Part shown: positions 1 through 64,000 of the stretch, piece after piece | Layout: every line of letters starts with the position of its first letter | Numbering within the stretch: position 1 is the first letter of the stretch | Position numbers and translations under genes: made by a program | Sequence record: NC_061418.1 | Length of the DNA stretch: 64,000 bases | Direction: 5' to 3' (one strand) | Notes under the pieces: model-generated | What the model saw: the letters and a program-made list of their open reading frames with translations, nothing else | Databases searched by the model: none | What the model was told of the DNA's origin: nothing

Positions 1-137
1 AAGTTTACACCATAAATGGCGTTATAGGTTAAACCTTGTTGACCGGTGGTAATAACAATTTTGCCATCGGCCGCGGATACGCCAGCACTCATGCAAAGTA
101 ACGCTACCGAAATCACGGCAAAAGCAAGTTTCTTCAT
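1..137 (-). CDS. Secreted protein, TAXI/TRAP solute-binding-like (partial, runs off the window start)
   Basis: Hand translation from ATG at 137 gives MKKLAFAVISVALLCMSAGVSAADGKIVITTGQQGLTYNAIYGVN. This is a Sec signal peptide followed by an I-T-T-G-x-x-G-x-T-Y segment like the N-terminus of TAXI-type binding proteins. RBS AAGGGA upstream. Not in the ORF track. Confidence 0.55.
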   Translation of the reverse strand, partial: MKKLAFAVISVALLCMSAGVSAADGKIVITTGQQGLTYNAIYGVN

Positions 138-321
138 TTGCATTCCCTTTAAGGAAAGTATGGGTGTCAAGCGGCATAACCGCCACAGTGAATTTGAGAG
201 GCTGACAAGTTGGCCCAACATGTGCATTAATCATGTCACGGAATAAAGAGGCGCCTTTGTTTCGTGCTACCTGTAAGGGTTTAAGATTAAGTTAGTTGCA
301 AGTCAGCCCCTCAAAAGGGGC

Positions 322-427
322 GATGACATCTACAAACTTTCAGCTTTCCTATCTTTGGATTCCGGGCCACAGTAGGAGTAAGTTGAATTATGCCGATTTA
401 AGGTCAGCCTTATCTGTAGATGTCATC
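322..427. ncRNA. Candidate structured small RNA
   Basis: Perfect 13-bp closing inverted repeat GATGACATCTACA/TGTAGATGTCATC enclosing nested stems AACTT/AAGTT, TCCTA/TAGGA and TAAGG/CCTTA; intergenic. Confidence 0.35.
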
Positions 428-672
428 TATTGTAAAAAGACAGGCGCCTGAATTAGCTAGGCGCCTGCGTCGGTGAAGAAGTGTCGTCGTCTCTCCATTC
501 ATGGAAAGAACCTTGAAAAAGGAATCACCTGTTTATCTTACCAGCCAGCCCGCATTGAGATAAAAGAGTTGTTGTGATTCCCTTGGCGTTCATTCGCAAC
601 GACAGGGGTTTACTACCGTGAAAAGGAACCTGAAGGTTGGGTTCATAAATGACTGACCAGAGTATTTTTTGA

Positions 673-828
673 TCAATTCGAGTCTTCAGGTAAAGGAGTT
701 TGCTGGAAATCATCCGACCCGCAGTTCTTACAAAGTAGTGGTTTATCTTGCAGTTTAAATTCCTTTAACTGCTTATCTGTTGGGGAGGTCAAGCAATTTT
801 TGCATTCGTATTCGTGATGCTTTTTCAT
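673..828 (-). CDS. Small zinc-ribbon protein
   Basis: CKNC-x23-CKNC in MKKHHEYECKNC...CKNCGS; RBS AAGGAGG before ATG at 828. Confidence 0.6.
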   Translation of the reverse strand: MKKHHEYECKNCLTSPTDKQLKEFKLQDKPLLCKNCGSDDFQQTPLPEDSN

Positions 829-851
829 AACCTGTCCCTCCTTGAAGGGAA

Positions 852-1739
852 TTAAATAAAGTTCCACTCTGCCCATTCTGGTCGTTTAGAATAGCAACGG
901 GCGTAAACTTCTCTCGGTTGAATAGATTCTCCCTGAGAGCATTTGAAAGCGTTTTGGTACTCTTTCTTACCTACTTTCACTCTTCGCTTGTAATCCGGGT
1001 TATTCGGATTTTTACTTTTTGGCTTCTGACGAGACTCGGCGAATTTATCACGCCAAACCGGTTTGGTTTTTCTTTCCTGTCCGTAGTCGTCGCTCTGATC
1101 TTCAGTAACCGTAGGGTAACCTTGACGAGTGTCTTTCCACCACATAGAGAAACCTTTTGAAACTGCCCAGCATTTCTCATGGTCGTTCACTAACAAGAAT
1201 CGTGACGCCAGTAAATTGATAGGGGTAGCATCAAAAGCGTTCTGAAGGACTTTGCTACTATGGATACCCAGGCGAAGAAATTCTTCTGTTTGTACTACTG
1301 CGTGCCTTGGCATTCGACTGACTTCACTATAGTACACCGCGGAGTCTTTCGGATGGTAAACTACAACGCCCTCTATCGTCTTATCATTAACGTCGGGAAT
1401 CTTCAATCCGTTAATGATAGTCCAATCCGGGAAATGTTTAGGGTCACGATTTGCAAAGTGTAACCAAACCGTGTCATCTTTCCATTCTGCTTTTTGTAAC
1501 CCGTAACCCATCCGAACCTTAAAGAATTCCTCTTCGTGCTCTTTGAGAAAGCGTTCGTAGAGATCTTTGAAGATAGGGATCAATTCTACCGGTTTACGTG
1601 AAACAAATTGTTGCACCGACCATTCCAATAGGCAATGGGAGAGAATCATCCAATCGCTATTCTCATTAGCCAGTGTAGTCATTGATTTACGGAGCCTATG
1701 GCTCAACGTCAAAATAATGACAACGGTTGAGTTATCCAT
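852..1739 (-). CDS. Hypothetical protein with C-terminal NUMOD1/HTH-like DNA-binding segment
   Basis: C-terminus KRRVKVGKKEYQNAFKCSQGESIQPREVYARCYSKRPEWAEWNFI resembles the DNA-binding tails of phage homing endonucleases; RBS GAGGA. Confidence 0.5.
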   Translation of the reverse strand: MDNSTVVIILTLSHRLRKSMTTLANENSDWMILSHCLLEWSVQQFVSRKPVELIPIFKDLYERFLKEHEEEFFKVRMGYGLQKAEWKDDTVWLHFANRDPKHFPDWTIINGLKIPDVNDKTIEGVVVYHPKDSAVYYSEVSRMPRHAVVQTEEFLRLGIHSSKVLQNAFDATPINLLASRFLLVNDHEKCWAVSKGFSMWWKDTRQGYPTVTEDQSDDYGQERKTKPVWRDKFAESRQKPKSKNPNNPDYKRRVKVGKKEYQNAFKCSQGESIQPREVYARCYSKRPEWAEWNFI

Positions 1740-1798
1740 AAATTCCTCAATTAAAAAGTGTCTTCTACATTAAAACGGTTTACCGTAAAAAAGCATAG

Positions 1799-1826
1799 GA
1801 GAGAGGAGGGAATTCCCTCCTCTCTC
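1799..1826 (-). terminator. Rho-independent terminator
   Basis: 12-bp stem GAGAGAGGAGGG-AATT-CCCTCCTCTCTC with a T-tract shortly downstream on the minus strand. Confidence 0.8.
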
Positions 1827-1992
1827 GATTAATTCATTTATCAAAAAGTGATCTCTTTGAAAAAGAAACTTTTGTGGTAAGAAGGGCGGAGGTAAGGATA
1901 TAACCATCCCCAACACCGCCCATAGCCATTCAGCTATAAACAGAATTTAGCGCGACCTATCTAAGAATAAGATTGGAAGTTTTATTTTATAA

Positions 1993-2087
1993 TCTAGTGC
2001 TCTACCGGCTGAGCTATCTGCCTCCAAGAAACACTCTGTGAATGTGTCCAGGTAGGCAGAGCGGAATTCGAATCCGCGACCTCTAGA
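1993..2087 (-). ncRNA. Circularly permuted tRNA-like module B (YrlA-like)
   Basis: Minus-strand order: TCTAG, AGGTC, T arm GCGGA-TTCGAAT-TCCGC, acceptor 3' strand TCTGCCT-A-CC, hairpin linker, acceptor 5' strand AGGCAGA, TA, D arm GCTC-AGCCGGTA-GAGC, A, CTAGA. All four stems pair. Confidence 0.85.
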
Positions 2088-2190
2088 ATTCTTTCCGTAA
2101 AAGAAAGAAAGTTCAGTCCGCTATTTTACTGTTTACTCTTTATCTTTAAGCGTGTGAGGCGATAAGATAAAGTTAACACTAACCATCTGG

Positions 2191-2305
2191 GTCGCATTAT
2201 GGGTGCATTGATGACTGCGTCTACCAATTCCGCCATTCTCCCATAGTTTGGTGGGAGAAGAAAGAGTCGAACTTCCAGTGGGGTCATCACACCTGCAACA
2301 CGGAC
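2191..2305 (-). ncRNA. Circularly permuted tRNA-like module A (YrlA-like, Leu-type D loop)
   Basis: Minus-strand order: TGATGAC, CCCACT, T arm GGAAG-TTCGACT-CTTTC, TTCTCCC-A-CCA, AACTAT linker, GGGAGAA, TG-GCGGAATTGGTAGACGC, A, GTCATCA. Outer bulged helix GTC(C)GTGT/ATGCGAC. Confidence 0.85.
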
Positions 2306-2378
2306 TAACAATAAAGATAAGGTTGGCCTCAATCTTTATTATCAATGGGCACTCGTGAGAATACCCATTACTAACACA

Positions 2379-3146
2379 TTAAGCAGTGAAGTTTTTCAGA
2401 ATCACGTTGGTCAGTACTTCGCCGATAGAACCCTGAACAACTTCGGTGCAGTTTGCACGCATACGTGCATTAGTGACTTCAACGATCAGTTCGTCGATAT
2501 CACGCAGTGCGTTGGCTTTCTGCATCGGGGTGCAGGCGCCGGAATAACTTTTACGGGTGAAGCTACCAATTACGACGGTGCTTTCCGATTCTTTCACCTG
2601 TGCAGGGTGGTGGTCGGTAGCCGGCGCCAGGATAACCGGAGTGAGTACTTTCTCGGTTTTCGTCGTGACTTCGTCCGTCACGGTACGGAATCCGTAGGTG
2701 CTGTTGCTATCGCGTTCCCATTGTTTGGACGAATCCAGAGTAGGGGCAGCGGCGATCAGTTTGCGCAGTTCCGCCAGGCGTTTTTCCAGGCCCAGGAGTT
2801 CATCTACCGGCACTCCAGAAACGAGGACTTCGCCTTTGAACATGATGTCTGCTTTTGCGACCTGGTTAGTCAGGGCTTTTTGCAGGCGAAGGTCTTCTGC
2901 CGTGGCGAAATATTCGAAGAGGTACTGCAGCGTTTCGGCAACAGTGGTGATCACTGCCTTGCTGGTACTTTCGCTTTTTTCGATCGCGGCGTTGGCGTCG
3001 TTGTCTTCGTGCAGTTTCAGGGTTTTATCAAACCCGCTGAAATATTCAGCCGATTTATTGAATTTTTTACTGGCGTCTTCGATCAGGACTTGCACTTGTT
3101 TGGTGCGAGTGGGTTCTGCTGCCAATACTTCGTGTAACTTAGCCAT
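2379..3146 (-). CDS. Conserved hypothetical coiled-coil-rich protein (family recalled as DUF7873, unverified)
   Basis: 255 aa, strong codon bias, RBS AAGGA. The segments AKADIMFKG..VPV..LL.LEK.L and K.EK...P..L.PAT..HPAQV match a widespread phage/bacterial family I recognise from memory. Confidence 0.6.
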   Translation of the reverse strand: MAKLHEVLAAEPTRTKQVQVLIEDASKKFNKSAEYFSGFDKTLKLHEDNDANAAIEKSESTSKAVITTVAETLQYLFEYFATAEDLRLQKALTNQVAKADIMFKGEVLVSGVPVDELLGLEKRLAELRKLIAAAPTLDSSKQWERDSNSTYGFRTVTDEVTTKTEKVLTPVILAPATDHHPAQVKESESTVVIGSFTRKSYSGACTPMQKANALRDIDELIVEVTNARMRANCTEVVQGSIGEVLTNVILKNFTA

Positions 3147-3247
3147 TTGATTTCCTTACGATAAGAGTGAAAATAAAGTTTGTTCATAAACTAGTTAACG
3201 ACGTAAAATAAAAAAAAAGAAAGGGCGTACCCTTTCTTTTTGGCAGA

Positions 3248-3826
3248 TTAATCTACCATAGCCAACCGTAAAACCACCCCGCTGTAATGACCGCCTAAAT
3301 CCATACGACTGGCCAAAATCCACTGGAAGCCAAACGCTCTCGCAATGTAGCGAAACCCTGCGACATTAACGGCCGGTTCGTACCGATCACCGTCAACATC
3401 ATCCGGCAGATTACGTTGGTGAACTTGTGCCATTAAAGAATCGAAATCTGGGAGTAGCTTATAAGCGTACTCGACTAAAATATCTTTCATCCAGACGACG
3501 TACACCTCGCAGTCAAAACTTTCCATTACCGGAGTAATAGATAACCGCGTAATATTGCGCGCTTTATCTTCCAGCGTATATGCTTTGATTTGACGCACTC
3601 CGGCGGCATAAAGTTCGTCGAGTGTTTCGTTGAGTTCGTAATTAAAAGGGAGATCAAACCCAAGGATATTTTTAGCGTCATTCTCTACGTCCAGGTCAAC
3701 GATGCTCGTTCCAGGGGGCGAGATATGGGTAACCGTGATAAGAATGTGTTTGGCAGTGGAAGCAGAAACTTTTCCGGCCAAGTTAAACGCAGCAACAAAT
3801 TTTCCTAACGAGATTAATTCTGACAT
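3248..3826 (-). CDS. Hypothetical protein
   Basis: 192-aa ORF with RBS AGGAG, bounded by terminator hairpins. Confidence 0.7.
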   Translation of the reverse strand: MSELISLGKFVAAFNLAGKVSASTAKHILITVTHISPPGTSIVDLDVENDAKNILGFDLPFNYELNETLDELYAAGVRQIKAYTLEDKARNITRLSITPVMESFDCEVYVVWMKDILVEYAYKLLPDFDSLMAQVHQRNLPDDVDGDRYEPAVNVAGFRYIARAFGFQWILASRMDLGGHYSGVVLRLAMVD

Positions 3827-3883
3827 GTTATTCTCCTAAAACAAAATAAGGGCAGGTAGGGGTCGAAACCCCTACCCAGTAAA

Positions 3884-4336
3884 TTATTCGGCCATCAGTA
3901 CGTTTTTGCAGGAGAACAAATATTCCTGCTGATCAAAATGATCCCAGTCAACTTCGACATAGATTTTGATCGCATTGGTACGGGCTCCAACTTTGCCCTT
4001 CATGGCGATGTGAACACGCACTGTACCTAAGCCGCATTTACAAACACGGTCAATTGTTTTTGCGACATCCAGCGCGCGAGCACCTTGACCAAAAAGAGAA
4101 ACAAACTCTTTTGCATCAAAACGATCACCATGGGAATGAATGCGATTAGACAAAAGGATACGAGCATTGGCCGCGAAAGCTAACTGTTCGGCTTCTTCCA
4201 GGGTCTCAACGAATTTCACTTCGGGGAGATAACCTGTACTTTCGGCTAAGCCTTTGGTTTTCAGAATGACACGTTGAATCTTGATCTTTTGTTCTTCGGT
4301 AATCATGTACGTACGAATCCTAATTGAGAGTTGCAC
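3884..4336 (-). CDS. Hypothetical protein
   Basis: 150-aa ORF in the minus-strand operon. Confidence 0.6.
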   Translation of the reverse strand: MQLSIRIRTYMITEEQKIKIQRVILKTKGLAESTGYLPEVKFVETLEEAEQLAFAANARILLSNRIHSHGDRFDAKEFVSLFGQGARALDVAKTIDRVCKCGLGTVRVHIAMKGKVGARTNAIKIYVEVDWDHFDQQEYLFSCKNVLMAE

Positions 4337-4364
4337 AAAGAATAATCACAACGTTAAACTTTGA

Positions 4365-4652
4365 TTAACGAAGCGCAGCATTAAAACGCTGTTTAAATAA
4401 CTTCTGGAAACCCGTTTTCACCATCGGATTAAAGCCGGTTTCGGTACGGTGACGGAATTCAATTGTCGATCCGTTAACGATCAACAGGAGTTTTTGATAG
4501 GGTTCCAGGCCGTCTTCTACCGAGAACGACATCGCATCGACGTTAATAAGATCAATCGCGTGGAACGCGTTATCGGTTTCAATCGTAACGACGTTTCCTT
4601 TTTCGCTGGCCTGGGAATCTACTTTGAAGAGATGTTTGGTATAAACAATCAT
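4365..4652 (-). CDS. Hypothetical protein
   Basis: 95-aa ORF, RBS GGAGG. Confidence 0.65.
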   Translation of the reverse strand: MIVYTKHLFKVDSQASEKGNVVTIETDNAFHAIDLINVDAMSFSVEDGLEPYQKLLLIVNGSTIEFRHRTETGFNPMVKTGFQKLFKQRFNAALR

Positions 4653-4664
4653 TTTACCTCCGGA

Positions 4665-5834
4665 TTAAATAAAACTTGTTTTGATCATACTTTCAGTTTC
4701 GATGAAGGTCTCCCAGTTTAATGCTTCCGCCAACGTGATTTTCTCACGACCAGCGAAATCTACCGGTTCGAGATCAACTGCGCTCCGGGCCTTCGCTGCT
4801 TCGGTTTCGTTTAACGTTCTGAATGACAGGGCTTTAAACAAACGGCCGGGGCGAATAATTGCATTATCGACTGACTTGAGGTTAAGTAAGTTAGTTGAGA
4901 TAATGAATTTGACGTTACCGGAAGTGATCCCCTCTGCGGCGTTTAATAAACCGGACATTAAGCTATTACCGTTTTCGCGACGCTCCAGCATAACTAGCTG
5001 GTCTTCGGTGACGAGCCAAGTACCGTCATCCAAATCATGGATATACGGAACAATAGATGGCGAATTGAGTACGTCTGCAGTATCCGCTACAACGACGTTA
5101 TCATTTTTTTGTTCATTTTTCCACCGTATCATTTCACGAATGAACTGACTCTTACCTAACCCTGGTGCACCATAAAGGACTAAAACATTATTGTTTGATT
5201 TATCAAATGCTTCCGCCAATTCCGCAGGGGATAATGAGAAATAAGGCCAGAATCCCTTAAAGTCTTTTATCTCTTTTTTATCTTGCAGTCGTTTGTTCCG
5301 CGCAACGACATTACCGGCAGCATTCAGCGACAAACGAGAAACCGTTTCCGGTAAGCGGGCCGTGAAGAACGTACTGATGATTTCCCCGAACCCTTGACAG
5401 AGATCGTCAGGCCCGTAACAGAATACAAAGTTTTCTGAGACACCGGACCCAAAATAGAGCATCCCTACAATCTCTCCTCGTAGGTTAGCGAGAAGGAATG
5501 CCCCAGGAATAATTTCGGTGTAAACAAAAGTGTCGAATTTCGAGAGGTAATTACGTAACTGATTGGAAAGCAGTTCCTCAACACTTTTCCCTAAGTCGCG
5601 TGCATTCCCTGTTAACCAAAACCCTTTCCTTGAGAAACCCATAGGGCGATTATTGACCCCCAAGAAAATTTTGATCGCTTTTTTAACATGGTCGCCGTTA
5701 CTTCGACCTTCAACATTTATCCGGCAGTAAATATCGAAAAATTCCATCATTTCTTCTTTGAGCTTACCTGAATCGGCGCGTGCATTTGACGTAAAATCTT
5801 TAGTCAAAACATTGTTTTTACTTTCATTAGCCAT
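4665..5834 (-). CDS. AAA+ ATPase with N-terminal extension
   Basis: Walker A GAPGLGKS, Walker B-like LVTED, sensor-1 IISTN, second region of homology DNAIIRPGR. Confidence 0.85.
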   Translation of the reverse strand: MANESKNNVLTKDFTSNARADSGKLKEEMMEFFDIYCRINVEGRSNGDHVKKAIKIFLGVNNRPMGFSRKGFWLTGNARDLGKSVEELLSNQLRNYLSKFDTFVYTEIIPGAFLLANLRGEIVGMLYFGSGVSENFVFCYGPDDLCQGFGEIISTFFTARLPETVSRLSLNAAGNVVARNKRLQDKKEIKDFKGFWPYFSLSPAELAEAFDKSNNNVLVLYGAPGLGKSQFIREMIRWKNEQKNDNVVVADTADVLNSPSIVPYIHDLDDGTWLVTEDQLVMLERRENGNSLMSGLLNAAEGITSGNVKFIISTNLLNLKSVDNAIIRPGRLFKALSFRTLNETEAAKARSAVDLEPVDFAGREKITLAEALNWETFIETESMIKTSFI

Positions 5835-5938
5835 TTAGATTTCCTTATTAAACAAAGTTAGTTATTGACAAGTACAACCACCAGAGAAAATACTCCCGTA
5901 GCACTTTTCGCAGATGACATCTTCAATGGTCAGTATAA

Positions 5939-6283
5939 TCATTTCTTTTTCCTACTTGGGGATTTCATCCCGGTTTCCAAAATACTGAGTTGTACTTCCA
6001 TCTCAGCGAGCGCTTTGTCAACCGACGCTAATTCCTTCACAAGCGTTTTATCCGACCCTGCACTCACTGCGGCAGTGTGGCGGTCAAATTCGATCACTTT
6101 CTCAACGTCCCCTACGGGACATTCTAAAACATGGGCTATTTCTTCATCAGAAAGCCCACGTGCCCTTAAGACTGTAGGAGAGAGCTCTGCACTGAATTCA
6201 GGAAATAACCGCTCACGTTCGATCTGGCGACCTAAACGATACGTTTGGCGATCGAGGCTATTAAACTTCGTTTTGCGTGCCAT
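5939..6283 (-). CDS. Small protein with sigma70 region-4-like HTH
   Basis: RGLSDEEIAHVLECPVGDVEKVI; RBS AAGGAG before ATG at 6283; promoter motif at 6315-6322. Confidence 0.6.
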   Translation of the reverse strand: MARKTKFNSLDRQTYRLGRQIERERLFPEFSAELSPTVLRARGLSDEEIAHVLECPVGDVEKVIEFDRHTAAVSAGSDKTLVKELASVDKALAEMEVQLSILETGMKSPSRKKK

Positions 6284-6314
6284 GTCATTTGGACTCCTTA
6301 GGGTATCTACGTAA

Positions 6315-6322
6315 GTGATATA
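6315..6322 (-). promoter_or_regulatory. Putative early (virion-RNAP) promoter motif TATATCAC
   Basis: Recurs upstream of eight minus-strand genes; resembles the phiKZ early consensus TATATTAC. Confidence 0.5.
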
Positions 6323-6362
6323 TACGTAAATAGACATGGGGCGGGAATTACCGCCCATACGG

Positions 6363-7631
6363 TTAACGACCGATAAAGCCGCCTTGTTTGATCTCGCTTT
6401 GCAGCGCCTGATACGCTTCCCAGTTTAATGCTTCCGCTAAGCTGAGTTTGGACACGTTACCGAAATCAATTGGAGGATGCCCTATCGCAGCGCGGGCGGC
6501 ATTAGCTTGATCAGCTGTTAACGCTTTGAACGGGATGACGCGTAAAGTACGACCTGGACGATACAGGGCATGATCAACGTCTTTTAACGACGTGATGTTA
6601 GTTGAGATAATGAATTTGACATTACCAGAGGTGATCCCTTCGGCAGCATTCAGTATCCCAGCCATCAGACTGTTACCCATATCACGTGCTTCGATCATTT
6701 CATGGGCGTCTTCAGTCACCAACCAGCTGTTACTTGGCATGTCGTGAACGTAAGGTGTAAACCGCGGGGATTTAAATACCGGGTTATCGTCGCAAACAAA
6801 TACGGTACCGTAAGAGTTCTCATCTTTCCACTTGATCATCTCGGCGATATATTGGCTCTTACCTAACCCTGGCTCGCCGTACAAAATCAGTACGTTCGAG
6901 TCACTGGCTTCAAACTCGGCTGCCATCTCACGAGGTGACTTGGGTGCGAATGGCCAAAAGGCTTTTGGATCGGTAACTGTGCGCCGTTGTTTCAGTGTTT
7001 TATATTGACTTTGAACATCATTGTTACCTGTTAAACAGAGCCGACGAATGGTAATATTCTTCTCTTTATTCTGGAAGCTGTTGAAAATATCTTTGAGGAT
7101 TTTCCCGATCGAAAAGTCACCAACGTAAAAAAATCTTTGTTGGCTACCATTATCTTCTATTTGGCATGTCCCTACAATTTTATCATCACGAAAGATAAAG
7201 AAGCTCCTGTGGCTAAATGGTTCAGTATAGATTCCGTACTGATTCATTTTGTCCAAGAAAAGTTTCAGTACTTCCATTTCAAATTGAAAGGCCGTATCAC
7301 CAAAAGGACGTTCGTAGTTAATGAACGTTTGAATACTCACTGCTTCCCTTTCAAGCAGTTGAAAGAAACGCATTAGCAATACCTGACTATTTAAGTTTTC
7401 GCTAACTCGTTCTACCGTGGGGTAAAGTCCTTTAAAAATCAGACGGTGGAATTCTTTAATTTCTTCGTACTTTTTAGCGCGAGATGCTTCATTAAGCGGT
7501 GGGTAATTCAATAATATCTCATGGAAAATCGCAGTACGAGAAGATAATAGAGTATTAGTTTCTTCTTCAACTGCTTCTTCCCAAGGTGCTAGAAGTTCTA
7601 CTGATTCTTCGCGGAAAGCATGTAAGGACAT
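6363..7631 (-). CDS. AAA+ ATPase, paralog of 4665-5834
   Basis: GEPGLGKS, WLVTED, LNAAEGITSGNVKFIISTN, DHALYRPGR. Confidence 0.85.
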   Translation of the reverse strand: MSLHAFREESVELLAPWEEAVEEETNTLLSSRTAIFHEILLNYPPLNEASRAKKYEEIKEFHRLIFKGLYPTVERVSENLNSQVLLMRFFQLLEREAVSIQTFINYERPFGDTAFQFEMEVLKLFLDKMNQYGIYTEPFSHRSFFIFRDDKIVGTCQIEDNGSQQRFFYVGDFSIGKILKDIFNSFQNKEKNITIRRLCLTGNNDVQSQYKTLKQRRTVTDPKAFWPFAPKSPREMAAEFEASDSNVLILYGEPGLGKSQYIAEMIKWKDENSYGTVFVCDDNPVFKSPRFTPYVHDMPSNSWLVTEDAHEMIEARDMGNSLMAGILNAAEGITSGNVKFIISTNITSLKDVDHALYRPGRTLRVIPFKALTADQANAARAAIGHPPIDFGNVSKLSLAEALNWEAYQALQSEIKQGGFIGR

Positions 7632-7657
7632 TGACTGTCTCCTTGAACAAAATGGAT

Positions 7658-8296
7658 TTAATTAATGGGAACTAAAACAGGATGATTCTCTGCTTTACTG
7701 ACTAATTGCGCCTTTGTCTTCTTGTCACCAATCATGGCGTTTCCTTTCCCTGAAACAAACTTCACAAAACCCTCGCCTTTACCCAATTGGTTGGCTATTA
7801 CCCTACCTTGTTTTTCAATAAAACGCCGATCTGTCCCTAAGGCTTTATTCGCCAATTCCCCGTCAACAAAAGCACTTCCGAAATAATTAACGCGAAACAC
7901 CTTTGTCTTGCCGCCCAACAAGTAAGGAACTTCTATTCCTTTTTCGGGTAACGCGTCAACGTACTTTAACGAAGAGAAAATAACGCGCGCACTTCTCCCT
8001 TTCTCAACCCCTTTGTGAATCAACATGACGATATCGTCCGCTAAGGTCTTCCAGCTATAGGGGTATAAGTTCCCGTGGAAATAAATCCCGATCAGTTGCG
8101 ACAATTCCCCTTGGGTATTTATTGCCATTAACCCGTCGAAGTCACGCACTTTGTGCATATCGCAGGTTAAGCTCACAATTGCGCGCTCACCAAAGAAGAT
8201 ACTGGCTTTTACCAACTCCCCGTGTTTACCTACTTCACCGATAATCGATTGTTTTTTATCCGTGTACCGAAAAGTTGTATTCAACACTCGACTCAT
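7658..8296 (-). CDS. Hypothetical protein
   Basis: 212-aa ORF, RBS AGAGGGG. Confidence 0.7.
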   Translation of the reverse strand: MSRVLNTTFRYTDKKQSIIGEVGKHGELVKASIFFGERAIVSLTCDMHKVRDFDGLMAINTQGELSQLIGIYFHGNLYPYSWKTLADDIVMLIHKGVEKGRSARVIFSSLKYVDALPEKGIEVPYLLGGKTKVFRVNYFGSAFVDGELANKALGTDRRFIEKQGRVIANQLGKGEGFVKFVSGKGNAMIGDKKTKAQLVSKAENHPVLVPIN

Positions 8297-8308
8297 GTCG
8301 TCCCCTCT

Positions 8309-8656
8309 TTAAACCAATAACCCTAAAGCAATACCAAAAAGCGTACCGATGAAAATCCCTAAGACAACGGGTTTAAATGCACTACTCAGCGATCCATTAC
8401 GCTCTAAGAGACGTTCCCTTTCTTTGGCCAGTAATTCCTGTTCTTTCTCGTTTAACGCGTCAGCGTGGCGCTGAGCGTCTTCTGCGGTCTCATACACCGA
8501 GAAAGTCCGACAACCAAATTGATCAGTTTCATGCGTATAACGGTATTCGTCGTCGTAGCTCGTGACCTTTCTGTCCATGGGTAAGTCGTTAATCGACAAC
8601 TGATATTTATTGTACATCACGACGTAACCCTTTTTGTATCGATTGATTCCGTACAT
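8309..8656 (-). CDS. Hypothetical protein with C-terminal transmembrane anchor
   Basis: Ends in VVLGIFIGTLFGIALGLLV, preceded by a coiled-coil-like stretch; RBS GGAGG. Confidence 0.65.
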   Translation of the reverse strand: MYGINRYKKGYVVMYNKYQLSINDLPMDRKVTSYDDEYRYTHETDQFGCRTFSVYETAEDAQRHADALNEKEQELLAKERERLLERNGSLSSAFKPVVLGIFIGTLFGIALGLLV

Positions 8657-8700
8657 TTCATTTCCTCCGTTAAGTAATGAATTTTATCGAGGGGTATTTT

Positions 8701-9042
8701 TTATTTTTCCTGTATATCAAATTCCCGGTAGCGTCTAATAAATTCTAACACTCCTTTTGCCCACCGGGCGTTAAAAGTGGCTCTGTCCAGCGAATGGTAC
8801 AGGATGACAGTATCATCCTGCCAACCCTCTTTACTTTTCCGTAGCCAATCGATAAAGAGACGTAACCCTTCGGCTTTTTCAGATTCTTGAATAAAGCGTG
8901 TATACTGGTCGACGTCCTGAGGATCTTCTTTCTTTAAACGTAAGAGATCCTTTTGAAGCTGATTCACGATTAACTCAAAACGAGCAGTGTAACGATCCTC
9001 CTGAGTTAATCGGTTAAAATCCAAATAGGGTTCTTTGGTCAT
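8701..9042 (-). CDS. Hypothetical protein
   Basis: 113-aa ORF, RBS AAGG. Confidence 0.65.
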   Translation of the reverse strand: MTKEPYLDFNRLTQEDRYTARFELIVNQLQKDLLRLKKEDPQDVDQYTRFIQESEKAEGLRLFIDWLRKSKEGWQDDTVILYHSLDRATFNARWAKGVLEFIRRYREFDIQEK

Positions 9043-9066
9043 TTCTTTTCCCTTTCCCTTTAAAAC

Positions 9067-9465
9067 TCAATTGATTGCCGTAGACTTCTCTACACTGCCG
9101 TAACGGTTAATAACTAATTCAGTACCGTCTCGTTCAAAGTACGGCTGAAGAACCATTACCCCATTACTGTTATCAATGACCTTGTAAAAGACGGCTGAAA
9201 CACCGTACTCGTTGTAAACGACGGCTTTAATGCAATGTTCAAAGGTCTCCTCGTTTAACGTTTGGAAGGGGATCATCATGAAACCGTCGCCTTCTTTTTT
9301 GTTGATGTAAATAACATTGTCCCCTGGAACGAGTTCTTCTAACGTACTCGGGTTGTAGAAGTCAAAGTTACCTGCGGGGGTTCCCAGGGTGATATCTTTC
9401 GTTCTTACTTTGGTCATCTGTGGGGTATTCATTTTTCTTCCTTCAATGAAACATAAAACATCCAT
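9067..9465 (-). CDS. Hypothetical protein
   Basis: 132-aa ORF (true start may be MNTPQ at 9432). Confidence 0.6.
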   Translation of the reverse strand: MDVLCFIEGRKMNTPQMTKVRTKDITLGTPAGNFDFYNPSTLEELVPGDNVIYINKKEGDGFMMIPFQTLNEETFEHCIKAVVYNEYGVSAVFYKVIDNSNGVMVLQPYFERDGTELVINRYGSVEKSTAIN

Positions 9466-10103
9466 CTTTGAGTGTTGTGAGCAAAATCACCTTTAATCAC
9501 GACGCTCTCTGTAGGGTTGTTCTCGGACGAGAACAACCTTTCTGCTGCATCCCTGATAATCTGGATGTTATCACGGAAAAGGTCGCTCTGTTGTAGACGG
9601 TGAGTTTCCCTGAAACCAAATGCCTCAAACGGAATATTTTGGAACTCCTTTAAACCCCTTTCGACTAAGAAGTCTTGATCATCCGTATGAAAACCTCCCA
9701 GAGCCTTATAATTTTCTGGGGGAACTATGGCTATCTGCCAATTTCCGGCTGAATAACAAGGGAGTTCAGTCAGAATGAATTCTATCTCTTTGTGCTCAGA
9801 ATCGATAATGTTAGGGCCTTTTAACTCTTTAATAATCTGAGAAATCCTGGCCGAAGAGAGTTCGTACATCTCCGCTAATTTCCTTTGTGGGATACCGGAT
9901 AAAAACCCCACGCCAATATTCAGCTTTTTGATCTCTGCTAAGATCGCTTTTGTTTCCGCAAGCATCTTATCAATCTCAGGGTTAGCTTGACCCAGCTTAT
10001 GCTGATACTCTAACCTTTCAACAATAGTCTTTGTTAAAGTTAATAAGTCAGTCTGTGTATTTGTCCATTTCACTAACTCCTCAATACTCAACGATTTCTT
10101 CAT
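9429..10103 (-). CDS. HTH-containing protein
   Basis: GIPQRKLAEMYELSSARISQIIKEL is an HTH pattern; RBS GAGGAGG before ATG at 10103. Confidence 0.6.
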   Translation of the reverse strand: MKKSLSIEELVKWTNTQTDLLTLTKTIVERLEYQHKLGQANPEIDKMLAETKAILAEIKKLNIGVGFLSGIPQRKLAEMYELSSARISQIIKELKGPNIIDSEHKEIEFILTELPCYSAGNWQIAIVPPENYKALGGFHTDDQDFLVERGLKEFQNIPFEAFGFRETHRLQQSDLFRDNIQIIRDAAERLFSSENNPTESVVIKGDFAHNTQRWMFYVSLKEEK

Positions 10104-10439
10104 CTTTTCCTCCTCAAGAGACATAATCCCAGAGGAGAGTTTTATACTCTCTCTCCAGGTCAATTATTCGTATTGTTAACTACCAGCGTAATCTTCATTT
10201 CAATCAGATTACTTGAAGGAGTATTACTCCCTTCCGGTACCTCTTTACCTTAACCGAGAGTTCACTGTGTTCACTCTCTCTAAGGAAGGTACCTGCAGTA
10301 CGTAATAGCTAACTGTTTCGGATTGGTGCATTATTTAAAACCACCCCCTTTCCCCCAAAACTTTATTTTTACCATTACCCTCAAAGTGACCAGTAAAACG
10401 ACCTTTGATTCACATATAAAGAAAAAGCGTTAAAAAATA

Positions 10440-11411
10440 TTAATTACTTTTCTCAATAAACCGATAACGAAATAATTCAGTTTCAATAATCGGGAAATAG
10501 GATCTGTCACGGTATTCGTTTAAGATCAAATTGTGGTAAAAAATCGCCTTCTTAAACTCGCTATCTGATTTATGAACATCCCTATAACGATTGATAGAGG
10601 GTCTTTCATAATACGCGTAACCAAGAGAAACGATCAGGTTGATGAGTTTACTTTGAGTATCGATCCCATCTAAGGATTCGTAGTGATCGAAATAATCTTT
10701 GTAAACATTATCGGATGGATCTAAAACGAAACGATCAAAATTCCAGCCAGAGTGCCTGATGACCAACTGGTATTTTTCTGGATTGCGTAGAATAAGATCC
10801 AGTGGAACACCCAGTCCAAACTCATCTTCGTTATCGCCATGATAAAGAGAATTAACCTCTCGATCAATGAGTTCAATAACACGTTCCTCTGGTAAATTAA
10901 CCGAAAATTGAAGCTCCTTCATTCTGCGAATATTGGCAATGACCCCAGCTAACTCCGGATCTTTAGGTTTCCTTAATAACCCTACCCCAAAGTCGGTGTC
11001 AATTTGAAAGGTACATTTATCGGAAGTTAAATTTTCGATATACCGCCGGGCAGCCTCTTGAAAATATTCAGTTATTTGACTATCGTCAAGGGCTAAATCG
11101 GTAAAGCAATATTCGGCCTCAGCAAAACGCCGAAATAAATCAACCACGGTTTCTTTCCGTTTCTTCTTATCCCATGAAGGATTAAAATGAGTACTGGTAG
11201 CAACGTTGGATCGGAATAAAGAATCACCCGGTAGCCGTACCATAACCCCATTTCGCTGACTGAAAAATTGTACAGCAATGAGATCTTGTTGATCTATTCC
11301 AAAAAGATGATTGAACCGTTCAATTGAGTTCTCTAAATCTTTACCATCGAAATAAATGTCGAGATCATTATTTTCTTCTACTTGCTCCGTGCGATACAGT
11401 GTCTTTTTCAT
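10440..11411 (-). CDS. Hypothetical protein
   Basis: 323-aa ORF, ATGA-coupled to the upstream gene. Confidence 0.75.
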   Translation of the reverse strand: MKKTLYRTEQVEENNDLDIYFDGKDLENSIERFNHLFGIDQQDLIAVQFFSQRNGVMVRLPGDSLFRSNVATSTHFNPSWDKKKRKETVVDLFRRFAEAEYCFTDLALDDSQITEYFQEAARRYIENLTSDKCTFQIDTDFGVGLLRKPKDPELAGVIANIRRMKELQFSVNLPEERVIELIDREVNSLYHGDNEDEFGLGVPLDLILRNPEKYQLVIRHSGWNFDRFVLDPSDNVYKDYFDHYESLDGIDTQSKLINLIVSLGYAYYERPSINRYRDVHKSDSEFKKAIFYHNLILNEYRDRSYFPIIETELFRYRFIEKSN

Positions 11412-11650
11412 GCGACCTTCTCCCCGTACTTCAAATTGACGACAAACCCAACTTTCTCTAACCCGGAAAGATCTCTCTGACCTAACATGCGAAGGAAAGT
11501 TTGATTAATGACAATCTGGCTACGGATCCCGACAGGCAGTCGTTTTCTTTCACGTAACGCTTCACGAATACGTTTACGAAAATTCTTACAAGTTTCTTCA
11601 TCCAGCGTCGCCAGCTTTTTCAGATCGTGTTCAATCAGTGCTAAAGTCAT
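11408..11650 (-). CDS. Hypothetical protein
   Basis: 80-aa ORF, RBS AAGGA. Confidence 0.6.
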   Translation of the reverse strand: MTLALIEHDLKKLATLDEETCKNFRKRIREALRERKRLPVGIRSQIVINQTFLRMLGQRDLSGLEKVGFVVNLKYGEKVA

Positions 11651-11663
11651 GTTATTTTCCTTT

Positions 11664-12029
11664 TTAGTGTTTAATGAGTCTGTTGAAGTATTCGTCAGGG
11701 ATAGTAACTAAGGGTTGAGATTTCCCTTCGCTGATTAATCCGATCGGAAAACCCTGATCACTGTACCCGATGATTTTCACTAATCGGATATGTTTAAGGT
11801 GTCCCGATTGATAAACAACATTATTCCGTCGTTTCCATTCTTCGATCAACCGCTGTTCTTCGAAGAAGTCATTGGCGGTCGTTAAATAACCCTCAGGAAT
11901 CTCTGAGGGCGTTTTCACTGCAATAAGGTAGTACTTATCCAAAACTAACTGATCGATGCTCAGAGGCGCATTCAGGAACCCTGACATCGGTCGAGTTTGG
12001 TTAGCGGTAATATCGATCGTGACTTTCAT
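11664..12029 (-). CDS. Hypothetical protein
   Basis: 121-aa ORF, RBS AAGGA. Confidence 0.65.
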   Translation of the reverse strand: MKVTIDITANQTRPMSGFLNAPLSIDQLVLDKYYLIAVKTPSEIPEGYLTTANDFFEEQRLIEEWKRRNNVVYQSGHLKHIRLVKIIGYSDQGFPIGLISEGKSQPLVTIPDEYFNRLIKH

Positions 12030-12038
12030 CCTTCGTCC

Positions 12039-12482
12039 TTAAAAATACAAATGAACATCAACTAAGGCTGCACCCAATTCATCGTCTGTCATCCTCCTCA
12101 CGATGACCGGGTCTAACTTACCGTTACCACAGCCCAAATGCGTTAATGCAAGCGTGTTGACCTGTTCCCGTTCTACAAAGACTGCGATCCGTTTTAAACA
12201 GGCTTCTACCCACGGGTACCGAGAAGGGTAACGCCAATGGTCTTTAGTCGCCGCCAGTAACAGTCGCGTCCCGTCGTTCGCTTCCGTATACCAGACGTTC
12301 CCTGGTTTCCATTGGGCTTTATCGCACTGCGCTCTATACCGCGCGTAGACCTCAGGGTAGCGTTGCTTGCATGTCAAGGCGACTCCAGCACCCATTGCCC
12401 CTACGCAATTTACGGTTACGACCTTTACGACCTCAGCCTCTTCCTCAAACAAATCCCCTTTCCGCAAATATAAAATACCCAC
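12039..12482 (-). CDS. Macrodomain protein (Poa1p/DarG-like ADP-ribose hydrolase fold)
   Basis: KGDLF...VVTVNCVGAMGAGVALTCKQRYP...TK.HWR.PS....E..L...LG.GNGKL. Confidence 0.85.
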   Translation of the reverse strand: MGILYLRKGDLFEEEAEVVKVVTVNCVGAMGAGVALTCKQRYPEVYARYRAQCDKAQWKPGNVWYTEANDGTRLLLAATKDHWRYPSRYPWVEACLKRIAVFVEREQVNTLALTHLGCGNGKLDPVIVRRMTDDELGAALVDVHLYF

Positions 12483-12584
12483 TTTCTTCTCCTGTTCTCA
12501 TTATCGTTAAATGCTTCACAGAATCCATCCTCAGCGGTTTTCTCTTCAAACCCGACCAAAGATATCTCTAAACAAAGAAAATGG

Positions 12585-13265
12585 TTAACGTTGCCAAATA
12601 GGGAGATTTCTTTTCTTCAGGTCTTTTACCCGTGACATCCAAAACCGATGACTCAGTCGATACGGATACGGTAACAATACCCGACCATTATCCACAGGTT
12701 CAATCGAGTCAGTAAAGTACGCGTTCGGACTGGAGATCGGATAGGTCGTCACGACGACATCGGTACCTGCCTTCTGTCTCTTTTCTAAACGCCTTTGAAA
12801 CCGCCGGAGCTTGTAACGGTTTGCTTTTCGTCTTTGAGGTTCTACCGCCAACCCGTAGTACTGCACAAACGCTTTGAGCGCTACAGTTAAACGAGCGTAG
12901 GGAGAGAGTGCCACTTTATCCCAATCCACTACGTGCCCTGAACCATCGTGTTCCACATCCATATTCGGGAACATCTCACCGACCAACCAATACTCGCTGA
13001 CACTGGTACTATAGCCCAGGGGTTGGAGCGAATCGAAGGCTTTCCCATCGACCTCAATCCACGCGTGCCAGCCGTGGTCATTCCAGACGGCGCTATAGCC
13101 TTTCTTCAGGAGCGCGACACTCAGCGCTTGTCGAACTTGATAACAGCACCCGTTACTGAGAATGAATCGACTCTCGTCGACTGTTTCGTATTTCGGTCCT
13201 GTCAGATGAAATAATGTAATCAACGTTTTTAAGCAATCTTGTACGTACAACTGAGCTTCGGTCAT
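12585..13265 (-). CDS. Putative Cys-His-Asp (transglutaminase/papain-like) fold protein
   Basis: NGCCYQV...WHAWIEVDGKAFDSLQPLG motif spacing. Confidence 0.45.
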   Translation of the reverse strand: MTEAQLYVQDCLKTLITLFHLTGPKYETVDESRFILSNGCCYQVRQALSVALLKKGYSAVWNDHGWHAWIEVDGKAFDSLQPLGYSTSVSEYWLVGEMFPNMDVEHDGSGHVVDWDKVALSPYARLTVALKAFVQYYGLAVEPQRRKANRYKLRRFQRRLEKRQKAGTDVVVTTYPISSPNAYFTDSIEPVDNGRVLLPYPYRLSHRFWMSRVKDLKKRNLPIWQR

Positions 13266-13717
13266 TTCTCCTCCGTTTGGTATTTTAAGAGCATAAAACG
13301 AAGTCCCTCACGGACTCCGATAAATAGTTAATCAAATAGTATTTAAAAAATGATTACCCTAAAAGAATAGGTCAACCCCAGTAACCGGCAAGGATGTCGT
13401 TCAGTCTACTCGATCTCGCTCCGTTCCGTATCCTCCCCCTCTACGAGTGTGAGTCTACTACACTACTCTCGCTCTCGTTCCCTTCACTCCTCTCTTCTTG
13501 CCGGTTTCAATTTTGTTCATAATAATAAAAGTAGTAAAATTTTAATTTCCTCTATTCGAACGTTAGAGAGAATAGATTAGGAATATTTATTTCTTAGTTT
13601 ATTTAATCCTTGAATTAACGATACTAAAGAATCTTTCGATAGAAAGAAATAAAACTCTCCCTCCTTCCGTCAGGAGAGAGATTGCCGTTCGGTATAAGTG
13701 AATAGGCGGCGGGGCGA

Positions 13718-14200
13718 TCAGCAGCGGCGAACCAGGTTGGCGGCTTTGAACATGGCCCGCGCCTTGTCGTCGAAGTGCGTCTCGTTTAAAATTCCTTCTC
13801 GTTTTAATTTCGTAAAGAAGCCGCAGCTTTGCAAGTCCCATGGATGCCAATAGACTTCTTTATCCTCTGCCTCTGGCATAATCGCTTTTACCAATTCTAC
13901 TGCTAAGCCGGTTCCCCGATAACTAGACCTCACGTAAAGCATTCCTTCCCAGACTCGTTTGTTCCCGCGTTCCCCTGGTATTAATACCACAACAGCGTCT
14001 TCCCGGTAGAAAATCGCTCGGCATGGAATCTCTCCTTGCCGTTGGTCGTAGAGCGCCTCTAACATTTTCCCTTTGTACAAATAGAGTTCGTGTTCCAGAC
14101 ACAAACGATAAATCTCGCTGCTGTCGTTAATCTGTACGAAAGTCTCTTTAAAACGTTCCGTGATAGTCTCTACGCTTTTTATTAGTTTTGGACGAGTCAT
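13718..14200 (-). CDS. GNAT-family acetyltransferase
   Basis: Acetyl-CoA-binding motif A LYVRSSYRGTGLAVELV and later GFFTKL. Confidence 0.75.
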   Translation of the reverse strand: MTRPKLIKSVETITERFKETFVQINDSSEIYRLCLEHELYLYKGKMLEALYDQRQGEIPCRAIFYREDAVVVLIPGERGNKRVWEGMLYVRSSYRGTGLAVELVKAIMPEAEDKEVYWHPWDLQSCGFFTKLKREGILNETHFDDKARAMFKAANLVRRC

Positions 14201-14254
14201 TTTATTCCCCTGAAAATGAAATCGCTTACAGAGCTTCCTGTTAGCTCTATTAAG

Positions 14255-14262
14255 GTAATATA
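14255..14262 (-). promoter_or_regulatory. Putative early promoter motif TATATTAC
   Basis: Exact match to the phiKZ early consensus, 55 nt upstream of the GNAT gene. Confidence 0.6.
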
Positions 14263-14377
14263 TGTTTTAAACCAACTTCACTGGTTAATTAACTTCTTAC
14301 TATTTTAACGATAACAAAATAATTACACAGGCGCACGACTGAGAGAGGCAAAACCTCTCTCAGTCGATGTGTTTTAC

Positions 14378-16561
14378 TTAGATGATCTGATTCAAGTGTG
14401 CGGTACGTGTGCTCAATACCCTTCCCCGGAAGAGTACCTCTTTACTCCGCCAGTAGTCGAGATGTTTATCAATGTTCATGCAAACAAAGCAATGATAACT
14501 CTGTGGGAATTTCTTCTCCCCTTTGAGTTCACGCAAACGCCCTAACGCCTGAACGTTCGCGTTTGGTGAGTCAATCGCAACGGTCAGATAGGCTTGCGTC
14601 AAGTTAGGGATATCCACCGCGGTACCGGATTTACCAATCGTACTGAAAATGATATCCGAATCCAGTAACAATTGATAATCGTCTCCTGATGTAAAGGAGT
14701 TGATCACCAGTTCCGGGAGACGTTTCCTGAAGAACGTGGCCAGGCGCTGGCACATCTCAATAGTCGCCGAGAAGATTAACAGCTTATGTTCCCTTTTCCT
14801 CTTCTCTAACCAGTTATCCTTGGTGTAGTCAAAAAGCGATTCTTGCCACCGTTGCTCTCGTTGCCTGTCTGCCATGATCCAGGCTTCGTACGTCGTATGA
14901 CTGTACGACCCTTGACCTCCGACGACTTTCGCTTTCTGCCAATCCTTCAGATTATACTGGACTTTCACCAGATCGATATACCTACTTGGTTGCCCGCCAT
15001 TTCGCCGCAGTTTTTTCGGTAAGAAGGTTTCGTAGATGAAAAGTTGAAAATCCATCTTAGCCAATAACGTAGCGGTCAAATAAATCTTTTTCGGAACATG
15101 CGAATAGAGATCAGAGACAAAGTTCGCATGAATTTCTTTATGCGCTTCATCAATGATAACCAGACCTATCCCCAGAAACTCCCAGAGATCTCTCGGATTG
15201 ATATCTTCGCAATCAGTCCCAACCACTCTCCCGTTATTCCAGTTCTTGTAAAAGTCCCTCAACGTGGCTGTGGAAATGAAAATCGCCTTAACATTATCAA
15301 TACCGGTAGTCTTCGCTTCCCGTAATAAACGATAGAGCTTTACACAACCGCAGCACGAACGAACCTCTTCCGGCTTGAGATTGAGTTTAGCGTAAAACTC
15401 CGGTATCCATCGATCCTCGTAGCCGCCGAGTGTTACCACCGCAAAACGGGTTCCGTTATTCTTTGCCATCGCCAATGAACAAGCCGTGTTATGGGTCACG
15501 ATATAGTCATCGGTGATGTAGAGATGTTCAGGGTCATCAATCATGATGCACTGAGTGGCCTCAGGCTCGCGTTCTTCGATTGAAGTAATAGCTAACCGCT
15601 CTTGGGTGAAATCGACACGTAATGTGTCCCTTGCCTCATCTAAGTAGGCAAGGCCACCATAAGCCCGTGCGGTATATTGTATTGCCTCCAACAATTCAAG
15701 GCCCCCTAAACTAACCGTAAACTCCATTTCGTCCTGCGAGGTCTCTGTTACCATTCGGAAGTCGGCAGGTAAAGTCTGACCGAGAATGAGCGGCACAGAG
15801 AAAGAACTTTCCCCTAGCCGGTCTTTTATTTCGCGGGTCGTGATAACTTTATCTTGTTGTTCCTCGTTTTCTCGTACTGACCAGAGATGTTCCGGGTTAA
15901 CATCGGTATACCGCCCATCAGCAAAGTGGATACGCCAGACGTCAGTCACGCCCTGCGGGAAGACCCCTATGACAGAAGCGAGGCGCCTCTTAGGTGTCAC
16001 GACCTGTTGCCCGACTTTCATCTCGCCCATGGTTAACCAACCGTCAGGGACTCTGATCTTAGAAGAAAGCGTCTGAGCCTTACCGAACCCAGGCTCTGCG
16101 GTGATCGCTTTCTGGATACCGGGACCCGAACCGAATTCAATAATCGGCACCTGGTTATCCCACGGTGTGAAGTCCATCTCAAACTCAAACTTCACCGGTT
16201 CGTACATCGGAACAACATCGATTTCAAACGTGCAGCCATTCCATTGGTATTTTTCCGCTTCCTGTTTAAAGCGTTCCAGTGTGTTGATGTGGAAACACGT
16301 CTCTTCCGTTTCAAGGTCTCGGCGTGCGTAAACCTTGGTAGGTTCCATTCGGAATCGCCCACGTTTCTTCACTAAGTTTTTCTCAATAAAGTGCTCAGTG
16401 AATTGTCGACGGAATTGTCGGCCTTTGGCGGTATAGGCAAAAACGGAAAAGTAGTGGCTATATTGCGTGATACGTAGATCCAATGTCTTAGCCCTCACAG
16501 GTGATAATCGAATCTCGTAGATTCTTTTCTCTAGGTATAGGTCTCTATAGGAATTACTCAC
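14378..16561 (-). CDS. SF2 (DEAH-type) helicase, phiKZ gp75-like, intein-containing
   Basis: Walker A AEPGFGK|T split by the intein, IIDEAH, YLTAT, QALGRLR; directly follows the nvRNAP beta-prime gene as in phiKZ. Confidence 0.9.
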   Translation of the reverse strand: MSNSYRDLYLEKRIYEIRLSPVRAKTLDLRITQYSHYFSVFAYTAKGRQFRRQFTEHFIEKNLVKKRGRFRMEPTKVYARRDLETEETCFHINTLERFKQEAEKYQWNGCTFEIDVVPMYEPVKFEFEMDFTPWDNQVPIIEFGSGPGIQKAITAEPGFGKAQTLSSKIRVPDGWLTMGEMKVGQQVVTPKRRLASVIGVFPQGVTDVWRIHFADGRYTDVNPEHLWSVRENEEQQDKVITTREIKDRLGESSFSVPLILGQTLPADFRMVTETSQDEMEFTVSLGGLELLEAIQYTARAYGGLAYLDEARDTLRVDFTQERLAITSIEEREPEATQCIMIDDPEHLYITDDYIVTHNTACSLAMAKNNGTRFAVVTLGGYEDRWIPEFYAKLNLKPEEVRSCCGCVKLYRLLREAKTTGIDNVKAIFISTATLRDFYKNWNNGRVVGTDCEDINPRDLWEFLGIGLVIIDEAHKEIHANFVSDLYSHVPKKIYLTATLLAKMDFQLFIYETFLPKKLRRNGGQPSRYIDLVKVQYNLKDWQKAKVVGGQGSYSHTTYEAWIMADRQREQRWQESLFDYTKDNWLEKRKREHKLLIFSATIEMCQRLATFFRKRLPELVINSFTSGDDYQLLLDSDIIFSTIGKSGTAVDIPNLTQAYLTVAIDSPNANVQALGRLRELKGEKKFPQSYHCFVCMNIDKHLDYWRSKEVLFRGRVLSTRTAHLNQII
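15488..16078 (-). mobile_element. Mini-intein (197 aa, class-3 signature) in the helicase P-loop
   Basis: aa162-358: begins AQTLSSKIRVPDGW, block B EHLW, block F QCIMID, ends VTHN, followed by Thr+1. Removing it restores GFGKT. Confidence 0.9.
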
Positions 16562-16627
16562 TTAGTGTAAAAATACCGTAGATAAAACAAAAAAAAGAAG
16601 GAGGGAATTACCCCTCCTTCTCTCACC

Positions 16628-18595
16628 TTAGATACGTTTTAAACGCATTTCCTTATCGACATCCAACAACAGATAGTCGAAGGGATGGTTCTCTTTAATC
16701 GGGTCATACGAGCCCGGAGAGAGCATGTTTTGATACTGCTTCTCGTAAGCACATTTCACCGAGAGACTCCGTCCAGACATGATATCGGATTTCGTAGCGA
16801 AGTAACGTCCCGTCCCTTTCTTCGGTAAACGGAAATCGCCATTCTTCGGATCACGCGACATCATGGCGTAAAGGACAATTTCCACAATCGCCAGGTTAAC
16901 CGAGAACTTACGGTTCGTCATTTCCGAAATGTCTTTCAACGCCATCGCCAGAATGTCAGGGTCGGTTAAGTCATACCGTAACCGCTCTTTCGATTCCTTA
17001 CTCGACATGAAGATATTGGATTTTAACTCCATCATCATCTCGAGCGTCGAGCTATGACGTTCCGGGAATTTCAGAATACTTTCTGAAGGGTCCCAGTTTT
17101 TCAGATCAACCCGAATCTTACGCCCTAAGTTCTGGAAACCGTAATCCTTCATGTGCTGAATAAAGGCAGCGGTTAAGAACGGTTTATAAGACGAATGACT
17201 TGTAGCGATCAATTCTTCCTTGATAGTCCCTTTGACATCGCCTTGGTGAACGATGATCATGACGTCTTCTACGCCTGAAATACGGCGGAGGTCATTTTGA
17301 CTGAACTCGGTCATCGCATGAATATCGGAAAGACGTGGCAGATACGCCATATCGATTTCGATTTCCACATGATGATTCCAGATCGCCTCAGACAGCATCA
17401 GCTCAGAAATATCCGACGCATTGACCATATAGTCCTTATAGAACGGATCGATTTCAAAACCTTCCGTCTCAGCAGAGCGCAGAAGGTGTTTCGTCGAGAT
17501 AACGTCCTGAGAGACCTTTTCGTTCTGGGTTACGGTTGCAGCATGTCCCAGGTTAGTGCCTCGTTGTACGGATCGCGCCAACTGGCCCATACAGGTGCTA
17601 CAGACTACGCCGTCATCGGGGTGCCAACAACACGCCACATTCCGCAGCTGGATCGTTTTCCCTACCAGGAAGACGTCTCCTGCCTTAATGGCTTTGAGTT
17701 GTCCTGTTTCAGTGAGATAAAACTTACCGGGTAAGATATTATCCAGTTCGTTTTTCTTCACCGTCCACGGGATCGTTTCCGTACTTCCGCAATCCCCCAT
17801 CCAAATGCTCTTCACAACGTACGTAAAGAGCTGCAGCTCACGGTTATAATACTCCGTCTGCTTAACAGGATCGTCCGTCGCCTGGAGCGCTTTAGAGGCG
17901 TCTCTGGAGATCATGGCGAAGAAACTGGCCCGATGTATCCCTTCGAAGAAACCCGCATTGACGACGTTAGGAAAGATGCTCTGATCAACTTCAGAACACC
18001 ACCCTCGTTTCCCGATGACCTGGTGGAACTGCGCCATCTTCGTCTGACCGATGTGACAGGCCAGCGCCATGCTGTTCCCTTGTAAGAAGGGGTCAGTGGC
18101 AATCACACGGGAAATCACCCCGTATGCACGGTTGACCCCGCCAGGGCTCGGTTCCATGTTATAGAGCGCATTCTGGATCTCAGGGCGGTCGTAGATATCC
18201 AATAACGTCAGAACATCAACGGTATCGATATACGCCTCGCCGCGCGTCGTGAAGGCATTGTGTAACCGGTTATTGCCGCGATAGATAGCAGCCTGTAGGT
18301 TTTCAATGTCTTCATGCGGATACGCTTCGAGAACAACCTCCTTCATGCGGTTGAGGATTTTTAATTCCAACCCCGGCGAATCAAAGTCATCCCAGAGATG
18401 ATGACGAATACTGATTTGTGCGTCAGGGTAGTCTCGAAATACCTCCCAGAAATACCAACTAACAATCGTCTGCGACCAATCTGTAATGATCTCGCCATCA
18501 CTGAAGACTAAACGAAATCGATCGTGGTCGTGTTCCTTTTTCCAGAGTTCTTCCTCGGTCCAGTGTACGATGTCTTCTGCCCACACAACTTGCAT
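16628..18595 (-). CDS. Non-virion RNA polymerase beta-prime C-terminal subunit (phiKZ gp74-like)
   Basis: DCGS...LRNVACC...VCSTCMG zinc site, QDVISTKH; synteny with the beta subunit and the helicase. Confidence 0.85.
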   Translation of the reverse strand: MQVVWAEDIVHWTEEELWKKEHDHDRFRLVFSDGEIITDWSQTIVSWYFWEVFRDYPDAQISIRHHLWDDFDSPGLELKILNRMKEVVLEAYPHEDIENLQAAIYRGNNRLHNAFTTRGEAYIDTVDVLTLLDIYDRPEIQNALYNMEPSPGGVNRAYGVISRVIATDPFLQGNSMALACHIGQTKMAQFHQVIGKRGWCSEVDQSIFPNVVNAGFFEGIHRASFFAMISRDASKALQATDDPVKQTEYYNRELQLFTYVVKSIWMGDCGSTETIPWTVKKNELDNILPGKFYLTETGQLKAIKAGDVFLVGKTIQLRNVACCWHPDDGVVCSTCMGQLARSVQRGTNLGHAATVTQNEKVSQDVISTKHLLRSAETEGFEIDPFYKDYMVNASDISELMLSEAIWNHHVEIEIDMAYLPRLSDIHAMTEFSQNDLRRISGVEDVMIIVHQGDVKGTIKEELIATSHSSYKPFLTAAFIQHMKDYGFQNLGRKIRVDLKNWDPSESILKFPERHSSTLEMMMELKSNIFMSSKESKERLRYDLTDPDILAMALKDISEMTNRKFSVNLAIVEIVLYAMMSRDPKNGDFRLPKKGTGRYFATKSDIMSGRSLSVKCAYEKQYQNMLSPGSYDPIKENHPFDYLLLDVDKEMRLKRI

Positions 18596-20865
18596 TATTC
18601 ATCCTCTTCGAGCGCGTCGTTATCTTCTTCTGGAATTTCAAACTCATCTTCCAGTTCCGGGTCTTCATCGTAGTTGATTTCTATTTCAGGAATGTCGGAG
18701 AAATCGTCTCTGTAACCCGGCTTGGTTCGGGTTGCCGCTCGGATTTTCTCTTCTTCCACTGGGGTAATGTTATCCACGTTCATGTACGCCATTTTCACCC
18801 CTGAGCAATAGAGTGTATTGTTCAGATAGTTCAGCGCCATGCTGTTACCCAGCGGGATCTCGTTACGGTCAATACAGAAATCGAGATCAACAGGGTTTTC
18901 CGCAGAGATAATCTTACTCCATTGGTATTCCTGCGCTTTCGGGTTATTGGCACGATCCAGCATATCAGCCGCCCACTTCCCGCCAACGATACCAACATAG
19001 TTTCGAATCTCCGATTCACCGAAGAGACGGAACGGGATTTTACGGAAAGGTAAGTTGAAACGCTCACGACCGGAAGGCTTGGTAGGAACACCATGCACCT
19101 GTCGTTTAGCGATATCCACTGCACCCCAGTCATGGCCGGTTTTCTCAAGGACAATGACCTTGATTTCCCCGATCATCGTTGGCTTCGTACTGGTAACACG
19201 TTCGCCCAGATCATTGATCCAGGTAACATGCTCAACCGGTTCAGGAAATGCCTCACGTAACCGCCGACATTGTTCTGCCCCCAGGCCCGGTGTGTACGGC
19301 GGCATATAGGCGAAAATCGCATCTTCTGCCACGGCATCAACGTGTTGTTTAATCCGATCAAACGACCAATTTTGCTGATCAATCTTATCGAGATAAACAG
19401 GCGTCGCCGCCCGATAATAACGACGAAGTAATTCGTAACATTCGAGATACGTCTCCTTACTCTTACTCTCCTTCAGCATGGCACGAATCGGTTTCTCCAC
19501 CCGCTGTTCGGCGATGTAATTACAATACTGCTCGATGAACATACTGGGGTTCATTCGGTTTGCAATGCTGAAACCGTCAACGATCAGGTCAGCAGTCGTT
19601 CCGTCTTCATAACGCGGCATTTTAGCACGAGGTTTCTTCGCACAGATAACGCCTTTCATGCCATAGTCAGTCGAGAGCTTATAACCGATAGTGGGGGTGA
19701 TGTCGTACATGAAAGAGATCTTCACGTACAGCGTGGGGATGCTCTGTTTCTTTAAACGGAAACGTCGTTTTCCTTCTGGGGCCGAAGTGAAGACGATTGC
19801 ATCGGTGATAAGTCGATGAAGTTTCTTCGACAACGCGGGTTCCTTTCCTTGCCCTGCTTCACGACGCAGTTGACGATAGACTTTGACGATCGCATCCATG
19901 TAACGCAATTTCGCTTTCCACAGACGTGTGATAGCATCATCTTCACCGTATTCTTTCCCGGTGAACTCCGGCATGGCATCCAGTTTATCCCCATCAGACA
20001 TCCACAGGTCGATATCAACGACTCGCGCATTCTCAACGCCTGCTTCGATAAAATATTTCTCATCGAAATAGTAGTCGTAATCTTCCATGGCCTCCGCCGT
20101 CATTTCGACACAACCTAACATGTCGTCATATTCGCGCAGCGCCATTAAGAGTCCGTCTTTACGAATCTGCTCACCTGGTAACGGAAGAGGACGATAACGT
20201 TTACTGTTCCCGTAGGTATTGATCGGATACTTACCTTTAGGAACAATAATCGTGACCTCGCCAAAGCCCGTGGTCTGATTCTCCTTACACCATTCTTCTG
20301 ACACCAGAAAACCGTCTTCGGTCACAGCGTGATGACTTTGGAAGGTTGTTTTGGTACGGGTAGCATAAATGTAATCGCCGTCTGGCGTTACCCCCGGAGA
20401 ACGATTGAGTCGAACTCCTCGTTGAAGAATCTCGCCAGGTCGCATGAGTTTTTGATTCTCTATGACCGGGACGAATTCAAAGCCGAAGCTAGTGTGATGA
20501 GAACAATAGGTATCGTAGTCCAGGTAGTCGTATTCACGCGTTTCCATGTTACGTACGATAACAATCTTTTTCGGGTTACTTTTAAAACTCTCGGAACCTC
20601 GACCCACCTCAAACTTGTCGATTACCGCAATCACTTCCGCAGGGAACTGAACGCGACAACCGAAAGTATATTCGGCATACTCTTTCTCAACACCCACGAA
20701 AAAGCGGGGTCGATTGATCCCTTTTGTGATCAGTTTTTGCTGTATCTGCGATGCCAGCATAACCAAACGAGAAGGCGATGTACAAACTGCCCAGGGTCCG
20801 AGGTGAGTGGCTGTCCCTATCAGATCAACATCCATTTGATGTTCATTAGGTAACTTTTCTCTCAT
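18595..20865 (-). CDS. Non-virion RNA polymerase beta C-terminal subunit (phiKZ gp71-73-like)
   Basis: SPSRLVMLASQIQQ, EDGFLVS, GYKLSTDYGMKGVI, RMNPS, RLFGESEIR; uninterrupted ORF. Confidence 0.9.
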   Translation of the reverse strand: MREKLPNEHQMDVDLIGTATHLGPWAVCTSPSRLVMLASQIQQKLITKGINRPRFFVGVEKEYAEYTFGCRVQFPAEVIAVIDKFEVGRGSESFKSNPKKIVIVRNMETREYDYLDYDTYCSHHTSFGFEFVPVIENQKLMRPGEILQRGVRLNRSPGVTPDGDYIYATRTKTTFQSHHAVTEDGFLVSEEWCKENQTTGFGEVTIIVPKGKYPINTYGNSKRYRPLPLPGEQIRKDGLLMALREYDDMLGCVEMTAEAMEDYDYYFDEKYFIEAGVENARVVDIDLWMSDGDKLDAMPEFTGKEYGEDDAITRLWKAKLRYMDAIVKVYRQLRREAGQGKEPALSKKLHRLITDAIVFTSAPEGKRRFRLKKQSIPTLYVKISFMYDITPTIGYKLSTDYGMKGVICAKKPRAKMPRYEDGTTADLIVDGFSIANRMNPSMFIEQYCNYIAEQRVEKPIRAMLKESKSKETYLECYELLRRYYRAATPVYLDKIDQQNWSFDRIKQHVDAVAEDAIFAYMPPYTPGLGAEQCRRLREAFPEPVEHVTWINDLGERVTSTKPTMIGEIKVIVLEKTGHDWGAVDIAKRQVHGVPTKPSGRERFNLPFRKIPFRLFGESEIRNYVGIVGGKWAADMLDRANNPKAQEYQWSKIISAENPVDLDFCIDRNEIPLGNSMALNYLNNTLYCSGVKMAYMNVDNITPVEEEKIRAATRTKPGYRDDFSDIPEIEINYDEDPELEDEFEIPEEDNDALEEDE

Positions 20866-20945
20866 GACAGACTAAACCCCTTTATGCTTCTTTCACGATA
20901 GTTAAAAATAGATTTAGACTCAGTGTCTAAACAGCCTTCAATAGA

Positions 20946-20953
20946 GTGATATA
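20946..20953 (-). promoter_or_regulatory. Putative early promoter motif TATATCAC
   Basis: Context ATATATCACTCTATTGAA upstream of the nvRNAP beta gene. Confidence 0.6.
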
Positions 20954-20982
20954 TTCTTTAAGTCAGTTGGAGAAACCTTGTT

Positions 20983-21333
20983 ATGGCAGAACCTTTAATA
21001 ACGAAATTGAGGAACCCAGGACAACCTCAATATTACACGGAAAGTTGGCTGAATTGTGTTGAAGATCATTTACTGTTCCTTCAAGACCCAGGGAACGGCG
21101 AAACTTACCGTCCCACGGGAATGGAGCGAGCACGGTATAAAGGAAGGTTCTACGCTTTCCTCCGTGACGTAGCGAAGGTAACACAACCACAATACTTTTA
21201 CCCTTATCTTCGTGCTAACAACATGACATCACCTGATCAATTCGGGGAAAAGTTTGATTTGCTCATCTTCCCTTCAATCAATAAAATCGAGCAGATATAC
21301 ACGCGGTATACGTCGTCTCTGCCGACGAATTAA
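20983..21333 (+). CDS. Conserved small hypothetical protein (possible LysM-like fold)
   Basis: 116 aa, RBS GGAGA; segment FYAFLR..QYFYPYLRANNMTSP.QF; followed by a hairpin terminator near 21388. Confidence 0.6.
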   Translation: MAEPLITKLRNPGQPQYYTESWLNCVEDHLLFLQDPGNGETYRPTGMERARYKGRFYAFLRDVAKVTQPQYFYPYLRANNMTSPDQFGEKFDLLIFPSINKIEQIYTRYTSSLPTN

Positions 21334-21424
21334 AAGGTTTTCTATATCATTAGACCCAGCCGTTGAAAATGAGAAAACAAAAAATAAAGAGAAGAGGCGA
21401 AAACCTCTTCTCGTTTATAACGAA

Positions 21425-21655
21425 TTAATTGGGTTCGAAAACATCGGGCGAGTAGCTAAGAAAGTTGTCTACAGCACCGACCGGTATTTCCAGAAACGCA
21501 GCAATTTCTTCGTTGAGATAACCCCGTTCAGCCGCCGATACCACCAAACGATGTAAGTGATTATCGATCGTTGTCCGGTAGAGATTAACTTGTGCCTCGA
21601 CGTCGTCGAGGATAAGTTTCATCTGCGAATCTTCTTTTGATTGACGCATTTTCAT
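21425..21655 (-). CDS. Small sigma70 region-4-like HTH protein
   Basis: RGYLNEEIAAFLEIPVGAVDNFL; RBS AAGGAG. Confidence 0.6.
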   Translation of the reverse strand: MKMRQSKEDSQMKLILDDVEAQVNLYRTTIDNHLHRLVVSAAERGYLNEEIAAFLEIPVGAVDNFLSYSPDVFEPN

Positions 21656-21709
21656 CTCCTTAAAAGAACAGATTGAGAGAGGGCAAATGCCCTCTCTCGG
21701 TTTTATGTC

Positions 21710-22963
21710 TTAACGATGGAAACGGTTGCGAGAACCAAACGCGCTTCGTTCTCCGAATCCGCTTCCGCGACGGTCGTAGTCACGATCATCATAACGGTCG
21801 AGCAAGGAGCGAGGACGTGAACCACGACGGTCATCGTCATAATCACGATCGTCCCGGTCGTCATGAGAAACACGACGCAATAAACCACCGCCACGGCGAT
21901 CGTCTTCGTAACGACGATCATTACGACTCCCGCCGATTAAACTCCGCGGTTCATCACGACGCTCATCTGTTGAACGAAGTACTTGCCGACGGCCAGAGGA
22001 AACTTCACGACGTTGTTCGCGTTCTTCACGAATACGTTCGCGGTTTTCCGCTTTAGCCTTAGGCTTCGCCAGCTCGTCTTCGTTCGCTTCGCCTTCGTTA
22101 CCTTCCAGCGGCGGAATGTCATTACGATACTCCGTCAGCTCCGCCATGTTCTTAACCCAGTTCGTTCCGATCAACAGACCTTTCATTTCTTCAAAGTCTT
22201 CCTGGAATACTTTCGTGACCTTATTCAGATCAAACGCCAGATTTGCAAACGCCATCATCAGCGAATGGAAATTTGGCGCGACCGATGAACGACTACCATA
22301 GCTGTATTCGTCAATCGATTTATCGAAGTTGGGGAAAATGTGACGGAGCAGGTTAAACAGCGCTGCACGGTCACGAACGCGGAAGGTGACATCGAAGATT
22401 TTCTTATCTTCGTTATTCTCCTGGTCCGCAATCGGGAAGGTGGTTACCGCCACGCGAGAATACTCCTCGCCTTTCCATACGCCGCCACGTTTGATGAAGA
22501 TGTTGATAAACGCGTTATCGCCTTTAAAGGTCAACTTCGACATCATCAATTTACGGGTATCTTCAACCGTACGTTTATCGGCTTCCGGTAAGAGGCGAAG
22601 ATAGTCGCGTTGCTCCGGCGTCAGTTTTGCATGGCGATCTGTGTCCGCGGCCAGTTCGGTCAGGAAACAGATCATCGTTGCCCCAACCTGATAGAGTCGG
22701 TTACAAACACAGAGCGTCAAACGTTCCAGTACTTCGGACTTTTTCCGTTGGGTGTTTTCGGATAGCGGGTGGAACGGGATAGTATTTTCCCAATCCGGAT
22801 TTTTCAGCCATTCGTCGGTCGGAATAACCAACTGACGTTTGTTCATGGTGAAAGGTGCTCTGACGCCCAATGCTTCAAAATAGACGCCGCCCTTCTCATC
22901 CACCTCAAAACCTAACGCGGTAAGAATCTCGCGATAGATTGTAGTCAACTTTTTCTTGTTCAT
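21710..22963 (-). CDS. Conserved nucleus-block protein (phiKZ gp70-like) with Arg/Asp-rich disordered tail
   Basis: Position between the PicA-like gene and the nvRNAP beta gene; last ~120 aa are R/D/E/G-rich. Confidence 0.7.
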   Translation of the reverse strand: MNKKKLTTIYREILTALGFEVDEKGGVYFEALGVRAPFTMNKRQLVIPTDEWLKNPDWENTIPFHPLSENTQRKKSEVLERLTLCVCNRLYQVGATMICFLTELAADTDRHAKLTPEQRDYLRLLPEADKRTVEDTRKLMMSKLTFKGDNAFINIFIKRGGVWKGEEYSRVAVTTFPIADQENNEDKKIFDVTFRVRDRAALFNLLRHIFPNFDKSIDEYSYGSRSSVAPNFHSLMMAFANLAFDLNKVTKVFQEDFEEMKGLLIGTNWVKNMAELTEYRNDIPPLEGNEGEANEDELAKPKAKAENRERIREEREQRREVSSGRRQVLRSTDERRDEPRSLIGGSRNDRRYEDDRRGGGLLRRVSHDDRDDRDYDDDRRGSRPRSLLDRYDDRDYDRRGSGFGERSAFGSRNRFHR

Positions 22964-22991
22964 TTCTTTTCCTCAAAGAGAATCTTATCGT

Positions 22992-24515
22992 TTAAAAACG
23001 GCCGTTCCCGCCCCAACTGAAACCAGTCAACGCGTCATCGATACGGTTTTCTTCCATGGAGAATTGACTGTCTGCCAATTCGGTGATCGTACTTTGCAAG
23101 TCAGTGACGATCTTAGATGCCAGATCGTAGTCATCGGTTTTCTGCGGTGAGATAAGACCATCGCAATACATCGGAATAACGTAAAGCTCTTCCGGTTGGC
23201 CGTCTAACGACAGATTGATTTTAATGTCCGTGATTGCAGAACAGTCGATCGTACAGGTAACGATCATCTGACCGTTATGGGAAACGGGTTTCGCTACTTG
23301 ATACTCAATCAACTGACGAACCGCGTTCACCGCGCCCGAGACGTTCGAACCCGGAATCAACGGACGTTCACCCCAGACCTCAACCTGCATTTCTCCGATA
23401 TCGTTATCATTACTGAAAGCGATCATGGCATCAGAGATGTGGTTGGTCATCAGGATAGAAGGTACGGCTTGAGAGATGATACGAACGGCTACTGCATCAA
23501 CACCTGCACCGCCGAGGTTGTTCCCACGTCCACGTTCGTAGCTTTTATAACCACGCTCTTCGACCTGTTTCGGATTGATAAACTGCGTGACGGGCTGACC
23601 ACGATAAGTCTCTGGCCAATCTACCATCCGCGCTAAGTCTTCGAGGCGAATGACGCCTTCTTGATAGAAGTCGCATTCTTGCAGGAACTGTGCAAAGAGT
23701 GGGTTATCTTCTGTTTTGCTCAGGTTAACTGCTCCTGCCGCCAGTTCCGATTTTGACATCTCTTCCCCTGCTAACGCAGAGTCGGGGTTCCAGCTCGGCT
23801 GCTCCATTGTCTCCGCCAGTACACCCGCCTTCAACACCGTCGAGATGTAGTCCGCCGCATTATTCTCACGACGAGAACCCATCTTGATATCGCCCACCAG
23901 ATCAGCACGGGTATCAATAATCTGATCGCCGCCGGAATGGTAACGCTGATAATCCTGGATACCTACGTCATTGAAGATATCGTGCGGACGAATTAAACGC
24001 TCGCCACGGTCACGGCGAAGACCACGCTGGCCTTCGTTACGACCCCGACCACGGATAACGTACTCAGAGGATTCAATTCGTGGACGCAGAATACGGCCAC
24101 GGCCCGTATCGAGAACGGTGTCACGGATGATGATGGAGTTATTGATGAAGAGATCCATTTGGTCATCCAGTTCACCGCTGACCATGCTGACGCCGTTATA
24201 ATCGGTGAACCCGGTCAGTACCTGACGTTGGGTAGATCCCGCATAGTCAGAGATCAGGAACGTGATAATGAAACTCAAACGTTTCTCACCCCAACCCCCG
24301 GGGATATCAATAATCGAACCGCGTTTTGCAGTCATGCTGATCGCATCGTTAACGGCTGTAGATAACGAAATCGAGTTGATGTTTCTGCCGCGATCAGTTG
24401 CTTTGACAAGACGGTCTTTCACGCCATTGTCGAAATGAGTCGTGAATGAGCTACCGTATTGGTCATCGTAATTAGAAGTGGTGAAGAAGAATGCACTAAT
24501 TACTGTCGGTTTCAT
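22992..24515 (-). CDS. picA: Putative nuclear-shell import protein PicA/Imp1 (phiKZ gp69-like)
   Basis: 507 aa, immediately downstream of the gp68-like gene. Assignment is by synteny and size, not by alignment. Confidence 0.65.
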   Translation of the reverse strand: MKPTVISAFFFTTSNYDDQYGSSFTTHFDNGVKDRLVKATDRGRNINSISLSTAVNDAISMTAKRGSIIDIPGGWGEKRLSFIITFLISDYAGSTQRQVLTGFTDYNGVSMVSGELDDQMDLFINNSIIIRDTVLDTGRGRILRPRIESSEYVIRGRGRNEGQRGLRRDRGERLIRPHDIFNDVGIQDYQRYHSGGDQIIDTRADLVGDIKMGSRRENNAADYISTVLKAGVLAETMEQPSWNPDSALAGEEMSKSELAAGAVNLSKTEDNPLFAQFLQECDFYQEGVIRLEDLARMVDWPETYRGQPVTQFINPKQVEERGYKSYERGRGNNLGGAGVDAVAVRIISQAVPSILMTNHISDAMIAFSNDNDIGEMQVEVWGERPLIPGSNVSGAVNAVRQLIEYQVAKPVSHNGQMIVTCTIDCSAITDIKINLSLDGQPEELYVIPMYCDGLISPQKTDDYDLASKIVTDLQSTITELADSQFSMEENRIDDALTGFSWGGNGRF

Positions 24516-24543
24516 TTACAGGTTCCTTTTCGGTAGTTTGGTA

Positions 24544-26085
24544 TTAAGGTTTAGCAATGGTAGAACGCGTCTTAATGAAGATAATGAACTCAGCCAATAA
24601 CTGTTTAAAGTTAGGCGGTACCATTAATCCGCGATGATTATCTTCAATCATCGTACTTTCGTTTGCGATCTCAGCAACGACGTCGCGTTGCCAATAGTTG
24701 TTCGCAAATTCATTATAGAAGGCGTTAACGGCGATTTCGCCGGGAGTTTTTAGCATGGCTTTAGAGCGGGCAGACCCTAAAGTTGAATAGCGTCGATATG
24801 GATAAATTTCATTGAAGACATTCAGTTGCTCCTCTTTGATTTGTCCTGCATTGAAGATATTTTGGATTCTTTCTTTCTGCGTAGCACCAATCAAGTCCGC
24901 CAGCGCCGCGAACCCGTTTTGATAAAGATAGACCTGCGCAATAGAGATCAGATCAATCGCTCCGCTGCGCTCCGTATGCGGAATAGAACGCGTAACAACC
25001 TGTTGATGTAACGTCACCGCCACCAACTTCAGTTGCGCTTCGTTCGGGTTGAAAAACTTCCTGGACTTATTACGCGCAATCACCGAGAAAAGTAACGCTT
25101 GGTCGTAGTCATCACCGAGAATACGACTGGCTTTCGCCCGCAGTTCTTTCGCCCAATAGTCAAATGCGATACGTTCGCCGTCAGAAATACTTTCCCTGAC
25201 TTTATAACTTTCCGCCGTAGACAGGTTATCTTCTTCCCCGCCTGAGTCTTTGACCATGGTCTTTGGCCTGACGTCATCTTTGCCGCTCCGTCCGCCGTCA
25301 CTTGGAAGCTGCGTTTTGATCGCGCTCCACATCTTACTGATCAGGTTAACGGTTTCGACTTGATCATCGTCATCATCATGACTCAACTGAATCACTGACA
25401 GCCGACTCACCACGAGATACGCCAACATCCATTCGGGAATATCCGCTGAACCGATCCCAAAGATGATATTCTTCATCCCCGGTGTCGTCCCCGAAACCAC
25501 CGCATCTACGAATTCACGGAAACGTTCCATCGCCTGTGATTCATAGATTTCAGTTCGACGTAAAAGCTGTTGCGCGTAGATCTCTTTGTTGGATTCTGCC
25601 ATTGCGGATTCCAACGCCAAGAACTCACTCCAGATCGGCACCATTGCTTTCAGAGCAATCGACATCACGGTCAGTTGACGATAATCCGGTTCCAGATATG
25701 TTTGCTCTGGACGATCATCTTCCAGCAAAGACGTTTTCAAATCTGGGGGTAAACGGATATCGCTGTAGTGACGCATCCAGTGATCGATCAAGGCTAACGG
25801 CAAGAACTGATAAAGTTCAATGATGTCCTCGTTGACCATTTTACTCGTGGTATTGAATTCGTACGCATTGTCCAGTTTATCACGAATGTTACGATAAACT
25901 AAGAAGACCTTTTCCTGAATGTCTTCTTCGAGATAAGAGAAGAATCGATTAATGTCACGAAACGTTGTTTCGTTCCAGGTTAATTTCTTCATCTCCCAAA
26001 AGAGCGTGTCGTATTCCCCGTGACTCATGCAGAGTACACGTGTTTTTGCTCGACCACCTAAACTTTCATCAAAATAAAATTGCAT
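24544..26085 (-). CDS. nvRNAP promoter-specificity (sigma-like) subunit, phiKZ gp68-like
   Basis: 513 aa; FRDINRFF..L....Q..VF..Y and YL..DY.QL...S..LKAMVPIWSEF segments; synteny. Confidence 0.7.
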   Translation of the reverse strand: MQFYFDESLGGRAKTRVLCMSHGEYDTLFWEMKKLTWNETTFRDINRFFSYLEEDIQEKVFLVYRNIRDKLDNAYEFNTTSKMVNEDIIELYQFLPLALIDHWMRHYSDIRLPPDLKTSLLEDDRPEQTYLEPDYRQLTVMSIALKAMVPIWSEFLALESAMAESNKEIYAQQLLRRTEIYESQAMERFREFVDAVVSGTTPGMKNIIFGIGSADIPEWMLAYLVVSRLSVIQLSHDDDDDQVETVNLISKMWSAIKTQLPSDGGRSGKDDVRPKTMVKDSGGEEDNLSTAESYKVRESISDGERIAFDYWAKELRAKASRILGDDYDQALLFSVIARNKSRKFFNPNEAQLKLVAVTLHQQVVTRSIPHTERSGAIDLISIAQVYLYQNGFAALADLIGATQKERIQNIFNAGQIKEEQLNVFNEIYPYRRYSTLGSARSKAMLKTPGEIAVNAFYNEFANNYWQRDVVAEIANESTMIEDNHRGLMVPPNFKQLLAEFIIFIKTRSTIAKP

Positions 26086-26117
26086 GGTTTTTCCTCGGGT
26101 TTACGGCTATCAATAGA

Positions 26118-26125
26118 GTAATATA
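26118..26125 (-). promoter_or_regulatory. Putative early promoter motif TATATTAC
   Basis: Context ATATATTACTCTATTGA, 33 nt upstream of the gp68-like start. Confidence 0.6.
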
Positions 26126-26179
26126 TGCACGAAAACAAATGGAACCGAGCGAGTCTCACGACTCGCTCGGGTATTCCTG

Positions 26180-26998
26180 TTACCAAGGAACGTCGTTATC
26201 AAAAGTGCCTTGCGGCGCCGCAGGTGCAGCAGGTTGAGAAGACGCTTGGTTGCCGCCACCCCAACTATTACCGCCGTTACCGCCACCGGAATTGTTGTTC
26301 CAGTTCCCGCCGCCGTTACCGCCTTGACGTTTAGCGAAGTTCTGCTGGTTCTGCTGACGGTTACGGTCTTTCGCTTCTTGAACTTCTTGGTCAGACATAT
26401 AACCCGCTTTCAGAATGCTGTTAACGTGATCCCACCAGATGTCTGCACGAGCACGGGCCGCCAGAGAAGAAACATAACCGTTAGTCAGGACTTCACCGGA
26501 AGAAAGACGCAGCTGTGTCATCTTCGGCGGAGTGAAGTAGAACTTCACGTTATCGCGCCCTTTCATCATCAGACCAATGAAAACGCCTTCCTGGTCTTTA
26601 CCTACAACAACCATGACTTCGGTTTCAGGGCGATCGAGCTTTTTGCCGAACATGAAAGTTGTCATACTTTCAAGTTTAACGATCGAAAGCGGCTGTCCGT
26701 TCTCATCCTGTGCGCGACCCGAAGCAATGTCTTCGATCGCTATTGTGATCATTCTGAACTGCGTCAACGAAGGGTAGAAATCGATTTTCCCGTCACGACC
26801 TTGTTTACGCAGGTTCACACCCATTTTGATATCACGGACTTTAACGTGATTACCATCAACTTTGTGATAACGGAAATCGACGAACAGAAACGGTTCTTTA
26901 CCGTCACTGCTTTGTGTTGCAGGTGCGCTCAAACGGCAGTCCCAAGCATCCATCGCGCGAAGAGGACGTCCGAGATCAAATGTACTGTTGTTAGCCAT
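26180..26998 (-). CDS. chmC: Putative ChmC-like nucleic-acid-binding protein (phiKZ gp67 position)
   Basis: Directly upstream of the gp68-like gene; beta-rich folded N-terminus followed by a G/N/Q-rich disordered tail ending FDNDVPW. Confidence 0.65.
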   Translation of the reverse strand: MANNSTFDLGRPLRAMDAWDCRLSAPATQSSDGKEPFLFVDFRYHKVDGNHVKVRDIKMGVNLRKQGRDGKIDFYPSLTQFRMITIAIEDIASGRAQDENGQPLSIVKLESMTTFMFGKKLDRPETEVMVVVGKDQEGVFIGLMMKGRDNVKFYFTPPKMTQLRLSSGEVLTNGYVSSLAARARADIWWDHVNSILKAGYMSDQEVQEAKDRNRQQNQQNFAKRQGGNGGGNWNNNSGGGNGGNSWGGGNQASSQPAAPAAPQGTFDNDVPW

Positions 26999-27068
26999 AA
27001 CTAGCCTTAATTTCACGGTTAAGAAAAGGGTATCGTATTAACTCACCCTCGCGTAAAAACTGAGACTC

Positions 27069-27914
27069 TTAGAAAAGTCTTTTTAGCATCTCAGCAGTGT
27101 AGCGGTCGTTCATCCAGTTCAGGTTGAGCCTTATTTTGTCCATCGTTGTCATCGTTGTCCATTTGAAACGTTCTGACAATTCAAGAACAGCCTCCCTCAC
27201 CGGTTTGGGGTAACGCATAAAAAGAATATTTCGGTCACCGAAGACCTGAATCGTGAACGCGTTAAATGGAATCCTCGGGTAGAGCTTTCCATCCGTCAAT
27301 TTGGTGTTCCACTGACTCTTCGATTTGATCGCACCTGAATACGATTCAATCAAACGTAATTGCGTAAACTCAGTACGGGAAAGTAAGTCAATGGAGTAAT
27401 GAGTCATAATCAGAGCTTTGATCGGTTCCCCTTTTAACTGAGAGCCTTTATCAAAGTCGACATAGCGTCCGATGGGTCGACGTAAAACCTCATCGATAAC
27501 ATTGTCCATTAAATGACGAAACGTTTTCTGAAGCGGAGTCTTCGGGTTAAACAAAATCGCGTGACGATAATCCCGTAGCAAGTTGGCGTATTCACGGTGA
27601 TATAAGGTAACTTTGTCAAGTTTCCCTTGCCCGTACTGAAGAATTTGATGGAGCTCTTCTTCGAGGGTATCAGCAAATGCTGCAACCACCGCCTGATTAG
27701 TACGCTGGCTTTTATCCTGCATCAGAGACCCTACAAGCGCTTTTCTGTCTTCGCCGTCTAACGCATCGTAGATGTTACGATAAAGCGTCCGTGTGTTGAT
27801 CCAGAGCCCTCCGTAACGTTTGTTTGGTTCAAGGGTCTCCATAGCCAAACTGGTACCAATGCTGAGCGGTAGTTCCCCTACCGCTCTTCTCGCAAGGATG
27901 TCGTAGATATTCAT
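27069..27914 (-). CDS. Conserved hypothetical protein (phiKZ gp66 position)
   Basis: 281 aa; PLSIGTSLA.E, LWINTRTLYRN and LIESYSG segments; synteny. Confidence 0.65.
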   Translation of the reverse strand: MNIYDILARRAVGELPLSIGTSLAMETLEPNKRYGGLWINTRTLYRNIYDALDGEDRKALVGSLMQDKSQRTNQAVVAAFADTLEEELHQILQYGQGKLDKVTLYHREYANLLRDYRHAILFNPKTPLQKTFRHLMDNVIDEVLRRPIGRYVDFDKGSQLKGEPIKALIMTHYSIDLLSRTEFTQLRLIESYSGAIKSKSQWNTKLTDGKLYPRIPFNAFTIQVFGDRNILFMRYPKPVREAVLELSERFKWTTMTTMDKIRLNLNWMNDRYTAEMLKRLF

Positions 27915-28147
27915 TCTGCTCCTTGGTCGACGTTCTTACTTTTGGTCACCGAGCTTAAAATCGCATAGATGACCCGGGCCAAAATCAATGCGAACAACGC
28001 TAATGTCGCATGAGCGGGAACGTTGTAGTCATTAGGGTGAAAGAGACTGGCGAAAGAGGACATAAACCAAAATAAAAACCAAAATCCTGATGCCGCAATA
28101 ATCTCCAGAATAATGTTCGTCGCCGGCTTATCCATCTTATTCCTCAA
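27911..28147 (-). CDS. Small two-helix membrane protein
   Basis: Two hydrophobic stretches, IILEIIAASGFWFLFWFMSSFASLF and ATLALFALILARVIYAILSSV; overlaps both neighbours. Confidence 0.6.
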   Translation of the reverse strand: MRNKMDKPATNIILEIIAASGFWFLFWFMSSFASLFHPNDYNVPAHATLALFALILARVIYAILSSVTKSKNVDQGAE

Positions 28148-29258
28148 TTAATTCATTCAATAACGAAAGAGTCTTTTCAATTTTACTTGCCGGGATTTGT
28201 TCGTTCTCCCAGCGCTGTTTGAACAGAGGTTGAATACTTGACGGCGTGATAGGAGTAAACTCAAAACGTTTCTGAGTGAACGTGCTCCCCGCCACCGTTT
28301 GGGTTTTCTTTCCTCTTCTGATCTCACTGAGTTCATAATCAGGGAAAGTAGATTTAAGAATTTCCATCCACGCCGTCACCGGGTCATCGGACATAAACTC
28401 TAACCTTATCGCCGAGCCTTTCGGGAGATCACTCTGCCTGTCGATGAGATCGATAATTTCCGGGAAATCTAAACCGATAGTAGAAAGCGTACGGTATATT
28501 TTCGCCTGCTGATTAATCCGGCGTTTAAAGTCGACCTCTTTCCCGTTTAAGAACGTCAGTTCGATCACACCTTTAGGTTCTTCTTCCCCATGACCAAGTC
28601 GCTCCAATGAACCCACAGAGACCCATTTCAGATACCGACTGTGGTTATGGATATGCCCAGAGAGAATGACCAGGGAGACAAGATCACTCCATTTCACCGC
28701 ATCGTGTAACGCAGGGGAATGAATCCCAGGCAACTGATAAGTACAACCCCCATGAACAATAGCGATATCGACTTTTTCCAGCCCGCGAGAATGAATCAAA
28801 TCCTTAACCTGCTGGAGCGTTAGTTCCGCGTTATGAGTCCATTCATCGGGAAGGTAAAGTACGTTGATATCCCACGCCTCAAAATATTCGATACTCAACG
28901 TATCAACGTATTTCAGTTGCGCGTCAATCCCCTCGCCGTCGTTGATAAAATCGAAAATCTGATTCTGTCGACGGTCATGAGAGTTGGTCCCTTCTAATAC
29001 ACGGAGTAAAATGTTCCATTTTTTACAATAGCGCAAGAGGTGACGAACACCTTCAATTGCGTAGTAGATATCGGGTTCATTGAAACTGACCAAATGATCG
29101 AAGTAATCCCCTGACACCGTGAGGATGTCTAAATCGGGCTTTTCTTCCATCGGGTAAAGTCGCCTTAACCCCGCAAGCATTCGAGGGGATTTGGTTCGCT
29201 TATGGAAGAAGTGAATATCGCTGACAGCACCTATTGTGAGTTTTTTGTCAGAAATCAT
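28137..29258 (-). CDS. SbcD/Mre11-like metallophosphoesterase nuclease
   Basis: SDIH, SGDYFD, EGTNSHD, VHG and SGHIH motifs. Confidence 0.9.
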   Translation of the reverse strand: MISDKKLTIGAVSDIHFFHKRTKSPRMLAGLRRLYPMEEKPDLDILTVSGDYFDHLVSFNEPDIYYAIEGVRHLLRYCKKWNILLRVLEGTNSHDRRQNQIFDFINDGEGIDAQLKYVDTLSIEYFEAWDINVLYLPDEWTHNAELTLQQVKDLIHSRGLEKVDIAIVHGGCTYQLPGIHSPALHDAVKWSDLVSLVILSGHIHNHSRYLKWVSVGSLERLGHGEEEPKGVIELTFLNGKEVDFKRRINQQAKIYRTLSTIGLDFPEIIDLIDRQSDLPKGSAIRLEFMSDDPVTAWMEILKSTFPDYELSEIRRGKKTQTVAGSTFTQKRFEFTPITPSSIQPLFKQRWENEQIPASKIEKTLSLLNELIEE

Positions 29259-29805
29259 AATCGTCCGGTTGACTCAGTGAAGAGGGAGTTACAGGAGCAG
29301 CGTTCCCTTTACCTGTCGTTATTGTCGTTTGGCCAGGATAAGGGTAACCACAGTGCATCCTGATTTCGTGGAGGTGACGTTGCCACATTTCTTTATCGGC
29401 TGTTTCAAGCGCGAGTGAGGAGTAGATTTTCTCGCTCATGGCTTCGCCCTGTTTACGCATCCGATTCATAACCGTTTTTATCTCCATCCCGATGGAAAAT
29501 AACGAATTATGTTCGCCGGTGTAACGAGGTTGGAAATCGCCGAGAATAGGCGGGAAAACCCATTTAATCGTTCTATCCTCATCGAAGAGGAAAACCGGTT
29601 TATTCCGCCCAAACGCAATCAGGCGTTCCCACTCCTCTAACGCTTGTGTTTGGACAGCGGGTTCGGTATTAAAGAAACGTGGCGCCCAATTGGCTGCAAA
29701 ATCCCGCATACTGAGCTTACTGATCATCTCTGCGGAATATTGCATAACGTCGCTCAGATCCCGTTCCAGGTCTTCTCGTGTTAGCTTAGGCGTTGCATCA
29801 GTCAT
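29248..29805 (-). CDS. Conserved hypothetical protein
   Basis: 185-aa ORF in the core block, coupled to its neighbours. Confidence 0.7.
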   Translation of the reverse strand: MTDATPKLTREDLERDLSDVMQYSAEMISKLSMRDFAANWAPRFFNTEPAVQTQALEEWERLIAFGRNKPVFLFDEDRTIKWVFPPILGDFQPRYTGEHNSLFSIGMEIKTVMNRMRKQGEAMSEKIYSSLALETADKEMWQRHLHEIRMHCGYPYPGQTTITTGKGNAAPVTPSSLSQPDDYDF

Positions 29806-30196
29806 TGTTTAAAACCCCCAAAACATTTTTAATTACACCGTTGTAATACTCAATAATTCGTGAGAAGTCGTAACTCTTCCCTTCTCGCGTAAAACGCACT
29901 TTGAAGATTACACCGAAGGTATCTTTTGTCTCGTCGATTTCAGGCGTAACCAGGACTTTTACGTCGGAAAAATGCGTACTGAATAAAGTAGTGTATTGTT
30001 CCGTCATTTCCGTACAAAGGCTATTCGGGTCATCCGAGTACCTTTGTATCATCATGTCAAGGGAAATGATTTGACCGTGATACAGTTCAGACTGACTGTC
30101 CTTTGCCCAAATAGAGGAAGCGAATAATTCATCGGCAATCACAAAAGGATTTTTCGTATAACCGTGACCGTTTAAACTGGGGTGTACAGTGGCCAT
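29798..30196 (-). CDS. Conserved hypothetical protein
   Basis: 132-aa ORF, RBS AGGAG. Confidence 0.7.
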   Translation of the reverse strand: MATVHPSLNGHGYTKNPFVIADELFASSIWAKDSQSELYHGQIISLDMMIQRYSDDPNSLCTEMTEQYTTLFSTHFSDVKVLVTPEIDETKDTFGVIFKVRFTREGKSYDFSRIIEYYNGVIKNVLGVLNND

Positions 30197-30282
30197 TTTT
30201 TACTCCTAGTTATTAAGTTTGGTCTACAGAAATACAGAACAGAAACAAAAAAGAAAGGGGCGAACCCCTTTCTTTTATTATT

Positions 30283-30903
30283 TTACAGTTTCTCACCTAA
30301 CGGACTGAAGGGGTCAATGCCTTCATCAATCGCGTTATTGATCACGTCAAAGGTCGCGCAAAGTTCCATCTGCTGTTCCAACGTCAGATGTTCTTCACCT
30401 TCAACATCACAAGCGCCATAGGTGTATTCCACCCACCACTCCCCTTTACTGTTTTTCTCTGCAACTCCATTGCGAATCGCTTTCCAGTAAGGGTCGTTTT
30501 CCGGCGTAGTCTCAAACACAAAGGCGTCGCGTTTAGAACCCCAGCCGTGCGTACTCTGGCGATCCCAAAGTGAACGGGTTCTCGGACTACTGAGTAACCA
30601 ACGTCGCATCTTCAGCGGTGCACTGGCCACTTCCTCAGGACTGTCCAAGAACTGAATAATGTTATCACGATAGAGACCGCGTTTACTGCTGTTCAAACGC
30701 TTGAGCTGACTTCTGACTGTGTCATCATAAAGCGATGAAATCATTGTCTTCGCCGAGTTCAGCATTCCTTTCGCCCGGTCAGACAGATTGGAACTAAAAC
30801 GCTCCAGTCTATCGTAAGAGCGCTGAATGTCCTCACGATCGGGAAGACCGAAGGCCGCTGCCCTAAAAACAGACTCACCGCCATCGATAATTGCAATTTT
30901 CAA
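30283..30903 (-). CDS. Conserved nucleus-block protein (phiKZ gp59 position, possible import cofactor)
   Basis: TTG start overlapping the stop of the beta-prime gene; C-terminal GIDPFSP. Assignment by synteny only. Confidence 0.55.
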   Translation of the reverse strand: MKIAIIDGGESVFRAAAFGLPDREDIQRSYDRLERFSSNLSDRAKGMLNSAKTMISSLYDDTVRSQLKRLNSSKRGLYRDNIIQFLDSPEEVASAPLKMRRWLLSSPRTRSLWDRQSTHGWGSKRDAFVFETTPENDPYWKAIRNGVAEKNSKGEWWVEYTYGACDVEGEEHLTLEQQMELCATFDVINNAIDEGIDPFSPLGEKL

Positions 30904-32354
30904 AAGTGTCTCCCGTATAAGAAATTGTTGATTGTGGAACGCACAGGTTTCCCAATCTCCATGTTGCTATTCAAACTCAGAGGTTTATTGAGATCGAAAG
31001 TCCCCGTGTGCGGAGAAAGCTTCCGTATAGCAATAAAGTCCTCACGTGAAAGAATAGGCATTCCCGCGAGCTGGTCCCCATCGAAATCGCAGTTAGGGGC
31101 TCGGAGCACGAGTAAGCTTAGGCCGATGGTATTGTCGTGAGGGTCTGTCTTGAAGCGTGTAACGAACAGAGACTGTACTGAACGCAGGTTTAAGGTCGGG
31201 TTACGACCCAAGATCTGCGGTAAGCCACGTTTACCCTGAAGCGTTTCGTAAGGAGAACGATCAATCAGACGATTGAGAAGATCGTGCATGTACGGGTCGT
31301 ATTGCCCTACACAATCCAAAATGAACCGCTCACTCTGCGCCAAGGTTAATCCGTCACGCATTAACATCCCAAGAAGATGCGTATGATACAAGGTTATACC
31401 CATACCCCAAGGCATGTGCATTTCTTCGTAGTCATGTGCACCGGACAACGAACTCACCACGCCACGATAAGTCGGTCCTGTACGAGAACCGAAGATCTGT
31501 TTACGATACCAACCAGGTTTCGAACCCAAAACATTCTTATCGACAAACTCACGATACGCAATCAGCATTGTTAATGCTTTAAACGTATTATGCTCACGGG
31601 TGTTTTGATAACGGGGTTCCTCTTTCCCAACGAGTCCGTAAATGGCCCTTGCTGCGTCAACCACATTGACATAGCCCTCCGCGCAAAAGCGCGTTTTGTT
31701 TGAGAGTTCTGTAATGATACTACGCCGACTGGGTAACGGGATATATTGCGAAAAGAGGAGATGACGATTGTTGCGCATGAAGTCATAAACTTCGGTTCGC
31801 TTCTGGTCGGGTTTGAAGACAGGGGCCGTCATCAGTAATTCCAGAATTTCGTCGAAGTGATCAATGAAGTGGTTATACCCTCTTGGTATCCCTAACTTCT
31901 TGAATCGTTCATAGACTATGCTGTTGCGATTCTTAGGCTCATACCGCGTATTACAGAGCCATTCTATCGCACTAAAATCGTCTTGCTTAAAAGCCCGCAT
32001 TAACATATCGAGCGCATTAACGCGTATAAAGGCTCTAACGCCATGAGGGACTTTCATCCAAACACTGGACTCAAAACCTCGGTCAATCGGTGACATCACT
32101 TCAGTGTCACAATACGGACACACGGTATTGGCGGTGCCAGGTTTGGTTGAGGTATTATAACGACCAGTGGTCATCCCACATTCACACGAGGGTAACGTAT
32201 CGATCACGTCGCCTTCATACTCTGTCATGGTTAATTCACGGACAGGGTCAATGAGTTCATATTCGTCGGAACGAATTTCATTGAGAATAATAGGAGGACG
32301 TTTGAGCCGTTGTATGTCTTTGTCGTAGTCAGGTAACGCGTAATAAATGCCCAT
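30900..32354 (-). CDS. Non-virion RNA polymerase beta-prime N-terminal subunit (phiKZ gp55-like)
   Basis: CECG...CPYC zinc finger, GRNPTL, catalytic NCDFDGDQ; directly follows chimallin. Confidence 0.92.
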   Translation of the reverse strand: MGIYYALPDYDKDIQRLKRPPIILNEIRSDEYELIDPVRELTMTEYEGDVIDTLPSCECGMTTGRYNTSTKPGTANTVCPYCDTEVMSPIDRGFESSVWMKVPHGVRAFIRVNALDMLMRAFKQDDFSAIEWLCNTRYEPKNRNSIVYERFKKLGIPRGYNHFIDHFDEILELLMTAPVFKPDQKRTEVYDFMRNNRHLLFSQYIPLPSRRSIITELSNKTRFCAEGYVNVVDAARAIYGLVGKEEPRYQNTREHNTFKALTMLIAYREFVDKNVLGSKPGWYRKQIFGSRTGPTYRGVVSSLSGAHDYEEMHMPWGMGITLYHTHLLGMLMRDGLTLAQSERFILDCVGQYDPYMHDLLNRLIDRSPYETLQGKRGLPQILGRNPTLNLRSVQSLFVTRFKTDPHDNTIGLSLLVLRAPNCDFDGDQLAGMPILSREDFIAIRKLSPHTGTFDLNKPLSLNSNMEIGKPVRSTINNFLYGRHF

Positions 32355-32437
32355 GATTCCCCTCTAAGCATTAAAAGTCAAGACAAAAAAAGAAAGGACC
32401 GAAGTCCTTTCTTTTTAGAGTATTACCAAACTACGAA

Positions 32438-34339
32438 TTAACGACCGCCGAAACCGTAAGAAGAACGGGCACGAGAACGGAAACCTGCACCGTCATAGCC
32501 GTTGGATTCGTAACGAGAGGTATAACCACGACGGCTGGTACGGCCATCCTGAGTAATACCATCAGCGGTAACCACCATGCCTGCTGCAGACAGTGCGCGG
32601 GTCAGGCCGAACAGCCAGTTGGCGTTCACTTCGATGACGTCTGCACGGTCGGTGATCTGATACTGACCGCCGGTGTAGTCTTCGATGATTTTTTCCATCT
32701 GGTCCATACGGACTTGCAGATCGATCGAATCGTCGTTCAGGCAACGATCGTAATCGGCAACCACCTGCGGAGATTTCAGACCGAAGTTGGTCAGAATTTC
32801 GTAGTAACCGATTTCACGCAGGTCACGTTTATGACCCTGTTCGTCGATCCAGGTGCCCAGCAGTTGCGGCATGTCGCGGATGATACCCACGTCGTACAGA
32901 TCTGAGGTGTTCATGATGGTAGAGAAACGATCGCCGGAGATGTTGTCGGCGGCTTCGATCAGCACGTCAACAGCTTCTTTACGGTTCGGGTTCGTTTCGT
33001 CGCACGCATCAACCAGCAGCTGCAGCAGCGGGGTGTTGATGGAAGAACGCGGGATCTGGATCTGAACGATCTGGCTGTTCTCACGAACAACGTTAGCCAC
33101 CAGGCCAGCCCATTCGTCGTCGTTCAGAACTTCCGGGAGTTTTTCAAACTCGCCTTTCAGTTCATAGGTCAGAGCTTCAGCGGTACGCAGCGCGCCTTTG
33201 GTGTTCAGCGGACGCAGACCCTGAATCAGAGCCGGTTCAGTCATCAGTGCAGATACCTGTGCCAGAGAGAACATCAGGTATTCAGGAATCGCCACGCATT
33301 TCAGATCGCTGATCACCAGAGCGATACCGTAGATACGGGTATCGAAGTCTTCCGCTTTCTTTTTGCGCAGTGCAAAGAAACTGTTGGACTGCTCTTCTTC
33401 GCCTTTGTAATACAGGTCGACGTGGGAGATCAGACCGGCCAGCTGAGTGGACTCACGCTCGGACAATACGTTAACAATACCGCCACGACGTTCGTCACGC
33501 GGCGCCACCATCAGATCAACAACGATATCGGCGCGATGCGGCATTTCGGTGATGTCGTCAGCAACGTCACCTTGATGGAACGCGATGTTCGCCAGCAGAT
33601 CGTTATTTTTCAGGTCCAGCGCCGCAATGCTGAACTCGTTAGTGGTCAGGATCGCGTTAACGGAATAGATGATCTGGTTGATCACGGCAGAAGCGATACG
33701 CTCCAGTTCTGCGTCGGTCGGTTTGTCCAGGAAGATCGGGGACGCCGCCAGATGCTGAACCTGGCCGGTGAATGCCGGGTTGGACAGGGCAATCAGATCG
33801 TCCAGGGACTCTTTATAGCCGATCGCTTCGTACTGGTCGTTAGCGGTGGTGGTGAAACGCACGGTGTGGTCACGACCAACCTGCACGGCCTGTTTCGGCA
33901 TCACGGTGTTACCCACGAAGATCACGGTAGACGCGAAGATCATGCCGTTGTCTTTCAGACGGGCAGCGATGACCGCAGCGTCCAGTTTCATTTGGGTATC
34001 TTTGCCTGTTGCCGGCGTTACCGTCCATTCCAGGACACCGTTCAGGCTGATCGCGGCGCTGTGCTGTTTCTGGATTTCTTTGGTCAGTTCGACGAATTTG
34101 GCTACGTCGCCTGCCGCAGAGTTCAGGGACAGTACTGGCGCATCTTTACGGAAGTTATAGGATGAAGTCACTTTTTTCTCCTGACGGGAATCATTTTCGT
34201 TGGAACGGGTGTAAAAGGAACGGCGGCGTGCAGAGGATTCTTCCTGGCGACCTTCGTCGCGAGAAGTTTCCTGCGCACCAGTTTCTACTGCTGCTTCTTC
34301 TGCTTTGTTTTTGTTGTGATCGTCATCACGTAAGGCCAT
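32438..34339 (-). CDS. chmA: Chimallin, phage nuclear shell protein
   Basis: 633 aa with very strong codon bias and disordered charged N-terminus; located between the gp52-like gene and the gp55-like RNAP gene, as in phiKZ and 201phi2-1. Confidence 0.85.
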   Translation of the reverse strand: MALRDDDHNKNKAEEAAVETGAQETSRDEGRQEESSARRRSFYTRSNENDSRQEKKVTSSYNFRKDAPVLSLNSAAGDVAKFVELTKEIQKQHSAAISLNGVLEWTVTPATGKDTQMKLDAAVIAARLKDNGMIFASTVIFVGNTVMPKQAVQVGRDHTVRFTTTANDQYEAIGYKESLDDLIALSNPAFTGQVQHLAASPIFLDKPTDAELERIASAVINQIIYSVNAILTTNEFSIAALDLKNNDLLANIAFHQGDVADDITEMPHRADIVVDLMVAPRDERRGGIVNVLSERESTQLAGLISHVDLYYKGEEEQSNSFFALRKKKAEDFDTRIYGIALVISDLKCVAIPEYLMFSLAQVSALMTEPALIQGLRPLNTKGALRTAEALTYELKGEFEKLPEVLNDDEWAGLVANVVRENSQIVQIQIPRSSINTPLLQLLVDACDETNPNRKEAVDVLIEAADNISGDRFSTIMNTSDLYDVGIIRDMPQLLGTWIDEQGHKRDLREIGYYEILTNFGLKSPQVVADYDRCLNDDSIDLQVRMDQMEKIIEDYTGGQYQITDRADVIEVNANWLFGLTRALSAAGMVVTADGITQDGRTSRRGYTSRYESNGYDGAGFRSRARSSYGFGGR

Positions 34340-34410
34340 CTTTAAATCTCCTAGGAGTTAAAACAATTTTTATCGCGATTCTGAAGGTACTCATTACCTT
34401 CTTCACTATT

Positions 34411-34418
34411 GTGATATA
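34411..34418 (-). promoter_or_regulatory. Putative early promoter motif TATATCAC for chimallin
   Basis: Motif 72 nt upstream of the chmA ATG. Confidence 0.55.
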
Positions 34419-34623
34419 GATGTGAAAAAAGTTTGAAATGGGTCTTTTATAGCGATGAGATATAATAGACCTCACTCAATAGAGAGTCAATCGGGTTTCC
34501 GATTAGAACTTTCTACATATAATAGTCATTATGCCCATTTAGGGCTAGTCCTTCGTTATGAAGGAGTTCTTTCATAATATAGCAGATGCACTTTAAAAAT
34601 GATTAGTCGCTCGGAGAAAACTA

Positions 34624-35718
34624 ATGATCTCAGCTTTCGAATTTCTAAACCGTCAATCCGTGAAGACGTTTTTTCCGGGACAACTCACCTTGCTGCGCAA
34701 CAATGCCGACATTAATTTAAAGAACATTAAACAACATTACCGTAATAGCATCCGTGCTGTTGAGAGTGATCATATACTGATTCAGATACTTCAACATTTA
34801 CCGTCACGGGTAGACATGAACGATGAACAGTATTATCGATTCTGCCACTCCGCCAGTAAACTGACACACAGGGCGTTGAACCTCAATACGGAAACCGTGC
34901 TTTCTGGTAAAGCCAGTAAACCATGGTTTTACGGTCAAGGTATGACCGAGTTCTACATCGTTGAGGAAAAAGATCTCCCTTATCGATTCGACGCAAAGAA
35001 CTACTGGCAAGAACTTATTCCAGTACGCCCAATTTCGCACAATCTGACAGGGCTTTCTTTTAACGCCCGTGACGGGCAGTACTTTAGTCACTATAAAGGA
35101 AACGCTTTCCTGTCTATCGACATCGGTCTTCTGGCAGTCCAGTATCGGCACTGGTCGCAGTTTAACGTCGGTACAGAAGCGAACCCGCATCCCGTTTCTA
35201 TCAACCAATTTGTTTATCAGTACCCTTTAGTCAACATGATCGAAGAGGACATGAATTTTTGTTTCTTCAATCGTCTTCGGTTGTCGACAGGGTATATCCC
35301 GGTTAACGATGACGCCGCACGACACGGCTTGGCAATCTACGATTTACGTCCACTGGTTGATAAAGTCTGGGAACAGTGGTTACAACGCGCCAGAAGCGCT
35401 CCGCGGCGCTTCATTGACCTTCCGGCACAAATCCCCGGGTTATTTACAGAAACACTTCTTGAAGCGATTACGATCCCGGATATCTTTTTCAACCGTCAGA
35501 ACCTCGGTCTTTACACATTGGCAAATTTACCGTACTTAAGTACCCTGTCCCGTCTTTCTGGTGAAACAGGGTCTAAAGACAACGGTAGTGTAAAAACTCA
35601 ACTGGAACGTTGGTACGCGCGTTTTGTTAACGGAGGTTACCTGACACCGATAACGGGGATTAATCCTCAAGATACTCTACAGGTTCTGTTGGACGAAGTG
35701 CTGATTCCACTTCGTTAA
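34624..35718 (+). CDS. Conserved protein (phiKZ gp52-like)
   Basis: 364 aa, divergent from chimallin and convergent with the DNA polymerase, matching the phiKZ arrangement. Confidence 0.65.
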   Translation: MISAFEFLNRQSVKTFFPGQLTLLRNNADINLKNIKQHYRNSIRAVESDHILIQILQHLPSRVDMNDEQYYRFCHSASKLTHRALNLNTETVLSGKASKPWFYGQGMTEFYIVEEKDLPYRFDAKNYWQELIPVRPISHNLTGLSFNARDGQYFSHYKGNAFLSIDIGLLAVQYRHWSQFNVGTEANPHPVSINQFVYQYPLVNMIEEDMNFCFFNRLRLSTGYIPVNDDAARHGLAIYDLRPLVDKVWEQWLQRARSAPRRFIDLPAQIPGLFTETLLEAITIPDIFFNRQNLGLYTLANLPYLSTLSRLSGETGSKDNGSVKTQLERWYARFVNGGYLTPITGINPQDTLQVLLDEVLIPLR

Positions 35719-37876
35719 AGTCAGAGAAAGCATCCTCACGAGAAATTTGATCAAAGACCAGTTTAGATTGGTCTTTATCAAAGAGGTAGTATTCCAGTGA
35801 CTCAAGAACCAGGTAGAAAGGTGACATGGCGCTGCCGATAATTTTACGAATGTTTGTCGCCTCAAGGATATCCTCTGGAATCCCGATTGACATGACAATA
35901 CTTTCTGGCAGCAGGATACGACCCAAATAAGTCTTATTCTTCGCTGCCAGGAATTGTCGCATTCGTTTCGCCATTTCCTGATCTTTCCAGTTCGCTAACC
36001 ATTTCTCCGTTTTGGTTTTCGTATCGTGGATAATACTGAACGACAACGCTGAGTATGGCGGCGGTTCAATAAGACCAAACTTCGGCGCAAAGACTTCTTG
36101 CCACAGTTCGTAGTTCAGATACGGCGTATTCTGTTCTTCGGTCTTCTTAGTGTACCCTTCCTCTTCTTTAACACGTGCCGCTTTAAGGTACGTGGTCTCC
36201 CCTTTACGAATCGATTCGTAGATCGTATACTCCCACCGGGCTACCCACCGTAAGTAACGGCTCAGTTCCAACATTTTCCCTTCCGTAACACTGTCGACAA
36301 TCTCTTCGATCATCAAATCAAGATCTTTACGTACTCCGGCTGGTGAGTTGGAAGCAATGAGCTCTACGCCTTTCTTCTCTCGGTCTTCGATATAGACCCC
36401 TTCTTGTACGCGTTTGTTTGCCGCATAGTGCTTAGCACGACTGGTCAACATGAACACCGGGAAAAGGAATTCGTTCTTCATTGCCAGACGGAAGACTTCT
36501 TTCTCGTCCTGAACACCCATGTTTACGGTCATGGTAGCAAGGTTATGCGTGGTCGTCTGCGAGACAAGGAACGCAATCCCTTCAGCTAGAATGATGTTTT
36601 CTTTCGTTAGCAAATCATTATCAGAGTACCAACGAATCCAATCCTGAACCGTAAAGATAGCGGAGTCGGTATCAGACCCTACACCACTGCGTCTAACGGC
36701 ATGGGGGAAGTCAGAAATCAGGAACGGGATGTTTCTTGACATCAGGAACGTATCGATGATTTCTTTATATTTGTCCAGCGTCTGGTAAATGAGTGCACAG
36801 GTGGAACCTAAACGCCAGTAATCGGCTTTAGCAATAACTTCTTCGTGGAACGGGTTTTTATCGCCAATGATTTCCGGGAACATAACCGTGATCTGTGCGA
36901 TGGTGTCTTCATCGACAAACTTCATCCATCCTTCGTAGTCAGGTACCGGCGTTTCTGCTGGAGTGACTAAACCACGAATCAGATCCCTTACAATCGCCTC
37001 GTTGAACTGACGAATATGATAAAGGTCGCCCATGTAAACGAACGCTGCTCGTTCGTAATCGCTACAGCCTTTCAGGAAACGTTTTAAATTGCGGTCTCCC
37101 CCTTCTGATCGCCAGTAGAGGTCAGACGAATACGACAGTACCGCTAACGTTTCTTCAACCGACGGGATATGCAGATTAAACTTCTTAACGGTATTTTCTA
37201 CTTTTGCCCAATCGGTCAGTTCAAGAATACTGGTCAAGTTAGCGTAGACAACATCAGGTCGCCAATAGTGGCGAGAGCCAGACAATAAACGGTCATTGTT
37301 GGAGTTGGCAATACCGTTGGCAATACGACAGCAACTTGTCAATACCGGGTGCGTTGAGCGGTCGTAAAGCGGTGAGTGCTCAGAACGGTGGTTACCGGAG
37401 ATGGCGTTGTTCAGAATCTTTTTGTTGTTCTGATTGTTGTTGTGGAAGGTTGCCTTAATAAAGTTACCGACTTTCTTCGCTTCAAACATTTCATGTTTTT
37501 CGGCGGAGCGCTTTTTCAAGTTACCTTTGATATATTCAGAGAGTAACGATAACTTTTGGTGCGGCGGTAACACGGTCGTGAACGTAGGTGCCATTAACCA
37601 TTCGTTATCGAGAATGTCTTTGAGGTACTGTGAGAAAGGTACCATAATCGGTTTTTGATCCAGATTCTCATCGCGTTCCAACATGCAAAAAACAGGATCG
37701 GTCACGCCGTTATCCGGGTTTTTCAGTTCCTCGACAACAAAGTCACGACATTCTTCGAAAGGTCTTCCAGTGCTGCGTTGTATGAATAAAGCAGTTTGAA
37801 TAATGTACGACTCGTGCACGCCAAGGTCTCGATGGTAATCCTTAGCGGTGCGCGTAAATGGGTTAGAAACTTTCAC
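35660..37876 (-). CDS. Divergent family-B DNA polymerase, polymerase-domain subunit (phiKZ gp50-like)
   Basis: Motif B-like KKILNNAISG and motif C-like GSDTDSAIF; no exonuclease motifs seen. Confidence 0.85.
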   Translation of the reverse strand: MKVSNPFTRTAKDYHRDLGVHESYIIQTALFIQRSTGRPFEECRDFVVEELKNPDNGVTDPVFCMLERDENLDQKPIMVPFSQYLKDILDNEWLMAPTFTTVLPPHQKLSLLSEYIKGNLKKRSAEKHEMFEAKKVGNFIKATFHNNNQNNKKILNNAISGNHRSEHSPLYDRSTHPVLTSCCRIANGIANSNNDRLLSGSRHYWRPDVVYANLTSILELTDWAKVENTVKKFNLHIPSVEETLAVLSYSSDLYWRSEGGDRNLKRFLKGCSDYERAAFVYMGDLYHIRQFNEAIVRDLIRGLVTPAETPVPDYEGWMKFVDEDTIAQITVMFPEIIGDKNPFHEEVIAKADYWRLGSTCALIYQTLDKYKEIIDTFLMSRNIPFLISDFPHAVRRSGVGSDTDSAIFTVQDWIRWYSDNDLLTKENIILAEGIAFLVSQTTTHNLATMTVNMGVQDEKEVFRLAMKNEFLFPVFMLTSRAKHYAANKRVQEGVYIEDREKKGVELIASNSPAGVRKDLDLMIEEIVDSVTEGKMLELSRYLRWVARWEYTIYESIRKGETTYLKAARVKEEEGYTKKTEEQNTPYLNYELWQEVFAPKFGLIEPPPYSALSFSIIHDTKTKTEKWLANWKDQEMAKRMRQFLAAKNKTYLGRILLPESIVMSIGIPEDILEATNIRKIIGSAMSPFYLVLESLEYYLFDKDQSKLVFDQISREDAFSDFNEVESALRPTEPVEYLED

Positions 37877-37988
37877 GCTATCGTCCTATGTAATCGGTCT
37901 TCTACAGGAATAGTACGGTCACTGAAAAAAGAAAAAAAGAAAAGATAACCTTCTCCTGTAACCTTTCGGTTACAGGAGAAGAGAATAG

Positions 37989-38411
37989 TTAACTGGTGAC
38001 GATGGTGAAATTGTTGAAGCCTGCGCTGTTAATCGCCAGCCGGATCTTTTCAATATCGCCTGTACCAATCCCGGGAATAGTGACAAGGGCATTCACTGTC
38101 TCAACAACGTTGATCGTATCAACTTTGATCCAGGGTAATCCGATGACGCGTTCTGTGCCGTCTTCTAAGGCCAATACCAACCAGTTGTAAGAACGGGCAT
38201 TGTCTTCAACGCTACCCGATGGCAGAAGAGGATAAACCTTCGCGTGCTCTGCTTCCGGGTCAATACCGAATTTAGTAGCACCTCTGGCCGACACAATGTC
38301 AGTCGGAACCACGTTACGGAAAACATCCCCGTAAAGCGCAGACGGATAAACCTGAAAGGTCACCGTGGAGTTCAGTGTAAATTTACCGAGGATGAGGTCT
38401 GTAGACGTCAT
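37989..38411 (-). CDS. Conserved SH3-like protein (phiKZ gp49 position)
   Basis: 140 aa beta-rich, IGLPWIK segment; directly upstream of the DNA polymerase. Confidence 0.6.
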   Translation of the reverse strand: MTSTDLILGKFTLNSTVTFQVYPSALYGDVFRNVVPTDIVSARGATKFGIDPEAEHAKVYPLLPSGSVEDNARSYNWLVLALEDGTERVIGLPWIKVDTINVVETVNALVTIPGIGTGDIEKIRLAINSAGFNNFTIVTS

Positions 38412-38771
38412 TTAATTTTCTCCCGATTCGAAAAGCAACATTAACGTAGTAGAGTCGAAGTACTCGAGGTCTACATAACGAAAGGTTGTTTTACTGGTGA
38501 TTTCTTCCACTCGTTCTTTCAAGGTTTCGTGGGTGAGAAAAAGATGACCAGCAATCTCACCGTGTTCAATAGAAGGAACAGTAGTTTTCAATCCGCTGTC
38601 AATGACTTCCAATACGAGCTTCCTGGTCGAGTCCTTTAGGTATTCGATGTCAATAACCGTATCATCATCTTCATCGCATTGGACTTCGTCTAAAAGACCC
38701 TGATAAAAATAACTAAAGATTAAAGGGAGTCGTACAAGGGAAGTAAGAACTTTTATTTTCATGTTCTTCAA
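38412..38771 (-). CDS. Small acidic protein, array member 10
   Basis: 119 aa; C-terminal hairpin FRYVDLEYFDSTTLMLLF. Confidence 0.65.
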   Translation of the reverse strand: MKNMKIKVLTSLVRLPLIFSYFYQGLLDEVQCDEDDDTVIDIEYLKDSTRKLVLEVIDSGLKTTVPSIEHGEIAGHLFLTHETLKERVEEITSKTTFRYVDLEYFDSTTLMLLFESGEN

Positions 38772-39141
38772 TCCTTAAACCAAGAGAATAACTTCCCGTG
38801 TACAGGAATAAGTTCTCAAGATGATAACGTTTCTCTAATAGGAAGGGATGGACTTTCTCCATCTCACGGTAAAGTCGAGTATGGAGACAATCGTAGTTTT
38901 CCAGAATGATTTCCATGCCGTACTCGAGTAAACCAGGATCACTCGCAATAAAGAATCCTTTTAAGACCTCGGGGTGCATCGCCATTTTTTCCGGTTCCAA
39001 AATATCTTCGACAAAAAGCGACGAAAGATCACGTGCTTTTATCCAGACATCTCTTGGCATATTATCTAGGAGCGTCGATAAACCAGAATAAAAAGACTGG
39101 CAGGGTAAAACAACCAACGTTGCATTTTTGTTTTTCACCAT
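38713..39141 (-). CDS. Small protein, array member 9
   Basis: 142 aa; N-terminal strand LVVLP; C-terminal YHLENLFLYTGSYSLGLRI. Confidence 0.65.
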   Translation of the reverse strand: MVKNKNATLVVLPCQSFYSGLSTLLDNMPRDVWIKARDLSSLFVEDILEPEKMAMHPEVLKGFFIASDPGLLEYGMEIILENYDCLHTRLYREMEKVHPFLLEKRYHLENLFLYTGSYSLGLRIEEHENKSSYFPCTTPFNL

Positions 39142-39599
39142 ACCTCCCGGCTAAGGTCCTCCACTACAAATGAGATTGCGTTGTTTCGTAAGAGTACGTC
39201 GCCGATATCGATATCTTCGTGATATCGGAGTTGACTCCTCTCGAAGGACAACAGTAAATCGGTCGCAATCACTTCAGCCATATCTTCAATGTAACAAAGC
39301 AACCGGTGTCGAGTACCCCTATCTAACCGTAACTGATCGCTGGGATCATCTGCATCAGGGACAAAGAAAAGATCAATCGTGTCATCGAGTCTTTCCGATG
39401 CCTCCTGCTGACCGAAGTGCTTAACGTCCAATACATAAGCGATGGTACAGCCGATAAAGTCAGTCACTTCAAAACGAATTTTGTTTCGGGGGATATAACG
39501 ATTAAACCCATCGATATATCGACTGAAGAAAAGGTGAAAGTTTGACGTTGGCCAATCCTTCACCGTAAAGATTAAGATAGTACGAAAGAAACGGGACAT
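39135..39599 (-). CDS. Small protein, array member 8
   Basis: 154 aa; ILIFTV ... IGDVLLRNNAISFVV. Confidence 0.7.
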   Translation of the reverse strand: MSRFFRTILIFTVKDWPTSNFHLFFSRYIDGFNRYIPRNKIRFEVTDFIGCTIAYVLDVKHFGQQEASERLDDTIDLFFVPDADDPSDQLRLDRGTRHRLLCYIEDMAEVIATDLLLSFERSQLRYHEDIDIGDVLLRNNAISFVVEDLSREVW

Positions 39600-40009
39600 T
39601 AAGATCCTCTGCGAACAGTCAGTTGGAAGGCGATGCCGTGGTGGCGTAATTCTACAAAATCAATACGGGGGGAACGTGAAAAGTTACTTCGTATCTCCCG
39701 TCGATAATCACGATAAAACGAGACGAAGAGTTCTTCTGCTGTCTCTATCAACTCTTGCGTCGTAACATCCGGCATCTTAGCGTGCGGATACGAACGTAAG
39801 AAATTCTCGATTTCAACTCTGATACGCCGCGTACCCGATAACGATAGATTTTCTTCGTCGGTGCCGATAATGAAGTCGAATATCATTTGCAGAACAAGTC
39901 GGCGATAGAGTAAATCGCAATACATCAGTTCGTGCAGTATGGCAGCGGTCTCTCTTCGATAAGGCAAAACAAAAAGACGTGTCGTAGTTTCAGTCACTGA
40001 CGGTAACAT
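39599..40009 (-). CDS. Small protein, array member 7
   Basis: 136 aa; LFVLP ... IDFVELRHHGIAFQL. Confidence 0.7.
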   Translation of the reverse strand: MLPSVTETTTRLFVLPYRRETAAILHELMYCDLLYRRLVLQMIFDFIIGTDEENLSLSGTRRIRVEIENFLRSYPHAKMPDVTTQELIETAEELFVSFYRDYRREIRSNFSRSPRIDFVELRHHGIAFQLTVRRGS

Positions 40010-40457
40010 AGAGGTCTCCTCTAACGAATCTTACGTTTCTGATTTGATCAGGACTCAAAACGATATCTTTCATGGCTAAAGTCTTCCTTGATATCTTCGA
40101 GCCTAATAATTGAATATCGATGTAGAAATTTCGCTTGAATTCTTCTTTGAGCTTCTCGTCCAGATGTTCCATTCCGTCGGAGCACAATAAGTTATCTAAG
40201 ACCTTTTCCGCTTCTTCGTTAGCCTTGAAAAAGAAGGGCATGAAGAAGGTTCTTTGGTAACGTGATAAAGAAAATAGAAAAGCCGGGAGAATAATCTCCC
40301 GGCTGTGTATTGAGTATAGGTTTTCTATTTTCTTTATTTCTGACGCGTCCCAATGCAGGTCATAGATGAAGGTTTGTGAATAATCTAATCGACCGTTGGT
40401 CACGTGAGATCTCCCATCCATAATAGTCAATGATACGTTCTTCGCTTGTTTTCTCAA
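39990..40457 (-). CDS. Small protein, array member 6
   Basis: 155 aa (start uncertain); FIYDL ... IRNVRFVRGDLYVTV. Confidence 0.65.
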   Translation of the reverse strand: MRKQAKNVSLTIMDGRSHVTNGRLDYSQTFIYDLHWDASEIKKIENLYSIHSREIILPAFLFSLSRYQRTFFMPFFFKANEEAEKVLDNLLCSDGMEHLDEKLKEEFKRNFYIDIQLLGSKISRKTLAMKDIVLSPDQIRNVRFVRGDLYVTVSD

Positions 40458-40782
40458 GAAACGTTTTGATTTCTTGTAGCGACAATTCCAGAAGTGCGTC
40501 AGTATCAGATAAATTTAGTTCAGGCGTAGAAAAAACGGAAAGTAACCGCTGTTCCATCGTAGAGTAACCATAAATCAGTTTCTCCAGACTAAAGAGCAAA
40601 AGTAAACCATACGCCTCGCCAAACGTCACCGGCTCTAAAGTGTCAGAGAAAAAGCAACGGTAGATCTTCTCGAGGCGAGGTCGTAATAACGCGATGTCAA
40701 TAATCTCTATTTTGTTCTTCACGTTTTTCTCGTTGTATCCTTTCCCAATCCCGAATTCGCCAATCGCCAAGGTTCTCGACAA
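40360..40782 (-). CDS. Small protein, array member 5
   Basis: 140 aa (start uncertain); IEIIDI ... YYGWEISRDQRSIRLF. Confidence 0.6.
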   Translation of the reverse strand: MSRTLAIGEFGIGKGYNEKNVKNKIEIIDIALLRPRLEKIYRCFFSDTLEPVTFGEAYGLLLLFSLEKLIYGYSTMEQRLLSVFSTPELNLSDTDALLELSLQEIKTFLEKTSEERIIDYYGWEISRDQRSIRLFTNLHL

Positions 40783-41224
40783 TCAATGCGTTGTTTCTGA
40801 CTTCGACCACCACAATTTCATCCCAGAACCTATTTTTTCGTATCCCCATGTCACGAAAATACTCTACCGCGAACACGATAAAGATATCGATAACTTCGCG
40901 GTAGAGTTCTTGGGACGGCTCATCCACGATCTCTTCGTTGTACGGATTAAAACCAATAGGCTCTAACGTGTAACCTTTAAACCAACCACGAATAGCAGCA
41001 TCGTCGTCCCAACATTCCCAAGGATATTTAGCGTCTTTATTGATGGCATTCCAAAAGAGACGGAGGGCGGTTTCCTTAAGATCTTCTACACGAAGGTTCT
41101 TGTCAGCGTACCGGTCGATAACACTGTGTTGGCGACGGACTGAATAGAGAATGGACGATAGTCGTCTGGCGAGATAATCAATATCAATAACATAACGCAT
41201 AATAGAGACCTTATCGATAAACAA
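40697..41224 (-). CDS. Small protein, array member 4
   Basis: 175 aa; RYVIDI ... IVVVEVRNNALIVE. Confidence 0.7.
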   Translation of the reverse strand: MFIDKVSIMRYVIDIDYLARRLSSILYSVRRQHSVIDRYADKNLRVEDLKETALRLFWNAINKDAKYPWECWDDDAAIRGWFKGYTLEPIGFNPYNEEIVDEPSQELYREVIDIFIVFAVEYFRDMGIRKNRFWDEIVVVEVRNNALIVENLGDWRIRDWERIQREKREEQNRDY

Positions 41225-41615
41225 GATAGGTACGTGAGTTCATCCGTTCCGTGTAACATTCACCGTAAATACCGTATCGATCCCATTGAGAACGAAGATC
41301 GCTAAGGATTTTTTCTAATACGCCTGTATTTTTCATTTTTTCAATTTCTTCCTGAAGAGACATGTAAAACGATAACTGGTCCCGATAATAAGGATCATCG
41401 GGAATCGTTTCAAAATCGCTTTCCAGCGGGTCAATGTTGTTCGAGTAATAAATCTCAATGAACAGTTTGTTATAATCTTTAGCTTTTCCTTTTTCCCAGT
41501 GGTACGCGGTAGAAAGGAAAGCGTCTATAATCTGATCCCGCCAGAGACCCTTATAGCCGTCGGTGAAGACCTTAAGCGCCGGGGGGATTTCGAAGAGATA
41601 TTTTTGCACTGCCAT
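41211..41615 (-). CDS. Small protein, array member 3
   Basis: 134 aa; KYLFEI ... CYTERMNSRTYLVY. Confidence 0.7.
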   Translation of the reverse strand: MAVQKYLFEIPPALKVFTDGYKGLWRDQIIDAFLSTAYHWEKGKAKDYNKLFIEIYYSNNIDPLESDFETIPDDPYYRDQLSFYMSLQEEIEKMKNTGVLEKILSDLRSQWDRYGIYGECYTERMNSRTYLVYR

Positions 41616-41929
41616 AAATCAGGATTCCTCTGACGAAACTCTTCATCATCTACCCAAACCATTAATGCGTTCCGTTGTATATCGAGCGATTCGATATGAA
41701 GCAGATTAACCGGAAGTTTCAATGGTACGCCACCGTACTCTTTTTCCAATACCCTGGCTACTTGCCATATCTTCTCTGTCTCCCAATGGTCATTATCAAT
41801 AATTAAATACTCAGGCGGAATCGTGTTATACGTCCGGTCTAACCAGTGGGCTAAAATCCTTAACCGATAGAACCGATCCATTGTCGGTGTCATATCGAGA
41901 AAATGCTTAATATCGATGACAATCAACAT
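41525..41929 (-). CDS. Small protein, array member 2
   Basis: Likely start MLIVIDIKH at 41929; ... HIESLDIQRNALMVWV. Confidence 0.65.
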   Translation of the reverse strand: MLIVIDIKHFLDMTPTMDRFYRLRILAHWLDRTYNTIPPEYLIIDNDHWETEKIWQVARVLEKEYGGVPLKLPVNLLHIESLDIQRNALMVWVDDEEFRQRNPDLWQCKNISSKSPRRLRSSPTAIRVSGGIRL

Positions 41930-42356
41930 GGTCTTCAGTTCCCAGTGTAATTTCAAAATGATTGTGTTGGAAAGAAAAGTCGAGGACACGATAATGACGC
42001 GGGACACCCTCCAATTGAAAGAGCGTAGTGAGTTCCTTTTCTTTTTCATTAACTCGATTGAAGATCGCTTCGATCATTGCGTTAAAATCACGTTTATCTC
42101 TACCCGGTAGCATTTTGCTGGGTTCTACCTTATCGGTTAACAAATAGATCCCTTGCGCCCAATGCTTTCTTTCCCGGAAATGAAACCACGTCATCCAGGT
42201 CGCGTAGAAAATTTCTTTCACGGTGAAAATACCGTGATAAGGTGAATTAATCCAGTAAAAGATCTTTGGGATCTCGCCTTTAACAATCATGACGTCACCA
42301 GACTTCCTGTAAGTCATTCTAAGCCTCTTTTTACTGTCAGTAGTACTATCTATCAA
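41907..42356 (-). CDS. Small protein, array member 1
   Basis: 149 aa (start uncertain); ... YRVLDFSFQHNHFEITL; first gene after the promoter motif at 42404. Confidence 0.65.
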   Translation of the reverse strand: MIDSTTDSKKRLRMTYRKSGDVMIVKGEIPKIFYWINSPYHGIFTVKEIFYATWMTWFHFRERKHWAQGIYLLTDKVEPSKMLPGRDKRDFNAMIEAIFNRVNEKEKELTTLFQLEGVPRHYRVLDFSFQHNHFEITLGTEDHVDCHRY

Positions 42357-42403
42357 ATAAATTGATAAACCCGTACAAAGCGATTACAACTATGTTCAAT
42401 AGG

Positions 42404-42411
42404 GTAATATA
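42404..42411 (-). promoter_or_regulatory. Putative early promoter motif TATATTAC
   Basis: Context ATATATTACCCTATTGAA at the head of the ten-gene array. Confidence 0.6.
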
Positions 42412-42521
42412 TGTCCTATTTCTTTTCCAACAAAACAAAATAAAAAAGACGGAGCGGGAAAACCCCGCTCCGTTGATGATCTTAAATGATTGAAGCAGAT
42501 AAAAGTCCTACATACTAACGA

Positions 42522-43490
42522 CTAGAGTTCCATCCCGTCGCCCTGAACATCGCCACGGATAAAGTTCTGCGCAGCCTTGGACTTCTTATCGCGTGCAGCG
42601 CGACGTTGTTCGTAGTCGTCAAACGTTTGGCGAAGTTCCATTAAGATCTCATTCAGTCCATCTGTATGAATGACAAAATAAAGCGAATCTTCCCCTGTAC
42701 GTTTACGGGTACCGAACGTGTTATAGTCCGCTGGGATAGTACCGGCTACCGGCTTGTTGTCGCCGTAGAGTTCCGCAACTGAAATAGGTGCGTTAACGCT
42801 CACTGCATCATCACGGTCCTGGAAGACGTCAAGGAGACCGAGCTCCGGGCTTACGCCTGCACCAAGAACGGGTTTCGCCCAGGTCAGTACGTCCGCAGAA
42901 TCCAGTCCATGATGTTTCCCGGAATAAAGATCCAGAACGGCGCGGATGGTAGCGATCATGATCGCATCGACTTCGGCGTTGCGCAGGTTGTTCTCATTGC
43001 TCTCGTAACAGACGTTACAGAACTGATTGTTCTTGATCGCAATGTTACGCAGCGACGAAATAGTCTTCATGGTGTTTTCGGTGGTATTACCCGATTCTGT
43101 CGAACCGACTAAAAAGACCAGCACCGCTTTATTCTGCGCATAAAGCGCTTCGATCAGTTTCGGACCAATGACCGAACCGCTGCCGCCGGAGGCGGAGAAG
43201 ATCAGAATGTTGAGATCGGACGGCTTCAACTTAAAGAGAATGTCGCTGATGCTTCGGTTCGTGACGTCGTAGTTGGTTTTACGGATTTTCCCTGCGCCGT
43301 CTACGCCCTCGAGGAAATACCATTTGTCAGGGTCTTGAACAGACCGCTCGGAAACGTTGGAACGACTACCGTCAACATACGCTTCTTTGACGTTAGCAAG
43401 TTCAGAAAGATCGGTGCGCATGAGTTTAGTGAGGATGTCGATACCCGCACCACCTGCGCCGTAAATAGTTACTGTGTTATTCGATGACAT
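42522..43490 (-). CDS. phuZ: Phage tubulin PhuZ
   Basis: IYGAGGAGIDI, GAGK.R, tubulin signature ASGGSGS.IGP, charged C-terminal tail. Confidence 0.92.
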   Translation of the reverse strand: MSSNNTVTIYGAGGAGIDILTKLMRTDLSELANVKEAYVDGSRSNVSERSVQDPDKWYFLEGVDGAGKIRKTNYDVTNRSISDILFKLKPSDLNILIFSASGGSGSVIGPKLIEALYAQNKAVLVFLVGSTESGNTTENTMKTISSLRNIAIKNNQFCNVCYESNENNLRNAEVDAIMIATIRAVLDLYSGKHHGLDSADVLTWAKPVLGAGVSPELGLLDVFQDRDDAVSVNAPISVAELYGDNKPVAGTIPADYNTFGTRKRTGEDSLYFVIHTDGLNEILMELRQTFDDYEQRRAARDKKSKAAQNFIRGDVQGDGMEL

Positions 43491-43576
43491 AATACGGTCG
43501 CTCCTTATGTTGGACCAAAAGTCGTATCATAGTACTTTATAACAAGACGTAAAATAATCGATGGAGGATCTCAAAG

Positions 43577-44407
43577 ATGGTGTTACAGAAAGTGATTTCT
43601 GATATTCGTTTTATCATTCCTAAAGAGGTACTCGAAGTTGCCTTTTTAGGTGACGTCGGGTTGGAAAGAAAACGACCCGGTTCATTGGATTGGGAAATTC
43701 GTAACAAAGTGATCGACGCGAAAGTCAGACCCGATTGTAATTTACTGGGTGCGCTGGAAATGAACATTCCGCTGGCAAACGCAGAAGTAACTTACGATAC
43801 CAGCGGTCTTTACCGCAACACGGTAAGAATCCCTAAGTCATTAACCGGCGGACGTTCTATCGTGCTCCCCACTTACTTTAACTATTACTACTACACCGGG
43901 GCGATCGGTCAAGTTGGTGGCTACATGGCCAATAACTACTCGAGCAACACGTGTGGTAACTCACCGTTAATGGCACAGGCCAGTCGAATCCTACAATCCT
44001 CCGCGAACTCCGATGCTACCGGTACCGCGGCAGTAAGATTGATCGGTGAAAACACGGTAACGATTAACGACTATATCGGCTCGATTACACAAGGTTCATT
44101 GGTTTGTTTAGTGAGCCACGATTCCGAGATGAATTCTATCGGTCCCCGTGCAGTTCCACAGTTCTCCAAACTCTGTCAACTGGCTTGTAAAGCGTACATC
44201 TACAACACGTTAAAAGTTAAGTTGAACGGCGGGTATCTTTCAGGTGGTACCGAGCTGGGAGAGATCCAAAATGTCGTGGACAGCTACTCTGATGCTGCTG
44301 AACAGTATTCTGAGTATTACGAGAACGAATGGCAGATGGTTCAGTTCAGTAACGATGATACACGTAACTCGTGGTATCTCCGTAATTTGATTGGCGGTGG
44401 CGCATAA
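43577..44407 (+). CDS. Conserved hypothetical, probably virion-associated
   Basis: 276 aa, divergent from phuZ; IPKEVLEVAF and L..ACKAYIYN segments seen in phiKZ-like phages (from memory). Confidence 0.6.
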   Translation: MVLQKVISDIRFIIPKEVLEVAFLGDVGLERKRPGSLDWEIRNKVIDAKVRPDCNLLGALEMNIPLANAEVTYDTSGLYRNTVRIPKSLTGGRSIVLPTYFNYYYYTGAIGQVGGYMANNYSSNTCGNSPLMAQASRILQSSANSDATGTAAVRLIGENTVTINDYIGSITQGSLVCLVSHDSEMNSIGPRAVPQFSKLCQLACKAYIYNTLKVKLNGGYLSGGTELGEIQNVVDSYSDAAEQYSEYYENEWQMVQFSNDDTRNSWYLRNLIGGGA

Positions 44408-44441
44408 CGGGTAGGAGGGGTAAACCCTCCTACCTCTATGT

Positions 44442-45263
44442 TTAGTGTAGTCGTAATACGACGCAACTAGCGTCGAGATCAATCGCAGTGACCCCTTCGT
44501 TTTCTTTATCGGAGATAGCAAGGCGGTAAAAGTTGACCTCGTTCACTGCGCCCATTAATCGATCGCTGTAAACGGTTTCTTCAATCTCGGTTTTTCCGCT
44601 GGCAAACGTATAACCTTCGACCGTCCCGTAGCACATCGCAAGCATGGAACCGATAACGTAGTTCCATTCTGATTCCTGCCACGTTTCTCCCTGAAAGACA
44701 GAGAACAGGATTCTGGCGTTGGTTCTCTCTTCGATGAGTAAGAGCGCATCTTTACCAATGAAGTGCGGGTTATTCTGGTCAGCGTATTGATAGACCAACA
44801 AAGTTTTGCTGGTCTTGCTGTCCTTTATTTCAAAACCTTCTTCGATATTCCAAAAGATGAAATAATCTTCATTGTTCTTCGCCATCAGTTCGTAGAAATC
44901 TAAAATACCGTCAGCGTCAAAGGTGGGCCTGGCGTACACTCCACCATTGACGTAAGGGAACGGTGAGCCTTCGTTAAGTTCCTTTATCTGGAACACTGCA
45001 GCGACTACCGCGTCGTCCGGTATCGCATCGACATCCGACAGCAACAAAGAAACTTCTAGTAACGATAGCGAAGGTGTCTCGGTTTCAGGGACGCCGGTAA
45101 ACGATATCGCCCAAACCGTGTGACCACCGGTAGGGAACGTCATCGTGACGAGAATCGTCCCAATACCGATGTCACTCTTTTTAGGAAGCGGATGTATACT
45201 GACAGTACCCTTCGATTTCTCTGATGTAGACAAGCCCACTGCATTTTCAACTACCGTCTCCAT
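44442..45263 (-). CDS. Hypothetical protein
   Basis: 273-aa acidic ORF. Confidence 0.7.
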   Translation of the reverse strand: METVVENAVGLSTSEKSKGTVSIHPLPKKSDIGIGTILVTMTFPTGGHTVWAISFTGVPETETPSLSLLEVSLLLSDVDAIPDDAVVAAVFQIKELNEGSPFPYVNGGVYARPTFDADGILDFYELMAKNNEDYFIFWNIEEGFEIKDSKTSKTLLVYQYADQNNPHFIGKDALLLIEERTNARILFSVFQGETWQESEWNYVIGSMLAMCYGTVEGYTFASGKTEIEETVYSDRLMGAVNEVNFYRLAISDKENEGVTAIDLDASCVVLRLH

Positions 45264-45283
45264 TCCTACCCCCAGGTATAAAC

Positions 45284-45745
45284 TCAGTTTGTTTCTAATC
45301 TTTTAAACACAGCCGTATTTCTAACGCTATTAAAATATTGGAGCAACTGCGTCTTATCGGTAACAACAATGTTATACTTGTCTAAAATTTCCTGGAATAA
45401 AGCAGATAAGTTACCCAACTCATCAATGATTGGGATTTCGTTTAAGAGCCACCACCATCGCCCTTTGATCCGGGTGATTGCAGGCTGCCCCCAGACTAAC
45501 CCTTTCATCTCGAAATGATAATGCGAAGAAAGGTTCTCTTCTACCTGATTTAACAGGCTTCTAATCGGACCAGCTTCTTTACTCTTCCTGAGAATACGGT
45601 AAACAACGAGTGTTCCGTCAATGGCAACTACCACGCTATGTCGAATTGTCTTCGAGGAAAGCGAAAGGGTTAAAAGACAATCCGTGTCGTTCATTAAAGT
45701 GAGATCAAGAAGATGGCCATCGGTAAAACGAACTGTAGTACTCAT
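45284..45745 (-). CDS. Hypothetical protein
   Basis: 153-aa ORF, RBS GGAGG. Confidence 0.7.
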   Translation of the reverse strand: MSTTVRFTDGHLLDLTLMNDTDCLLTLSLSSKTIRHSVVVAIDGTLVVYRILRKSKEAGPIRSLLNQVEENLSSHYHFEMKGLVWGQPAITRIKGRWWWLLNEIPIIDELGNLSALFQEILDKYNIVVTDKTQLLQYFNSVRNTAVFKRLETN

Positions 45746-45775
45746 TCAACGCCTCCCGTGGCCAGTGTGTATTTA

Positions 45776-46462
45776 TTAGAGTAAATTCCAACGTTTTTCC
45801 ATTAATTCGCTAATGCGATCTTTGATTCGCGGACTGGCGATCCATGGCGGGTTGATCAGTTCAGAAATGACAATCCCGAGATCAGGGAGTTTTTTCAACA
45901 GCGCCGTAATCTGTCCGGTAGTGAATCCCTCTGGTGGTGTATTGATGTCGAGTTTACAATAGCGGCCAAAGTCATTCTCTTCTTTATCGAAGTACCAGTC
46001 CAGTTCCCCAATTATCCCGTTACCCAGATCAATCAGTGAGCGTCTTTTTTGGTAAAGACGTTCGCCGAACGGTAATGCCATTTCATACTCTTCTGGTGTA
46101 ATGACCTTTTCAAGTTCAATGCACCGAGATGTCTGAGTTTTAGCATCGTAAGGTAAACGATACTTCGTCGCCGCTTCATAAACCACTTGACCAGCAACGT
46201 CTTTGCTTTCGGAGAAAACTTCAGTTCGTCTAACCCGAACGGTAATGCGGGTATTGTTTGTTGTTAACGCATTCGTTTCTGATTGCGTTATTTGGTAATA
46301 GTCGCCTGTACTTTCTTTTAGTCTTCGGAAACTCGCCTCATCGACCTTAAAGAAAATGGCTACTTCATTTTCGTTACTCTTTTTATTACCCATGAAGAAG
46401 CTCGTTATTCTGTAGTTAATTTGGACGGTAGGGAACCACTGGTCATTTCGCCTACCTTGCAT
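45776..46462 (-). CDS. CYTH / triphosphate-tunnel-fold protein
   Basis: ENEV, VRVRR, YEAATKY, IELEK.I, KRR and ELDWY in canonical CYTH order. Confidence 0.65.
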   Translation of the reverse strand: MQGRRNDQWFPTVQINYRITSFFMGNKKSNENEVAIFFKVDEASFRRLKESTGDYYQITQSETNALTTNNTRITVRVRRTEVFSESKDVAGQVVYEAATKYRLPYDAKTQTSRCIELEKVITPEEYEMALPFGERLYQKRRSLIDLGNGIIGELDWYFDKEENDFGRYCKLDINTPPEGFTTGQITALLKKLPDLGIVISELINPPWIASPRIKDRISELMEKRWNLL

Positions 46463-46566
46463 AAGTAACGTCCGAAGGCCAAAAAAGAAACAGAAAAAAT
46501 AAAAAAAGAAGGTGTGAAAACACCTTCTTTCGTGACAGATGCACTATAAATAGCAAGAGGAATAAA

Positions 46567-47121
46567 TTATGAAAACCCGGCCAAAAGACGTTGGAAAGAA
46601 TTCAACTCTTTAATGTATTTAGCGAGCACCGCAGCCTTCAGTTGGATATCTAATCCAGGCGGGAGTTGTTCCTTCAGCCTGATCTGTCCGAACTGACTTT
46701 CGAACGTTGCGTAGAGAAAAACTTTACCAAGCTCTAACCGTAACCCTGCGTTGATCGCTCTTAACGGTAACGGATGTTTCTCGGTGAGAATGTCCCACTG
46801 CTCGGTGAACCCGCGAACGTTAAGGCAATACCCTCCTTCTGACGCGAGACGATTGATGTCGTCACCGGTCATGGAAAGATAGAGGTCTGCTATGTCAACC
46901 CCCAACTGGGTAACTGGGAATCGTTTGTTCGGTTCTTTCAGCGCGTATTTAAGTACCAGCGTACTGTAGTGTTCTTTGACGATGTTCTGAATATCAGTTT
47001 TCGCCTCTTTCGTTTTAAACGACGTCACTAACGAGCCGTAGTGTCGTAATTCATGGATGACGTTCCCTTGTGTCACGTAACTCTTCGCTCTAATTTTGCC
47101 CAGATCAAAATTATAGTACAT
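46567..47121 (-). CDS. Hypothetical protein
   Basis: 184-aa ORF, RBS AAGGAG. Confidence 0.7.
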   Translation of the reverse strand: MYYNFDLGKIRAKSYVTQGNVIHELRHYGSLVTSFKTKEAKTDIQNIVKEHYSTLVLKYALKEPNKRFPVTQLGVDIADLYLSMTGDDINRLASEGGYCLNVRGFTEQWDILTEKHPLPLRAINAGLRLELGKVFLYATFESQFGQIRLKEQLPPGLDIQLKAAVLAKYIKELNSFQRLLAGFS

Positions 47122-47155
47122 TACTCGCTCCTTATTTACTGGCGTGGCGGTACGG

Positions 47156-47608
47156 TTATTGACCAGCGATTAACGCGTTCTCTAACACCAAACGAAGAAT
47201 CTTATCGTTCAGGTCGTCACGGTTAGTGGGCGAAGTAATCCGCTTTTTACGCAGTCCTTCTGCGACCGTTCCCGTATTGAACTCGAGTGTAAGGTAGCCC
47301 ACGTCTTCTTTCTTGTCTTCCAGCCAACGATATTCATACTCGAATTTTCTGTCATCATACGCGACAGGGTGGCGAGAAACAATACGGTAGGTGCGGCACA
47401 TCACTTTATTTTGAAGATCACTGTAGAGCTTGTAGATCTCCATTTTAGTGACTTGACCTTTGACTTCCCGGTAATTCTCTGCCGAGAGTTCCGCGATCAG
47501 TTTACCGTCCTTTGCCAAGAGCAGGTTTCCGTGATGGATAGTCGCAACCATCCCGTCTTCACGGCGCTCTTGTAGACCGGCGCAGCCTGTTAGTTCAAAT
47601 GTAATCAC
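47156..47608 (-). CDS. Hypothetical protein
   Basis: 150-aa ORF. Confidence 0.65.
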   Translation of the reverse strand: MITFELTGCAGLQERREDGMVATIHHGNLLLAKDGKLIAELSAENYREVKGQVTKMEIYKLYSDLQNKVMCRTYRIVSRHPVAYDDRKFEYEYRWLEDKKEDVGYLTLEFNTGTVAEGLRKKRITSPTNRDDLNDKILRLVLENALIAGQ

Positions 47609-48113
47609 TGAGTAATCCTTTAAAAAGTTTGAAAGCTTCTGGTTGGTAACCGATTTGTTCTGGGGCTTCCGAAGGACTGAGAAGGTAAAACCGATTCTCC
47701 TCGTCTTCTTGCCAAAGGAAATGATCCCGATAATCTAATAACCCATCAGGGTATAAAAGATCGTAATAATAATCCCCTACTTTCAATAACGAATGACCAA
47801 AACAAAAATCAGTCGGCGTATTGTCGTCGTAAGAAATCTCTTGGTAATAAAATAAAAATTCTTCCGGGTGATCGGTACACAGTTCTTTACCTAAATCACT
47901 GATGGCTAAGCAACACCCTGAATAGACTTCGCCAGGGCCTTGATCCGCTGAACCGTATAACCAGATATCAAAATCATCGCCTGGAACAAAACCGATTTCT
48001 TTCGCCCGCACTATCCCCCAGTCCCAACAATGTTGACCGAGATTTAGGTTGTTAGTCAGAAAGAACTCCTTGTAGACTTTCCTCAACAAATGCAGGTATT
48101 CACTTGTCGTCAT
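47595..48113 (-). CDS. Putative Cys-His-Asp fold protein, distant relative of 12585-13265
   Basis: Likely start MTTSEY at 48113; GQHCWDW...GHSLLKVGDYYYDLLYPDG. Confidence 0.5.
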   Translation of the reverse strand: MTTSEYLHLLRKVYKEFFLTNNLNLGQHCWDWGIVRAKEIGFVPGDDFDIWLYGSADQGPGEVYSGCCLAISDLGKELCTDHPEEFLFYYQEISYDDNTPTDFCFGHSLLKVGDYYYDLLYPDGLLDYRDHFLWQEDEENRFYLLSPSEAPEQIGYQPEAFKLFKGLLSDYI

Positions 48114-48114
48114 C

Positions 48115-48459
48115 TTATTCGATCCTGTCGGTGTAATTTCCGTACCACCATCCATCCGGCGCCAACGTGACAACGATCCGACTTCCGCCTTCCAATGGAA
48201 TCCATTCCTTATCAAAAACGTATTTAACAGGCCATGATGTCTCGTTGGCACGGACGCGTCTTCCCACGTTACTCTCTAAAGGAAGAAACCGGAATCGAAA
48301 CATTTCTTTATTTTCCAGGGTTCCAATTTCTACCTTGACGTCAGGTATTCGACAACTTCTACGAACCGCCCGGGAAAAGGTAGCGATGATTCTTTTTTCA
48401 TTGCGATAAAATTTAACACAAGGTGTAGTTTTAATTATACTCATAGGCAATTTCATCAA
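48115..48459 (-). CDS. Hypothetical basic protein
   Basis: 114-aa ORF. Confidence 0.55.
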   Translation of the reverse strand: MMKLPMSIIKTTPCVKFYRNEKRIIATFSRAVRRSCRIPDVKVEIGTLENKEMFRFRFLPLESNVGRRVRANETSWPVKYVFDKEWIPLEGGSRIVVTLAPDGWWYGNYTDRIE

Positions 48460-48524
48460 AAAAACCCTCTTAACGATTATAGAACCTCTAGAGACGGAAA
48501 CGTCTCTAGAGGGGAGTATTTTAT

Positions 48525-49205
48525 TCAGCGAGGTGAATGGTTATCTGCAAGGGCTATAGGTAACTGGTTCTGAAACGCGTAAAGCGTGACTTCCTGTTTA
48601 TACGCCTTGCGGTGATTTGAAACGACGGAGTTGACGTATTGCTTGAATCCGGCAACTGTGCGGGGTTTACCTTTATCAGTGTAGAAGTACGCGCGATTAC
48701 CTGCTGCGCCTCCTGCCACCCTTACCGCTAACCGATCATTTCGTGCCTTCAATATTTTCACTGCACCGCCGGGTCCTAACAGATGGGCCATGTAGATTTC
48801 ATTGATCCCGACCTGACGCTGGAGTGAACGCTCTAAAAACTCTTTGTTCTCCTTCATGTACGCTACCGCCATAAGCGTGTTCGCACGTGAGTTTTTTACA
48901 CTGGTTCCGGGTTTGACCCCGTACTGTTTACCGTACTTCTTTACCGTGGCTCGCCACGTTCGATCTGTAAAACCAAATAGTCCTTTTGCTGAAGAGTGTT
49001 TATTGTGCATACCGGCGCCCATCGTACTTTCAATGGAAGCCATGGTAACCAAGTCAATCATTTTAACGTCGGTTTTTTGAGATACTCGATATAAGGTATC
49101 GCTATGCTTTGCAAAGCCTACGCTATTAGTCGAGACAGATGCGGTTGCTGGGGTAGCAATAATGCTTACCAGGCAAAGGACAAGCGCCCAGAAATAGTTT
49201 GGCAT
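48525..49205 (-). CDS. Lytic transglycosylase (SLT, phiKZ gp144-like catalytic domain) with signal peptide
   Basis: N-terminal signal peptide; catalytic ASIES, SAKGLFGF...TW, YMAHLLGPGGA. Confidence 0.85.
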   Translation of the reverse strand: MPNYFWALVLCLVSIIATPATASVSTNSVGFAKHSDTLYRVSQKTDVKMIDLVTMASIESTMGAGMHNKHSSAKGLFGFTDRTWRATVKKYGKQYGVKPGTSVKNSRANTLMAVAYMKENKEFLERSLQRQVGINEIYMAHLLGPGGAVKILKARNDRLAVRVAGGAAGNRAYFYTDKGKPRTVAGFKQYVNSVVSNHRKAYKQEVTLYAFQNQLPIALADNHSPR

Positions 49206-49301
49206 TTCTCATATTTCCTATTCAAATCAAAAGAAAGCCAAGGTAACCCTTGGTTACGTATCTCAACGTAACCGGGCATACCCTGACTATAGAAAGGCGA
49301 A

Positions 49302-49949
49302 CTATTGTACCGAAATCACCCGCTCTTTCATCAAAGGGAAATCAAGATTCGTCCGGAAATCGACAATCTCGTGATCAAAGAAGCTGATATAGACGCGTTC
49401 ACGGTCAACCAGATTACCAATAACAAAACGCGTAGTACCGAGTCGGATATGTTCCGCGACGACACTGAATGCGTACAGCAGCTCACCCGGATTAAACGGT
49501 ATACTGTTCCCCTCGACGTTATCGACAGGCAATGACAATACTTCTGCCGCCACGAAGATGTGTGTTGTTCCTCGATGCCACCATGCGTATTTGTGCACGC
49601 CTTCTTTCACCTTCAACATCACCGCAGGAATATCCGGGCGAGTGAGATCAAGAGCAATCTGCTGCACTGTTGGGAAAGTCGCACAGAGTTCAAAGAGTAC
49701 CCAGAAGAGATCTTTGTGATCCTCTCCTACCGCTGCATTCAGTTCCTCAATAGCGGTTGCGCTACCGTACTGACCGATAACACTACTGAAGACAACGGGT
49801 TCGTCCAATAACTTGCTCCCTGGGTGTGGCACGTTCTCGAAGTTTTGAGTTTCTTCCGCACTGATTGGAACGGTCAGGGTCAAAGTTTCCGTAGCGTTAT
49901 CCAACGTGAAGTTACCGGTCTGGAAGATTTTAAGTTCTGGTTTACTCAT
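49302..49949 (-). CDS. Hypothetical protein
   Basis: 215-aa ORF. Confidence 0.7.
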   Translation of the reverse strand: MSKPELKIFQTGNFTLDNATETLTLTVPISAEETQNFENVPHPGSKLLDEPVVFSSVIGQYGSATAIEELNAAVGEDHKDLFWVLFELCATFPTVQQIALDLTRPDIPAVMLKVKEGVHKYAWWHRGTTHIFVAAEVLSLPVDNVEGNSIPFNPGELLYAFSVVAEHIRLGTTRFVIGNLVDRERVYISFFDHEIVDFRTNLDFPLMKERVISVQ

Positions 49950-50148
49950 TTTCTTTTCCGTATTAAGGTTAGTCTAACAAATCAAGAGAAGGTAACGTGA
50001 CTTTGCAAATCGAAGTCAAGGTCAACTACTTAACCGTTATGACTTTTAGAGTCATAACTCTAAGGATGGACCTACGGTCTAATTAACGCACAGGCTTCGC
50101 CGTGCGAAGGTCAACAGATAAATATAAATAAATTTATTTTTCGATGAA

Positions 50149-50556
50149 TCAACTTTTGTACAACGCGATTACCTTCAAAATCTCACTGACCATCGAATCG
50201 GGAAGTTTGAAATCGTTCCGTTCCATTTGTTCCTTAAAGAGACGAATCTCTTTCAATGACCGATCCACTCGTAAACCGAAACGATCTCCTAACCAGAACA
50301 ACATCGGGTTTTTCATAAAACGTTTCAGTAGGCGTTGCTCGGGTTCCGTCAGTTCGTCAAACGTCCGTAAGACTTTAATGCGTAAGAGCAGCGGACGGCG
50401 TTTCGGGGATTCTAAGTAACGAGAGAGACGTTCAAAGAGTTCATTGTCAGAAATCTCTGGATTTTTCTCAGAAGGGATTAACCGATCGATATAGTCATCA
50501 CTGAATCCAAAAGAGCGAAGGAAACGTTCCGCAACGTCATAGTGGCGAATGGCCAT
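50149..50556 (-). CDS. Hypothetical protein
   Basis: 135-aa ORF with RBS GAGGAG and promoter motif at 50590-50597. Confidence 0.7.
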   Translation of the reverse strand: MAIRHYDVAERFLRSFGFSDDYIDRLIPSEKNPEISDNELFERLSRYLESPKRRPLLLRIKVLRTFDELTEPEQRLLKRFMKNPMLFWLGDRFGLRVDRSLKEIRLFKEQMERNDFKLPDSMVSEILKVIALYKS

Positions 50557-50589
50557 GGTAATACTCCTCTAGTTAGTACATTCAATAAC

Positions 50590-50597
50590 GTGATATA
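50590..50597 (-). promoter_or_regulatory. Putative early promoter motif TATATCAC
   Basis: Context TATATCACGTTATTGAA. Confidence 0.55.
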
Positions 50598-50650
50598 GTT
50601 TTTAATTCAATTTGAAACAAAAAAAAAGAAAGGGGCGAACCCCTCTCTTT

Positions 50651-51016
50651 TCAGCTGATCGGAACGATCTCGAGAAACCGTTTACTGACAGTAATACGGC
50701 TCCGTTTTCGTTTCGCCAACGCACGTTCCAGCACCGCCCGCAGTTTGATTGCTTGTAGCCGGGTTAAGTCCCAGACAATCTCTTTGCGCGTGACACATTT
50801 CCAGAACCCCCAGTAAGCGCCCGTGGAGATACGGATGATATTGTTCTCAGAAGCGATGAGACGCTCTCTCAGCGTCGGTAATTCCAACGTCAGTAAATGA
50901 CCAGGGGTTTTGATAGAGTCGGTTAGCTTGTCATTCAGCGCGTTATAGAGCGCTTTCATTTCACGGGGCTCGATAACCATATCTCGATACCCGTAAACTT
51001 GAATCTCAACGGCCAT
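50651..51016 (-). CDS. Hypothetical protein, paralog of 51006-51371
   Basis: WDLTRLQAIKLRAVLERALAKR. Confidence 0.7.
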   Translation of the reverse strand: MAVEIQVYGYRDMVIEPREMKALYNALNDKLTDSIKTPGHLLTLELPTLRERLIASENNIIRISTGAYWGFWKCVTRKEIVWDLTRLQAIKLRAVLERALAKRKRSRITVSKRFLEIVPIS

Positions 51017-51371
51017 TTTTATTTACCGCCATCAGCTGAATTTGAGAAAAACGCACTTGGTTAAAAGACATCACCAGTCGATCAGATTGACGTTTCGCTA
51101 AGAAAGCTTCGCAACGTAACATCAAACGAAACGCCTGACTGCGAGTTAGCTTCCAGTAGTGACGATTGCCTAACCAGATCTGAAGAAGACCGTCGTCAAT
51201 ATCGATGACACGGACCAGAATATCTTCGCCCTGATTTTCTTCAAGGTCAGCGGCGATAGTCGCCCGGAGCTTTTTGGCGTAGTGACGACTAAGAACCATC
51301 TTAGGGACAATAGTATTTTCTTTTTCTTTCGCTGAGTCCCATTGTTTGGCAACGTTCTGAGTAAAGTTCAT
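51006..51371 (-). CDS. Hypothetical protein, paralog of 50651-51016
   Basis: WKLTRSQAFRLMLRCEAFLAKR. Confidence 0.7.
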   Translation of the reverse strand: MNFTQNVAKQWDSAKEKENTIVPKMVLSRHYAKKLRATIAADLEENQGEDILVRVIDIDDGLLQIWLGNRHYWKLTRSQAFRLMLRCEAFLAKRQSDRLVMSFNQVRFSQIQLMAVNKNGR

Positions 51372-51439
51372 TTTGAATTCCTTATTGGTTTAGTTAGCAT
51401 AGTCCTTCGGTCAAACGACCGAAGGAAGTGTAAATAGGA

Positions 51440-51829
51440 TTAAGCGGCTTCAGCCATTTTGATACGAATTTCTGAAGGGAAATCGAAACCAACTTCTTTC
51501 CCTGGGCGCAATGCTTCCTGACGAGAAGCAACTTCGATGCGAACGTTTTTACGAATCTGAATACCAAAGCCCAGATCGGTTTTGTAACATTCGATGTCAC
51601 GGTATTTATCGTTGGTGTTTTCAATGGCGTTCAGTAACAGCCATTTGATATCACCTTTACGGTCGAAGGCAATGTCTTGCAGCTGCGCATAAAGCGGGTA
51701 GTATTCGGTTTCGAAAAGAATCTGTGCCGGAGTATCGACGAATTCAGTTTCGTGGTAAAGCGCTCTCAGTAAACCGGCGATGCGAGCAGCGGTGATAGCG
51801 AGGGTTTGTTTATCAGTGAAAGTGATCAT
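51440..51829 (-). CDS. Hypothetical protein
   Basis: 129-aa ORF, RBS GGAG, followed by a hairpin. Confidence 0.7.
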   Translation of the reverse strand: MITFTDKQTLAITAARIAGLLRALYHETEFVDTPAQILFETEYYPLYAQLQDIAFDRKGDIKWLLLNAIENTNDKYRDIECYKTDLGFGIQIRKNVRIEVASRQEALRPGKEVGFDFPSEIRIKMAEAA

Positions 51830-51870
51830 TTTTGGATACTCCGGTAGAATTGTTGAGGTAAAAGAATGTC

Positions 51871-52191
51871 TTAGGAAATGTTTTTAACTAACCGTTTGAA
51901 GACGCCCGCATCGATAGTGAAGCAAACGATGCTCGCGGGTTCGACGTAATGATTGGTCAGCGTGAAGATGTAGTCGTCGTAGGTTTGCAGTATCTTCAAT
52001 GCCGCCTCGTAGACGCTATGGTCTGCTTTACGAACTAATACAACGGTGTTGTACGAATCCCCGGGCAGGAGAAGGCGATCGCCCAGCGCGTTGGCGTCAT
52101 CGTGGGAAAAGATCAGCTCGATACTGCGGACGTCGTTTGATTCGATATCGTTCTCGAGAAAGACCACGGAGTTCATTTTTGAAAAGCGCAT
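51871..52191 (-). CDS. Hypothetical protein
   Basis: 106-aa ORF. Confidence 0.6.
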   Translation of the reverse strand: MRFSKMNSVVFLENDIESNDVRSIELIFSHDDANALGDRLLLPGDSYNTVVLVRKADHSVYEAALKILQTYDDYIFTLTNHYVEPASIVCFTIDAGVFKRLVKNIS

Positions 52192-52200
52192 GTTTAACCT

Positions 52201-52878
52201 CTATTGGTTGAAAACGGAAATGAAGCGACTTACAACGCGAATACGACCTTTACCCGGACCACGTTTAATTGGGCTCGACAGCGTGAGACGATATGCTTTT
52301 ATTACATCGCCATCAAAATCTACAAAGCCAGGGGCGCTAGGTCCTTTATTTGCATAAAGACCAATGACCGGACTACCAGAAATACCATAACCATTACTTG
52401 GCTCCGTAGAAAACATAGAGTGGTTGGTGGTTTGCTCCGAAAGTCGGAGTAATGCTGCGACATCTTTATCGTTGATTGTGTCAGCGTCTTCAAAAACAAC
52501 GACTTTAGAATTATCGGGTGTGCCGTAGATATCTACCTGAGGAGTATCTTCGAGACGAACTACTTCAAACGGTTCTTCTGAAAGCGTAATAATTTCTTTC
52601 AATCCATCAATGATCGAAGACGCCGCAATAAGGGTTAACTCTTCCCCAGATGGTGTTGAATCACGAATAGAACCTCGCGTTGTTGATACAGAAATTAGCA
52701 TCCTTCTCACTGCGCTATTCATTATAAACACTTCGGTTAACGGTAGGTTGTAGAACACCTCTGCGCGCTGAATCAACTGGTAAGCAATTTCAATCCGGGA
52801 AATTTCCGTGTCCTTTACAGTGTCAAACCATGCCAGAATATCTTTAGCCGTTTCTACGGTTGTTTTTAAGTCAGTCAT
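52201..52878 (-). CDS. Hypothetical protein
   Basis: 225-aa ORF, RBS GAGGA. Confidence 0.7.
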   Translation of the reverse strand: MTDLKTTVETAKDILAWFDTVKDTEISRIEIAYQLIQRAEVFYNLPLTEVFIMNSAVRRMLISVSTTRGSIRDSTPSGEELTLIAASSIIDGLKEIITLSEEPFEVVRLEDTPQVDIYGTPDNSKVVVFEDADTINDKDVAALLRLSEQTTNHSMFSTEPSNGYGISGSPVIGLYANKGPSAPGFVDFDGDVIKAYRLTLSSPIKRGPGKGRIRVVSRFISVFNQ

Positions 52879-52985
52879 TTTCTTTTCCTCTAAGCTTAGT
52901 TATTCAGAAAGGTCTTTCCTTTCCTTCTTCACCTTGGCTATATATACATCAAAAAAACTGCATTTCATTCTCTTAGAAAGTTTTT

Positions 52986-54272
52986 ATGTTACCCATTCTA
53001 ATTTTGAAGGACACTGTTGTGGAAATCAAAAACCTTTTTGACGATCGTTTTAAGAACGTCGTTTACGATAGTCGCTTTGCCAGGGATGTCGCTGTTTTCA
53101 CGAAGACCTTCGAAAACAAAGGCGAACATGCAAACTTCTTTGGTAGCGGTCTACTCGGCACCGTCAGGATTCGTTGGACAAACACCGAAACCAACGGGTT
53201 CTTTGATGACATTTTAAAAATCGACCCCGATGACCTGAAAGCTGACATCGACGAACTGGATTGCATCGATCCAAGTCATATCGTGACTACGGACGCCTTT
53301 AACTTGATGATCGTCTACTGCGTCCATCGTGCGATGACCAGTGGTAAACTCTCAGCGGTACAACGAAAAGAAACCGCGATTAACCTGTTAAGAATTCTCC
53401 ACTTTAAATTCATCTGCGGGATCATCACCCGTTACTTCCCGCATGGAACAGACGTACAGATCGCACTGCGGACGTATGAGGCCATGACTAACCGCTTCGA
53501 CCTCAAGATCTACAAGACTTGGGGCAAACTCATTACGGCCCGCGCACAGTCAATTATTGAGCCTCACGGCATCCACGCGAAAACGATCCAGACCTTCACT
53601 GACGACGACGCTGTCAAGTACATGCTCTCGGATATCCAGACCCGTATTCGAACCGTGATCAAAACGTTAACGGCGCTCTATTACCAGGTCAGAGAAAACG
53701 ATGGTCGAGTTATCTCGGTCTCCAGTATGGTTGAGGTCGAGGGTAACCTCGAGCTGCGAGACGTTAAACGTGCCTTCCCGAAATACCGGCGTTACCTCTT
53801 TGAACAAATGACTGACCCGGCTAGTTTTATACGTTTGGAGTTAGTGGATATTCTGACAAAGAATGCCCCTTCGCAGAAAAAAGCGTTAATTGCCACGTTG
53901 CAATATACCAGCTTGCATGTCATTAACCCGGAAACGTTATTTAACACCAACCGTGGGAAAGAAGTTAAGCAGAGTAAAGAAACGCGTCAATTGGTTGAGT
54001 TTACGGAAAGAACGCTCGAATATACTTTCGACTTTATTCACGGTAAGGGAATCAACCCACGCAACCTCGTCGAGTTAATCGGCAGCATCAAAGCGGTATT
54101 GAACGCCTCCCGTAACAAAGAACCGGAGGTCATGTACCTCAGAACCGAAGGCGATAAGATTGTGCGTGCAGCCACCGGTAAACGCGAACCTACGCCAGTC
54201 TCTGCGGAACGAACATCGTTTATTCTGTATTTGATTCTGCGTACCCTGACAATGAACTACTACCAAAATTAA
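52986..54272 (+). CDS. Conserved structural protein (phiKZ gp32-like)
   Basis: 428 aa; H..FFG.GLLG, F.LK.YKTW.....ARA, LSDIQTRIR and RT.FILY.ILR segments typical of this phiKZ-like family (from memory). Confidence 0.65.
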   Translation: MLPILILKDTVVEIKNLFDDRFKNVVYDSRFARDVAVFTKTFENKGEHANFFGSGLLGTVRIRWTNTETNGFFDDILKIDPDDLKADIDELDCIDPSHIVTTDAFNLMIVYCVHRAMTSGKLSAVQRKETAINLLRILHFKFICGIITRYFPHGTDVQIALRTYEAMTNRFDLKIYKTWGKLITARAQSIIEPHGIHAKTIQTFTDDDAVKYMLSDIQTRIRTVIKTLTALYYQVRENDGRVISVSSMVEVEGNLELRDVKRAFPKYRRYLFEQMTDPASFIRLELVDILTKNAPSQKKALIATLQYTSLHVINPETLFNTNRGKEVKQSKETRQLVEFTERTLEYTFDFIHGKGINPRNLVELIGSIKAVLNASRNKEPEVMYLRTEGDKIVRAATGKREPTPVSAERTSFILYLILRTLTMNYYQN

Positions 54273-54316
54273 ACCAAAAAAAAAGAGAGGGGTAACCCTC
54301 TCTTTTTATATTTTCG

Positions 54317-55363
54317 TTATAACCCGATTTGTTTCGCCAGTCGGCAATAACCACGATAGAATGCGTCGATCAGAAGATTCTCCAGAAGCGGAATGGAAGC
54401 GATACTCTGTCCAAAGACGTTGTAGTTCCAGGTGACGTGTTTGCGTACCGCACAGGTGTTCTCGGGTCGTGGGCCTTTCACCATATAGGCAATATCACCT
54501 ACGCTGGAAGTTAACACCCAACGCCCCTGATCTTCCCGGTATTCGACGTCCGTGATAAAGCGATCGGTTTTAAACTCTTCTTCGCTCAACGGTGAACCGA
54601 TGATATCTTCCACTGCTTTTCGCATGTAAGAATCAATCAGCGGGATTTTCTCGACGTTTCCGTCGATATGGTAACCAAACCCCTTACCGAGTATTGACCC
54701 TACGTAGAAGCCTTCACAGGTGTCTTTATCGTTGGATCGATTAATCAGCTTTAGAACAAGGTCGGTTGTGCTGTCAAAGAACAGGGCAACGTTCGGGAGA
54801 AACTGGTATTCACCGCGGCGTTGACAAACCACTTTGTGCGCCCAGCTTAATTCGAAGTGTTCCCGCATGTACAGGATAAAATCTTCACCCAGTTGTTTCT
54901 GCCAGGTACGGCCGTAAAAGTCACCGGTCCACGTACTCTTGTCGTCGGCCATGGTTCCGACTGCGATCGGGCGACCATTCATCAACAACGTCCGCTGCAT
55001 GACATGAATTTTAAAACGACAGTTGAGCATAAACCGTGCTCGCGCTTTCTGACCAATAAACCCTTGGAAAGCGTGTTGGATCGCCAGGAAACTAAACGGG
55101 CTTTTCGTTTCCTGAGTGAAATGATACCGCGTAGTATCGCCGCCTTCGGTAACGAAGACAAGGTGTTTCATTTCTAAGGTAGGGTTAGTGCTAAACCGTA
55201 AAACAATATTGTCGTCCTTGTCCGTAAAGATAAATCCGTTTTCGTTACGATAACCAAAAAGACGATCTTTTTTACTGATCTCCAAAACCCCTTCGTAGTG
55301 AAAATCAGTCCCTGTTTTCTTATCGTAAACGGTACTGTAAACAAACGTTTCTATCGTTGCCAT
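54317..55363 (-). CDS. Hypothetical protein
   Basis: 348-aa ORF, RBS AAGGAG, promoter motif at 55440. Confidence 0.75.
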   Translation of the reverse strand: MATIETFVYSTVYDKKTGTDFHYEGVLEISKKDRLFGYRNENGFIFTDKDDNIVLRFSTNPTLEMKHLVFVTEGGDTTRYHFTQETKSPFSFLAIQHAFQGFIGQKARARFMLNCRFKIHVMQRTLLMNGRPIAVGTMADDKSTWTGDFYGRTWQKQLGEDFILYMREHFELSWAHKVVCQRRGEYQFLPNVALFFDSTTDLVLKLINRSNDKDTCEGFYVGSILGKGFGYHIDGNVEKIPLIDSYMRKAVEDIIGSPLSEEEFKTDRFITDVEYREDQGRWVLTSSVGDIAYMVKGPRPENTCAVRKHVTWNYNVFGQSIASIPLLENLLIDAFYRGYCRLAKQIGL

Positions 55364-55439
55364 GTCGATCTCCTTTTAGTGTGGATAATAAAAAGAATGT
55401 CAGCAATAACGCCGACATTCTGTTGCGTATTTCAATAGA

Positions 55440-55447
55440 GTGATATA
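55440..55447 (-). promoter_or_regulatory. Putative early promoter motif TATATCAC
   Basis: Context ATATATCACTCTATTGAA. Confidence 0.6.
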
Positions 55448-55465
55448 TTCGTCTATTGTTTTCGA

Positions 55466-57658
55466 TTACCTATAGAAATTCGTCCCCATGTATTTTTGGA
55501 AGTCAGCGTGACGATTAGCGTTCATCTCCTCGATCTTACCTGCCACGTTAATCGGCTCTGCACCCGCCTCTTGTAAACACTCGTTAAGGTAATTGAGACG
55601 TCGTTCAAGCTTCATACTGATAATTGGATTATCGGCATTTTCGATGGCTGACAATGTCTTTTCAATTTCACGGTGGAGGAAATCAATCTCTTCCTGCTGC
55701 TCGTCAATTTCCTGCGCATTCCCTGCCAACGCATCTACTGCCCCCGTCAATACCCTTCTGGAATCTAACCCGTAATAGTCTAAGTTCGACCCGTACAATA
55801 ACAGATAGACGGTCAGAAGGTAGGCGATAACGGTATCGTCATGTCCACCCGGTGGATGGTCAATTCTTCCGTTCTTCTCGACCAACCCGGTCAATTCCGC
55901 AATGAGAATTTTATCATGAAGTCGTGTAGCCCCTTTCTGCATGGCGATCTTCAAAACGGTTTCGTAAAGCTGACGTCGGGTGGTGGTTCCCGTGCAGAAA
56001 CCAAACTTCGTTTTACGACGAATATAGAATGCGTCATCACGACGGTTCATGTCACCCTGCAGCTCAAGGAACGCCGCGGTGTCCACTGACTTATTATCGA
56101 CAATTAAGTTAAAGATTCGTTTGAACGGATCAATTCCCTTGCTGTGCAATATCAGACAGAGGTAATCAATAAACGTTTGTCCGGTGGATTTACGTTCTGG
56201 GATGAAGACAGCCTTAGGATAAGAAATTAACAGATCACCTAAGAACTCAGCGTATTTAGGAATCAGTGCTTCGTTGATTACTGAAATCCCGATAACGTCC
56301 GCAGTATAAGGATCAAGGAACACCAACGACAGCGCATCTCGTCCACCGCCTTCTGAGGTATCGGCCCCAATGACAAAGGTCATTGTCTTACGATTTGCAT
56401 CCAGATATTCTTTGGAGACATACCAGTGGACAATGTAACCGTTCCTGAAGATTTCGGAATAATCGGAATAACGCTGTGAGGCAATGGCTTTCGCTAACAA
56501 CTCTTTATCAATTGGGTTGTTCGTCCCTGCTGCGGTCCAGATGTTAAAGAAGTCACGGTCTGCTTCTGGACCACGTGCCATAGCACGACGCATGTTCTCG
56601 TAATGCTGTTCGTCAGAGACCCCAACCTGGTTGTGACTCCACGTTCCGTTGATTAAGAGTTTCGCATCAGAGGATTTCAGATTGCGCTGAACGATCTCAC
56701 GAAGTTCTTCTTGACTCCCTGCGTCGTAAAAGTGCTCAGACCACCGAGCAGCTTCGTTCCACATTTTGAAAACAAAGCGACCATCACGAGACGTTTGGTC
56801 ACCCGCGGTAGTGGTCATGATACTGCCCCAGGGCATGTTTCTCGCTTTCGCTTTTTGAATCGCGGCGTTCATACCGGGCATTGCTGCTTTAAACGCAATT
56901 TCGATATAGTTGATGAAGGGGGTTTCATCCCAGCCTACCGTAGGCGAGGTGTTACCACGGCCAACTTTATTCGCACCACCTGGGTCAGAACGAGATACTG
57001 CTACCGCAAACAAGTTACCACGGGTGTTATAGGTCACCTTCTCGTTAGCAATCGTGTCTGAACGGTCTGTTACTGTCAGATAAGGTGGTAAGTATTCACG
57101 GATACGACGTATCATCGTGGTTGTTTCAGAACGTAATTCGTCTGATTTGGTCACGAGTGAGATACGGGCCTTTGTATATCGCATATACAGCAGCCAGGAG
57201 TAAAGACAATAAGAGATAAGTGACTTACCAGTCTGACGGGGTTGTATCAACAGGTAATCGATATGGTTCATGTACGACCAGATCAAAGACATGTTCGCGC
57301 GGTTTGCTCTTAAAAGATCACCTTCTTCACCGACAACCGGCGGAACGCGAAGACACTCTCTGAGATAATACCAGATGTTATATTCCGCTTCGATCTTAAT
57401 TGCGATCATCTGTTCTTCAGTCAGATCGGGACTGAAAGGATCGACACCGACAAGGTCCGGGTTTAAAAGTGCAATCGGCCAGTGGTGGTTTTTAATTCCC
57501 ATGTTTTGTAAGACACCGACAAAACGTAGGAATTCTTTGTTTGGTGTATCCCAATCCGGGATAGCAGAGGGATGATAATCCCAATCGCTAAGGTGGAGAA
57601 TAGGACGCGAATCATTCTCTAGAATAATGGAGGAGGTCATAGAGTTTCCCTCTGACAA
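55466..57658 (-). CDS. terL: Terminase large subunit
   Basis: Walker A QPRQTGKS, Walker B WDE, nuclease GADTSEGGG, C-terminal HDDTVIA. Confidence 0.92.
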   Translation of the reverse strand: MSEGNSMTSSIILENDSRPILHLSDWDYHPSAIPDWDTPNKEFLRFVGVLQNMGIKNHHWPIALLNPDLVGVDPFSPDLTEEQMIAIKIEAEYNIWYYLRECLRVPPVVGEEGDLLRANRANMSLIWSYMNHIDYLLIQPRQTGKSLISYCLYSWLLYMRYTKARISLVTKSDELRSETTTMIRRIREYLPPYLTVTDRSDTIANEKVTYNTRGNLFAVAVSRSDPGGANKVGRGNTSPTVGWDETPFINYIEIAFKAAMPGMNAAIQKAKARNMPWGSIMTTTAGDQTSRDGRFVFKMWNEAARWSEHFYDAGSQEELREIVQRNLKSSDAKLLINGTWSHNQVGVSDEQHYENMRRAMARGPEADRDFFNIWTAAGTNNPIDKELLAKAIASQRYSDYSEIFRNGYIVHWYVSKEYLDANRKTMTFVIGADTSEGGGRDALSLVFLDPYTADVIGISVINEALIPKYAEFLGDLLISYPKAVFIPERKSTGQTFIDYLCLILHSKGIDPFKRIFNLIVDNKSVDTAAFLELQGDMNRRDDAFYIRRKTKFGFCTGTTTRRQLYETVLKIAMQKGATRLHDKILIAELTGLVEKNGRIDHPPGGHDDTVIAYLLTVYLLLYGSNLDYYGLDSRRVLTGAVDALAGNAQEIDEQQEEIDFLHREIEKTLSAIENADNPIISMKLERRLNYLNECLQEAGAEPINVAGKIEEMNANRHADFQKYMGTNFYR

Positions 57659-57731
57659 CGAAAAGACAATATCATAGGGAATATAGCGGTACAGGAGGCC
57701 ATTAAGCCTCCTGTACCAAGGGTTTGTACTT

Positions 57732-59441
57732 TTAACTCAGTGTTTGACGTATGATCAAACCGGAAGACGCGAGTTGTAAATCCACCCCGTTCACTGAACG
57801 TACCCAATGAACGAGCGCCAATTCACCTACGTGCCCACCAGTTGCAATGGTAAACGTCGTGTTCCAGGCAGAGATCGGTTGTCTGACTCGAATGTTATCC
57901 ACCTGAAGAATGAAGTGCGTCGGCATCGGCGCTTCCGTTTCTGTCTCAGTGTCAAACAACGGGTGAAGACGGTAGTATAACCGATCCAACCATTCGTTCT
58001 GTGTCTGGGCTCCCATGGTAAGGTCAGTCGACCAAACCTGAGACGAAATGTATTTCAGACGACATTCTAACGATCCGCCGTAGTCTTCGTCACCCAGTTC
58101 GTAGTTGACGTACCACGGACTATCAACGCCCGATTCACCATTGGCCATCAGGGTGATGTCGTTGCTCTGTACATGTCGATAGGAGCCAAACGAAGCAGAG
58201 ACTTTGGAAATATCAAGCGCAAAGATCATGTGCTGTTTGGTGTTGTAAAGCGTAGGGTCCCAAACCGCCGAACCCGGCGACGCTTCGATGATATCGGTCA
58301 CTTCGTACATCGCCAGACGATCGAGCGAATACATAAAGTGACGGAGCTTAAACCCGTTACCGTTCCGCTGCCATTCCGGGAACATGAAGAGCTTAACCGC
58401 ATAGGCATTCGGTAAAGTTACAGTTTCGATCGTATAGGGAACCGTGATCGTTCCAGAAGCTGTCGTTGTCCCTTTAAAGCTCTCTGTCGTGTCGAGCTGA
58501 TAGAAAAGCGTCAGTGGGCTGTTTTGACCCGATTGCGTCGGGATAAACTCCGCTAAACCAGACAGGTAGATCTTACTGCCGTCCACCGGTTTAATGACCG
58601 AGCTGCCATCAGTGTACGTTACCTTCGCGCTGACATCGATGGAGGTCATCAGAAGATTGACCGGAACATTCAGGCGGTTAGGGTCGGTTGCCGACAGGTA
58701 ACTGCTGACCAAGGCGACCGAGTCAATAGAACGTTTCGCTGAATTCGATTGACGAATAATACCAGAGTCAACAACGGTCATTGTGAAACGGGACGTCGGC
58801 AACCCCGCAGCGTCGTAGAACACCACCAGGACTGTCTCACCGTTGGTGATTTTACGCGTAGCGTTGGCAGTCACGGGAATACGGTAATTACCGGTTCCAT
58901 CCCCTTCGATTGTCATCAGAGGGATTTTATCGCTTTCGAGTTCACCGGACTGATTGTAATACGCTGAAAGCACTTCGAGGTTACCAGTACTGGACATGTT
59001 AGAGAAAACTCGCACGTAAGTCGCAGTAGGTTGATAGGCTCTCATTAAACTGTCGAATGCCATCTCCGGTGGTGAAACGGTATTGTCGACATAAACGAAA
59101 TAGCCAGGTTGCGGGTAACGGCTACCGACTCCCAGCAGAATATCGATGGAGTTATCAATCGTAGTAGGAACGTTGTACGCAATCCACTTAGAAAGTAATG
59201 TTGAGGTATCGACTTCGGTAACAATATAGAGACCTGAAGTTTTGTCGAAGATACGGTTACCAACATTCGGCACAAACCGGCCTTTGTTACCGCTACCAAT
59301 CCCTGCTGGTCCGACATAGATCTCGGACATGTCCCATTCTTTCCATAATCCATTCGGGTTCCAAATGGGGACGTCAGACGGCGTACTGTCCGTTAACGCT
59401 AATGCGTAACGCACCCCACTACTCGTGGTCGATGTGGTCAT
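57732..59441 (-). CDS. Virion structural protein (phiKZ gp26-like)
   Basis: 569 aa beta-rich; adjacent to terL as in the phiKZ gp25-29 block. Confidence 0.7.
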   Translation of the reverse strand: MTTSTTSSGVRYALALTDSTPSDVPIWNPNGLWKEWDMSEIYVGPAGIGSGNKGRFVPNVGNRIFDKTSGLYIVTEVDTSTLLSKWIAYNVPTTIDNSIDILLGVGSRYPQPGYFVYVDNTVSPPEMAFDSLMRAYQPTATYVRVFSNMSSTGNLEVLSAYYNQSGELESDKIPLMTIEGDGTGNYRIPVTANATRKITNGETVLVVFYDAAGLPTSRFTMTVVDSGIIRQSNSAKRSIDSVALVSSYLSATDPNRLNVPVNLLMTSIDVSAKVTYTDGSSVIKPVDGSKIYLSGLAEFIPTQSGQNSPLTLFYQLDTTESFKGTTTASGTITVPYTIETVTLPNAYAVKLFMFPEWQRNGNGFKLRHFMYSLDRLAMYEVTDIIEASPGSAVWDPTLYNTKQHMIFALDISKVSASFGSYRHVQSNDITLMANGESGVDSPWYVNYELGDEDYGGSLECRLKYISSQVWSTDLTMGAQTQNEWLDRLYYRLHPLFDTETETEAPMPTHFILQVDNIRVRQPISAWNTTFTIATGGHVGELALVHWVRSVNGVDLQLASSGLIIRQTLS

Positions 59442-59442
59442 T

Positions 59443-62001
59443 TCAGGATTCCTTTATAAAGAAATAATTATTAAGCGACAGACGATTATTCAGGTAATAC
59501 TGATTGACGTTCTGAAGGAACTTCCAGCGCTTTGTGGTTACCGCGACGGCGGAGCTAAACGGATGTGCGTCAATGAAAATGTAGTTTGTATTCCAGACGC
59601 TTCGGCACGGGTCAATATCGAGGTACTCGCTGTAGTTCTTCATGACACGGTCAAGCGAGACTTTGTCATTAACGTTCAGCGGCTCAGTGATGGTTCCGTT
59701 ATCAAGATCGAAGATCAGTCGTGTGATCACCACCGAGAACATCCGATAACGTTCGCTGATTGGGTTAGGGCCGGTTAAGACCTTCTCCGGGTACTTCAAC
59801 GTCATGTAGTCACTGACACGTTTATCGCTCTCGGCGCCCATCTGAATCAACTCAGCGTTCGCATTCGTCGATATCCCGTACAGCGGAACGAAAACCGTCT
59901 CTTCGCAGTAAGGTAAGCCGTTAGGGAGCAACGGGATTTGTTTTTCGTCAGCGTCTTCAATAAACGGTACTGTTGAAGGGTCAACCACTTTCCCGTCAAT
60001 AATCGTACGTATAACCTTGTCGTCACGAATATCAAACGTACCGTTCACACTGACATAACCGTGATCCACGAATCCGATATTCAGCGGTCTTTTGTACTTC
60101 GCGCTTGGCGTTTCCCAACCTAAACAGGCAAAGGTAAAGTTTTGACTGTTACCTAACGTTTCATCGTAGTAACGATTGGTGATGACCGTTCCTTTATTTC
60201 CGTCCAGGATATAGTCGAGCCCTTCAATCAACGGATGGCCATTCATCCACACGCGCAGTTGTTGTGGCCGAATAGGAAGAATCGTCCCGAGCGTCTTACC
60301 GTAGGTCAGTGTAAAGCGGAAGATCCCGTCCGAACTCCCTACAACCTGATCGTATACAAGCGCCTCAGAGCTACTGAGGATCAGGCCCATGTTTCTGGCC
60401 TTGACGTGAATCCACGTGACGACATTATTTAAGACCGTGTAATCCGTCCCTTCTACGGCAGGTACCCAGACGTCGGAGACAACTCCTTTGTTGATCGCCG
60501 CTTTAAAGAAGTAGTATTGGTACTTATCGTCCAGCGTGTAGTTGTTGTTACTGGGCGCCCAGGTAATGGCTTTCTTACCCCACCCCATGAACCCCTCTAC
60601 CAGCGCAGCCCGCTCATTCTTCACGAAGTAGCGTTCCGAGTAACCGTGCTGATTCCAGCCCAACAACACCCCGTCTTCGTCGTACTCAAAGAGCGTAGAA
60701 CAGAGCGAGAGTCCAAAGGGTAGATCGACAAAACCGCCGTTCGAGGAAGGTGTCACCTTCGTTGGGTTTAACGCAAAGAGTTTTGCTAATGCGTTGTAGC
60801 CGTAAGCGTTGATGACATCCGTCGCTGTAAACGAGCCCCAGAAGTTTCGCATGATCGCCGTATAAAGAGAGTTTTCCAGGTTCTCTACACGCCACTCAGC
60901 CAACGTGGAATCGAGTCCAATCATTGCTCTGAGAATGTCAGTGTCGCTTAAACGGTAAAGTGTTTCAATCCGATTCACCTCGTCGATGAGAGGGCGTTTA
61001 AAACCGGACTCACGAAGATGAAGACGAATATAAAGGTTGTCGTACGTTGTCCAGCCATCATTCAGATAAGCCGAAACATAACCCGTCGGAATACTGTAAT
61101 CAGCATGAGTTACGTTACGCAGACTGTTCTCTTTATTGCGGTGATAATAGCGACCTGAAACCGAATCATTCGCGCCGACTTTGTACATGAACAAATCGAT
61201 ATCGTCGACGTAATAGATTTCGTTATCGTGCGTATTTTTACTCGGGTGCAGCAGATACTTCTTCAGGTTGTCTAACGTCGACGTATAGTCGTACAGCGAC
61301 GAGACTTTGAAGTCCACTACGTGACTCACCGCGGCGTCGTAAACTGCCTCAACCAGGTCACCAATGGAAATATCAGTCGATTTGATTTCCGGCTTCCACA
61401 CGCCATTATGGTAAATATTGGTTACACCGGTTAAGGTTTGCAGCGGCCGCAACCCATTAATAAACGCAGCGATATCAGTTTGCTTAGTAATCTCTCTGCC
61501 GATATAAGCCACTTTCTGACCGATGTTATTACTTCGCTCTGAACGGAAAAAGGCGTTGTTGTAAATTCTGAGATACGCTTTCTTTTCACTTAACTCGCCA
61601 AAGATAGCGTGCTCTTTAATCGCAATGATCAAATTGTCGTCGTAGGTACGAAGAACGTAACTGCTAAAGAGCGGGAGTTTAACGCCCGTTTCCAGATAGA
61701 GGTCAATGATCAGCGCAGTCGCTTCGCTGTAAGGTCCCAGCGCCATCCATTTTCCGCGAACGTCAGGGAGACCTGTACGCCAACGACTGTTTGCCCCGAT
61801 CTGATAAAGATGATAAACGTCGCCTTCGGTAGGTAATGGGGTATCAACCCAGAGAATGGTACTGGAAACTTTCGCACCACTGTCTCGACTGATTCGCGTC
61901 AGATCGAGAATGACCTGACGATCCTGAATAGGTGCACACCACAAATTCGTGCGTGCATGATCGAGAAGGAAACTTTCGGTTACGGAATTCATTACACGCA
62001 C
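59443..62001 (-). CDS. Virion structural protein (phiKZ gp27-like)
   Basis: 852 aa; NLWCAP.QD.Q N-terminus; synteny. Confidence 0.7.
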   Translation of the reverse strand: MRVMNSVTESFLLDHARTNLWCAPIQDRQVILDLTRISRDSGAKVSSTILWVDTPLPTEGDVYHLYQIGANSRWRTGLPDVRGKWMALGPYSEATALIIDLYLETGVKLPLFSSYVLRTYDDNLIIAIKEHAIFGELSEKKAYLRIYNNAFFRSERSNNIGQKVAYIGREITKQTDIAAFINGLRPLQTLTGVTNIYHNGVWKPEIKSTDISIGDLVEAVYDAAVSHVVDFKVSSLYDYTSTLDNLKKYLLHPSKNTHDNEIYYVDDIDLFMYKVGANDSVSGRYYHRNKENSLRNVTHADYSIPTGYVSAYLNDGWTTYDNLYIRLHLRESGFKRPLIDEVNRIETLYRLSDTDILRAMIGLDSTLAEWRVENLENSLYTAIMRNFWGSFTATDVINAYGYNALAKLFALNPTKVTPSSNGGFVDLPFGLSLCSTLFEYDEDGVLLGWNQHGYSERYFVKNERAALVEGFMGWGKKAITWAPSNNNYTLDDKYQYYFFKAAINKGVVSDVWVPAVEGTDYTVLNNVVTWIHVKARNMGLILSSSEALVYDQVVGSSDGIFRFTLTYGKTLGTILPIRPQQLRVWMNGHPLIEGLDYILDGNKGTVITNRYYDETLGNSQNFTFACLGWETPSAKYKRPLNIGFVDHGYVSVNGTFDIRDDKVIRTIIDGKVVDPSTVPFIEDADEKQIPLLPNGLPYCEETVFVPLYGISTNANAELIQMGAESDKRVSDYMTLKYPEKVLTGPNPISERYRMFSVVITRLIFDLDNGTITEPLNVNDKVSLDRVMKNYSEYLDIDPCRSVWNTNYIFIDAHPFSSAVAVTTKRWKFLQNVNQYYLNNRLSLNNYFFIKES

Positions 62002-62009
62002 CTTCTACT

Positions 62010-62948
62010 TTAATAAGTTTTCTCGTGATGATTCGCCGTCAATGCGATCAGGTCGTTAACACGAGCAACGAAATCGTCGGTTTTCAGATTACGACCTTCA
62101 CGGTCAATCAACTGCGTTAACCATGCTTTACGGTATTGCTTTTCACCTGCACACGCTGAATAAATCATGGCAATAAACATCGGTGGGTATTCGAGCGCCA
62201 CGGCCAATTGCTCACGGACTTCTGAACTACCAAACCAGCTAGTTGATGTCAACGTCCAGAGAATGCGTTTGTCAATTCGTTTCAGTGATAAGCTCTCACC
62301 GAATTCAGCTAACGCTTTGCAATAGTCATCGAGGTTCGCCATGTAGCCAACCGGACGCAACCACAGATCCAGTTTCTGGTAAGGGATATTCAGGATGCGA
62401 CTGATCTTCACGCAGAAGACCTCGTGACGACGATCGTTAAAGTCTTTCGCATCGCAGTGTAAGCAGTAGTAATAATAAGCAGTGATTGCTTTGAGTTTCT
62501 CTGCAACCAGCTCATTCAGGTTCAGTTTGTTTTTGAGCAGCCCAGTTAACCACTTAGCAAAGATTGCCAACGGGACATCGACGTTGAAATAGAACGCATC
62601 GATATTCCCTTCCGACCAAGCCATCTCCAGAACAGCACGGCGGAAAATGATCCCGACAGAACCTTCATTAACAAAGTCTGTGGTACCGTCTGCATTTAAT
62701 TTTAACGTCCCGCGGTAAGGGCGAAGATCAATATATGTATACGGTATACTTTGAACTTCTTGAGAAAGGGGATGACGAAAGACAGGGATGGCTTCCAATT
62801 CTGGGGTTTTCTCCAGTACCGCGAACAGCCCTTTAAAGTGGTTAATTGGGGTTAATGCACCTTCTGCGTTCGCCACCAACATCTTCCCGGGTAGACTCGC
62901 AGGAAAAATAGAACTGCCGGCTGAGGTGTCAAAACTGTGTTTAAACAT
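62010..62948 (-). CDS. Conserved virion-associated protein (phiKZ gp28-like)
   Basis: 312 aa; IP.F.HPL, IDLRPY and ALEYPP.F segments; synteny. Confidence 0.65.
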   Translation of the reverse strand: MFKHSFDTSAGSSIFPASLPGKMLVANAEGALTPINHFKGLFAVLEKTPELEAIPVFRHPLSQEVQSIPYTYIDLRPYRGTLKLNADGTTDFVNEGSVGIIFRRAVLEMAWSEGNIDAFYFNVDVPLAIFAKWLTGLLKNKLNLNELVAEKLKAITAYYYYCLHCDAKDFNDRRHEVFCVKISRILNIPYQKLDLWLRPVGYMANLDDYCKALAEFGESLSLKRIDKRILWTLTSTSWFGSSEVREQLAVALEYPPMFIAMIYSACAGEKQYRKAWLTQLIDREGRNLKTDDFVARVNDLIALTANHHEKTY

Positions 62949-63111
62949 TGCTTAATTCTCCGATAATGACCGTGACCTATAGAATGTTAATATGACGACG
63001 TTTCCGTATTACCGGTAAACTATGGTTTAAAAACCACCCAAGCTTGGATTTAGCGTCATCAAGTAGCTACATAATTTATGCGGTACCCACTCTTTTTAAG
63101 AGGCAAAAGAC

Positions 63112-64000
63112 ATGTCAGAACAAATTACGGGATCAACACCCAGAATTTATTACCGCGGTACGAAGGATATTTCGTTCACCCGTTCTACGGGTTCAACGAC
63201 GACCCTGGCTCTTCATCGACCGCTCATCATGTTCTTCGGCCAGAAAGGTCCAACTGTCCCTACCTGGATCGATCCGGTAAAATTCGAAGACATTTACGGT
63301 AGCGAAACTACCAACCTTTCCGGCGTTTATGCGACCCACAGTACTCCTTTTATTAAGGAAGCGATTGCAGCGGGTAACCAGTTCCTGGCCTTGCGTCTGG
63401 AACCGGCAGATATCCCTGACGTCGCCACGCTGGGTCTCTCCGTCGATTGGGTAAAAACCAAAATCGACGACTATGAGCGTAACGACGACGGAACTTATAA
63501 AACCGATACCAACGGTGACAAAATTCCGCTGGCCACGCAAGTAGACGGGATCAAGTTCCGCTTTGTTCTCTCTAAAATCGAGACGGACGAGTCGGGCGTT
63601 TCCCAGTACAAAAAACGTACCGCTTCTGCGGGGACAATCGGTACCGCTGAGAACCCGTCAACGATCACGCCACTGGCCGATTTCCGTTGCCGTTATAAAT
63701 CGTCTCTCGGCGCGAATACAGCGATCCGTATTTGGGCACCGACTGTCAATTCGACTCAGGCCGCTGATGCCGATCTGCAAGAACGTATCAAATCGTTCCT
63801 GTACCGCTTCCAGCTCCTGACCCGTACCGATAAAAACAGTTCACCAACTATTTTTGAGACGATCTATAATGAAGCGTCTCTGTCGGTCGGTTTCGGTGAG
63901 AACTTAGTCGATCCGCAGACCGAAGTGGTTTACGATTTCGCGGAACGTATCGAAAGTCGTTACAACGACGAAGATCCATCGACTTACCTGATGTCGCCGA
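63112..64000 (+). CDS. Tail sheath protein (partial, runs off the window end)
   Basis: Hand translation MSEQITGSTPRIYYRGTKDISFTRSTGSTTTLALHRPLIMFFGQKGPTVPTWIDP...; open to the window end; divergent from the gp28-like gene as phiKZ gp29 is. Confidence 0.85.
   Translation, partial: MSEQITGSTPRIYYRGTKDISFTRSTGSTTTLALHRPLIMFFGQKGPTVPTWIDPVKFEDIYGSETTNLSGVYATHSTPFIKEAIAAGNQFLALRLEPADIPDVATLGLSVDWVKTKIDDYERNDDGTYKTDTNGDKIPLATQVDGIKFRFVLSKIETDESGVSQYKKRTASAGTIGTAENPSTITPLADFRCRYKSSLGANTAIRIWAPTVNSTQAADADLQERIKSFLYRFQLLTRTDKNSSPTIFETIYNEASLSVGFGENLVDPQTEVVYDFAERIESRYNDEDPSTYLMSP

Follow-up and report, generated by a model that had tools for sequence, protein, structure and literature searches.

The gene for a DUF7873 protein and the structured RNA encoded downstream of it form a conserved two-part cassette, carried by many large phages and by chromosomes of Actinobacteria, cyanobacteria and myxobacteria. 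The cassette was analysed in a 64,000-nt stretch of DNA (NC_061418.1; hereafter the window), whose source is the Klebsiella jumbo phage KpLz-2_45, and in its relatives. In the window the RNA contains two modules of the YrlA (bacterial Y RNA) type, both circularly permuted and without an anticodon loop. The linkage of this RNA to DUF7873 without Ro60 points to an undescribed protein–RNA partnership, and literature searches on YrlA, permuted tRNA, and Y RNA and phages turned up no account of the pairing. We hold, with slightly better than even confidence, that the protein and its RNA form a Ro60-independent, Y-RNA-like ribonucleoprotein.

Organization of the locus

All features of the cassette lie on the minus strand of the window. 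A terminator-like hairpin that ends the upstream gene (3214..3241; a 12-bp stem, then a T run) forms the 5′ boundary of the unit. The 5′ UTR, as read from the sequence, holds a TTATCGTAA motif (3156..3164) directly before the Shine-Dalgarno sequence AAGGAAA, and the DUF7873 gene (2379..3146; 255 aa, ATG start) was assigned from the ORF call and a Pfam match. A sequence-only reading of the window had described this gene as followed by about 550 nt of structured non-coding sequence running to a terminator. The measured distance from the stop codon to an intrinsic-terminator-like hairpin that closes the unit (1799..1826; 12 bp, 8 GC, T-rich tail) is 552 nt, and no further terminator-like site was seen on the minus strand between the stop codon and this hairpin. 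The closing hairpin shows compensatory substitutions in phiKp24 and Centimanus. A further BLAST match of the RNA within the phage genome proved to be the terminator, a palindrome, aligned to itself. The MFE fold of the 584-nt stretch has an energy of −205 kcal/mol (z = −8.45), equalled by none of 100 shuffles.

Reading from the gene, hairpin 1 (2344..2369; stem and loop UAUUC-UCAC-GAGUG, from sequence and fold) abuts the stop codon and is followed by hairpin 2 (2310..2340; AUAAUAAAGAU...AUCUUUAUU, from the fold). Then come tRNA-like module 1 (2211..2287), supported by sequence, MFE fold and R1, the covariance model built in the present analysis; an inter-module hairpin that presents a CUUAUCGCCUC motif in the fold (2138..2172); a hairpin read from the sequence as UUCUUUC-UUUUACG-GAAAGAA (2089..2109); and tRNA-like module 2 (1993..2087), supported by R1 and a sub-threshold Rfam YrlA match.

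The two tRNA-like modules

In both modules a T-arm is followed by a 7-bp acceptor stem, which a linker closes, then by a D-arm and a 5-bp 'anticodon-stem' closure. The earlier claim of two permuted, anticodon-less tRNA modules holds, as they are directly readable in the sequence and are reproduced by the MFE fold. Module 1 has the closing stem ATGAC/GTCAT (5/5 paired), the T-arm GGAAG-TTCGACT-CTTTC, the acceptor TTCTCCC/GGGAGAA (7/7 paired) with ACCAAACTAT as its closing linker (A73 and CCA), and a D-arm of class II, like that of tRNA-Leu, TGGCGGAATTGGTAGACGC. In module 2 the closing stem is TCTAG/CTAGA and the T-arm GCGGA-TTCGAAT-TCCGC; a 30-nt hairpin linker (CAUUC-ACA-GAGUG) closes the acceptor TCTGCCT/AGGCAGA, and the D-arm, TAGCTCAGCCGGTAGAGC, is of class I. 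With model R1, module 1 reaches 57.7 bits (E = 2e-11) and module 2 reaches 83 bits (E = 1.7e-17), and in the 64-kb window the model matches only after the DUF7873 gene.

The pairing is maintained while the sequences change. The 101 distinct viral modules carry 91 different acceptor sequences, and the acceptor is perfect (7/7) in 102 of 112 downstream matches; 54 of 93 modules have a perfectly paired closing stem, versus 9% of mismatched controls. In an alignment of 34 sequences with 58 pairs (A7), 97.3% of cells pair, against 39–47% when the partners are slid, and compensatory changes occur in 35 of the 58 pairs; the observed values were reached by 0 of 500 shuffles.

The ends of the acceptor resemble those of RNase P substrates. 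An NCCA is encoded after the acceptor of 62 of 101 viral modules and of 32 of 131 cellular ones (chance, 1.6%); 23 of the 33 short viral linkers have U(−1), and 71–83% of modules have G(+1). These encoded features suggest that the modules may be processed by RNase P. A free CCA is missing in most cellular modules and in all long-linker modules, and long hairpin linkers in which CCA is paired to UGG may confer RNase P resistance.

Linkage of the gene and the RNA

Relatives of DUF7873 comprised 75 phage records, 412 viral contigs and at least 578 cellular loci; of roughly 1,000 matches to the gene in collections of phages and bacteria, ~150 loci were examined in detail. Model R1 finds one or two modules in about 95% of these relatives. 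A same-strand module lies past the DUF7873 stop codon in 72 of 76 viral-contig loci and in 74 of the 76 cellular loci whose downstream sequence was long enough, mostly at 40–350 nt (median of the viral set, 156 nt), while none was detected at L043, L067, L077, L083 and L147. Linkage at homologues had been set beforehand as a refuting test for the proposed protein-plus-RNA module, which passes because DUF7873 homologues nearly always carry linked RNA. Within the zone 0–1400 nt downstream, at least 6 of the 7 acceptor pairs form in 105 of 112 R1 matches; outside this zone they do so in 8 of 38, and at least some of the outside matches are junctions of adjacent tRNA genes. In 20-kb chromosomal contexts R1 matches nowhere but after the DUF7873 gene. 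Adjacency to DUF7873 is kept across phyla, and all other neighbours vary.

The strict downstream, same-strand placement of the RNA fits equally well with a cis-acting 3′-UTR element, in which RNase P and tRNA-maturation signals would set the 3′ end of the DUF7873 mRNA and shield it, with no trans role and no protein binding (compare MALAT1-mascRNA and tRNA-punctuated transcripts). The RNase P substrate hallmarks and the uninterrupted run from gene to RNA in the window agree with such an element. However, one module would suffice for that purpose, and many loci keep two module types (Leu-like and class I) whose order is fixed. Furthermore, the ~200 nt of non-tRNA sequence, with its long-range helices and single-stranded motifs, is as conserved as the modules, and the constraint on the core exceeds that typical of processing signals. 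In the conserved non-coding core (2380..1986, ~395 nt) KpLz-2_45 and phiKp24 share 97.0% identity, as compared with 71% at third codon positions. We regard a purely cis-acting role as a minority possibility.

The genomic settings of the cassette bear on two other readings. In phages it lies inside or adjoining tRNA gene arrays, with homing endonucleases nearby in some, whereas in Streptosporangiales, Nostocales and Polyangiaceae it occupies ordinary chromosomal neighbourhoods, away from prophage genes and tRNA arrays. The phage setting could bring to mind non-functional debris, that is, tRNA pseudogenes rearranged in a tRNA region prone to recombination. Strong purifying selection and extensive covariation effectively refute this; the cassette is moreover conserved across phyla and away from tRNA arrays, and we give the debris reading next to no credence.

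Phage tRNAs can counter tRNA-cleaving defences, and the sequence-only reading had offered a decoy function, in which the anticodon-less mimics would titrate defences aimed at tRNAs. The effectors might also be bound via the elbow or the acceptor, and the tRNAs of phage and host would be spared. The proximity of the phage cassettes to tRNA arrays would suit a decoy, as would the mimicry of different tRNA classes and the retention of A73 in all Leu-like modules. As a decoy for anticodon nucleases and related effectors (PARIS AriB, PrrC/RloC, retron effectors) the RNA is a weakened candidate, because it has no anticodon loop to be recognised and cut and because the cassette is equally common in non-prophage settings on bacterial chromosomes. 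A decoy also leaves the invariably linked protein, which has no match in PADLOC, with no role. We consider this function unlikely.

Relation to YrlA and Ro60

The likeness to YrlA put forward in the sequence-only reading, in the topology T-arm, closed acceptor and D-arm, was borne out by the order of the elements, which the Rfam YrlA alignment covers. The Rfam YrlA model (RF02553) gives 37.6 bits on module 2 (E = 3.7e-6), below its gathering score of 69, and no match to module 1. A true Ro-adjacent phage Y RNA, that of Bxz1, scores 32.5 bits with Rfam YrlA and 38.8 bits with R1. Sub-threshold YrlA matches lie in the same post-gene gap in five phages and in Nonomuraea, and where module 2 is aligned to the YrlA model, its outer stems contain non-canonical pairs.

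No TROVE gene is present in the 64-kb window, as had been noted earlier and as a negative tblastn search agrees. With the Bxz1 Ro-like protein as query, tblastn found no TROVE in the Klebsiella- or Serratia-named records of the phage group, and among the 356 phage records returned there was no DUF7873-bearing Klebsiella, Serratia, Ralstonia, Rhizobium or Arthrobacter phage. No TROVE gene was found within ±3 kb of 160 DUF7873 loci. A local tblastn over 175 loci and the window gave a sole TROVE match, in Nonomuraea, 5.6 kb upstream, and no Y RNA was detected beside that gene; Actinomadura, Calothrix and Polyangiaceae have no TROVE within 10 kb (one of four chromosomal contexts has one). The VWA gene directly upstream in Polyangiaceae was considered as Ro-like and rejected, its VWA domain spanning residues 120–290 with no TROVE match. 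The Ro60-binding motif GNCGAAN0-1G is missing from the window RNA and is not enriched in 157 loci relative to upstream controls.

We think it distinctly unlikely that the RNA is an ordinary YrlA Y RNA serving a Ro60 from the host or from a distant part of the genome, with DUF7873 a mere syntenic neighbour. The topology is identical, the Rfam YrlA scores are near those of the true phage Y RNA, and the Nonomuraea TROVE gene without a detected Y RNA of its own would fit. Nevertheless, the lack of TROVE in the DUF7873 phages, near the 160 loci and in three chromosomal contexts speaks against this known-class outcome, which had been named in advance as refuting a new system, as do the missing Ro60-binding motif and an adjacency to DUF7873 that holds across phyla while other neighbours change. 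Given the TROVE gene 5.6 kb away in Nonomuraea, the RNA may cooperate with Ro60 in genomes that have both.

Compared with the YrlA partner of Ro60/Rsr (RF02553; Chen et al. 2014, PMC4201824), the DUF7873 RNA has the same T-arm, loop-closed acceptor, D-arm and anticodon-position stem, and shares the canonical T-loop (TTCRANY), the GG of the D-loop and an occurrence in phages and bacteria. The 7-bp acceptor is common to it and to YrlA of Mycobacterium smegmatis, which RNase P cuts and to which CCA is added (PMC4201824); RNase P cleavage is predicted for the DUF7873 RNA. It differs in having no neighbouring Ro60/TROVE gene, in phages with none anywhere in the genome, in having DUF7873 as its invariable neighbour, in lacking the GNCGAAN0-1G motif, and in its length of ~400 nt, often with two modules of different tRNA class and other conserved motifs.

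Relation to tRNA, tmRNA and other RNAs

A tRNA or tmRNA gene was ruled out by ARAGORN, which reports 0 tRNA and 0 tmRNA in the whole 64-kb window, and by Rfam, in which the window RNA has no match at gathering thresholds and the tRNA model no match in the module region. The RNA family defined in this way matches no family of Rfam at these thresholds. In relatives, gene finders that call 'tRNA-Sup-TTA' take the hairpin at 2089..2109 for an anticodon arm. By our reading of the sequence, the acceptor that this call needs is paired at 6/7 positions (5/7 in the window) and its D-arm is poor; in the permuted fold the acceptor is paired throughout (7/7) and the D-arm is canonical. On this comparison of folds, the 'suppressor tRNA' published for phiKp24 is a mis-call of module 2, and the annotation in phiKp24-like Klebsiella jumbo phages can be corrected.

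A true split or permuted tRNA, aminoacylated after RNase P and CCA maturation and used as an amino-acid donor or in translation (including as a UAA suppressor), appears very unlikely. The identity rules of LeuRS ignore the anticodon, and A73 with a Leu-like D-arm fits them; encoded NCCA is frequent, and relatives carry the tRNA-Sup-TTA annotation. On the other hand, there is no anticodon loop, the anticodon-stem analogue continues into long helices, the free CCA is lacking in most cellular and all long-linker modules, and neither the empty ARAGORN result in the window nor the poorer acceptor and D-arm of the suppressor fold agrees with a tRNA.

The Rfam beta_tmRNA model matches partially at its positions 86–150 (24.8 bits; gathering score, 84), because the gene order is permuted as in two-piece tmRNA. 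As in the latter, a T-arm and acceptor 3′ strand (CCA) are followed by an intervening loop and the acceptor 5′ strand, and, as with tmRNA and SmpB, a dedicated small protein partner is encoded with a tRNA mimic. Unlike tmRNA, the DUF7873 RNA has real D-arms; no G3:U70 was seen in acceptors inspected by eye, nor was a tag reading frame or pseudoknot series noticed by eye, and the DUF7873 protein has no SmpB family match in Pfam. Permuted tRNA genes (Cyanidioschyzon merolae, some archaea) likewise have the 3′ half upstream of the 5′ half, joined via the acceptor ends, with RNase P and 3′-end processing expected at the acceptor. However, they regain a complete anticodon loop by circularisation, whereas the DUF7873 RNA has neither an anticodon loop nor a bulge-helix-bulge and its stem runs into long helices. 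Phage-encoded tRNAs and stable RNAs of phage tRNA regions, such as the species 1 and 2 RNAs of T4, are similar in their location in a phage tRNA cluster and in probable processing by host tRNA enzymes; no dedicated protein partner is known for such RNAs.

The DUF7873 protein

The 255-aa product matches Pfam DUF7873 (PF25283) over residues 1–251 with E = 2.7e-72 (243.8 bits; cut-off, 27), and has 0 matches in PHROGs, in NCBIfam and among the PADLOC defence and anti-defence models (2023 library). Foldseek searches of PDB and BFVD with an AF2 model (pLDDT 89.8) gave no significant match, and a PDB sequence search found nothing. The protein seems acidic-rich, judged by eye, and has no recognisable RNA-binding fold. 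Between KpLz-2_45 and phiKp24 the gene is 97–98% identical at codon positions 1 and 2 and 71% at position 3. DUF7873 was rejected as a cryptic TROVE protein (hhalign probability 0.1%; Pfam gives DUF7873 alone; no Foldseek match); it is unrelated to TROVE, and its 255 aa are about half the length of the compared TROVE proteins (530–552 aa). We found no paper mentioning DUF7873, for which the linked structured RNA provides a first, inferred context.

A proposed ribonucleoprotein

The favoured role of the RNA is as a scaffold for the 255-aa protein instead of Ro60, one of the alternatives in the sequence-only reading; that the two bind is our inference. In this ribonucleoprotein, the RNA would be made together with, or directly after, the DUF7873 mRNA, RNase P would cut at the acceptor stems and the 3′ ends would mature to CCA, as in M. 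smegmatis YrlA. The mature RNA and the DUF7873 protein would then assemble in the role that Ro60 and Y RNA fill elsewhere. The protein would grip the non-tRNA part of the RNA, leaving the tRNA-like elbow and acceptor as a handle for tRNA-handling proteins (processing, modification, repair or turnover), and in a phage this would help to maintain or protect the tRNA pool while infection proceeds.

More tentatively, and with somewhat less than even confidence, we propose a widespread, hitherto unrecognised class of such particles in large phages and in Actinobacteria, cyanobacteria and myxobacteria. RNase P would cut a precursor of ~400 nt into base-paired fragments and so expose one or two tRNA bodies with CCA ends and no anticodon, which the protein would use to engage the tRNA machinery. 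If true, this class would be a second, Ro60-independent solution to the job of Y RNAs, and it might also be a split tRNA that can be charged. What the tRNA-like domain of bacterial Y RNAs is for has been a puzzle since 2014. Coupling of a Y-RNA-type domain to a wholly different small protein suggests that the tRNA mimic is a portable functional part whose partner can be swapped, and it offers a second, independent system for probing the function of this domain. The cassette is also a candidate player in the question of why large phages carry tRNA arrays.

Other conserved elements of the RNA

The 3′ tail of the window RNA (1827..1985) carries extra hairpins (ATAGC/GCTAT and GGGCGG/CCGCCC) and diverges from phiKp24 near-neutrally, with 76% identity versus 71% for third codon positions. 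The sequence-only reading had counted these stems as part of the structured RNA; they are present in the fold, but lie outside the conserved core. Some compensatory changes are visible in the tail, which is probably a spacer, to judge from its divergence.

The AUUC/GAGU stem motif of hairpin 1 recurs in the linker of module 2, and hairpin 1 is invariant in four relatives. The AUUC-N3-5-GAGU hairpin is limited to the subfamily closest to KpLz-2_45, and as a general over-represented motif it was discarded (8 observed versus 8.4 expected in the window). The hairpin 2 region holds a promoter predicted by the phiKp24 authors 34–65 nt past the stop codon (phiKp24 annotation). The inter-module hairpin is also invariant in four relatives, and its CUUAUCGCCUC has counterparts in Arthrobacter phage Mimi (AUUAUCGCUCU) and in actinobacterial chromosomal RNAs (AUUCUCGCUCC). 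Across the family, the tRNA-like domains are seated on long-range helices, and the RNAs contain short conserved single-stranded motifs such as UUAUCG(C/U). An autoregulatory UUAUCGU site in the 5′ UTR was considered and set aside: it is present in the window, but enrichment upstream of the gene is only weak (13 of 74 viral loci). The TTATCGTAA motif of the 5′ UTR is seen again after the tRNA-like modules of relatives, and ATCGT occurs at most 60 nt after the module in 35 of 93 modules, against a background of 6%.

The gene and the RNA in KpLz-2_45

Across 1700-3300 the window matches Klebsiella phage KpLz-2_45 (MN871446, 296.7 kb) at 100% identity, several sister isolates at 99%, and Centimanus and vB_KpM_FBKp24 (phiKp24, genus Maaswegvirus) at ~90%. 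For phiKp24, the authors reported nucleus-shell and tubulin-spindle proteins (bioRxiv 10.1101/2021.03.02.433402). The ORF at 2379..3146(−) encodes a 255-aa, full-length member of Pfam family DUF7873 (E 2.7e-72). A search for terminator-like sites gave strong hairpins upstream, at 3241..3214(−), and downstream, at 1826..1799(−), and none in the 552 nt beyond the stop codon, in agreement with the sequence-only reading, which had seen no obvious terminator directly after the gene.

That reading had also placed two anticodon-less tRNA mimics 3′ of the gene. The ORF, the Pfam match, the sequence itself, the predicted fold and a sub-threshold YrlA match together establish that these are real and lie where that reading had placed them. 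Read off the minus strand, both are permuted cloverleaves. Module 1 (2287..2211) runs ATGAC, a 6-nt variable region, the T-arm GGAAG/TTCGACT/CTTTC, the acceptor 3′ strand TTCTCCC, ACCA, AACTAT, the acceptor 5′ strand GGGAGAA, TG, the D-arm GCGGAATTGGTAGACGC, A and GTCAT. Module 2 (2087..1993) runs TCTAG, AGGTC, the T-arm GCGGA/TTCGAAT/TCCGC, TCTGCCT, a 30-nt hairpin linker, AGGCAGA, TA, the D-arm GCTCAGCCGGTAGAGC, A and CTAGA. The MFE fold of the 584-nt stretch gives both modules (−205 kcal/mol, z = −8.45). No Rfam 15 family matched the RNA at gathering thresholds, and ARAGORN found no tRNA or tmRNA over the 64 kb; in E-value mode, module 2 scored 37.6 bits against Rfam YrlA (gathering score 69).

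Conservation was assessed by aligning KpLz-2_45, LPKP23, phiKp24 and Centimanus. Between KpLz-2_45 and phiKp24, the first 395 nt past the stop (2380..1986, to just beyond module 2) are 97.0% identical, matching codon positions 1 and 2 of the DUF7873 gene (97-98%), while the 3′ tail (1985..1790; 76%) is near the level of third positions (71%). The functional RNA is thus taken to be the ~395-nt stretch, which contains two 5′ hairpins, module 1, an inter-module hairpin with the loop CUUAUCGCCUC, another hairpin and module 2. The ATAGC/GCTAT and GGGCGG/CCGCCC stems, previously counted as part of the RNA, are present but fall within the nearly neutral tail.

The records of LPKP23, phiKp24 and Centimanus carry a 'tRNA-Sup-TTA / tRNA-Stop(tta)' call from tRNA finders (fetched loci L001 3288-3367, L002 3352-3435 and L003 3289-3372; equivalent to 2134..2051(−) here), and a suppressor tRNA is discussed in the phiKp24 genome paper (bioRxiv 10.1101/2021.03.02.433402). 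As we read the sequence, the call uses hairpin 2109..2089 as the 'anticodon arm', together with the module 2 T-arm and an alternative acceptor with 6/7 pairs; in the window one base of the alternative acceptor strand differs (G to A), the pairing is 5/7, and ARAGORN calls nothing. At the same site, the permuted fold combines a 7/7 acceptor with a canonical D-arm and is common to >200 homologues. The suppressor tRNA is very probably a gene-finder artefact.

Several mechanical ORFs are probably not real genes: 2355-3137(+) is an antisense shadow of the DUF7873 gene, and 2126-2332(−), 2133-2345(−) and 1770-1916(−), the last with a counterpart annotated in the phiKp24 record as a 38-aa CDS (gp047), overlap the modules or the RNA tail.

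Linkage of the gene and the RNA in phages and bacteria

By tblastn, DUF7873 was found in 75 phage records from widely different hosts, including Ralstonia phiRSL1, Rhizobium RHph phages, Arthrobacter Mimi, Vibrio K479/D5xx, Gordonia Keelan/Ronaldo and cyanophages. In all five phages inspected, the gene lay inside or adjoining a tRNA array and was followed by an unannotated gap of ~150-480 nt, with smaller gaps beside short doubtful ORF calls. Rfam searches in E-value mode gave sub-threshold YrlA or permuted-tmRNA-junction matches in that gap for four of these phages; for the remaining one, Gordonia Keelan, modules were found further downstream by R1, a covariance model built from eight hand-delimited modules and spanning the T-arm, closed acceptor stem and D-arm. 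The Keelan modules (L008, 5265-5326 and 5412-5503) lie beyond a tRNA-Thr and within annotated hypothetical CDS 126 (5268-5513), which is probably spurious.

A DUF7873 relative is encoded by 412 viral contigs, from which 80 loci, 76 of them non-duplicate, were fetched. R1 identified at least one module on the strand of the gene in 72/76, at 36-1300 nt past the stop (median 156 nt), and about one third of module-bearing loci have two. Scanning one genome per prokaryotic species added at least 578 loci, mostly in Streptosporangiales (Nonomuraea, Actinomadura and others), Nostoc/Calothrix, Polyangiaceae and Burkholderiaceae MAGs; modules were present in 74/76 fetched cellular loci with sufficient downstream sequence, usually two, ~80 and ~230 nt past the stop. 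The permuted tRNA-like RNA does therefore recur beside homologues of the 255-aa gene, and the pairing is conserved. Phage cassettes lie inside or adjoining tRNA arrays; on bacterial chromosomes, most loci checked have no tRNAs nearby, and the neighbours are ordinary metabolic genes that change between genera and are not prophage-like. The conserved unit is the DUF7873 gene and the RNA alone.

This distribution bears on the earlier proposal that the RNA is a decoy of anticodon nucleases, which fits poorly with chromosomal carriers, leaves the linked protein unexplained and offers no substrate loop. It may hold for effectors that bind the elbow or acceptor; overall we regard it as unlikely.

DUF7873 with a downstream module was also seen on contigs binned as archaeal (L098 and L099, Bathyarchaeia and Promethearchaeota MAG bins), which may be viral contigs binned with their hosts. 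In a Polyangiaceae MAG, the DUF7873 gene is preceded, at a distance of 39 nt, by the gene of a 521-aa VWA-domain protein (L175, 8397-9962) that has no TROVE match.

Structure of the RNA family

R1 also matches junctions of adjacent tRNA genes, at up to ~47 bits, where the acceptor strands are unpaired. In the zone downstream of the gene, at least 6/7 acceptor pairs were present in 105 of 112 matches (perfect in 102), compared with just 8/38 outside it, and in the 64-kb window and four 20-kb chromosomal contexts R1 matched only directly after the DUF7873 gene. Acceptor sequences are diverse, with 91 among the 101 distinct viral modules, and almost all of them pair completely. A 5-bp closure of the 5′ and 3′ flanks, placed as the anticodon stem is in a tRNA, pairs perfectly in 54/93 modules, against 9% for mismatched upstream/downstream flank pairs.

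The whole RNA (~380 nt) was aligned for 34 sequences, from 31 Streptosporangiales chromosomes, two Propionibacteriaceae MAGs and Arthrobacter phage Mimi, whose RNA aligns with the chromosomal RNAs along its full length. The consensus has 58 pairs in 11 helices, with both modules standing on long-range helices; 97.3% of cells pair, versus 39-47% with partners slid by 1-3 columns. Compensatory changes occur in 35 pairs, and the observed values were reached by 0/500 shuffles. That the RNA is debris is hardly credible. Single-stranded segments are strongly conserved, such as ACUCAGAYUCUCGCUCCAGAUUCAGCA between the modules. The gene and RNA thus form a conserved two-component cassette with a conserved RNA architecture.

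A related motif, (G)UUAUCGU, lies within 60 nt after 35/93 phage modules (background 6%); its form in the window is the CUUAUCGCCUC loop. The same motif occurs as TTATCGTAA at 3156-3164(−), in the DUF7873 5′ UTR immediately ahead of the Shine-Dalgarno, and may mark a site of protein binding or processing common to both places; upstream of the gene it is weakly enriched across loci (13/74). A stem motif, AUUC-N3-4-GAGU, is present at 2033-2043(−), in the module 2 linker hairpin, and at 2351-2362(−), in the first hairpin after the stop, as well as in linkers of the closest relatives (45-50% identity), which suggests a recognition hairpin specific to the subfamily. It is not over-represented across the whole window.

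Processing of the RNA

All modules have a 7-bp acceptor stem. N-CCA follows the acceptor 3′ strand in 62/101 viral and 32/131 cellular modules (1.6% by chance), U precedes the acceptor 5′ strand in 23/33 viral modules with short linkers, and the acceptor stem begins with G in 71-83% of modules. N-CCA, the preceding U and the first G are preferences of bacterial RNase P, and the lower CCA frequency in actinobacterial modules parallels actinobacterial tRNA genes, which mostly lack an encoded CCA. The YrlA of M. smegmatis, described as the sole 7-bp-acceptor Y RNA among three tested, was shown to be an RNase P substrate both in vitro and in vivo and to have CCA added (PMC4201824). Given these features and this precedent, the precursor would be cleaved at every module, yielding base-paired pieces that end in CCA, while long-linker modules, such as module 2 of the window, may stay closed, their CCA paired with UGG. 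A chargeable split tRNA would also have acceptor and CCA, but for these anticodon-less modules it seems very improbable.

The main rival to the ribonucleoprotein reading given below is that the RNA acts in cis, as an RNase P and stability element of the DUF7873 mRNA. This would account for its strict downstream placement; two module types in fixed order and ~200 nt of conserved non-tRNA sequence fit less well, and we consider this possible but rather doubtful.

Relationship to YrlA and Ro60

YrlA, the tRNA-mimicking class of bacterial Y RNA, has the same order of elements as the DUF7873-linked modules and adjoins Ro60 in >250 bacteria and phages (Chen et al., PMC4201824). As a yardstick we used the Ro-like gene gp220 of mycobacteriophage Bxz1 and the Y RNA just upstream (L089 9980-10056); for this RNA, the score was 32.5 bits with the Rfam YrlA model (gathering score 69) and 38.8 bits with R1. 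A sub-gathering Rfam score thus does not distinguish the DUF7873-linked RNAs from true Y RNAs in phages, and structurally the modules belong to the same kind. Annotation at the gathering threshold would overlook this Ro-linked RNA, and may overlook others like it.

Beyond element order, the hallmarks of YrlA are absent. The earlier failure to see a TROVE gene in the 64 kb was borne out by our search, and none lay within ±3 kb of 160 loci. The Bxz1 Ro protein retrieved 356 phage records by tblastn, none from the DUF7873-carrying Klebsiella, Serratia, Ralstonia, Rhizobium or Arthrobacter phages; sensitivity was adequate, since distant Agrobacterium, Sinorhizobium and Vibrio phage homologues were detected. 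The Ro60-binding motif GNCGAAN0-1G is missing from the window RNA and is not enriched in the family, and hhalign found no relation between DUF7873 and TROVE (probability 0.1%). Among the four 20-kb chromosomal contexts, only Nonomuraea has TROVE (L170/L171/L172 2809-4409), 5.6 kb upstream of the cassette, from which seven unrelated genes separate it. Neither Rfam nor R1 found a YrlA-like RNA beside it, and since the only tRNA-like RNAs of that 20 kb are those after DUF7873, Ro60 may borrow them in genomes with both. As a general account, use of the RNA by a distant or host Ro60 appears quite improbable.

The DUF7873 protein and a possible ribonucleoprotein

A confident AlphaFold2 model from a 30-sequence alignment (pLDDT 89.8, pTM 0.66) predicts long helices and a beta-sheet, with a long hairpin bearing the near-invariant motif ATDKHPAQ. 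Foldseek of the model against PDB and BFVD returned nothing significant, DUF7873 had no match in the PDB sequence search, PHROGs, NCBIfam or PADLOC, and none of the homologues listed from ~5.8 billion proteins has an informative name.

We lean towards the cassette being a ribonucleoprotein in which DUF7873 would hold the non-tRNA part of the RNA and the tRNA-like bodies would act as handles for engaging tRNA-binding enzymes. Such a complex would be an analogue of Ro60-Y RNA that is independent of Ro60. Literature searches (DUF7873, YrlA/phage, permuted tRNA, jumbo-phage ncRNA, Y RNA/Ro60) found no description of the DUF7873 and tRNA-like RNA pairing; in the jumbo-phage survey of Iyer et al., the only tRNA-like partner mentioned is that of TROVE, which occurs in a small subset of phages. 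The module type is already known, and the partner, architecture and distribution are new.

Two paralogous AAA-type ATPase genes, both matching phrog_14322, a family without assigned function, lie 1.5-4.5 kb upstream of the cassette, at 4665-5834(−) and 6363-7631(−) (389 and 422 aa).

What the first reader, a model, noticed from the sequence alone, without database searches (positions are those of the whole stretch)
1993..2087. Permuted tRNA module B: 3' half precedes 5' half and the acceptor stem is capped by a hairpin
Seen on the minus strand: a perfect 7-bp acceptor (AGGCAGA/TCTGCCT), canonical T loop TTCGAAT, D arm with GG, anticodon stem CTAGA/TCTAG left open, and U8/A14 and G15/C48 tertiary positions intact. 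The 3' end reads A-CC-T rather than CCA. The CC can pair with GG, followed by a GGACAC/GTGTTT hairpin, so the acceptor end looks sealed. Inference: retained tertiary contacts imply selection for the L-shaped fold, not a decayed tRNA.
Basis: partly seen in the sequence, partly recalled or inferred. Interest (0 to 1): 0.78.

Follow-up and report, generated by a model that had tools for sequence, protein, structure and literature searches.

The report
Phage tRNA-mimic RNA paired with DUF7873
The flagged sequence is a real, conserved, anticodon-less tRNA look-alike whose 3' half comes before its 5' half. It is one of two such modules encoded just after a protein gene of unknown function (DUF7873), and I found this RNA-gene pair in phages of very different bacteria and could not find it described in the literature.

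Summary
On the minus strand, 2087-1993 holds a T arm, a perfect 7-bp acceptor helix closed by a hairpin, a canonical D arm and a 5-bp closing stem. ARAGORN calls the re-ordered sequence a tRNA.

The window is Klebsiella jumbo phage KpLz-2_45. Module B is the second of two permuted tRNA-like modules; module A lies at 2305-2185 and has an encoded ACCA end. Both sit downstream of a DUF7873 gene (3146-2379), and two intrinsic terminators bracket the unit.

In 55 of 57 non-redundant IMG/VR loci that encode DUF7873, and in four cultured phages checked (Ralstonia, Rhizobium, Vibrio and Gordonia hosts), the same kind of module follows the gene on the same strand. Covariation is strong: 99.5% of cells paired, and 16 of 16 pairs change on both sides. 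NCCA is encoded in 47 of 54 modules.

The architecture is that of YrlA (bacterial Y RNA-like), but YrlA's defining features are absent. I found no Ro60/TROVE gene in the phage and no Ro-binding motif, and the Rfam score is 37.6 against a threshold of 69.

The most likely reading is a Y-RNA-like tRNA mimic that acts with DUF7873. By analogy with Mycobacterium smegmatis YrlA, it is probably cut by RNase P into a two-piece, CCA-ended RNA. Its function is unknown. I rate it a new variant of a known kind.

The parts
3214..3241 (-). Intrinsic-terminator-like hairpin plus U run upstream of the DUF7873 gene; it insulates the unit at its 5' side
2379..3146 (-). DUF7873 (Pfam PF25283) protein gene, 255 aa; the only protein conserved next to the RNA in all related loci
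   Evidence: Pfam E = 2.7e-72; the only gene cluster shared by all the loci; no PHROG, NCBIfam, PADLOC, PDB or Foldseek assignment
2345..2368 (-). Leader hairpin P0 (GGGUAUUC / GAGUGCCC), followed by AUUGAU; it corresponds to the family's conserved GGG ... UUGCCC(N)AAA leader motif
2306..2344 (-). Second leader hairpin; its 3' strand holds the hexamer-like tract (CAACCU UAUCUU UAUUGU UAGUCC)
2185..2305 (-). Module A, a permuted tRNA-like module with a long closing stem. Closing stem 2305-2283 pairs with 2215-2185. T arm 2276-2260, acceptor 3' strand 2259-2253, A73-CCA 2252-2249, linker AACUAU 2248-2243, acceptor 5' strand 2242-2236, Leu-type D arm 2233-2217.
   Evidence: R1 model 49.8 bits; ARAGORN calls the re-ordered form a tRNA
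2138..2172 (-). Spacer hairpin between the two modules; invariant in the four related phages
2115..2136 (-). 5' strand of the basal stem that encloses module B; it pairs with 1957-1936
   Evidence: the substitutions at 2133 and 1948 keep the pairs
2089..2109 (-). Anticodon-arm-like hairpin (stem UUCUUUCU/GGAAAGAA, containing a UUUUACG-type loop). It is the source of the 'tRNA-Sup-TTA' annotation in related phages.
1993..2087 (-). Module B core, which is the finding. Closing stem 2087-2083 pairs with 1997-1993. Variable loop 2082-2078, T arm 2077-2061, acceptor 3' strand 2060-2054, A-CC 2053-2051, linker hairpin 2050-2024, acceptor 5' strand 2023-2017, D arm 2014-1999.
   Evidence: R1 model 53.1 bits; Rfam YrlA 37.6 bits
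1936..1992 (-). 3' tail of module B: an unpaired A/U-rich stretch, a small hairpin (1973-1959), and the 3' strand of the basal stem (1957-1936)
1831..1935 (-). Further hairpins (1935-1924, 1921-1884, 1870-1831); poorly conserved (78% identity to FBKp24), so probably not part of the functional core
1788..1826 (-). Intrinsic terminator: a perfect 12-bp G+C-rich hairpin (1826-1799) followed by a U run; it ends the unit

Best explanation
Module B and its sister module A are members of a previously undescribed, phage-specific family of YrlA-like (Y-RNA-like) tRNA mimics. The RNA is always encoded immediately 3' of a DUF7873 gene.

Shown in silico:
- The DUF7873 gene and the structured RNA form one unit between two terminators.
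- Each module folds as the upper body of a tRNA: acceptor and T arm stacked, with a D/T elbow. It has no anticodon loop.
- What would be the anticodon stem continues into a long imperfect helix made by the RNA's 5' and 3' flanks.

Inferred:
- The unit is co-transcribed.
- RNase P cuts 5' of the acceptor 5' strand.
- The upstream piece is trimmed to NCCA. For module B, which ends ACC, the host CCA-adding enzyme would complete it.
- The product is a two-piece, CCA-ended tRNA mimic held together by the acceptor helix and the long stem. This is what happens to M. smegmatis YrlA.
- The mimic works together with DUF7873 as a ribonucleoprotein, with DUF7873 in the place Ro60 holds for Y RNAs.
- The complex engages, titrates or redirects a host factor that reads the tRNA elbow or acceptor end. 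Candidates are tRNA-processing or modifying enzymes, ribonucleases, translation factors, and defence toxins that attack tRNA 3' ends.

Which factor is involved is not known.
For: Structure
- The four-way junction is recovered by MFE folding.
- ARAGORN accepts both re-ordered modules as tRNAs.
- The canonical tertiary positions are kept.
- The full-length Rfam YrlA model aligns at E = 1.2e-5.

Selection
- The module region is far more conserved than synonymous sites of the adjacent gene.
- Substitutions fall in loops or keep pairs, and one is a double compensatory change, U.G to A-U at 2297/2193.

Family
- Only the DUF7873 gene is shared by all the 10-kb IMG/VR loci.
- Covariance model R1 finds a module just 3' of the gene, on the same strand, in 55 of 57 non-redundant loci.
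- It also finds modules in Ralstonia phiRSL1, Rhizobium RHph_TM30, Vibrio K479 and Gordonia Ronaldo, with two copies in phiRSL1 and Ronaldo.
- On 54 modules, 99.5% of cells are paired and 16 of 16 pairs change on both sides. The covariation score is 0.93 against 0.22 for shuffles, and slid controls pair at 37-51%.
- A module's own flanks pair better than flanks taken from other loci (p = 1.6e-14). Constrained folds give tRNA geometry followed by a long stem.

Reverse test
- Of 87 T-arm/CCA/D-arm pattern matches in IMG/VR, 81 have at most 5 of 7 complementary acceptor positions (tandem tRNA junctions). None of the 66 with enough upstream DNA has DUF7873 upstream.
- Of the 3 complementary matches with enough upstream DNA, 2 have DUF7873 directly upstream. 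The third lies next to a protein with Ro60-like architecture.

Processing signals
- NCCA is encoded in 47 of 54 modules.
- The -1 base is U in 31 of 32 short-linker modules, and +1 is G in 34 of 54.
- The precedent is M. smegmatis YrlA, which has a 7-bp acceptor stem, is cut by RNase P and receives CCA in vivo (PMC4201824).
Against: - There are no expression, processing or binding data for any member.
- DUF7873 is near-neutral to acidic (median pI 6.6; 5.55 in this phage). It has no recognised RNA-binding domain or structural relative, so its role as partner rests on gene-RNA linkage alone. The same linkage would arise if the RNA acted in cis on the DUF7873 mRNA.
- The structured leader starts within about 10-15 nt of the stop codon in many loci. 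That fits a 3'-UTR element as well as a processed trans-acting RNA.
- Module B's acceptor end is paired into a hairpin, with -1 G and +1 A. That is a poorer RNase P substrate than module A.
- The loci were collected through DUF7873, and the modules were first picked with a filter that demanded complementarity. The independent reverse test is small (2 of 3).
- The Rfam YrlA score is well below the family threshold.
Confidence: 0.55

Rival explanations
1. Cis-acting 3'-UTR element. The tRNA-like modules are processing and stability signals for the DUF7873 transcript, and in other phages for the tRNA array that follows. RNase P cleavage would define the mRNA 3' end, and the tRNA-like, CCA-ended structure would protect that end from 3' exonucleases. 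This is how the MALAT1 mascRNA element and viral tRNA-like 3' ends work. No RNA-protein complex would be needed.
For: - There is no terminator-like site between the gene and the modules, and the unit is bracketed by terminators.
- The structured leader starts right after the stop codon.
- The RNase P-type signals U-1, G+1 and NCCA are present.
- Ordinary tRNA genes often follow the module within about 50 nt.
Against: - A generic stabiliser would be expected downstream of many different genes. Here it follows DUF7873 in 55 of 57 loci, across phages of Proteobacteria, Actinobacteria and Cyanobacteria, while every other neighbour varies.
- The complete D arm and the long closing helix exceed what RNase P recognition needs.
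- Two tandem modules of different tRNA flavour recur (window, L042, L052, phiRSL1, Ronaldo).
- Similar modules lie next to Ro60-like genes, where a trans-acting RNP is the established model (PMC4201824).
Confidence: 0.25
2. Genuine permuted tRNA gene. The transcript's ends would be joined (circular intermediate) to rebuild an anticodon loop, then opened at the acceptor end to give a working tRNA, as in Cyanidioschyzon merolae.
For: - The 3' half precedes the 5' half, and the body is canonical.
- The phage record annotates an RNA 2'-phosphotransferase (kptA), an enzyme of RNA-ligation pathways.
Against: - No anticodon loop can be formed. The 5-bp closing stem is continued by a long imperfect helix (about 14-50 closing pairs in most modules) in the window and across the family.
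- There is no bulge-helix-bulge motif.
- The flanks of module B are A/U-rich and variable between close relatives.
Confidence: 0.03
3. Suppressor tRNA. This follows the annotation in relatives (tRNA-Sup-TTA / tRNA-Stop(tta)), which covers window 2134/2129-2050 and uses the upstream hairpin as the anticodon arm together with module B's T arm and acceptor 3' strand.
For: - tRNAscan-SE and ARAGORN calls exist in FBKp24, Centimanus and LPKP23.
- It is discussed as a suppressor in bioRxiv 10.1101/2021.03.02.433402.
Against: - In this window ARAGORN and Rfam find no tRNA.
- The proposed acceptor helix has only 4 of 7 pairs here and 5 of 7 in relatives.
- There is no canonical D arm, and position 37 would be C (read from the sequence).
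- The competing permuted fold has a perfect acceptor helix and D arm, and it is the one conserved family-wide.
Confidence: 0.02
4. Decayed remnant of tandem tRNA genes (3' half of one copy plus 5' half of the next), or a two-piece tmRNA.
For: - Junctions of tandem tRNA genes are known false positives of YrlA-type models (PMC4201824). They do score on model R1, but lower.
- The gene order is the same as in permuted tmRNA genes, and there is a weak beta_tmRNA hit of 24.8 bits.
Against: - The acceptor strands are perfectly complementary, and the outer flanks pair with each other.
- Purifying selection and covariation are strong.
- No module has the G3:U70 alanine identity pair (0 of 54).
- No tag reading frame or permuted tmRNA is detected by ARAGORN or Rfam.
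Confidence: 0.03

Closest known systems
YrlA (Rfam RF02553), the tRNA-mimicking bacterial Y RNA bound by Ro60/Rsr; especially the M. smegmatis form
   Same: - The order of elements is the same: 5' stem strand, T arm, acceptor-like stem-loop, D arm, 3' stem strand, with a helix in place of the anticodon arm.
- The full-length Rfam alignment has E = 1.2e-5.
- As in M. smegmatis YrlA, the acceptor stem has 7 bp. There this leads to RNase P cleavage and a CCA end (PMC4201824).
- The RNA is encoded next to, and on the same strand as, a specific protein gene, often in two tandem copies (like YrlA/YrlB).
   Different: - There is no Ro60/TROVE gene nearby, nor among the 43 ORFs of 400-640 aa in the whole phage genome.
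- There is no GNCGAAN0-1G motif.
- The score of 37.6 bits is below the gathering score of 69.
- The neighbour is DUF7873, a 255-aa protein of unknown fold.
- NCCA is encoded in most members.
- The family is essentially phage-only, with 1 hit in 185,579 species genomes.
Phage loci with a Ro60-like protein (DUF2828 + vWA) plus tRNA-like modules, e.g. L091 (IMGVR_UViG_3300050151_000071)
   Same: - Tandem permuted modules (one perfect, a second Leu-type with 6 of 7 acceptor pairs, and possibly a third) with NCCA lie downstream of the protein gene.
- The Rfam YrlA score is 34 bits, comparable to module B.
   Different: - The partner protein is unrelated to DUF7873.
- Only about 7-12 of 80 such loci carry a module that model R1 or the strict pattern detects, against 55 of 57 for DUF7873.
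- Homology of DUF2828 to TROVE is only marginally supported (E = 0.084 to PDB 9l5y/9kop).
Two-piece (circularly permuted) tmRNA
   Same: - The gene order is T arm, acceptor 3' strand, CCA, linker, acceptor 5' strand.
- The two pieces would be held together by a long helix in place of the anticodon stem.
- Processing at the acceptor ends is expected.
   Different: - It has a canonical D arm.
- There is no G3:U70 (0 of 54), no tag reading frame and no pseudoknots.
- ARAGORN and Rfam tmRNA models do not detect it.
Permuted tRNA genes of red and green algae (Cyanidioschyzon merolae type)
   Same: The 3' half is encoded upstream of the 5' half, and the acceptor ends are joined by a short linker.
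   Different: Those genes yield complete tRNAs through a circular intermediate and carry an anticodon loop and a bulge-helix-bulge motif. Here no anticodon loop exists. This comparison rests on my own knowledge of that system.
mascRNA/MALAT1 and viral tRNA-like 3' structures; skipping-rope, DUF2693-FD and salivarius-1 tRNA mimics
   Same: They are tRNA-shaped RNAs that are not decoders. The first group is RNase P substrates placed at the 3' end of a longer transcript.
   Different: They differ in connectivity, hosts and context. None is permuted with an encoded CCA, and none is linked to DUF7873.

Membership tests
YrlA / bacterial Y RNA-like (RF02553) | tRNA-like domain in the order T arm, acceptor-like stem-loop, D arm, closed by a helix formed by the RNA's two ends | tested here: met
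YrlA / bacterial Y RNA-like (RF02553) | Score at or above Rfam's gathering threshold (69 bits) | tested here: not met
   37.6 bits, E = 1.2e-5; no hit at gathering threshold
YrlA / bacterial Y RNA-like (RF02553) | GNCGAAN0-1G (Ro60-binding) motif near the 5' end | tested here: not met
   No match anywhere in 2380-1750 on the minus strand
YrlA / bacterial Y RNA-like (RF02553) | Encoded within about 4 kb of a Ro60/TROVE gene on the same strand | tested here: not met
   Neighbours have no TROVE domain. No second conserved gene in the related loci. No TROVE among all 43 ORFs of 400-640 aa in the whole KpLz-2_45 genome. ORFs outside that size range were not scanned.
YrlA / bacterial Y RNA-like (RF02553) | Bound by Ro60, tethering it to an effector such as PNPase | not testable with these tools
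   Needs immunoprecipitation
M. smegmatis-type YrlA | 7-bp acceptor stem; RNase P cleavage and a CCA end in vivo | tested here: inconclusive
   The 7-bp stem is present. NCCA or NCC is encoded, and U-1/G+1 are frequent in the family. Cleavage itself is not testable here.
Canonical tRNA gene (including the 'tRNA-Sup-TTA' annotation of relatives) | Contiguous cloverleaf with a paired acceptor stem and a 7-nt anticodon loop, detected by tRNA finders | tested here: not met
   ARAGORN finds 0 genes in the window. Rfam tRNA has no hit. The Sup-TTA fold has 4 of 7 acceptor pairs here (read from the sequence).
Permuted tRNA genes (algal type) | Ends of the transcript can be joined to rebuild a loop of a complete tRNA (bulge-helix-bulge at the junction) | tested here: not met
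   The closing stem continues as a long imperfect helix and no anticodon loop is possible
Two-piece tmRNA | G3:U70 alanine identity pair, tag reading frame, pseudoknots | tested here: not met
   0 of 54 modules have G3:U70. No tmRNA by ARAGORN or Rfam. beta_tmRNA scores 24.8 bits against a threshold of 84.
DUF7873-linked permuted tRNA-like RNA (family defined here) | Module (T arm, 7-bp acceptor helix with linker, D arm, closing stem) on the same strand within a few hundred nt 3' of a DUF7873 gene | tested here: met
   Module A begins 102 nt and module B 301 nt after the stop codon. R1 scores are 49.8 and 53.1 bits.
Pfam DUF7873 (PF25283), for the neighbouring protein | Full-length match above the curated cut-off | tested here: met
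   243.8 bits against a cut-off of 27, E = 2.7e-72

The most novel reading that the evidence does not exclude
DUF7873 and the permuted tRNA-like RNA together form a previously unrecognised, phage-specific ribonucleoprotein. It would be a Ro60-independent counterpart of the Y RNA system. Its RNA would be matured by the host's own tRNA enzymes into a two-piece, anticodon-less, CCA-ended tRNA mimic. Lytic phages of many bacterial phyla would use it to capture, block or redirect a host factor that reads tRNA acceptor ends or elbows, for example a defence toxin that modifies tRNA 3' ends or an RNA-decay or repair machine.
Probability: 0.4. Interest if true: 0.85.

Novelty: new variant of a known kind. 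Interest (0 to 1): 0.78.

Why it matters
Why many phages carry tRNA genes is still debated, and tRNA-targeting defence and counter-defence is an active field. This work defines a conserved two-component module, a 255-aa protein of unknown fold plus an anticodon-less tRNA mimic with an encoded CCA end. It sits in or near the tRNA regions of several of the cultured phages examined, in phages infecting Proteobacteria, Actinobacteria and Cyanobacteria.

It gives DUF7873 its first functional lead. It corrects a published 'suppressor tRNA' annotation in the phiKp24 group. It shows that the YrlA architecture is not tied to Ro60.

It is directly testable in laboratory strains through RNase P cleavage, CCA-end mapping, pull-down of DUF7873, and phage deletions. 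If the ribonucleoprotein reading is right, it adds a new class of viral tRNA mimicry.

Tried and rejected
- ARAGORN and Rfam at gathering thresholds on the window found nothing. Rfam at gathering thresholds on 14 related loci found only ordinary tRNAs and one tmRNA.
- DUF7873 could not be assigned. There was no PHROG, NCBIfam or PADLOC family, and no PDB match by sequence or profile. A confident AlphaFold2 model (pLDDT 84.7) had no Foldseek match with E below 0.01 in PDB or BFVD. The top PDB rows are Cas7 subunits of Cascade, but with TM scores near 0.1, which I treat as noise. 232 homologues are all named 'hypothetical'.
- The downstream 295-aa ORF (852-1739) has no assignment and is poorly conserved, so I do not count it as part of the element.
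- A Ro60 partner was sought and not found.
- The supplementary tables of Chen et al. 2014 are not held, so I could not compare directly with their phage YrlA list.
Its relation to Ro60 therefore rests on domain architecture and a marginal profile hit.
- Literature searches for DUF7873, permuted tRNA in phages, tRNA-like phage RNAs and DUF2828 gave no description of this element.
- I rejected four readings for the reasons given under rival explanations: suppressor tRNA, circularised permuted tRNA, tmRNA, and tandem-tRNA remnant.
- I did not pursue which host tRNA each module most resembles beyond D-arm flavour.
Full report
IDENTITY OF THE WINDOW
The window is 100% identical to Klebsiella jumbo phage KpLz-2_45 (NC_061418.1, Siatvirus), positions 186001-250000. 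Relatives at 89-99% identity include vB_KpM_FBKp24 (phiKp24), Centimanus and LPKP23. The finding lies in a 640-nt gene-free stretch on the minus strand. On one side is a 255-aa gene matching Pfam DUF7873 (3146-2379, E = 2.7e-72). On the other is an unassigned 295-aa ORF (1739-852). The phage's tRNA cluster lies about 3 kb further downstream.

THE OBSERVATION
- Closing stem 2087-2083 pairs with 1997-1993.
- Variable loop AGGUC.
- T arm 2077-2061 with loop UUCGAAU.
- Perfect 7-bp acceptor helix, 2060-2054 with 2023-2017.
- A73-CC followed by a hairpin linker (2050-2024), whose last GG pairs with the CC.
- U8, A14, G15 and G18G19 are kept, and the D arm is 2014-1999.

MFE folding of the whole region recovers this junction, with z = -3.46 for the local fold and z = -10 for the whole region. 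In the native order, ARAGORN and Rfam at gathering thresholds report nothing. A strict pattern for such a module occurs 0.11 times per shuffled window and never twice in 100 shuffles. The window has two adjacent hits and one spurious hit.

A SECOND MODULE AND THE TRANSCRIPTION UNIT
About 200 nt upstream lies module A (2305-2185). Its parts are:
- T arm 2276-2260;
- acceptor 3' strand 2259-2253;
- A73-CCA 2252-2249;
- a 6-nt linker;
- acceptor 5' strand 2242-2236;
- a leucine-type D arm 2233-2217;
- a closing helix of about 17 pairs.

Module B is enclosed by a basal stem (2136-2115 with 1957-1936). It is preceded by an anticodon-arm-like hairpin (2109-2089).

Terminator-like hairpins lie upstream of the DUF7873 gene (3241-3214) and after the RNA region (1826-1799), with none in between. 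I infer a single unit of gene plus RNA.

In related phages, the hairpin together with module B's T arm was annotated as 'tRNA-Sup-TTA' and discussed as a suppressor tRNA. That fold has only 4-5 of 7 acceptor pairs and no D arm, so I regard it as an artefact of tRNA finders.

SELECTION
The table gives identity between KpLz-2_45 and FBKp24.

| Region | Identity |
|---|---|
| Module B core | 97.9% |
| Leader | 98.6% |
| Spacer hairpin | 100% |
| Module A | 93.4% |
| DUF7873 third codon positions | 71.1% |
| 3' hairpins | 78% |
| Next ORF | 65.9% |

Of 21 differences in 2305-1936, 13 are unpaired and 6 keep the pair. Those 6 include both sides of one compensatory change, U.G to A-U at 2297/2193. 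Two differences break weak outer pairs. Changes in module B core fall only in loops.

THE FAMILY
Searching IMG/VR with DUF7873 gave 63 loci at 30-48% protein identity. After removing duplicates, 57 remain.
- The only gene cluster shared by all of them is DUF7873. Other neighbours vary and include primase, DNA ligase and tRNA arrays.
- A strict pattern finds a permuted module on the same strand in 50 of 57 loci, usually 100-250 nt after the stop codon.
- Covariance model R1, built from 27 short-linker modules, raises this to 55 of 57.
- R1 also finds modules in cultured phages of very different hosts: Ralstonia phiRSL1 and Gordonia Ronaldo (two copies each), Vibrio K479 and Rhizobium RHph_TM30.
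- DUF7873 is nearly absent from 185,579 bacterial and archaeal species genomes, with one MAG contig hit.

On 54 modules, 99.5% of pair cells are standard pairs and all 16 pairs change on both sides. The covariation score is 0.93 against 0.22 for shuffles, and slid controls pair at 37-51%. A caveat applies here. Part of the set was first picked by a complementarity filter, and the alignment is fitted to the model.

Two tests are independent of that filter.
- The flanks outside the module pair with each other better than with flanks from other loci (-30.9 against -22.2 kcal/mol, p = 1.6e-14).
- Constrained folds give tRNA geometry (a 4-5-nt variable loop and one nucleotide after the D stem), followed by a long imperfect helix spanning 150-230 nt.

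A reverse test also supports the link. There were 87 matches in IMG/VR to a T-arm/CCA/D-arm pattern.
- 81 have at most 5 of 7 complementary acceptor positions (tandem tRNA junctions). None of the 66 with enough upstream DNA has DUF7873 upstream.
- 4 are fully complementary. Of the 3 with enough upstream DNA, 2 have DUF7873 directly upstream.
- The third, L091, lies after a 508-aa DUF2828+vWA protein.

FAMILY ANATOMY
- NCCA is encoded in 47 of 54 modules, and NCC in 51 of 54.
- 32 modules have a short A-rich linker, almost always ending in U at -1 (31 of 32). +1 is G in 34 of 54.
- 22 modules have long linkers, most of them hairpins that pair the CC or CCA with the end of the linker. Module B belongs to this class.
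- D arms come in flavours: generic (38), Glu/Asp-like (9) and Leu-like (3, among the 54). Module A, which is not in that set, also has a Leu-type D arm.
- No module has G3:U70.
- Between the stop codon and the module there is a conserved leader: a helix whose strands covary by eye (GGG with CCC, GUGAC with GUCAC, GGAG with CUCC), followed by an A-rich motif. Many loci also have a tract with 6-nt periodicity, with lag-6 autocorrelation 0.32 against about 0.25. Statistical support for the leader is modest.

COMPARISON WITH KNOWN SYSTEMS
The best Rfam match is YrlA, the tRNA-mimicking bacterial Y RNA. It aligns over the full model but scores only 37.6 bits against a gathering score of 69. Chen et al. 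2014 (PMC4201824) define YrlA by three things: this same order of T arm, acceptor-like stem-loop and D arm; a GNCGAAN0-1G motif; and location within 4 kb of a Ro60/TROVE gene. They also show that M. smegmatis YrlA, which has a 7-bp acceptor stem, is cut by RNase P and carries CCA in vivo. They warn that tandem tRNA junctions are false positives.

Here the architecture is met, but three defining features are not.
- The motif is absent.
- No TROVE protein is found next to the RNA, in any related locus, or among all 43 ORFs of 400-640 aa in the whole phage genome.
- The score is below threshold.

The L091 modules, next to a protein with Ro60-like architecture, score about the same on YrlA (34 bits). 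However, only about 10% of 80 such loci carry a module detectable with R1.

I tested and did not accept tmRNA, algal-type permuted tRNA genes and an ordinary or suppressor tRNA. The reasons are in the membership table.

MECHANISM
Shown in silico: the fold, its conservation and covariation, the linkage to DUF7873, and the tRNA-type end signals.

Inferred: co-transcription with the gene; RNase P cleavage at +1; a CCA 3' end, completed by the host enzyme for module B; a two-piece tRNA mimic; and action together with DUF7873 on a host factor that reads tRNA elbows or acceptor ends.

DUF7873 gives no help. Its model is confident (pLDDT 84.7), with long helices and long beta hairpins, but it has no structural relative. 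Its median pI is 6.6.

The main rival is a cis-acting element for processing and stability of the DUF7873 transcript. It explains the position right after the stop codon. It does not explain the exclusive linkage to one protein family across phyla.

NOVELTY
I found no paper that mentions DUF7873 or this RNA. A 2026 preprint on three bacterial tRNA-mimic families covers other motifs. I rate the element a new variant of a known kind: the YrlA architecture with a new partner gene, an encoded CCA end, and a phage-only distribution.

Noticed in passing
window 2089-2134 (minus strand); L001 3345-3424, L002 3346-3429, L003 3352-3435: Related phage records annotate a 'tRNA-Sup-TTA / tRNA-Stop(tta)' here, and a preprint discusses it as a suppressor tRNA. 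The call stitches an upstream hairpin to module B's T arm and is probably an artefact. In this window, the A at 2133 (G in relatives) weakens the proposed acceptor pairing further, and ARAGORN finds nothing.
   Followed up: yes
window 2300-2368 (minus strand); leaders of L011-L069: The leader between the DUF7873 stop codon and the module is conserved. It has a covarying helix (GGG with CCC and variants), an A-rich motif after the 3' strand, and in many loci a tract of 3-5 hexamer repeats (e.g. GACUGA x3 in L045, CUCAGG x3 in L067). Lag-6 autocorrelation is 0.32 against about 0.25.
   Followed up: partly
L091 9820-10200 (minus strand) and L091 10337-11860 (minus strand): A different phage contig carries tandem permuted tRNA-like modules (one perfect, a second Leu-type with 6 of 7 acceptor pairs, and possibly a third). 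They lie downstream of a 508-aa DUF2828 + vWA protein, which has Ro60-like architecture. More than 344 relatives of this protein exist in IMG/VR, but only about 10% of the 80 loci examined have a detectable module.
   Followed up: partly
L008 5640-5711: An odd tRNA-like gene with a 6-nt anticodon loop (ARAGORN 'tRNA-???', Rfam tRNA 48 bits) lies directly after the permuted module of this distant phage contig.
   Followed up: no
window 32441-34339 (minus strand): A 633-aa ORF matches the Phikzvirus chimallin family (E = 2.8e-21), so this phage probably builds a phage nucleus. That bears on where a tRNA mimic would meet host factors.
   Followed up: partly
NC_061418.1 28320-28883 (outside the window; L076): The phage record annotates an RNA 2'-phosphotransferase (kptA/Tpt1-like) next to a phosphohydrolase, which hints at an RNA repair or ligation pathway. 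Elsewhere in the genome one ORF matches the Thoeris inhibitor Tad3 (E = 6.6e-23); I did not resolve its position.
   Followed up: no
window 4665-5834 and 6363-7631 (minus strand): Two paralogous AAA-type ATPases, both matching phrog_14322 (unknown function), lie upstream of the DUF7873 unit.
   Followed up: no
L035 7543-7899: A phage-encoded tmRNA (Rfam 89.6 bits) lies about 1.8 kb downstream of the DUF7873-RNA pair in a tRNA-rich contig. Several other DUF7873 loci (L069, L026) sit inside large tRNA arrays.
   Followed up: no
window 1799-1826 (minus strand): A perfect 12-bp palindromic G+C-rich hairpin followed by a U run ends the unit. Its stem sequence differs in FBKp24 but still pairs there, as read from the four-phage alignment.
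   Followed up: partly

What the first reader, a model, noticed from the sequence alone, without database searches (positions are those of the whole stretch)
2191..2305. Permuted tRNA module A carries Leu-type identity elements, an encoded CCA and a Ro60-like bulged helix
Seen: acceptor GGGAGAA/TTCTCCC followed by A-CCA in a short loop; D region GGCGGAATTGGTAGACGC typical of tRNA-Leu; A15 with U48; anticodon stem extended to 7 bp (GTCATCA/TGATGAC). It leads into GTC(C)GTGT/ATGCGAC, which resembles the bulged-C GUCCG helix of Y RNAs. Established: bacterial LeuRS relies on A73 and D/T-loop architecture including 15:48 and does not read the anticodon. Inference: RNase P cleavage plus 3' trimming could give a two-piece RNA that is leucylated yet cannot decode, useful as a decoy or amino-acid donor.
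Basis: partly seen in the sequence, partly recalled or inferred. Interest (0 to 1): 0.85.

Follow-up and report, generated by a model that had tools for sequence, protein, structure and literature searches.

The report
Phage permuted tRNA-Leu mimic RNA
A giant Klebsiella phage encodes a small RNA built like a leucine tRNA with its two halves swapped and no anticodon; the same design recurs in unrelated phages, resembles bacterial YrlA "Y RNAs", and here lacks their usual protein partner Ro60.

Summary
On the minus strand, 2305-2185 is a circularly permuted tRNA. Its order is closing stem, V region, T arm, acceptor 3' strand, A73-CCA, 6-nt loop, acceptor 5' strand, an E. coli-type tRNA-Leu D arm, closing stem. 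It has no anticodon loop. A second permuted module lies at 2093-1966. Both sit in a roughly 0.5-kb non-coding stretch of nucleus-forming Klebsiella jumbo phage KpLz-2_45. This is the most conserved stretch of its neighbourhood.

The architecture is that of YrlA, the bacterial Y RNA-like tRNA mimic. Mycobacterium smegmatis YrlA is already known to be cut by RNase P and to carry CCA as a two-piece RNA.

The Ro60 link is not supported. The whole phage has no TROVE protein, the YrlA GNCGAA motif is absent, and the bulged-C helix is not kept in close relatives.

My scans found about a dozen further permuted modules in phage tRNA regions. They have covarying stems and a perfectly covarying 15:48 pair. 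Three more independent lineages carry the Leu D arm with A73-CCA. A comparable sample of bacterial tRNA regions had none.

RNase P processing is likely. Leucylation is plausible but untested. I rate it a new variant of a known kind.

The parts
2314..2345 (-). Predicted promoter just upstream of module A. Coordinates are mapped from the FBKp24 GenBank annotation and are approximate.
   Evidence: Regulatory feature in MW394391.1 at locus 3609-3640. It ends about 9 nt before G2305. It is a computational prediction only.
2185..2305 (-). Module A: the whole permuted tRNA-Leu-like domain, including its outer helices.
2283..2289 (-). Closing (anticodon-stem-like) helix, 3'-type strand UGAUGAC. It pairs with 2215-2209.
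   Evidence: 7 bp. One A-to-G change in FBKp24 keeps the pair as G-U.
2260..2282 (-). V region CCCACU (U48 at 2277) and T arm GGAAG-UUCGACU-CUUUC.
2249..2259 (-). Acceptor 3' strand UUCUCCC, discriminator A73 (2252) and encoded CCA (2251-2249).
   Evidence: Invariant in all relatives. Pairs 7 of 7 with 2242-2236.
2243..2248 (-). Loop AACUAU, which serves as both 3' trailer and 5' leader. The predicted RNase P cut lies between U2243 and G2242.
   Evidence: Inference from the M. smegmatis YrlA precedent. N-1 is U.
2216..2242 (-). Acceptor 5' strand GGGAGAA, U8 and G9, the E. coli-type tRNA-Leu D arm GCGGAAUUGGUAGACGC, and A26.
   Evidence: matches tRNA-Leu genes in every E. coli genome. (differs from the phage's own tRNA-Leu(UAA)).
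2185..2215 (-). Closing-helix 5'-type strand GUCAUCA and the 3' strands of the outer helices P3 (2205-2202), P2 (2196-2192) and P1 (2189-2185).
   Evidence: RNAalifold. One U-G to A-U double change occurs in P2. The window has a C-A mismatch in P1.
2138..2172 (-). Conserved hairpin between the two modules.
1966..2093 (-). Module B: second permuted tRNA-like domain.
- Closing stem 2087-2083 with 1997-1993.
- T arm 2077-2061.
- Acceptor 2060-2054 with 2023-2017, closed by a 30-nt hairpin.
- D arm 2014-1999.
   Evidence: Rfam YrlA RF02553 at 37.6 bits, E = 2e-6, below the gathering score of 69. Fold z = -3.54. Scanner results.
1790..1826 (-). Intrinsic terminator: a 12-bp GC-rich hairpin followed by a U run. 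It ends the roughly 515-nt non-coding unit.
   Evidence: Compensatory changes in FBKp24.

Best explanation
Module A is the first of two circularly permuted tRNA-like domains in a non-coding transcript of roughly 0.5 kb, running from about 2305 to about 1790 on the minus strand. The phage is the nucleus-forming Klebsiella jumbo phage KpLz-2_45.

The RNA folds into a tRNA L-shape, with the T arm stacked on the acceptor and a D/T elbow with an A15:U48 Levitt pair. The anticodon arm is replaced by a long closing helix, and the acceptor stem is capped by a short loop that follows an encoded A73-CCA.

It is a tRNA-derived mimic of the YrlA architectural class, but it works without a phage Ro60.

Most likely course (inferred): host RNase P cuts between U2243 and G2242. 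Host 3' exonucleases then trim AACUAU back to CCA at 2249. The result is a two-piece, anticodon-less tRNA-Leu look-alike held together by the acceptor and closing helices. It presents a host-type tRNA-Leu elbow and a free A73-CCA end to host tRNA-binding proteins. LeuRS, by charging or by sequestration, is the most specific candidate.

Shown here: the architecture, its conservation, its recurrence in other phages, and the absence of Ro60.
Inferred: processing, probability about 0.55.
Speculative: leucylation, about 0.3, and what a charged mimic would be used for.
For: Architecture:
- The permuted cloverleaf is recovered by RNAfold and RNAalifold.
- ARAGORN calls a tRNA only after the halves are swapped in silico.

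Selection:
- The region 2001-2500 is 95-98% identical between KpLz-2_45 and FBKp24, while the flanks are 50-75%.
- The downstream protein is only 67% identical.

A recurring class:
- The strict scanner finds 12 distinct modules that ARAGORN does not call as tRNAs. They lie in the window, L174, L007, L028, L030, L031, L049 and L056. Controls gave 0 hits.
- A closing stem that the scanner did not require is at least 5 bp in 8 of 12 modules, against 0 of 132 mismatched partner pairs.
- The 15:48 pair covaries in 12 of 12 modules, as G15:C48 in 5 and A15:U48 in 7.

Leu-type subtype:
- L030, L049 and L174 carry the same D arm and A73-CCA, with different acceptor stems that pair 7 of 7.
- Among 287 pattern matches, six had 7 of 7 complementarity. 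Five of these lie where neither half belongs to a called tRNA (the window phage's relatives plus L030, L049 and L174). The sixth is an ordinary tandem tRNA-Leu pair.

Phage enrichment: 11 candidates in 0.46 Mb of viral loci, against 0 in 0.87 Mb of bacterial tRNA regions.

Leu identity:
- The D arm matches host-type tRNA-Leu.
- The identity rules are in PMC9976931.

Processing precedent: M. smegmatis YrlA, with a 7-bp acceptor stem, is cut by RNase P and bears CCA in vivo (PMC4201824).

All phage tRNA genes here encode CCA.
Against: - No expression, end-mapping or charging data exist.
- The fold energy of module A is not exceptional (z = -1.47).
- The Leu-type relatives were found with a pattern that required the D arm and CCA. 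Only acceptor complementarity, U48, A73 (left free in the viral scan) and the non-tRNA context are independent observations.
- L030 and L049 lack the simple closing stem. L030 has its own anticodon-arm-like hairpin. The subtype is therefore not uniform.
- High local identity between the phages could partly reflect a recombination tract.
- Whether RNAs made inside the phage nucleus reach RNase P and LeuRS was not examined.
Confidence: 0.55

Rival explanations
1. It is a true Y RNA, a YrlA orthologue. It would bind a Ro60/Rsr protein supplied by the host and tether it to PNPase for RNA degradation, as in Salmonella, Deinococcus and Thermus phage phiLo.
For: - Same permuted T-acceptor-D architecture.
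- Module B gives the best Rfam hit to YrlA, at 37.6 bits, E = 2e-6.
- A genuine phage YrlA next to a Ro-like gene also scores below the gathering score, at 52.1 bits.
- GUCCG at the 5' end resembles the metazoan GGUCCGA.
- Phage Ro60 plus Y RNA-like systems exist (PMC4201824; PMC12135203).
Against: - No TROVE or vWA domain in any of the 78 ORFs of 330-900 aa across the whole phage.
- tblastn with a phage Ro protein gives a best E of 2.2.
- A TROVE HMM hits nothing near any of the 12 modules.
- The GNCGAAN0-1G motif is absent.
- The bulged-C register is lost in LPKP23, FBKp24 and Centimanus.
- E. coli lacks rsr-yrlBA (PMC4987338). Whether Klebsiella has rsr was not tested.
Confidence: 0.12
2. 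It is non-functional debris of tandemly duplicated tRNA genes: the 3' half of one copy followed by the 5' half of the next, in a phage tRNA region.
For: - The locus lies about 3 kb upstream of the phage tRNA cluster on the same strand.
- In a distant relative, the same DUF7873 gene is followed by ordinary tRNAs.
- Degenerate copies of V and T-arm sequence lie 3' of module B.
- Tandem tRNAs can give weak YrlA hits, for example 24.8 bits in phage 2050HW.
Against: - It is the most conserved stretch of the neighbourhood.
- All tertiary-contact nucleotides are intact.
- The acceptor pairs 7 of 7, and there is an added 7-bp closing helix.
- The same design recurs in independent lineages with covarying stems and a covarying 15:48 pair.
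- None was seen in 0.87 Mb of bacterial tRNA regions holding 612 tRNAs.
Confidence: 0.1
3. It is a permuted tRNA gene in the strict sense, as in the red alga Cyanidioschyzon. The transcript ends would be joined by an RNA ligase to create an anticodon loop, and the acceptor loop removed, giving a normal decoding tRNA.
For: - The 3' half precedes the 5' half, with an encoded CCA.
- The phage encodes a Tpt1/KptA RNA 2'-phosphotransferase (Pfam E = 3e-43), an enzyme of ligase-based RNA repair and splicing.
- The L030 relative keeps an anticodon-arm-like hairpin.
Against: - There is no anticodon-loop sequence. The closing stem is 7 bp and continues into three more helices.
- The bulges lie on one strand only, so there is no bulge-helix-bulge motif.
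- No RNA ligase or splicing endonuclease was recognised beside KptA or among the large ORFs.
Confidence: 0.05
4. It is a two-piece, permuted tmRNA-like rescue RNA.
For: - The permuted order of acceptor and T arm is the same as in two-piece tmRNA genes.
- Module B gives a weak hit to permuted beta-proteobacterial tmRNA, at 24.8 bits.
Against: - ARAGORN finds no tmRNA.
- The acceptor has G3:C70, not the G3:U70 alanine identity pair.
- A complete D arm is present, which tmRNA lacks.
- No tag reading frame or pseudoknots were identified.
Confidence: 0.02

Closest known systems
YrlA (Rfam RF02553), the tRNA-like Y RNA of bacteria and of Ro60-encoding phages (Chen et al. 2014, PMC4201824)
   Same: - Circularly permuted tRNA-like domain: closing stem, V region, T arm, capped acceptor stem, D arm.
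- tRNA tertiary nucleotides are kept, and the 15:48 Levitt pair covaries.
- It can sit inside phage tRNA arrays and be mis-annotated as a tRNA, as in Gordonia phage Boopy.
- The M. smegmatis member has a 7-bp acceptor stem, is cut by RNase P, and carries CCA as two pieces.
   Different: - No Ro60 gene within 4 kb, or anywhere in the phage.
- No GNCGAAN0-1G motif.
- Rfam scores are below the gathering score.
- CCA is fully encoded, not added.
- The D arm is a host-type tRNA-Leu arm with the full Leu identity set.
- Two modules lie in one transcript of a nucleus-forming jumbo phage.
Metazoan Y RNAs with Ro60
   Same: A 5'-terminal GUCCG. In this one phage it can form a bulged-C helix.
   Different: - The bulged register is not conserved, even among phages about 99% identical.
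- Metazoan Y RNAs have no tRNA-like domain.
- No Ro60 partner was identified.
Permuted tRNA genes of Cyanidioschyzon merolae, and two-piece (permuted) tmRNA genes
   Same: Gene order is 3' half, acceptor link, 5' half. The acceptor link is expected to be removed by tRNA end-processing enzymes.
   Different: - No anticodon loop or bulge-helix-bulge junction from which to regenerate a decoding tRNA.
- No alanine identity, tag frame or pseudoknots.
Minimal tRNA-Leu substrates of E. coli LeuRS (summarised in PMC9976931)
   Same: A73, A15:U48, G18G19 and A20a are present. [quoted passage not shown]
   Different: Those are engineered one-piece RNAs. This is a natural, permuted RNA that would need cleavage to expose its CCA end.

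Membership tests
YrlA / bacterial Y RNA | Permuted tRNA-like domain (T arm, capped acceptor stem, D arm) enclosed by a closing stem | tested here: met
YrlA / bacterial Y RNA | tRNA tertiary nucleotides, with a covarying 15:48 Levitt pair | tested here: met
   A15:U48 in module A and G15:C48 in module B. Consistent in 12 of 12 modules across the phage lineages.
YrlA / bacterial Y RNA | GNCGAAN0-1G motif near the 5' end (the proposed Ro60 contact) | tested here: not met
   Read directly from 2380-1780 on the minus strand. The only CGAA lies in the T loop of module B. Module A has GUCCGUG instead.
YrlA / bacterial Y RNA | Encoded within about 4 kb of a Ro60 (TROVE) gene, on the same strand | tested here: not met
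   - Pfam scan of all 78 ORFs of 330-900 aa in the 297-kb genome finds no TROVE or vWA domain.
- tblastn with a phage Ro protein, best E = 2.2.
- A TROVE HMM hits only the positive control.
YrlA / bacterial Y RNA | Reaches the Rfam RF02553 gathering score (69 bits) | tested here: not met
   Module B scores 37.6 bits. Module A gives no hit at E up to 10. A Ro-linked phage YrlA also scores only 52.1 bits, so this criterion is weak for phages.
YrlA / bacterial Y RNA | Physically bound by Ro60/Rsr | not testable with these tools
   Needs immunoprecipitation.
Canonical tRNA gene | Contiguous cloverleaf with an anticodon loop | tested here: not met
   ARAGORN genes and Rfam tRNA gives no hit in the window. 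A cloverleaf is called only after the halves are swapped in silico and a filler loop is added.
Ochre suppressor tRNA (published tRNA-Sup-TTA of phiKp24; tRNA-Stop in LPKP23 and Centimanus) | Complete acceptor stem and D arm around the UUA loop | tested here: not met
   - The call borrows the T arm of module B.
- Its acceptor stem pairs only 5 of 7 in relatives and 4 of 7 in the window, where ARAGORN drops the call.
- The permuted reading pairs 7 of 7 and has a canonical D arm.
E. coli-type LeuRS substrate | A73, A15:U48, G18G19 and A20a in the tRNA-Leu D-loop context | tested here: met
   Sequence. D arm equals the host-type tRNA-Leu D arm. Rules from PMC9976931.
E. coli-type LeuRS substrate | Free single-stranded CCA-3'OH end, and actual charging | not testable with these tools
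   Requires RNase P cleavage and 3' trimming. The only support is the precedent in M. smegmatis YrlA.
Permuted tRNA gene (Cyanidioschyzon type) | Termini that form a processing junction and regenerate an anticodon loop after ligation | tested here: not met
   The closing helix continues through three further helices, with bulges on one strand only. There is no anticodon-loop sequence.
Two-piece tmRNA | G3:U70 alanine identity, tag reading frame, pseudoknots, no D stem | tested here: not met
   G3:C70 and a full D arm. ARAGORN finds no tmRNA.

The most novel reading that the evidence does not exclude
Large phages carry a previously unrecognised family of Ro60-independent, circularly permuted tRNA mimics. 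One subtype has an encoded N73-CCA. It is cut by host RNase P into two-piece RNAs and is aminoacylated, module A by LeuRS. The result would be charged RNAs that cannot decode. They would act off the ribosome, for example as decoys for host enzymes or immune toxins that act on tRNA acceptor ends, as LeuRS sponges, or as amino-acid donors.
Probability: 0.2. Interest if true: 0.85.

Novelty: new variant of a known kind. Interest (0 to 1): 0.6.

Why it matters
YrlA-type tRNA mimics have been sought, and defined, only next to Ro60 genes. This locus and the roughly dozen related modules found here show that the same permuted design is common in phage tRNA regions with no Ro60 gene detected in the flanking DNA available for each module (the whole genome for the window phage). 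This implies another partner or function.

The Leu-type subtype combines the complete LeuRS identity set, a 7-bp acceptor stem and an encoded CCA. That makes a natural, non-decoding, possibly aminoacylated RNA directly testable.

There is also a practical point. The "suppressor tRNA" reported for phage phiKp24, and copied into related annotations, is most likely a mis-call of one of these modules. Permuted modules are invisible to standard tRNA finders.

Tried and rejected
- **Standard finders.** Rfam at gathering thresholds and ARAGORN on the window found nothing.
- **Neighbouring genes.** PHROGs gave no family for the eight neighbouring ORFs. Pfam gave only DUF7873 and weak AAA hits. DUF7873 is scattered over unrelated phages and says nothing about the RNA.
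- **Promoter motif.** I tested whether the repeat AACYTTATCTT, found upstream of both modules, is a general phage promoter. It occurs only there and at one other site in the genome. A sigma-70 scan was uninformative.
- **Distant synteny.** Serratia phage 2050HW has only ordinary tandem tRNAs near the homologue of the 295-aa protein.
- **Covariance model.** MAFFT split the acceptor strands, so I could not build a model. I wrote an explicit scanner with controls instead.
- **Literature.** The supplementary tables of Chen et al. 2014 and the 2020 Ro60 review were not held, so the Ro60 status of Klebsiella stayed unresolved. Searches found no prior description of Ro60-less permuted tRNA-like RNAs in phages.
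- **Readings rejected.** tmRNA, suppressor tRNA and Cyanidioschyzon-type permuted tRNA. Reasons are in the membership tests.

Full report
**Where the window comes from**

The window is bases 186001-250000 of Klebsiella phage KpLz-2_45 (NC_061418.1, 296.7 kb). The region 1700-2420 is 100% identical to that record. It is 99% identical to nine sister isolates and 89% identical to vB_KpM_FBKp24 (phiKp24) and Centimanus. These are nucleus-forming jumbo phages. A chimallin family domain and a phiKZ-type capsid were found by Pfam. The phiKp24 preprint reports shell and PhuZ proteins (10.1101/2021.03.02.433402). Nearly all genes, and the finding itself, are on the minus strand.

**The observation**

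Read on the minus strand, module A has the following parts.

- Outer helices from 2305.
- Closing stem UGAUGAC, 2289-2283.
- V region CCCACU.
- T arm GGAAG-UUCGACU-CUUUC, 2276-2260.
- Acceptor 3' strand UUCUCCC, 2259-2253.
- A73 at 2252 and CCA at 2251-2249.
- Loop AACUAU.
- Acceptor 5' strand GGGAGAA, 2242-2236.
- U8 and G9.
- D arm GCGGAAUUGGUAGACGC.
- A26.
- GUCAUCA, 2215-2209.
- The return strands of the outer helices, down to 2185.

RNAfold and RNAalifold both give this permuted cloverleaf. ARAGORN and Rfam's tRNA model see nothing in the native order. When the 5' and 3' halves are swapped in silico around a filler loop, ARAGORN calls a canonical 78-nt cloverleaf.

The D-arm segment matches annotated tRNA-Leu genes in all 5426 complete E. 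coli genomes. It differs from the phage's own tRNA-Leu(UAA).

**Surroundings**

The module lies in a 640-nt gap between a DUF7873 gene (2379-3146) and a 295-aa ORF (852-1739).

A second permuted module lies at 2093-1966. Its acceptor strands are UCUGCCU and AGGCAGA, closed by a 30-nt hairpin. It has a generic D arm with G15:C48. It is the best Rfam match to YrlA, at 37.6 bits and E = 2e-6, below the gathering score of 69.

A promoter is predicted in the FBKp24 record about 9 nt upstream of G2305. A strong intrinsic terminator lies at 1826-1790. Together they delimit a non-coding unit of about 515 nt with several further conserved hairpins.

The phage tRNA cluster, in which every gene encodes CCA, lies 3 kb downstream on the same strand.

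The "tRNA-Sup-TTA" or "tRNA-Stop" annotated in FBKp24, LPKP23 and Centimanus overlaps module B. It borrows module B's T arm and has a 5-of-7 acceptor stem. In the window one further mismatch makes ARAGORN drop the call. The permuted reading, with a 7-of-7 acceptor stem and a canonical D arm, fits much better.

**Evidence of selection**

Between KpLz-2_45 and FBKp24, nucleotide identity is 95-98% across 2001-2500. It is 50-75% to the left and 50-90% to the right. The downstream protein is only 67% identical.

Within module A the few substitutions are in loops or preserve pairing. One is A-U to G-U in the closing stem. One is a U-G to A-U double change in helix P2.

**What is known**

The architecture is that of YrlA, the tRNA-like Y RNA of bacteria and some phages (Chen et al. 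2014, PMC4201824). YrlA is a T arm, a capped acceptor-like stem and a D arm enclosed by a stem. It has tRNA tertiary contacts and a covarying 15:48 pair.

That paper also shows that the M. smegmatis member has a 7-bp acceptor stem. It is cut by RNase P in vitro and in vivo and carries CCA, so it exists as two pieces. The authors already raised possible aminoacylation.

**Tests of YrlA membership**

YrlA was defined by two further features: proximity to a Ro60 (TROVE) gene and a GNCGAAN0-1G motif. Neither holds here.

- I fetched the rest of the phage genome and scanned all 78 ORFs of 330-900 aa with Pfam. There is no TROVE or vWA domain.
- tblastn with the Ro-like protein of Gordonia phage Boopy gave a best E of 2.2.
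- An HMM built from 60 TROVE proteins hit only the positive control, out of 4677 translated pieces from all loci.
- The GNCGAA motif is absent.
- The bulged-C helix GUC(C)GUGU/AUGCGAC is only one register in this isolate. In LPKP23, FBKp24 and Centimanus the 3' strand reads GCUAC, which breaks it. The register common to all relatives is GUCCG:CGGAU, without a bulge.

E. coli lacks rsr-yrlBA (PMC4987338). I could not determine whether Klebsiella has it.

The positive control is instructive. In Boopy, a Ro-like gene is followed by a tRNA array that holds a YrlA. That YrlA scores 52 bits, also below the gathering score, and is mis-annotated as tRNA-Leu.

**A wider family**

I ran a pattern scan for T loop, then N73-CCA, then 10-22 nt, then the Leu D arm.

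- It gave 47 viral, 120 metagenomic and 120 bacterial-genome matches.
- Almost all are ordinary tandem tRNA-X/tRNA-Leu pairs, according to ARAGORN.
- Six matches had 7 of 7 complementarity between the two acceptor strands.
- Five of these lie where neither half belongs to a called tRNA: two relatives of the window phage, plus L030, L049 and L174.
- The sixth is a tandem tRNA-Leu pair.
- The three new lineages have different T stems and different acceptor stems: GAGGGAG/CTCCCTC, CTTCAGG/CCTGGAG and CGGGTGT/GCACCCG. All have A73-CCA and U48.

I then ran a stricter, type-agnostic scanner. It required a 5-of-5 T stem with a TTCRA loop, a 7-of-7 acceptor with the 3' strand first, U8, and a D arm with GG.

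- It gave 34 hits (16 non-redundant) in 1.67 Mb, and none in block-shuffled or reversed controls.
- Twelve distinct modules lie outside called tRNAs: window A and B, two in L174, L007, two in L028, two in L030, L031, L049 and L056.
- The L007 module lies downstream of a 37%-identical DUF7873 homologue.
- L030 and L174 carry several modules in a row, like the window. In L030 each is preceded by a repeated promoter-like motif.

Two features that the scanner did not require support a real fold.

- A closing stem of at least 5 bp is present in 8 of 12 modules, against 0 of 132 mismatched partner pairs.
- The 15:48 pair is G:C in five modules and A:U in seven, with no exceptions.

The modules are enriched in phages. 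There were 11 candidates in 0.46 Mb of viral loci holding 529 tRNAs, and none in 0.87 Mb of bacterial tRNA regions holding 612 tRNAs.

Two subtypes appear. One has acceptor stems capped by tetraloops, like classical YrlA. The other has N73-CCA followed by a loop of about 6-13 nt: window A, L030, L049, both L174 modules, and L007.

**How it most likely works**

Shown: a conserved, tRNA-shaped, anticodon-less RNA domain of tRNA origin, in a Ro60-less phage.

Inferred: the coaxial 12-bp stack of acceptor and T stems, the elbow, the RCCA and U at position -1 make module A a good RNase P substrate. Cleavage at 2243/2242 and exonucleolytic trimming to A2249 would give a two-piece tRNA mimic. The M. 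smegmatis precedent supports this. So does E. coli tRNA end maturation at encoded CCA (PMC2190699 abstract).

The product would carry every element reported as necessary for E. coli LeuRS: A73, A15:U48, G18G19 and A20a. It would lack only the parts shown to be dispensable (PMC9976931). Leucylation or LeuRS binding is therefore a reasonable and specific hypothesis, but nothing here tests it.

What a charged or uncharged mimic would do is open. It might be a decoy for acceptor-end-directed host factors, a LeuRS sponge or an amino-acid donor.

**Rivals**

- A host-Ro60-dependent Y RNA remains possible but lacks its defining features.
- Decayed tandem tRNA duplicates are contradicted by conservation, recurrence and covariation.
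- A ligation-matured permuted tRNA is unlikely, because there is no anticodon-loop sequence or junction motif. The phage does encode Tpt1/KptA.
- A two-piece tmRNA is excluded by G3:C70, a full D arm and the lack of a tag frame.

**Limits**

- The Leu-type relatives were found with a pattern that fixed the D arm and CCA.
- L030 and L049 deviate in the closing region.
- Only 5-10 kb around the other modules could be checked for Ro60.
- The TROVE HMM was built from actinobacterial and phage sequences.
- No expression data were available.

**Verdict**

This is a new variant of the YrlA-type tRNA mimic: Ro60-less, Leu-type and with an encoded CCA. It is part of a phage-enriched family that standard tRNA finders miss or mis-call.

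Noticed in passing
window 1966-2093 (minus); L001 3345-3429; L003 3352-3435: The "suppressor tRNA" (tRNA-Sup-TTA or tRNA-Stop) published for phiKp24 and annotated in LPKP23 and Centimanus overlaps permuted module B. It looks like a mis-call. It uses module B's T arm with a 5-of-7 acceptor stem, and ARAGORN drops it in the window, where one more base mismatches.
   Followed up: yes
L015 4980-5079 (Gordonia phage Boopy, MK894436.1): A YrlA-like RNA (Rfam 52 bits) lies inside the tRNA array, 1.15 kb downstream of a Ro-like RNA-binding protein gene. In GenBank it is annotated as a tRNA-Leu overlapping tRNA-Gln.
   Followed up: partly
L030 8230-9100 (minus), viral contig IMGVR_UViG_3300045988_135955: An array of small tRNA-like RNAs: three permuted modules, one tRNA-Ile, and one element of T arm plus acceptor minihelix. 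Each is preceded by a repeated motif, roughly CATAA-N4-GTTCCTWT, that looks like a phage promoter. The Leu-type module here keeps an anticodon-arm-like hairpin CCGAU-CUCGAAA-AUUGG.
   Followed up: partly
L009 28320-28883 (NC_061418.1, minus): The phage encodes a Tpt1/KptA RNA 2'-phosphotransferase (Pfam E = 3e-43). This enzyme belongs to ligase-based RNA repair and splicing. No RNA ligase was recognised among its neighbours.
   Followed up: partly
window 2379-3146 (minus); L007 4001-4768: The DUF7873 protein upstream of the RNA locus has homologues in very diverse phages of Ralstonia, Rhizobium, Vibrio, Gordonia and cyanobacteria. In L007 it is again followed by tRNAs and a CCA-bearing permuted module (at +5513).
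   Followed up: partly
L174 positions 534-600 of the reverse strand: A second CCA-bearing permuted module with C73. Its loop AACTCTAT resembles the AACTAT loop of window module A, which may point to a shared processing signal.
   Followed up: no
L066, L179, L072 (metagenome contigs): Related Leu-D-arm modules. Their T arm and D arm are intact, but the acceptor strands pair only 4-5 of 7, and neither half is part of a called tRNA. They may be degenerate members or use a different register.
   Followed up: no
window 1884-1921 and 1790-1826 (minus): A hairpin and the terminator downstream of module B differ between KpLz-2_45 and FBKp24 at several positions yet remain hairpins. The terminator shows one G-U to U-A double change. 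FBKp24 annotates a 38-aa ORF over part of this stretch, which is probably spurious.
   Followed up: no
members of alignment A3 (ORFs in L012, window, L013): Pfam found a Tad3 (Thoeris inhibitor) domain, a chimallin domain and a NAMPT/NadR NAD-salvage set among the large ORFs of this phage. I did not map them to coordinates.
   Followed up: no
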